From Promethearchaeota archaeon (GTDB lineage: Archaea; Asgardarchaeota; Thorarchaeia; Thorarchaeales; Thorarchaeaceae): a stretch of 13,197 bases of DNA. The stretch covers positions 1 to 13,197 of the forward strand of contig JALVPN010000111.1 in NCBI GenBank assembly GCA_027031765.1. Reading direction: 5' to 3'. The translations under genes were made by a program, and so were the position numbers. The notes under the pieces were generated by a model. That model was given only the letters and a program-made list of their open reading frames with translations, had not been told where the DNA came from and did not search any database. The first letter of the stretch is position 1. Every line of letters begins with the position of its first letter. Shown here in pieces: positions 1-13,197 of this stretch.

Positions 1-643
1 GCCAGAAGTGGAACGCGTGGTGGGGGCACTGGATGGTCATGCACGGCTGCGTGCGGCCCTCGCGTCCGCAGTGGCCGGCAACGTGATCGACTTCAATACC
101 AGCGGCCACCGGCCGGACCTCGGGGCCATCGCCAGTGTGTTCAGACAGGTAATGGAGCAGGGCTTCGCTATCGACCACTCGGGGACACTGTGGGAGGCCA
201 TCCAGCGGCCGGGCCGTGCGGTCGTGCTCGCCGACAACGCAGGCGAGACCCTCTTCGATGTCCCACTACTCCGCGTCCTGCGAGAGTACGGCTGGAACGT
301 ATACTATGCGGTCAAGGGCGCACCAATGATGAATGATGCCACTGTCGAGGACGTGAAGGGCTCTGAAGTGGAGGCCCTGGCCAAAGTGGTCACAACGGGG
401 GCATGGGCACACGGGACACCGAGGGGCATGGTCGGGCCTGAGTTCCTCAGGGTGGTGGATGAGAGTGACGTTGTCATCTCGAAAGGGCAGGCAAACTTTG
501 AGACGTTCCCAGAAATCCAGCGGGCAACCGGGGTCACAACCTGGTACGTACTGCGCGGAAAGTGCCCACACATCGCACGCGTGATAGGGATACGAAAGGG
601 AGAGAATGCAGTGGTCATGCAGTGCCAGCGGTCTAGCCGTTGA
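1..643 (+). CDS. DUF89/ARMT1-like (damage-control phosphatase family) protein, C-terminal ~213 aa. It is 5'-partial: the frame is open to the window start.
   Basis: The ORF 8..643 continues in frame to position 2 with no stop, so the N-terminus lies upstream of the window. The motifs 'VVLADNAGETLFDVPLL' (DN-G-E) and 'ISKGQANFETF' (KG-x-x-N-F/Y) are recalled DUF89/ARMT1 signatures. Codon third positions are G/C-rich. Stop is TGA at 641-643. Confidence 0.5.
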   Translation, partial: PEVERVVGALDGHARLRAALASAVAGNVIDFNTSGHRPDLGAIASVFRQVMEQGFAIDHSGTLWEAIQRPGRAVVLADNAGETLFDVPLLRVLREYGWNVYYAVKGAPMMNDATVEDVKGSEVEALAKVVTTGAWAHGTPRGMVGPEFLRVVDESDVVISKGQANFETFPEIQRATGVTTWYVLRGKCPHIARVIGIRKGENAVVMQCQRSSR

Positions 644-774
644 ATGGCCACTGGGCCTGTACAGGCCATACAATATTGAATAAGAGATGAGGGGTGGACC
701 ACACCCGGCCCACCACGACACTATGTGCCGACTGTGCTGACTGAACTCCCTACTGGCGCCCGCCTCTCCACGGA

Positions 775-1647
775 CTAGCCGATGCGAGTGCCACAGTTTG
801 GACAGAAGCGTGCCCCGTTGAGCTTGGTACCGCAGTTGGGACAGTACTTTGCACCCGCCGGAGCTGCGCCACCCTGCTGTCCTCCAGTTGCAGCAGCCAC
901 TGCGCCCATGAAGCCAATGCCTGCACCAAAGCCAGCGCCCGGGCTCCGCCCGAGGGCCTCGGCGGTGTCCTTCATGGTCTCCATACCAGCGAGCTGAGCG
1001 CCGCCAACGCCACCAGTCCTGAGCCAGAAGAGCCGCTCCCTGTACTTCTCTGTGGTGTCAATCCCTTCAAACTTCAGGTCGACGAGCTCGAGGCCCAGCC
1101 TCTCAAAGGCCATCCGAACCTTCGTCTTGACCTTCATGGAGGTCTCGTCGAGCTGTGTGAACACCGTCTGAAGGTCGTAGTGTGCAAACTCGTCTATGAT
1201 GCGTTCGTTCATGAACGAACGGAGGTATTCGTTGACCCTCTTCGTTGTGAACGCGTTCTGGTTCCCTACGACGTCCTGTACAAAGATGTTGGGCTCTGCG
1301 ACCCGGAACCAGAAGTTGCCGTGGAACATCAGTGGCGCGAGATCGCTTGTTTGGCCCCGTCCTCCGAACTTGCCCTGGAACTGCGAGCGCGAAACGAACA
1401 CACACGTCGCCTCGAAGACGTCGCCCTTGACCTTTCTCTGGAGCCAACCAACGAGGCCAGGCATGCTACTGGTAGTCAGTTTGTGGCGGCCCGCAGTGAA
1501 CTTGTCCAGTGCCTTGCCATCGCGGTAGAAGATGGCCCACTGGTTCTCCATCACAATCAGCTGGGAGCCCCACTTGATCCTGTTGTCAGGATAACGCCAC
1601 ACAATCTGATCCGGTGCAGCGTTAGTCCACTCGATTGCATCTGCCAT
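775..1647 (-). CDS. SPFH/band-7 (stomatin/prohibitin-like) domain protein with a Gly-rich linker and C-terminal double zinc ribbon (COG4260-like architecture)
   Basis: Translation from the ATG at 1645-1647 gives 'MADAIEWTNAAPDQIVWRYPDNRIKWGSQLIVMENQWAIFYRDGKALDKF...', matching my recollection of the N-terminus of SPFH/Zn-ribbon proteins. The C-terminus is 'GAGFGAGIGFMGAVAAATGG...KYCPNCGTKLNGARFCPNCGTRIG', a Gly-rich linker plus two CPNCG knuckles. The first 50 codons of the six-frame ORF (1648-1797) are Cys/Trp/Pro/Arg-rich and look like an upstream read-through, so I place the start at 1647. Confidence 0.7.
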   Translation of the reverse strand: MADAIEWTNAAPDQIVWRYPDNRIKWGSQLIVMENQWAIFYRDGKALDKFTAGRHKLTTSSMPGLVGWLQRKVKGDVFEATCVFVSRSQFQGKFGGRGQTSDLAPLMFHGNFWFRVAEPNIFVQDVVGNQNAFTTKRVNEYLRSFMNERIIDEFAHYDLQTVFTQLDETSMKVKTKVRMAFERLGLELVDLKFEGIDTTEKYRERLFWLRTGGVGGAQLAGMETMKDTAEALGRSPGAGFGAGIGFMGAVAAATGGQQGGAAPAGAKYCPNCGTKLNGARFCPNCGTRIG

Positions 1648-1696
1648 GCTGAGTACACCTTGATACTCGAAGTCCTGAGCTCTTAGGGCAGATATC

Positions 1697-1708
1697 CGTT
1701 TTAAACAT
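1697..1708. promoter_or_regulatory. TTTAAA TATA-box-like element in the divergent intergenic region
   Basis: 'cgttttaaacat' is an AT island in GC-rich DNA, ~50 bp upstream of the minus-strand SPFH start at 1647. It is palindromic, so it could serve either strand. Confidence 0.3.
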
Positions 1709-1912
1709 TGATGTGTTGTTCCCGATAGGCCTGACAGACAGTCCATGGGCCAAGGGACACGTCCCCGGGGCACAGAACATTGGGTGCGTCCGGCCACAGT
1801 GTGTACCAGAGGGGTCGGTTGGACAGCACCACGGCCTGCAGCAGGTCGCCAGAGTGTGCGCCTAAGGCCGGAGTTATTAGTGCGGCGTGTAAGTCAGCAC
1901 AGGAGGTATTTG

Positions 1913-2359
1913 ATGCCGCACCAACAGGAAGGCGAAGGGCCTGAGATCAGCCCTGAGGAGCCGCGTGTCGTGCGGAGACCGTTCAACCCAATGGCCACCT
2001 ACGTCCAGATGGTCGTCCTCATAATAGTCGGCTACGGACTGCTGAGTATCTTTGGGTATCCAGTCCTCATAATGGCCATGCTCGTCGTCATCATCATGCT
2101 CGTCAGGGAAACACTGTACGTCCTTGCCCACCTGCCATTCCGGTTTGTTACTGCAGCAGCCTACGCAAACATGGCGTACTCAGCAGTCGGCTTCGTGACT
2201 CTTGTCGTAAACGCATTTGCAATCACCCAGACCGGGCAGCCCGCAATATTGCCCGAAGTCCCCAGTCTAACGCTCATCTGTCCACTGTTCATCATGGCTG
2301 CCCTTCTTGGTACCGTGAACCTCCGCAAGATGTTCGAGCCAGTGTCACAGGAGAGGTAG
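1913..2359 (+). CDS. small integral membrane protein (148 aa, ~4 predicted TM helices), function unknown
   Basis: The ATG at 1913 is preceded by a strong Shine-Dalgarno-like 'AGGAGGT' at 1901-1907 and an AT-rich 'gagttattagtg' (1870-1881) TATA-like box. The protein 'MPHQQEGEGPEISPEE...MATYVQMVVLIIVGYGLLSIFGYPVLIMAMLVVIIMLV...' has a hydrophilic N-terminus followed by long hydrophobic stretches. The six-frame ORF start at 1745 overlaps the divergent SPFH gene and is unlikely to be the real start. Confidence 0.55.
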   Translation: MPHQQEGEGPEISPEEPRVVRRPFNPMATYVQMVVLIIVGYGLLSIFGYPVLIMAMLVVIIMLVRETLYVLAHLPFRFVTAAAYANMAYSAVGFVTLVVNAFAITQTGQPAILPEVPSLTLICPLFIMAALLGTVNLRKMFEPVSQER

Positions 2360-2419
2360 GTCACATGTCGGATGCCCCGTCGGGTGTATGTGGAAGAGGA
2401 CACCACAGACCGGCAGGAC

Positions 2420-3175
2420 TCACACACTGACCCGCATGAGGTCTTCGCCAAGGACAGCCCGGACCCCGGTGTCGCCACTCACAGTCGAGAGGACATCGTC
2501 CTTGGAGGCAACGACCTCTGGTGACACGTGTACGAGGACCACCGTCCCGGGGCTGGCCTCGCGCACGACCTCTGCGAGCTCGCTCGGACTCGTGTGTACA
2601 CCTGTGGGCGAGTGGCCGTCCAACCAGTTGCACTCGTGAACTAGGACATCGCAGCCCCGGGCCAGCTCGACCACCTCCGGACACGGTGCCGTGTCGGACG
2701 TGTACACGACCGACCGGCCATCAAGTTCGACCCTGAAGGCACGTGCGTCCATTGGGCCATGCAGTGTCTTGCAGGTTCTGACGGTGAGCGGGTCGAGCCT
2801 GGTCTCGGACACCTCGTCCAGTGGTACCGGTCGTAGCGGGAACTTGGACTGGAGGTACGTGAACGCCGAGTCGAACATCAACCCGGTCCACTCCATCAGC
2901 TGCAGCGGACCATAGACGCACAACTCGTCCGTACGTCCTGCAAGCCACATGCTCTGGTACAGGGTCATGAAGTCCGAGCAGTGGTCGATGTGGAAGTGAC
3001 TGATGAACACAGCGTCGAGTGAAGTCAGGTCTGTGCCGAGCTGTGTGAGCCGGTGTAGCACACCCGAGCCGATATCGAGGAGGACCGAACGGCCAGCGCC
3101 CTGCACCAGGACACCAGACTGGACACGACGGGGGTCTGGGACTGAGGTGCCAGTGCCCAGTAGTGTGATCTCCAT
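2420..3175 (-). CDS. MBL-fold metallo-hydrolase, RNase Z (ElaC)-like, short form lacking most of the flexible-arm/exosite
   Basis: The sequence 'MEITLLGTGTSVPDPRRVQSGVLVQ..RSVLLDIGSGV', 'AVFISHFHIDHCSDF' (HxHxDH metal motif), 'DELCVYGP', 'SVVYTSDTAPCPEVVELARGCDVLVHEC' and 'HTSPSELAEVV...VVLVHVSP' aligns block by block with bacterial RNase Z as I recall it. It is ~40 aa shorter between the 'VYGP' and 'SDT' blocks. The ATG at 3173-3175 is the likely start; an in-frame GTG at 3184 would add 3 aa. Confidence 0.7.
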   Translation of the reverse strand: MEITLLGTGTSVPDPRRVQSGVLVQGAGRSVLLDIGSGVLHRLTQLGTDLTSLDAVFISHFHIDHCSDFMTLYQSMWLAGRTDELCVYGPLQLMEWTGLMFDSAFTYLQSKFPLRPVPLDEVSETRLDPLTVRTCKTLHGPMDARAFRVELDGRSVVYTSDTAPCPEVVELARGCDVLVHECNWLDGHSPTGVHTSPSELAEVVREASPGTVVLVHVSPEVVASKDDVLSTVSGDTGVRAVLGEDLMRVSV

Positions 3176-3211
3176 GTCAATCACGGCCAGACTGTGCGGT
3201 GGTCGTAATCA

Positions 3212-4327
3212 GTGTTCTGGCTGCCGGACACAGCACCAGACAAAATTGAAGTGGTGTGGTGTGCCACGTCTGGTGTGACACGAGCTAGAGAGAAGACCAC
3301 CAGTCATGTCGTCATAATAGATACCGGGTCGGCCCTCACAAAGGCCTGTGTTGCAGGCAGCAGGCCCCTGCAGGCGGCAGTTCTCCGGACGGGAGATGTC
3401 GTGGGCACACCCACAGATGTAGTCCGTGACCAGCACATTGGTAGTGTTGACGCAGTGGCCCGGTTGTGGGGACATGTCATCCGTGTAGGACTGGGCCTCG
3501 ACCCCACGAGTACAGAAGTGGTGGTGAGTGGGCCCGCAGACCCGACCAACGACGATGCGGAGAGGACCGCGGAGGTGCTGTTCGAGGTGCTCGGTGTCAG
3601 GGCGGGCGTGATGGTACAGCGTCCCCTGCTCGCCCTATGGCGACGCCGTACTCTCGAGGGACTCGTAGTGGATGCAGGACACGACAGCACGAGGGGGTGG
3701 CCGGTAGTGGAGGGGCACGTCATCCTTGCCGAGGCGTTCACATACCCTGTTGGTGGGAGGGGCATCGAAGCATACCTGTGCACCCTGCTCAGACAGATGG
3801 GATACACTGTGCCCAAGGACCTGTCGATGGAGGATGTGCGCAGGATGAAGGAGGAGCTGTGCACAGTGCGGCTCACGGGTGCGGAGGGCCCGAAGTACAC
3901 GACCACCGGACAGGACGCATTCACAACTCCCGAGGGCCTTGAGGTCGACCTTGGGCCCATCACCGAGTGTGCGGCCGAACCACTATTCGACCCCGCGGTG
4001 CTCGGCATTGATGAGAGGCCACTTGGAGAGATGGTAGCGGGAGTCATAGGACAGGACAGGGACTTCCTGCTGAAAATCGCGACCACGCGTAACATAGTCG
4101 TGACCGGCGGGATGTCGCTCCTGCCGGGTTACGTTGAACGACTCCGTCATGAGACACGACAGCGTGTAGGGGATGACGTCGAGTTCAAGATGAGGGGGAG
4201 TGAGGACGCGACCATGGACACCTGCATGGGTGGGTACATCTTCGGCACGCTACGTACTACACGCAAGCTGTTGGTCACCAAGGAGCGCCTACGCACAGAG
4301 GGCGCATGGCAACTGTGTCCACTCTAG
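3212..4327 (+). CDS. actin-family ATPase (archaeal actin homologue) that is collinear with eukaryotic actin
   Basis: The translation aligns with eukaryotic actin along nearly its whole length. Each pair below gives our sequence first, then the actin segment:
- 'VVIIDTGSALTKACVAGSRPLQAAV' with '[26 protein letters not shown]' (phosphate-1)
- 'VVVSGPADPTNDDAERTAEVLFEVLGVRAGVMVQRPLLALWRRRTLEGLVVDAGHDSTRGWPVVEGHVILAEAFTYPVGGRGIEAYLCTLLRQMGY' with '[96 protein letters not shown]', at identical spacing
- 'MEDVRRMKEELCTV' with 'REIVRDIKEKLCYV'
- 'ITECAAEPLFDPAVLG' with 'ERFRCPEALFQPSFLG'
- 'NIVVTGGMSLLPGYVERLRHE' with '[21 protein letters not shown]'
- 'GGYIFGTL' with 'GGSILASL'.
About 40 residues of the subdomain-2 D-loop are absent. 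The six-frame start is a GTG at 3212. An in-frame GTG at 3275, ~27 bp downstream of an AT island 'caaaattgaa' (3241-3250), would give a leaderless transcript with the DTGS motif at residue ~15 as in actin. The start is therefore uncertain between 3212 and 3275. Stop is TAG at 4325-4327. Confidence 0.8.
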   Translation: MFWLPDTAPDKIEVVWCATSGVTRAREKTTSHVVIIDTGSALTKACVAGSRPLQAAVLRTGDVVGTPTDVVRDQHIGSVDAVARLWGHVIRVGLGLDPTSTEVVVSGPADPTNDDAERTAEVLFEVLGVRAGVMVQRPLLALWRRRTLEGLVVDAGHDSTRGWPVVEGHVILAEAFTYPVGGRGIEAYLCTLLRQMGYTVPKDLSMEDVRRMKEELCTVRLTGAEGPKYTTTGQDAFTTPEGLEVDLGPITECAAEPLFDPAVLGIDERPLGEMVAGVIGQDRDFLLKIATTRNIVVTGGMSLLPGYVERLRHETRQRVGDDVEFKMRGSEDATMDTCMGGYIFGTLRTTRKLLVTKERLRTEGAWQLCPL

Positions 4328-4608
4328 GAGTCGTGGGATAACAGCACATGGCGCACGGTGTTGACGAGCAGTCGCAGCTCTCGTACAACACGCTCCTTGT
4401 TGCCATTGGGAAACGCCAGTTGACTGATGATGTCCTTGCACGTCACATCACGCACAACGCGCAGCATCGCCATAGAGTCGACGGCAATCCGTCCCGCGTC
4501 CACCTCCCTACATAGGGCCTCGATGTGTTGCGCGAGCACCTGGCCATGGGAGGTGACCACGGTTGTGTCCGCACCCTTTGTAAGGTCGTCAATCAGGCGG
4601 CCTGCCAT
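4324..4608 (-). CDS. Roadblock/LC7 (MglB-like) domain protein, ~94 aa. This is tentative, and the start is uncertain.
   Basis: Translation from the ATG at 4606-4608 is 'MAGRLIDDLTKGADTTVVTSHGQVLAQHIEA...AVDSMAMLRVVRDVTCKDIISQLAFPNGNKERVVRELRLLVNTVRHVLLSHDS'. Size and pattern fit the Roadblock fold: an N-terminal helix, then G-x-x-x-V-V-x-x-x-G-x-V-L, then 'RVVRDV' (Robl has 'ARSTVRDI'). The six-frame ORF extends to a TTG at 4830, but that N-terminal extension is Cys/His/Arg-rich with weaker third-position GC, so I prefer the ATG. The stop TAG at 4324-4326 overlaps the actin stop. Confidence 0.45.
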   Translation of the reverse strand: MAGRLIDDLTKGADTTVVTSHGQVLAQHIEALCREVDAGRIAVDSMAMLRVVRDVTCKDIISQLAFPNGNKERVVRELRLLVNTVRHVLLSHDS

Positions 4609-4816
4609 CGCTTGCAGGTCTGTTAGAAAAGTCTGTGGCTCCACTGGCGCGCGGTGGCTATTATCAGCATACAGACGGTCGTCGTACACCCGGCACACCA
4701 AGTTGTGCCTGTGTCGGCGGTATTTATTCTGTACGATTACTGAAACGGTGTGCTGAGCAAACCGGACTGTCCAGTCCGAGGCTGCTCTCGCATGGCATTT
4801 GACAGGGCAGAAGAGC

Positions 4817-5176
4817 TCACTGTTCGGCAAGCCTAGGACGCAACAACTGTTCCATTGTGGTCAAGAACAGGCGCAGCTGCTTCCGGGCACGCTCAAGGGC
4901 ATCAGGGCCCTGCCTACAGAGTTCGGGGAGCTCTGATACGGCGAACTCGTACATCAGGGGAATCATCGTGTGCATTTCGACACGGATCTTGCCCGCCCTG
5001 TAGACATCCATAGCACGGTCGACCGCATTGGCAAAGTCAGCCACCCTCAACTCGACCTCCGGGCAGGAGGGGTCACTCAAGAGCAGGTCATGCAGGACGG
5101 TGCATGTCCTCACGACTCTATCAAGGGGGTCGTCCGTCTGCGCTGTCGGCTGCCGGTCTCCGTCATCCGCGGTCAT
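4817..5176 (-). CDS. hypothetical protein (120 aa; acidic N-terminus, helical C-terminus), likely co-transcribed with the Roadblock-like gene
   Basis: Translation from the ATG at 5174-5176 is 'MTADDGDRQPTAQTDDPLDRVVRTCTVLHDLL...ERARKQLRLFLTTMEQLLRPRLAEQ'. Third positions are ~80% G/C. Stop is TGA at 4817-4819. The upstream 60 codons of the six-frame ORF are Cys/Trp/Pro-rich and are probably leader. I see no P-loop or other recognisable motif. Confidence 0.45.
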   Translation of the reverse strand: MTADDGDRQPTAQTDDPLDRVVRTCTVLHDLLLSDPSCPEVELRVADFANAVDRAMDVYRAGKIRVEMHTMIPLMYEFAVSELPELCRQGPDALERARKQLRLFLTTMEQLLRPRLAEQ

Positions 5177-5354
5177 GTCAGCTCGCACCTCTGTACCACA
5201 CGGCCATGTCAGACAGGTCTTCGTGCATGTGCATATAACTAGAGCTTTGTCCTGCCGGCAACCCATGAGGGCGGGTGGTGACATGTCACCAAGTGCCCCC
5301 TTGGTCGGACTGACCGGGCGAGACCATTCCTGATGTGGACGGCGCACTGGACAC

Positions 5355-5392
5355 ATCGTATATATGATTCCTACAGTGCACTTTATTGCATG
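5355..5392 (+). promoter_or_regulatory. AT-rich promoter region with TATA-like boxes ('tatatatg', 'ctttattgc') upstream of the surface-protein gene
   Basis: 'cgtatatatgattcctacagtgcactttattgcatg' is the most AT-rich island in the 245-bp divergent intergenic region. 'TTTATT' lies ~33 bp upstream of the TTG start at 5422. Confidence 0.3.
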
Positions 5393-5421
5393 TGGGCAAC
5401 TAGTATGTTGGTGATGTCTTC

Positions 5422-6900
5422 TTGCATGACACTACAAGGACTGCAGTAGCCATAGGACTCGTTGTAGCGCTTGCCGTCCAGTTCCTCGCACTACCAGCCC
5501 AGGTGACCGCCTATACTCCCGGCGACGAGGCGGCGGTGTTCGGACACACCTTTGACGAGGAGTACTGGACGAACGACTCAATCATAGTGCAGACGAAGTA
5601 TGGCAACGCGAGTTTCACGGCGTCCTACGTGCACGTGGACACCTTCTCATCGTTCCTAGTCGCGTTCAACCGCATAGTGACGAACGGCAGTAAGGAGATC
5701 ATGCTCCCGTACCAGCTGTTCGGGATGCACTACCTGACACCGGGACAGGAGGAGGTGTTCATTGGGGCGGTATTCGCGTTCCTCATGGTGCACAATGAGA
5801 CATATGGGAACAACAGCCTGCCAGATGTTGGTCACGAGGCGTCATGGTTCGTGATACCCATGTCGACTGGGAACCCATGGCCTGATGTGACACCACAGGT
5901 CGAGGCCATCCCAGCTGAGAAGCTCGGGGATGGACACTACAGGTTCGGCATGAGGTACATCGACATGCCCGCGCGTGTCGTGGCCACAAACAGTACAGGT
6001 GGTTTCATAGCGTCGCTCCTGCTCCCAATCCTCACCGTCCTGGTCAGCGAGATCAGGATTGAGTACGACATAAGGATAGACAATGCTACAGGCGAGGTGC
6101 GTGCCGAGACCCTGTACACGATTGGCCAGGTCGAACGTGCTAGACTGCTCGGCGTGGGGGCGGTGGAGCCCTCGGACATAATCAACGAACAGATGGAAAT
6201 CAGTGCGGTACACTACCTCTCAGTGTTCACCAGCAAGTACACTGTGGCAAACGCAACGTCCGGACAGACGCTAGTCCCGCCCACAAGGACTCAGCCTCTC
6301 AACAACAACATCACAGTCCGTGTGGGTGATGACAGCGAGCGGGCACTGGATGTGGGCCTGGGCCGGGAGTACTCGCTGTACAACGAGAGCACAGACCCGT
6401 GGACGCTGGTCTCAGACAACGAAACCGCACTCAACTCGTTGCTCGCCGCGAAGAAGAAGGACTTCGTCCTGATTGCATGGCAGGCACCACTCTCCGCGTT
6501 CATCTTGGCCCACATGGCATACGGCCTCTCTAGTACAATCAGGGAGCGCTATCCCACCGTACAGGCCCTCGTCAACAACGCCACCAATGAGTTCCACTCC
6601 AGCCAGTGGTGGTATGCCGTGACCTTCCCCAAGTGGAACGGCCTACGTGTCCAGCAGGACCCGTCCTATGTGGCACACACGGATCTCGCTGAGACCACGA
6701 CCACTACCACCACCACATCATCAACAACATCATCAACCACCACCACCACATCATCAACAACAACTACCACCACTACCAGTACGAACGGCACGACAACACC
6801 CGGTGCACCATCACCGGTCAGGACGGGGCCGATACTCGTAGTGGCAGGCATTGTTGGCGTCATTGTGATAGTAGTGGTGGTCATGAAGAGAAGACACTAG
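5422..6900 (+). CDS. secreted, heavily N-glycosylatable cell-surface protein with a Thr/Ser-rich stalk and C-terminal transmembrane anchor (S-layer-like or surface glycoprotein)
   Basis: The N-terminus 'MHDTTRTAVAIGLVVALAVQFLALPAQVTA|YTPGD' looks like a signal peptide. There are 13 N-x-S/T sequons (NDS, NAS, NGS, NET, NNS, NST, NAT, NAT, NIT, NES, NET, NAT, NGT). The C-terminus 'TTTTTTTSSTTSSTTTTTSSTTTTTTTSTNGTTTPGAPSPVRTGPILVVAGIVGVIVIVVVVMKRRH' is a stalk, a TM helix and a basic tail, with no PGF motif. The only in-frame start after the upstream TAG is the TTG at 5422. Stop is TAG at 6898-6900. Confidence 0.75.
   Translation: MHDTTRTAVAIGLVVALAVQFLALPAQVTAYTPGDEAAVFGHTFDEEYWTNDSIIVQTKYGNASFTASYVHVDTFSSFLVAFNRIVTNGSKEIMLPYQLFGMHYLTPGQEEVFIGAVFAFLMVHNETYGNNSLPDVGHEASWFVIPMSTGNPWPDVTPQVEAIPAEKLGDGHYRFGMRYIDMPARVVATNSTGGFIASLLLPILTVLVSEIRIEYDIRIDNATGEVRAETLYTIGQVERARLLGVGAVEPSDIINEQMEISAVHYLSVFTSKYTVANATSGQTLVPPTRTQPLNNNITVRVGDDSERALDVGLGREYSLYNESTDPWTLVSDNETALNSLLAAKKKDFVLIAWQAPLSAFILAHMAYGLSSTIRERYPTVQALVNNATNEFHSSQWWYAVTFPKWNGLRVQQDPSYVAHTDLAETTTTTTTTSSTTSSTTTTTSSTTTTTTTSTNGTTTPGAPSPVRTGPILVVAGIVGVIVIVVVVMKRRH
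6694..6780 (+). repeat. coding low-complexity tandem repeat (ACC/ACA/TCA codon repeats; unit ~'CCACCACATCATCAACAACA' x2) encoding the Thr/Ser stalk
   Basis: 'accacgaccactaccaccaccacatcatcaacaacatcatcaaccaccaccaccacatcatcaacaacaactaccaccactacc' is directly visible within the CDS. Confidence 0.6.
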
Positions 6901-6910
6901 CACAGAGGAT

Positions 6911-6958
6911 GTGGCCCGGCCGACGCACAGAGGCCTGGCCACCTGCCTTCTTTTTTCC
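6911..6958 (+). terminator. hairpin plus T-run terminator downstream of the surface-protein gene
   Basis: 'gtggcccggcc' (6911-6921) pairs with 'ggcctggccac' (6932-6942) as a 10-bp stem with one mismatch and a 10-nt loop. It is followed by 'ttcttttttcc' (6948-6958) and begins 11 nt after the TAG stop. Confidence 0.5.
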
Positions 6959-7251
6959 GACAGCCTGACAGTGCCTCACCAGTTGCGAGCCCGTCCACAC
7001 GGTTCAGACTGCTGTGTACTGCTGTAGCACGCTGAGTGGCTGTGTGACTCGGTGGGTGAAGGAACCGACAGGTCTGCAACACGACCAGAAGACCACAACA
7101 TACGGACGGCAGCATGCAGCCCTGGTCGATGAAGGTACCTCCGGTGCAGCTCCTGTGGAAAAACGTCACCGGGTGGTGTCATGGGGCACCACAGCGTACT
7201 GTCAGACAGCAGTACCTGCAAGATGGGCTAGCAACTGCCACTCTACTGCTT

Positions 7252-7287
7252 GGGAAAAATAGTGGGGGCAGTAGGGACGACCCCCAC
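7252..7287 (-). terminator. hairpin plus T-run terminator downstream of the 186-aa gene
   Basis: The minus strand reads 5'-GTGGGGG-tcgtccctactg-CCCCCAC-TATTTTTCCC-3'. In plus coordinates the stem arms are 7281-7287 and 7262-7268, and the T-run is 7252-7261. This is a perfect 7-bp GC stem starting 19 nt after the TAG stop (7306-7308). Confidence 0.55.
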
Positions 7288-7305
7288 CTGCGACGCAAGC
7301 GAGGG

Positions 7306-7866
7306 CTAGTCCTGATAGCCCTTCATGTACCCCTCGCGCTGCTTCCACTTCTCTTCGAGGCGCTGCATGATCTGCCACATGCGGTACGTGTACTCCCATG
7401 CCTTGTCAAACTTGCCTTGGTTCATCTCATCGAGGAACTCCTCAACGACATCATTGATGTTACCGATGTCCTCGATTATTGTGGCGTCGAACTCGTATAC
7501 ACGGTCGAGCTCCTTCTCGTCAATCTTCTCCTTGGAGCCCCACGCTGCATAGCCGTAGTCGGCGTAACGGATGGCCCGCACGAGCTTGTCGGTCAGTGCG
7601 AGCATGCGGTCGAAAGTGTCCCAGACCTTTGTCAGGTTGTAGTCGACCACCATCATCTGTAGCTTCTCCAGGTCCTGCTGCACGAGCCGGAGCTGGTCTG
7701 CCAGGAACTCACGGAGGACCTTGTCTGCGGCGCGGCGCTCCTCCTTCGACTGATACCCATGCCAACCAGGGATGTAGTGCGTAATCAGCCCAAAGAACCC
7801 GCCCTTGACGTCCTTTGCGGCCTTTTTCCTAATCCTCTTTGCAATCGGGTCAGTGACCTTACCCAT
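7306..7866 (-). CDS. hypothetical protein (186 aa; basic N-terminus 'MGKVTDPIAKRIRKKAAKDVKGGFFGLI', Trp/Tyr-rich helical body)
   Basis: Start is ATG at 7864-7866 and stop is TAG at 7306-7308. GC3 bias is strong. A SD-like 'GGAGAC' lies ~10 nt upstream, and a TATA-like 'TTTTTAAG' (plus 7941-7948) lies ~75 bp upstream. The antisense ORF 7114..7662 is Leu-rich and artefactual. I recognise no family. Confidence 0.65.
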   Translation of the reverse strand: MGKVTDPIAKRIRKKAAKDVKGGFFGLITHYIPGWHGYQSKEERRAADKVLREFLADQLRLVQQDLEKLQMMVVDYNLTKVWDTFDRMLALTDKLVRAIRYADYGYAAWGSKEKIDEKELDRVYEFDATIIEDIGNINDVVEEFLDEMNQGKFDKAWEYTYRMWQIMQRLEEKWKQREGYMKGYQD

Positions 7867-7968
7867 ATGTCATTGTCTCCTGACTATCTGTGCAACCCAC
7901 ATAGCGTGGAGTGGGTTGACCCGCCATCCTGTACTCACTTTTGCTTAAAAAGAATCTCACGCGATACA

Positions 7969-8048
7969 CCCCACACACCACACACCACACACACCACACA
8001 CCACACACACCACACACACCACACCACACACCACACACCACACACACC
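7969..8048. repeat. degenerate microsatellite CCA(CA)1-3, 10 units ('ccacaca'/'ccacacaca'/'ccaca'), CA/TG alternating
   Basis: Read directly as 'ccacaca ccacaca ccacacaca ccacaca ccacacaca ccacacaca ccaca ccacaca ccacaca ccacacaca cc'. It is intergenic, lying ~100-180 bp upstream of the 186-aa gene start and ~200 bp downstream of the MAT stop. Confidence 0.9.
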
Positions 8049-8252
8049 TGACACCTGATAGGGGCGACCGTACACTGAGAGCCCGAGCGGCTGCGCGGGG
8101 ACAGGAGCCGTGGACGCGCCGGGTAGGGGCACTGTCAGGTGGGAAACGGCTGCTCCCCCGCAGCGGGACGTGCCTGACAGGCATATGGGGGAGCAGACAA
8201 CCCACGGTGGAGGGAGAGGGATGGGGAGGGCAGTGTCGCCCTCGTCCTGTGC

Positions 8253-9446
8253 TCACCACAGCTGGTACTCTCTCTTGACAAACCCCTTCCAGACCGTCGG
8301 GAGTTTGGCAATGACCTCTTCGGCTATGCTCTCCACGGAGCTGGACATCTGCTCGACATTACAGTCCCCGAACACCTCGATGTTGACTGTCTTGGGCTCA
8401 GTGATGGGCGCCCCGATCTGGCTGACGAGGTAGCAGTAGACCTGGTCTATGTCCGGGTGCTCCTCGGCAATGCGATGGACAATCTCGCGGGCGGCAACGT
8501 TGTAGGTCTTACCCACATGTGAAACAGGGTTCTTGCCCGCTGCGGCCTCTAGTGTCATTGGTCTGTAGGGGGTTATCAGGCCGTTTGCACGGTTGCCACG
8601 CCCGACCTGGCCGTCGTCGCCGTGCTCAGCAGATGTGCCCGTGACAGTGAGGTAGAAGAGGCCCTCATCCGGCCGGTCCGCGGTGTTGACGCTGACCTCA
8701 ACGTTCAGGTCTGTCAGCCTCACCGCCAAGTCCGACACCATCTCCCGGATGCCGTCCATGACGCTCTGGTACTCGTCAGCGTCCCGGGTCTCGGTGGAGA
8801 TGATTGCAGCTGCAATCTGGATGTGCAGGTCGTCACCGACCCGGGTACCCATGACCTTGATGTCCTCACCAATCTGCGGCCACTGGGTCTTGATACGGTC
8901 GCTGTTGAGGAGGAGCTCGGTCTCCAGGACGACCTTCTCGGTGGGTGAGAGAGGGGCATAGCCGACACCGAAGCTGGTGTCGTTCGCGCGGGGAATCTCC
9001 ACATCGCCCTCGAAGTTGCCAACAAGGTCTGTGCTACCGGCCCGGATACGGTAGTCGATGATGATGTCCGAGTTCGCATCAAGGTGGGGCAGGTCATGGT
9101 GCAGCCACGACCTGGTGTGCTCTACTGCGAACTTGCCGACGGGCACCTGGCGTTCATAGTCCTTGTCCACAACATCGACGGCGCGCCCGCTCAGGAGCAG
9201 GTAGATCGGCTCGATGACGTCCCCGCCACCAAACCTGACGTTCGACTGTCCGCCCACAAGCAGGACCTTGTCCACGTTGTGGTGCATCACCCGTCCGAAT
9301 GATTCGAGGTAGTACTCGCTCAGGCGGATGGACAGTTCCTCGGCTGCCTTGTCACACAGGGTATCGGGATGGCCCTTGCCCTTGCGCTCAACAATTTCCA
9401 CATTCCGTTTGTGTACCGGGGGCCCTGCTACATGACCAGGGGCCAC
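8253..9446 (-). CDS. mat: S-adenosylmethionine synthetase, archaeal type (methionine adenosyltransferase, EC 2.5.1.6)
   Basis: 'EIVERKGKGHPDTLCDKAAEELS', 'HHNVDKVLLVGGQSNVRFGGGDVIEPIYLLLSGRAV', 'ANDTSFGVGYAPLSPTEKVVLETE', 'GEDIKVMGTR', 'FYLTVTGTSAEHGDDGQVGRGNRANGLITPYRPMTLEAAAGKNPVSHVGKTYNVAAREI' are nearly block-identical to Methanocaldococcus and Thermococcus MAT as I recall them. Start is GTG at 9444-9446 with no in-frame ATG nearby, and the AT-rich 'gtaattac' box ~27 bp upstream is consistent with a leaderless mRNA. Stop is 8253-8255. Confidence 0.92.
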   Translation of the reverse strand: MAPGHVAGPPVHKRNVEIVERKGKGHPDTLCDKAAEELSIRLSEYYLESFGRVMHHNVDKVLLVGGQSNVRFGGGDVIEPIYLLLSGRAVDVVDKDYERQVPVGKFAVEHTRSWLHHDLPHLDANSDIIIDYRIRAGSTDLVGNFEGDVEIPRANDTSFGVGYAPLSPTEKVVLETELLLNSDRIKTQWPQIGEDIKVMGTRVGDDLHIQIAAAIISTETRDADEYQSVMDGIREMVSDLAVRLTDLNVEVSVNTADRPDEGLFYLTVTGTSAEHGDDGQVGRGNRANGLITPYRPMTLEAAAGKNPVSHVGKTYNVAAREIVHRIAEEHPDIDQVYCYLVSQIGAPITEPKTVNIEVFGDCNVEQMSSSVESIAEEVIAKLPTVWKGFVKREYQLW

Positions 9447-9523
9447 CGGTGTCCTTATATACCTTCCCGTATGTAATTACCTACAGTAAACGTCTATTAC
9501 TAATGGTAATTGCCGGTGTGAGA
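9447..9523. promoter_or_regulatory. shared divergent promoter/operator region between mat and the HTH-CBS gene
   Basis: This is an AT island in GC-rich DNA, 'ccttatatacc...atgtaattacctacagtaaacgtctattactaatggtaattgcc'. It carries TATA-like 'TTATATA' (9455-9461), an 8-bp perfect palindrome 'GTAATTAC' (9473-9480), and an imperfect inverted partner 'GGTAATTGC' (9505-9513) 23 bp away. Confidence 0.4.
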
Positions 9524-10072
9524 ATGATATCAGTCGAAGAGATCAGGAGGCTCAGACGGAACGCGGGCATGAGCCAGGCCGACCTTGCTGCAGAGGTAGG
9601 GGTCTCACAGTCATACATTGCGCGGATGGAGGGCGGCACCCTGGACCCAAAGCTGTCGGTGGTGAACGCCATCCTAGAGGTGGTCTACGGGCGTCGGGGT
9701 AGGACATGTGCTGAGATAATGACGCCAGACCCCGAGACCGTGGACGCCCGCCAGACAGTAGCAGTAGCAATCGCAAAGATGCGGGCCGGGGACTACTCGC
9801 AACTGCCAGTTGTCAGGGGGCTCAGGGTTGTGGGGTGCATCACCCTTGCCGACATCGTGAACAACATGGACCACGACCTTACAGAGATGGCAGTGGAGAC
9901 CATCATGGACCCGAGGGGGGTGCCCGTGGTAAACGAAGAGACCCCTATCAACGACGTGCTACCCCTCTTCAAGAGCTATCAGGCAGTAGTGGTCCTCAGA
10001 CACGGCCGCGTGAGCGGCATCATCACGGTCTACGACCTGCTCAAGCTCCTGTTGCCGCACTCGCTGATGTGA
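9524..10072 (+). CDS. transcriptional regulator: N-terminal HTH (XRE-type) domain fused to a CBS-domain pair
   Basis: Translation from the ATG at 9524 is 'MISVEEIRRLRRNAGMSQADLAAEVGVSQSYIARMEGG', a classic XRE helix-turn-helix. Two CBS motifs follow: 'AEIMTPDPETVDARQTVAVAIAKMRAGDYSQLPVVRGLRVVGCITLADIV' and 'VETIMDPRGVPVVNEETPINDVLPLFKSYQAVVVLRHGRVSGIITVYDLLKLL'. The six-frame start at 9299 overlaps mat and is implausible; the ATG at 9503 is an alternative. Stop is TGA at 10070-10072. Confidence 0.75.
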   Translation: MISVEEIRRLRRNAGMSQADLAAEVGVSQSYIARMEGGTLDPKLSVVNAILEVVYGRRGRTCAEIMTPDPETVDARQTVAVAIAKMRAGDYSQLPVVRGLRVVGCITLADIVNNMDHDLTEMAVETIMDPRGVPVVNEETPINDVLPLFKSYQAVVVLRHGRVSGIITVYDLLKLLLPHSLM

Positions 10073-10117
10073 GGGGACACGTCCTGCAGGCATGCTGTCC
10101 GAGGAGGGGCGCGCAGA

Positions 10118-10132
10118 ATAAGTTATAAGATA
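10118..10132 (+). promoter_or_regulatory. TATA-like box 'aagttataagata' upstream of the 218-aa gene
   Basis: An AT-rich island ~35-45 bp upstream of the TTG start at 10165. Confidence 0.3.
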
Positions 10133-10164
10133 TCCAGTGAATGAAGGGACTGGAGCAATGAGAC

Positions 10165-10821
10165 TTGTCGCGCGAGATAGACCTTCTTGAGGAGCTCAGG
10201 GACGGCATTGACACGTTTGTCGAGCGCTGGGCAAAGATCCAGCGCAACTCGGTAAAGTCAATACAGGCCGTGACGAACACCATTGTACAGATAGAGCACC
10301 TTGATGGCCCGCTGGGCAACCTGGAGGACTTCCAGAACATCCGGGAGAACACGCGTGGCAAGCTATTGGTCCACCTCTTCGACAAGCTTGTCCCGGCCCT
10401 GGAGACCTCCATCAAGGAGTTCACCAAACTCATGTCGATGTTTGCAGCCTTGAAACAGAAGGTGACAACACTACAGACCTTTACAGAGTCGCTCAGGGGC
10501 AGCATCCACGAGAGACCGGATCTGGAGGACCTGGTCGGGTTCCTCGACGTAATCTTGATGAGCATCAGAGAGGTCCTCGCGATGTTCGAGTCCGAGTTCC
10601 TGGTGAAGATCACGATATTCAGGGACCTTGAGGAGGGGACCATTGACATCGGGGTCGTGAGCAACTACCTGACCGTCTGGACCGCGGAACCAAACATAGA
10701 GCACATCCTCATGGAGAAACTCCTGAAAGATGTGGACGAGCACATGGAAGCCGTCCGTGACGTCTTTGAGGGGAAGACCGGGGTGCGCCTGCCGGACATG
10801 TACAGGAAGGTGTCGTACTGA
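10165..10821 (+). CDS. hypothetical all-alpha protein (218 aa)
   Basis: The TTG at 10165 is the only start codon available, one codon after an in-frame TGA. The sequence 'MSREIDLLEELRDGIDTFVERWAKIQRNSVKSIQ...' is helical, with strong GC3 bias. The antisense ORFs 10041..10664 and 10471..10989 are Ser/Arg/Pro-rich artefacts. I recognise no family. Confidence 0.6.
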   Translation: MSREIDLLEELRDGIDTFVERWAKIQRNSVKSIQAVTNTIVQIEHLDGPLGNLEDFQNIRENTRGKLLVHLFDKLVPALETSIKEFTKLMSMFAALKQKVTTLQTFTESLRGSIHERPDLEDLVGFLDVILMSIREVLAMFESEFLVKITIFRDLEEGTIDIGVVSNYLTVWTAEPNIEHILMEKLLKDVDEHMEAVRDVFEGKTGVRLPDMYRKVSY

Positions 10822-10995
10822 GGCCACACCGGGACGGGCCGGGTGATGGGGCACGCCGGAAAGACTGTGGGCCAGACCATGACTACAGCGTTGTGACGTG
10901 GGAGGGAGTGCAGGAGGGGTGCACCACGCAGGCCGGGCGCATAGTGGCAACACACCCCCGTCAGGCCCGACAGCAGACATACTAGGCATAACACA

Positions 10996-12597
10996 CTACA
11001 TCAGCTGACCGCTCTCACACATCCGGATGCGGTTCTGTATCTCTTCGATCTCTGCCTCTAGCTCGCTCCGTCGTTCTTCGTACATGCTCTCAGATATACG
11101 CCCACGTTCGTACTCCTGCTGGTAGAACTCGAGCCGCTTTCGGAGCAACGTCTCACGTACACTGAGCTCTTCAATCCGGGCACGCTTCTCAGCGACTATC
11201 CGTCTGAGCTCGTCCTCCAGCCGGAAGATCTCCTCTTCGAGCTCGGCCTTCAGACGTGTGTAGAGTGACGGCTCGACCTTGCCCTCAGTGTAGAGGTCTA
11301 CCAGGTGGAGGAGGGCCTGTCGAGTTGCATCACGGTGAGCGGTGACCTCCCTTGCAACGTCCTCCCTCTCGACGAGGCCGAGCTTCTTTGCAAGGAAGGG
11401 TGTTGAGAGGCCCTGTACCACGAGGCTCACTACAAGCACTATGAAGACGATGGCGTTGATTGTCTGGCCCATCAGTACGTGACCGGTGACCTCGTACTCG
11501 GTGATTATTGATACGGAGATGGCTGCAAGGGCAGCACTGGCCACGCCCTTCACGCCAGCCCAACTCAGGAAGAAGCGGTCTTTGAACGACATTGTCCTGT
11601 CAGCGGCCGTCACGATGAAGACTGACGCGGGGCGTGCCACAAGGATGACGAGGGCCGCGATGACGAGGCCCAGCACCACCACGCTGCTGTTTGAGAGGAG
11701 GAACTGCGTGTCGAGCGTGTACCCCAACAACACGAAGATGGCAATCTCAAAGGCGAAGGAGACGTTGCGCATCACACCACGCATGGAACGCTGAGGGAGT
11801 ACGTCAAGGCCGACCGTCTTCGAGTTCGCCATGAATATGCCGGCGAAGACCGCAGCAAGGGCACCGGGGTGGAGACCGAGGACTGCGAACACCTCGCCGA
11901 CACCATACGCGAGGATGGGTGTGGTGGCGGTCAGGATTGCGACGTTGGTGTCAGTGCCAGTCTTGAGGAGGGTCATGCCAAGGGCATAGGCCACACCAAG
12001 GCCAATGAGCACGCCCAGTGCAACACTGGCAAAGAACTCGATGAACACCATTGGCCAGGGGCGTGAGAGCTGGGGCACCACCATTGGCTCGAAGACCGTG
12101 ATGACCAGGATGACCGCGGTGGCGTCGTTGAACACGGCCTCACCCTCCAGTATTGAGAACAGTTTGCGCTTCACACGCACGCCACCCGACTCGAGGACTG
12201 AGAACAGGGCGGCCGGGTCTGTGGGCGAGAGGACTGCACCGATGAGGAACGCCGTGACGCCGATGGTGGAGAACAGGAATATCGCCGTACCTGCTATGAG
12301 CGACGTGAGGACGACACCGAGAGTGGCCAGCAGGAGCACCGAGGAGATTGACATGCGGAGCTCCCTGACGTTCATGGTCAGGCCAGCGTAGAAGAGGACG
12401 GCGGCAAGGGTCAACTGGCCCAGGAAGTCGACACCCACCATTGAGAAGAGGTCGCCGGCAGGGAACACACCGCCGAGGATGATGCCAGCCAGTATCAGGG
12501 GTAGTGGGTACGGGAGCCTGTGCTCCTCAGCAAGCTTTGCGAGGGCAGCCCCACCAATCAGGATGGCTGCGACAAGGAACAGTCCCTCGGTGGCCAC
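10996..12597 (-). CDS. nhaP: Na+/H+ antiporter, NhaP/CPA1 type, with a ~120-aa C-terminal coiled-coil cytoplasmic tail
   Basis: It has ~11-12 hydrophobic segments. The sequence carries the CPA1 signatures 'AVLSPTDPAALFSVLESGG' (TDP) and 'EGEAVFNDATAVIL' (E-x-x-x-NDA). The tail 'EEEIFRLEDELRRIVAEKRARIEELSVRETLLRKRLEFYQQEYERGRISESMYEERRSELEAEIEEIQNRIRM' shows heptad-rich coiled coil. Start is GTG at 12595-12597, preceded by 'GAGGTG' 6 nt upstream. Stop is TAG at 10996-10998. Confidence 0.85.
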   Translation of the reverse strand: MATEGLFLVAAILIGGAALAKLAEEHRLPYPLPLILAGIILGGVFPAGDLFSMVGVDFLGQLTLAAVLFYAGLTMNVRELRMSISSVLLLATLGVVLTSLIAGTAIFLFSTIGVTAFLIGAVLSPTDPAALFSVLESGGVRVKRKLFSILEGEAVFNDATAVILVITVFEPMVVPQLSRPWPMVFIEFFASVALGVLIGLGVAYALGMTLLKTGTDTNVAILTATTPILAYGVGEVFAVLGLHPGALAAVFAGIFMANSKTVGLDVLPQRSMRGVMRNVSFAFEIAIFVLLGYTLDTQFLLSNSSVVVLGLVIAALVILVARPASVFIVTAADRTMSFKDRFFLSWAGVKGVASAALAAISVSIITEYEVTGHVLMGQTINAIVFIVLVVSLVVQGLSTPFLAKKLGLVEREDVAREVTAHRDATRQALLHLVDLYTEGKVEPSLYTRLKAELEEEIFRLEDELRRIVAEKRARIEELSVRETLLRKRLEFYQQEYERGRISESMYEERRSELEAEIEEIQNRIRMCESGQLM

Positions 12598-12608
12598 ACG
12601 CAGACACC

Positions 12609-13197
12609 TCAGATCTCAGCAACGATTTCGGCGCACTCCTTCAGGTAGTCAGAGATGTGCTCCAGTTCGCGCACAATCTTCCGGAGGATGTAGCAGATGA
12701 AGTCGGACTCGCCCTCAGTGGCGACAGAGATCTGCCGACAGATGACTATGTTGTCCTCGTCAATCTCCCGTTCCAGGCGCATGACCGCCTGCAAGGTGTC
12801 TGCGGCCACCACAGGGTCGTCTTTCCTCTGTTCTGCGAGTTGGCGGAGGGTGGTGAACTGTTCATGCACCTTCGACGTTATCGTGGTGAGAGAGTCCATG
12901 TAGACCTCACCAAAGGACTGTCCGTGCACCATGTCGACCATGAGCAGGACATGGGCCAGGGTGCACTGGATTTTCAGCAGGTAGGACGAGGCGGCCTGTG
13001 CAGCAATGCCGAGGCCATCACGGGGCAGGCTCTGCGAGAACTCATACATTGAGACCCGGCCCGAGAGGTGTCTGGCCACCTTTCCCCGGAGGCGCTCCCA
13101 GTCCTGTTCATCAGGCACACGACTGCTCGTCAGCCTCTCCTCGAGGATTGCAGTGATCTTCTCCTGGCGGTCCAGTATCCTGCACAGCGATGTGAGG
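12609..13197 (-). CDS. PhoU-like domain protein. It is 5'-partial: the frame stays open to the window end.
   Basis: The C-terminus 'REIDEDNIVICRQISVATEGESDFICYILRKIVRELEHISDYLKECAEIVAEI' fits the PhoU repeat pattern (E-I-D...i-c-r-q-i...L-E-h-I-s-D-y-x-x-x-I-A-E, compare 'LERIGDHATNIAE'). An earlier 'YLLKIQCTLAHVLLMVD' is a plausible first repeat. The minus-strand frame is open from 13118 (a GTG the ORF finder used) up to 13197, so the true start is outside the window. The TGA stop at 12609-12611 lies 11 nt upstream of the nhaP GTG start. Confidence 0.5.
   Translation of the reverse strand, partial: LTSLCRILDRQEKITAILEERLTSSRVPDEQDWERLRGKVARHLSGRVSMYEFSQSLPRDGLGIAAQAASSYLLKIQCTLAHVLLMVDMVHGQSFGEVYMDSLTTITSKVHEQFTTLRQLAEQRKDDPVVAADTLQAVMRLEREIDEDNIVICRQISVATEGESDFICYILRKIVRELEHISDYLKECAEIVAEI

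Follow-up and report, generated by a model that had tools for sequence, protein, structure and literature searches.

A predicted HTH-CBS transcription factor and candidate operator dyads upstream of the SAM synthetase gene of an Asgard archaeon

Introduction

The regulation of methionine and SAM synthesis in archaea is largely undescribed, and we know of no archaea with MetJ. A gene for a protein with an N-terminal HTH and a CBS pair lies divergent from mat, the SAM synthetase gene, in the DNA analyzed here (the window, 13,197 nucleotides), and this arrangement raises the question of whether the protein regulates mat in response to SAM. A preliminary description of the window had suggested a feedback loop of this kind. 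If true, a transcription factor family could be named and given a testable operator, and its predicted regulon would cover at least five gene families from a number of phyla, among them the Asgard archaea, relatives of eukaryotes; a SAM-responsive master regulator would function as a protein equivalent of MetJ and of the S-box riboswitch and would provide a natural protein-DNA SAM sensor. A literature search of limited coverage yielded no account of archaeal mat or methionine genes being regulated by an HTH-CBS protein, and prior work is possible. Members of the family are at present annotated as 'CBS domain-containing protein' or 'predicted transcriptional regulator'.

Results

Identity of the divergent gene pair. 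Profile matches confirmed the pairing of an archaeal mat with an HTH-CBS gene (Table 1). The mat product matched PF01941 over residues 8 to 392 (E = 1e-152; 509 bits, cutoff of 27) and NCBIfam model NF003366 (498.6 bits, cutoff of 435), a full-length match above the curated cutoff indicative of an archaeal-type methionine adenosyltransferase, and was 76 to 83% identical to the MAT of Thorarchaeota-type MAGs. The HTH-CBS protein has the N-terminal XRE/Cro-type HTH of HTH_3 + CBS-pair regulators (residues 6 to 53; HTH_31, 48.9 bits with a cutoff of 27; HTH_3, 41.7 bits with a cutoff of 23), followed by two CBS stretches (PF00571, 77 bits) in the tandem arrangement of a Bateman module. An AF2 model (pLDDT 86.7) exhibited four N-terminal helices (residues 4 to 13, 18 to 25, 29 to 37 and 44 to 58) and a Bateman module; in both the Pfam and AF2 analyses, the protein was an HTH plus a CBS pair and not a ribbon-helix-helix protein of the MetJ family. 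The CcpN model NF053704 was absent from its NCBIfam matches at an E value of ≤0.01. The ATG at 9524 agreed with the N-termini of 21 homologues (alignment A1), which ruled out starts at 9299, 9449 and 9503; the gene models in databases (207 and 234 aa) and a 257-aa ORF are over-extensions. The neighbors of this gene in the window are mat and the gene for a 218-aa helical protein.

Table 1. Positions of genes and of putative regulatory features in the window
Feature	Position	Strand	Basis or remark
mat, archaeal-type methionine adenosyltransferase	8253..9446	-	Longest ORF from GTG 9446; start tentative
Shared mat/regulator control region, 77 bp	9447..9523	.	59.7% AT versus 41% for the window
TATA box CTTATATACC (9454-9463); TATATAAG on mat strand	9454..9461	-	Conserved in relatives
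Weak dyad CTTCCCGTATGTAAT, 2 mismatches	9463..9477	.	Overlaps spacer/BRE
Candidate operator dyad 1, ATTACCTACAGTAAA, 1 mismatch	9476..9490	.	PWM score 12.5; 14 nt from TATA
Candidate operator dyad 2, ATTACTAATGGTAAT, perfect	9496..9510	.	PWM score 21.3
Predicted transcription factor, HTH_3 + CBS pair, 182 aa	9524..10072	+	Pfam, AF2, N-terminus alignment
Recognition-helix segment G26-V-S-Q-S-Y-I-A-R34	9599..9625	+	Invariant or nearly so in Thor clade
CBS pair (CBS1, ~aa 63-114; CBS2, ~aa 121-176), presumed adenosyl-ligand sensor	9710..10051	+	Pfam
Conserved 218-aa neighbor	10165..10821	+	Candidate only as part of regulatory unit

The first 6 aa of the mat ORF were not conserved. The sole canonical start codon, GTG 9446, lies 7 nt from the TATA box, and the predicted transcription start (~9431) is therefore inside the ORF. 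A leaderless start at ATG 9433 was attractive because this codon lies 20 nt after the TATA box, as in the mat locus L147, but was rejected as it is followed by TAG. In an independent ENA assembly (L073), this TAG shares the reading frame of the MAT body, and in the window it is out of frame, a 1-nt indel being present at about 9428/9429 between the two. Recoding of TAG (pyrrolysine) was rejected because 7 of the 14 genes of the window end in TAG, and a homopolymer frameshift still failed to rescue ATG 9433.

Candidate operators in the control region. The AT-rich shared region stood as previously described; no other 77-nt stretch of the window is as AT-rich as that beginning at 9454, and all 77 bp of the control region are identical in the L073 assembly. 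TATA-like boxes had been assigned to both directions, but the region contains only one canonical TATA box, on the mat side, whose version in relatives is a conserved CTTATATAM/CATAAATAG. A BRE-like GGGAAGG adjoins this box within a 14-nt spacer (9462 to 9475). The perfect palindrome GTAATTAC to which attention had been drawn is present at 9473 to 9480 but was not in excess of chance (2 found with ≤1 mismatch versus 1.15 expected; 65 of 200 shuffles reached 2). It was rejected as an operator and is accounted for as the junction of two dyads, being the overlap of the right half of the weak dyad with the left half of dyad 1. The inverted partner GTAATTGC (9506 to 9513), said to be 23 bp away, is actually at a distance of 25 bp and constitutes the right half of dyad 2. 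The true unit is the 15-bp dyad ATTAC-N5-GTAAT, for which two matches with ≤1 mismatch were detected versus 0.07 expected, a number reached in none of 200 shuffles. Dyad 2 starts 28 nt upstream of the regulator ATG, the median distance from last dyad to start in relatives being 29 nt. The weak dyad resembles ATTCCCATGGGTAAT of relatives (L011), and in loci L004 to L006 a dyad site occupies the same offset from the TATA box.

An Rfam scan of the window and five relatives detected no family at gathering score, including any SAM riboswitch upstream of mat. A PWM scan of 6 kb on either side produced no further regulon members; of the three best hits outside the spacer, two were located within ORFs and one in a gap between convergent genes. 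No dyad was detected by PWM scan upstream of the 218-aa gene in the window. A sigma-70 promoter and terminator scan of the window was uninformative for an archaeon.

Conservation of the dyads and their match to the recognition helix. Dyads were analyzed in 51 intergenic spacers (50 relative loci and the window). All 51 contained dyads with ≤2 mismatches (106 in total versus 7 in shuffles). With ≤1 mismatch, there were 62 in the spacers versus 12 in 508 kb of flanks, a 421-fold difference in density, and for perfect dyads the numbers were 12 and 0, respectively. Where several dyads were present, two to four were in phase at 20 or 30 to 32 bp, successive dyads being spaced by 30 to 32, 19 to 20 or 12 to 13 bp. 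Half-site centers are 10 bp apart, fitting a dimeric HTH, as established for 434/P22-type repressors. Residue 30 of the recognition helix (S versus A/P) co-varied with the half-site (GTAAT versus GTTAT) in 12/18 versus 3/33 cases (Fisher P = 3e-5, a statistic that ignores phylogeny). At a greater distance, the helix SQSYIAR is associated with ATTAC-N5-GTAAT and the helix SQSLIAK of distant members with ATTCC-N4-GGAAT, while in Thermoplasmata, ATTACTGAAAGTTAT precedes the gene of a member whose helix is of the Thor type. The dyad also stays with the regulator gene in lineages whose neighboring gene differs. The conserved dyads and the co-variation of helix and half-site lend indirect support to the predicted sequence-specific DNA binding by the HTH-CBS protein.

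Position of the dyad within the promoter. In every lineage examined, the window included, a dyad is followed by 14 (13 to 15) nt and then by a TATA box on the target strand; in the window, this module points toward mat. The dyad sits directly upstream of the BRE and leaves it uncovered. In compact L-ASST spacers, the other edge of the dyad abuts the TATA-like ATATAAGG of the regulator gene. A site just upstream of the BRE is typical of archaeal activators, while the BRE/TATA or the transcription start is where a simple repressor would normally be sited; this geometry therefore makes an action on TFB/TBP recruitment at the mat promoter most likely.

Pairing of mat and the regulator in relatives. 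The preliminary description had put forward synteny with mat in related genomes as a test, and the pair was present in all loci with room. Among Asgard loci anchored on the regulator, mat was divergent and adjacent in 50 of 51, the exception being cut by a contig end. Among metagenome loci anchored on a Thor-type MAT with enough upstream room, the regulator was found in 26 of 26. Two separate look-ups, of contigs labelled Hodarchaeota and Sifarchaeia, revealed the same divergent layout. The pairing recurs, in a different order of genes, in a distant low-GC lineage, where archaeal mat has a gene of a second HTH-CBS clade beside it, either in tandem or divergent. A 218-aa gene, a 186-aa gene and a Na/H exchanger are also conserved nearby in the Thor clade; as this neighborhood is largely syntenic, pairing within the Thor clade alone is weaker evidence. 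Within the clade, mat and the regulator are the sole pair never separated, with insertions and inversions in the flanks. All 49 loci with room had the 218-aa gene close to the regulator, with inserts of 0.6 to 3.6 kb in 15, in 4 of which this gene was on the opposite strand. As the synteny test was passed strongly, the link between regulator and mat is well supported by gene order.

Methionine and SAM genes beside other family members. Members of the wider family adjoin other genes of methionine/SAM metabolism or have a related dyad, TATTCC-N4-GGAATA, in the promoters of such genes, the set comprising archaeal mat, bacterial-type metK, the L-ASST operon, a ThrC-like/MoaD/ThiF operon and SAM hydrolase. 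The genes of some members are oriented divergently to HcyBio+CBS/NIL-Fer4 (the L-ASST operon) or to the ThrC-like/MoaD/ThiF operon, and those of others are near bacterial-type metK or near SAM hydrolase. HcyBio+CBS/NIL-Fer4 is the homocysteine-forming L-ASST (PMC12068725). Nine TATTCC-N4-RGAATA sites with ≤1 mismatch were detected in 61 kb versus 0.48 in shuffles, and all nine were within promoter regions of these loci. Loci in which mat lacks an adjacent regulator keep the dyad (7/7 for L113 to L119; also L147/L149). A Met/SAM neighbor was absent in 4 of approximately 11 lineage contexts (Micrarchaeia, L160, Thermoplasmata and Archaeoglobaceae), with Thermoplasmata members located beside unrelated genes, such as CarS/Pth2. 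The methionine/SAM theme is reinforced by the pairing of members in other phyla with L-ASST, metK, SAM hydrolase and ThrC-like/MoaD/ThiF. Given the conserved pairing, the dyads and this context, the window protein is very probably the local (Thorarchaeota-clade) member of an archaeal family of Met/SAM-regulon transcription factors, and these patterns suggest that the family is archaea-wide, undescribed and equipped with a recognizable site.

Residues of the CBS pair and the putative ligand. Both ribose motifs, G-h-h-T-x-x-D, are present (T107/D110 and T168/D171) and invariant in the clade; the ribose-binding Asp of SAM-binding CBS pairs is thus retained, but this residue is generic to adenosyl-binding CBS domains (PMC4276868). 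In the F-D-Q of human CBS, Asp444 holds the methionyl amine and Gln contacts the carboxylate (PMC4276868). The strand here reads [YF]-S92-Q93 and is invariant, with Gln kept and Asp replaced by Ser; pairwise alignment to human CBS was not significant, and the equivalence of Asp444 and Ser92 is therefore by motif position. The SAM-binding archaeal CBS pairs include MJ0100 (PMC4045070, PMC12068725) and PH1780 (PMC13381585). In a PDB profile search with the CBS pair, MJ1225 (AMP/ADP/ATP-type) ranked 1st, PH1780 9th and MJ0100 12th; in a single-sequence search, PH1780 was 2nd (E = 2.5e-7) and MJ0100 last (E = 0.0098). Foldseek detected generic CBS pairs (TM 0.8 over ~120 residues), mostly binders of AMP, ADP, ATP or c-di-AMP, e.g., AcuB, CorB/CorC and CBSX. 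In the comparison with SAM binders such as MJ0100 advocated in the preliminary description, no specific similarity to them was apparent, the PDB searches, Foldseek and the human CBS alignment detecting generic likeness only. The conserved site-2 ligand residues also occur in family members that are not beside Met/SAM genes. Before the PV strand, both CBS motifs have Gln and not the Arg/Lys common in nucleotide binders. SAM is plausible as the ligand because of the Met/SAM gene context and not from the CBS sequence, and on this basis the balance tips slightly toward a SAM-type ligand.

Discussion

These results would be explained if the HTH-CBS protein were a one-component transcription factor that represents the Thorarchaeota clade in an HTH_3-CBS family spread across archaea. 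Its XRE-type HTH would bind, presumably as a dimer, to dyads 1 and 2 and perhaps also to the weak dyad, while the CBS pair would sense an adenosyl metabolite. Depending on lineage, the family's operators would sit in the promoters of mat, metK, L-ASST, ThrC-like/MoaD/ThiF or SAM hydrolase. The bound protein would act on TFB/TBP recruitment at the mat promoter and, as the dyads overlap the regulator's own promoter, may also repress its own gene, an arrangement known from the LysR-type divergent layout. The effector would most likely be SAM or a close derivative (SAH or MTA), which would place SAM synthesis under feedback control. DNA binding by the protein and control of mat are likely; the explanation as a whole, a dyad-binding regulator of mat that senses a SAM-type metabolite, is probable. 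The direction of regulation cannot be read from sequence: activation of mat by the bound form, with release by the ligand, and ligand-dependent repression are evenly balanced. A broader proposition can be advanced only tentatively, namely that archaea at large have a SAM-responsive master regulator of methionine/SAM metabolism, of which the protein is the Asgard version, with an ATTMC-N4/5-GKAAT operator exactly 14 nt upstream of the TATA box of mat, metK, L-ASST and further targets, acting at the BRE/TFB step and repressing itself. The conserved geometry of dyad, 14 nt and TATA would suit study of an archaeal factor contacting TFB/TBP, and the system is testable with one purified 20-kDa protein and the 77-bp DNA.

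The most serious alternative concerns the sign of the response. As in MetJ, the SAM-bound form might bind the dyads and repress both mat and its own gene, through BRE/TFB occlusion or cooperative coating, with no activator role for the apo form. Multiple dyads, two to four of them in phase, fit cooperative repression, a weak dyad lies over the BRE/spacer in the window and in L004 to L006, the dyad edge abuts the regulator's TATA-like element in compact L-ASST spacers, and in bacteria, co-repression by the end product is the rule (MetJ; PMC4239095). We nevertheless regard this logic as rather unlikely since the dyad-TATA gap is fixed at 14 nt across phyla and the uncovered BRE denotes an activator-type position. 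A different ligand is the issue in another reading, in which operators and targets are unchanged and adenylate energy charge (ATP/ADP/AMP) is what the CBS pair senses, tying an ATP-consuming enzyme and methionine synthesis to the energy state in the manner of the Bacillus repressor CcpN. The ranking of MJ1225, the predominance of AMP/ADP/ATP binders among structural neighbors and the sharing of the family-wide site with members away from Met/SAM genes would accord with such a sensor, and an HTH+CBS repressor has a precedent in CcpN (PMC7028823). However, the targets that recur across phyla are specifically Met/SAM genes rather than ATP-consuming enzymes generally, and the Gln in place of Arg/Lys before the PV strand is a further lead, although only a lead, in the same direction; energy sensing is accordingly judged improbable.

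Readings that uncouple the protein from mat fare worse. The dyads could serve only to autoregulate the HTH-CBS gene, or the protein's targets could lie elsewhere, with the adjacency to mat being inherited synteny, and the broad synteny of the Thor-clade neighborhood would permit this. Such an origin is very hard to reconcile with a pair that is never separated despite rearranged flanks, with linkage that is seen again in further lineages, in different gene orders and beside the non-orthologous metK, with a dyad upstream of mat even where no regulator is adjacent, and with a dyad-TATA module directed toward mat. Least probable of all is binding of the dyads by another transcription factor, the HTH-CBS protein being an unrelated neighbor, for example an XRE antitoxin-like protein. 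Its HTH has weak NCBIfam matches to HipB/MqsA-type antitoxins, but these (39.7 and 26.1 bits) are far below the cutoffs (71.65 and 61.8) and an adjacent toxin gene is absent, so that a toxin-antitoxin reading was rejected; moreover, operator type tracks recognition-helix type across clades, and the dyad follows the regulator gene when the gene beside it changes.

The proposed regulator combines features of several known systems. In the LysR-type layout, the genes of regulator and target are divergent, and the operators both serve autorepression and lie immediately upstream of the core promoter of the target; among archaea, Ptr2, LysM and TFB-RF1 are activators that bind upstream of the BRE. 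The folds of all of these are unrelated to that of the HTH-CBS protein, for which activation is suggested by geometry only. MetJ of Escherichia coli is similar in providing protein feedback on methionine genes, including the SAM synthetase gene, in autoregulation, in the use of repeated short operators and in its SAM effector, the latter being presumed for the HTH-CBS protein (PMC4239095, PMC1282579). MetJ is, in contrast, a ribbon-helix-helix protein of gamma-proteobacteria only, binds SAM in the dimer cleft and is a pure co-repressor, whereas the HTH-CBS protein is archaeal, has an XRE-type HTH and a CBS pair and is predicted to bind upstream of the BRE; it would be an analogue of MetJ in logic and not a member of its family. 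SAM riboswitches (S-box and others) have the same regulon content (metK and methionine synthesis genes) and the same feedback logic but are RNA elements, as opposed to the double-stranded DNA dyads in the promoter observed here. The modulators of CcpN of Bacillus subtilis are reported to be adenine nucleotides and pH. CcpN and EF1025 share with the HTH-CBS protein an N-terminal HTH and two CBS domains in ~200 aa and bind promoters (PMC7028823). CcpN differs in being bacterial and in controlling gluconeogenic genes, and the HTH-CBS protein had no NCBIfam match to it. HhpR of Pyrococcus yayanosii is an archaeal CBS protein that activates from a site upstream of TATA but has four CBS domains and no HTH, responds to pressure and has other targets; HTH+CBS proteins of Thermococcales are listed in the same work only as uncharacterized (PMC11705074). 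The SAM/MTA-binding CBS modules of MJ0100/MA1821 (L-ASST) and PH1780 are likewise archaeal Bateman modules that serve the methionine pathway as SAM sensors (PMC4045070, PMC12068725, PMC13381585). These modules exert allosteric control of an enzyme and are without a DNA-binding domain, and the CBS similarity is generic, but L-ASST is itself a neighbor and predicted target of the HTH-CBS family.

Gene pair and its conservation

The divergent gene pair was as given in the preliminary description, with mat coding for an archaeal-type S-adenosylmethionine (SAM) synthetase (MAT) and a second gene for a helix-turn-helix (HTH) protein with a CBS pair (the putative regulator), and the domain matches agreed with this. 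In an AlphaFold2 model (pLDDT 86.7), the regulator had four helices at its N terminus, together with a long linker helix and a Bateman module. The start codon, ATG 9524, was set by alignment with 21 homologues. Two public gene calls (P0001 and P0121, 207 and 234 aa) span the whole control region, one of them reaching into mat (window 9299 to 10072), because the spacer between the genes contains no in-frame stop codon; the N termini of the homologues supported a predicted product of 182 aa against these longer calls. Within the window, AT content peaked at the spacer (9447 to 9523, 77 bp).

The window comes from a Thorarchaeota-type Asgard archaeon. The nearest homologues of its proteins were labelled Thorarchaeota, Hodarchaeota or Sifarchaeia, and its GC content was 59%, versus 39 to 55% in relatives. 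An actin-family open reading frame was consistent with an Asgard origin; no homologue of it was found within 6 kb either side in 50 related loci.

The preliminary description had proposed synteny as a check on the pairing, and the pairing held: with the regulator as query and one genome per species, mat was directly upstream and divergent in 50 of 51 Asgard loci, and in the lone exception the upstream sequence ended after 196 bp. The layout and the inverted repeats (dyads, described below) were the same on contigs with Hodarchaeota and Sifarchaeia labels. A reverse search of metagenomes with MAT as query detected the regulator in 26/26 Thor-type MAT loci (at least 75% identity) with room for it and in none of the loci with a MAT of 57 to 68% identity. 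The genes flanking the pair exhibited partial synteny, with insertions and inversions, while the pair itself was never split.

Features of the window (positions in nucleotides)
Feature	Position	Strand	Description
SPFH/Band-7 domain protein	775-1797	-	C-terminal double zinc ribbon
Actin-family ORF	3212-4327	+	371 aa; PF00022, E 9e-38
492-aa ORF	5422-6900	+	N-terminal signal-like segment, long Thr/Ser-rich stalk, C-terminal hydrophobic anchor
186-aa protein	7306-7866	-	weak NCBIfam LIMLP_15305-family match
mat	8253-9446	-	archaeal-type methionine adenosyltransferase; PF01941, E 1e-152; NF003366, 498.6 bits (cutoff 435)
TATA box	9461 to 9454		TATATAAG
Dyad-TATA gap	9462-9475
Weak third dyad	9463-9477
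Dyad	9476-9490		1 mismatch
Dyad	9496-9510		perfect
HTH-CBS regulator	9524-10072	+	182 aa; XRE/Cro-type HTH (HTH_31, 48.9 bits; HTH_3, 41.7 bits); two CBS motifs, 77 bits
218-aa protein	10165-10821	+	all-helical

Candidate operator dyads

A perfect palindrome and an imperfect partner had been pointed out in the spacer. Both sequences, GTAATTAC (9473 to 9480) and GTAATTGC (9506 to 9513), were present, but they were separated by 25 bp rather than 23 bp and neither alone exceeded chance. The cis element was defined with spacers from 50 related loci, in which the conserved unit was a 15-bp dyad, ATTAC-N5-GTAAT, with a fuller form, ATTACY-N3-RGTAAT. The window had two matches versus 0.07 expected, a number reached in 0 of 200 shuffles. 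GTAATTAC was rejected as an operator, being merely the overlap between two dyads; the same junction was also present in two related loci (L002 and L016).

Dyads with up to two mismatches numbered 106 and occurred in 51/51 spacers (7.0 in shuffles). Perfect dyads were detected 12 times in 6 kb of spacer and not at all in 508 kb of flanks; at up to one mismatch there were 62 in spacers versus 12 in flanks, a 421-fold ratio of densities. Per 120 nt, spacers contained 1.9 dyads and AT-rich control windows 0.12. Consecutive dyads were spaced by 30 to 32, 19 to 20 or 12 to 13 bp, and the half-site centres within a dyad lay 10 bp apart, as is expected for a dimeric HTH (434/P22-type repressors).

The regulator family beyond the Thor clade

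The strongest evidence is the reach of the apparent link between regulator and methionine (Met)/SAM genes beyond the Thorarchaeota-type relatives that carry the pair (Thor clade). A MAT-anchored scan detected a second HTH-CBS clade, with 31 to 34% identity to the window protein, adjoining archaeal mat in low-GC contigs, in tandem (loci L111, L124-126 and L128-131) or divergently (L122 and L154). A second-clade protein used as query retrieved 903 relatives at E values up to 1e-10, from sources named, among others, Bathyarchaeia, Nitrososphaerota, Thermoprotei, Micrarchaeia and Woesearchaeota. Gene context was inspected for nine members, picked solely on the length and label of their contigs. 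One was divergent from a ThrC-like/MoaD-SAMP/ThiF-MoeB operon, which we take to resemble the MetM/MetO homocysteine route, one was divergent from archaeal mat, one lay 1.1 kb from a bacterial-type metK and one was beside a SAM-hydrolase-family gene with MetRS close by. [quoted passage not shown] A Met/SAM neighbour was absent in two of the nine, and likewise in Thermoplasmata members and one Archaeoglobaceae member. Four Thermoplasmata loci (L052 and L054-L056, approximately 5990 to 7480) had a conserved string of distant HTH-CBS homologue, CarS (CDP-archaeol synthase) and Pth2 (peptidyl-tRNA hydrolase) genes with overlapping stop and start codons and no evident Met/SAM link.

Comparison of dyads and proteins indicated that the predicted operator type tracks the type of recognition helix. 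An SQSYIAR helix was paired with ATTAC-N5-GTAAT in the Thor clade and in one Thermoplasmata member, which had ATTACTGAAAGTTAT 5' of its own gene; an SQSLIAK helix was paired with ATTCC-N4-GGAAT. Members with the latter helix carried the related dyad TATTCC-N4-RGAATA, detected nine times in 61 kb at up to one mismatch (0.48 in shuffles), and all nine sites were 5' of the regulator, L-ASST, the ThrC-like operon, a [113-aa ORF + metK] operon or the SAM hydrolase. Dyads were also kept by mat loci with no adjoining regulator, being of the TATTCCTTTAGGAATA type in 7/7 of L113-L119 and a perfect ATTACAGACAGTAAT in L147/L149. In the Thor clade itself, the choice of S or of A/P at residue 30 co-varied with GTAAT or GTTAT half-sites (12/18 versus 3/33; Fisher 3e-5, a statistic that ignores phylogeny). 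Approximately 20 to 60 nt past the dyad, the mat upstream regions of L113-L119, a soil/peat lineage, had extra conserved blocks, GTATTAATGCTGGATTGAC on the upstream side and ATATTATCRGCGGGAAAACGATWAAAAAG on the downstream side, which could represent a pair of promoter elements or else a conserved leader sequence.

Promoter geometry and proposed mechanism

In all lineages examined, a TATA box came 14 nt (13 to 15) after the dyad on the target strand, and the gap held a BRE-like CAGAAA or GAAAAG. This geometry was present in the window, in Thor relatives, L147/149 and L113-119, and also in the promoters of L-ASST, the ThrC-like operon, the metK operon and the SAM hydrolase. Archaeal activators acting through recruitment of TFB/TBP (Ptr2, LysM and TFB-RF1) typically occupy this position, just ahead of the BRE, where a dyad-bound factor would be fixed. 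In most loci the last dyad began 22 to 34 nt ahead of the regulator start codon (median, 29; window, 28), a distance so short that the core promoter of the regulator must overlap the dyads, implying autorepression. In the model that we prefer, the DNA-bound regulator would promote transcription of mat and shut off its own gene, and the ligand would release it from DNA. The position next to the BRE could also allow a bound factor to occlude this element instead of recruiting TFB/TBP. A MetJ-like logic, in which the ligand-bound regulator would repress both mat and its own gene, is almost as likely as release of an activator by the ligand.

Ligand of the CBS pair

The CBS residues were compared with those of SAM-binding CBS pairs, as suggested in the preliminary description. 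Both ribose-binding motifs (T107/D110 and T168/D171) and a Gln ahead of the PV strand in both CBS motifs (Q93 and Q153) were present. In human CBS, the methionine moiety of SAM is bound by the corresponding F-D-Q motif (PMC4276868), the Asp of which is replaced by an invariant Ser in the regulator clade. Similarity in sequence and fold searches was generic: a profile ranking placed MJ1225 first, PH1780, which is SAM/MTA-responsive (PMC13381585), 9th and MJ0100 12th, while PH1780 was 2nd in a single-sequence ranking and Foldseek matches were binders of AMP, ATP or c-di-AMP. The site-2 residues were kept family-wide, including in members without a Met/SAM link. SAM is on balance the probable ligand, a view based not on residues but on the content of the predicted regulon (SAM synthesis, homocysteine synthesis and SAM hydrolysis) and on the precedent of SAM-binding archaeal CBS proteins. 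Adenine nucleotides, the ligands of many of the structural matches, would be a rather unlikely choice, and the remaining probability falls to other ligands.

The 5' end of mat

In relatives, the TATA box lay 41 to 45 nt from the mat ATG, with a leader containing an SD-like GAGTTGAT. The corresponding TATA box of the window was 7 nt from the sole canonical mat start, GTG 9446, and the first six MAT residues from this codon were not conserved. The predicted transcription start (approximately 9431) coincided with ATG 9433-9431, 20 nt past the TATA box, and L147 had an apparently leaderless mat ATG at the same distance; in the window this ATG is directly followed by TAG. The whole spacer was identical in L073, an ENA assembly made independently from the same lineage, and a single-base indel at approximately 9428/9429 places ATG-TAG in frame with MAT in L073 (window approximately 9425 to 9446, CCCTG-CTACATG; L073 255 to 290, CCCTGCCTACATG). 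Depending on this one base, the mat reading frame either continues as far as GTG 9446 or is cut off by an in-frame TAG that follows the ATG at the predicted leaderless start. Recoding of TAG was considered unlikely, as this codon terminates 7 of the 14 genes in the window. The question leaves the operator and pairing results untouched.

Other genes in the window

The 218-aa protein was conserved at 64 to 78% identity and found only in Thorarchaeota-type MAGs. It had a borderline Pfam C1orf109-like match (26.4 bits; cutoff, 27), and the top PDB matches of its AF2 model were human CINP/C1orf109, parts of the 55LCC ribosome-maturation complex, at a weak level (E 6.6e-3 to 0.1; TM 0.4 to 0.58); this could be an Asgard protein homologous to a eukaryotic factor. 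The 186-aa protein, without a Pfam domain, exhibited 79 to 88% identity in 31 related loci, above the conservation of the regulator, and was encoded downstream of mat at a variable distance. Neither a Pfam match nor a homologue in the related loci was found for the 492-aa reading frame, which has the look of a surface protein specific to the lineage. The SPFH/Band-7 protein was also present in five related loci.

Comparison with known systems

The unit resembles MetJ and the S-box riboswitch in its proposed logic (metabolite feedback on Met/SAM genes), CcpN in architecture (HTH plus two CBS domains; PMC7028823) and LysR-type divergent activators in layout (regulator divergent from target). It belongs to none of these families. 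HTH+CBS proteins of Thermococcales have been mentioned as uncharacterised (PMC11705074); no functional description of archaeal HTH-CBS regulators was found in the literature searched, the coverage of which was incomplete, so that earlier work is possible. The kind of control proposed here, feedback of a metabolite on the transcription of Met/SAM genes, is known; what appears to be new is the putative agent, an uncharacterised archaeal protein family, together with a newly defined candidate operator and promoter geometry.
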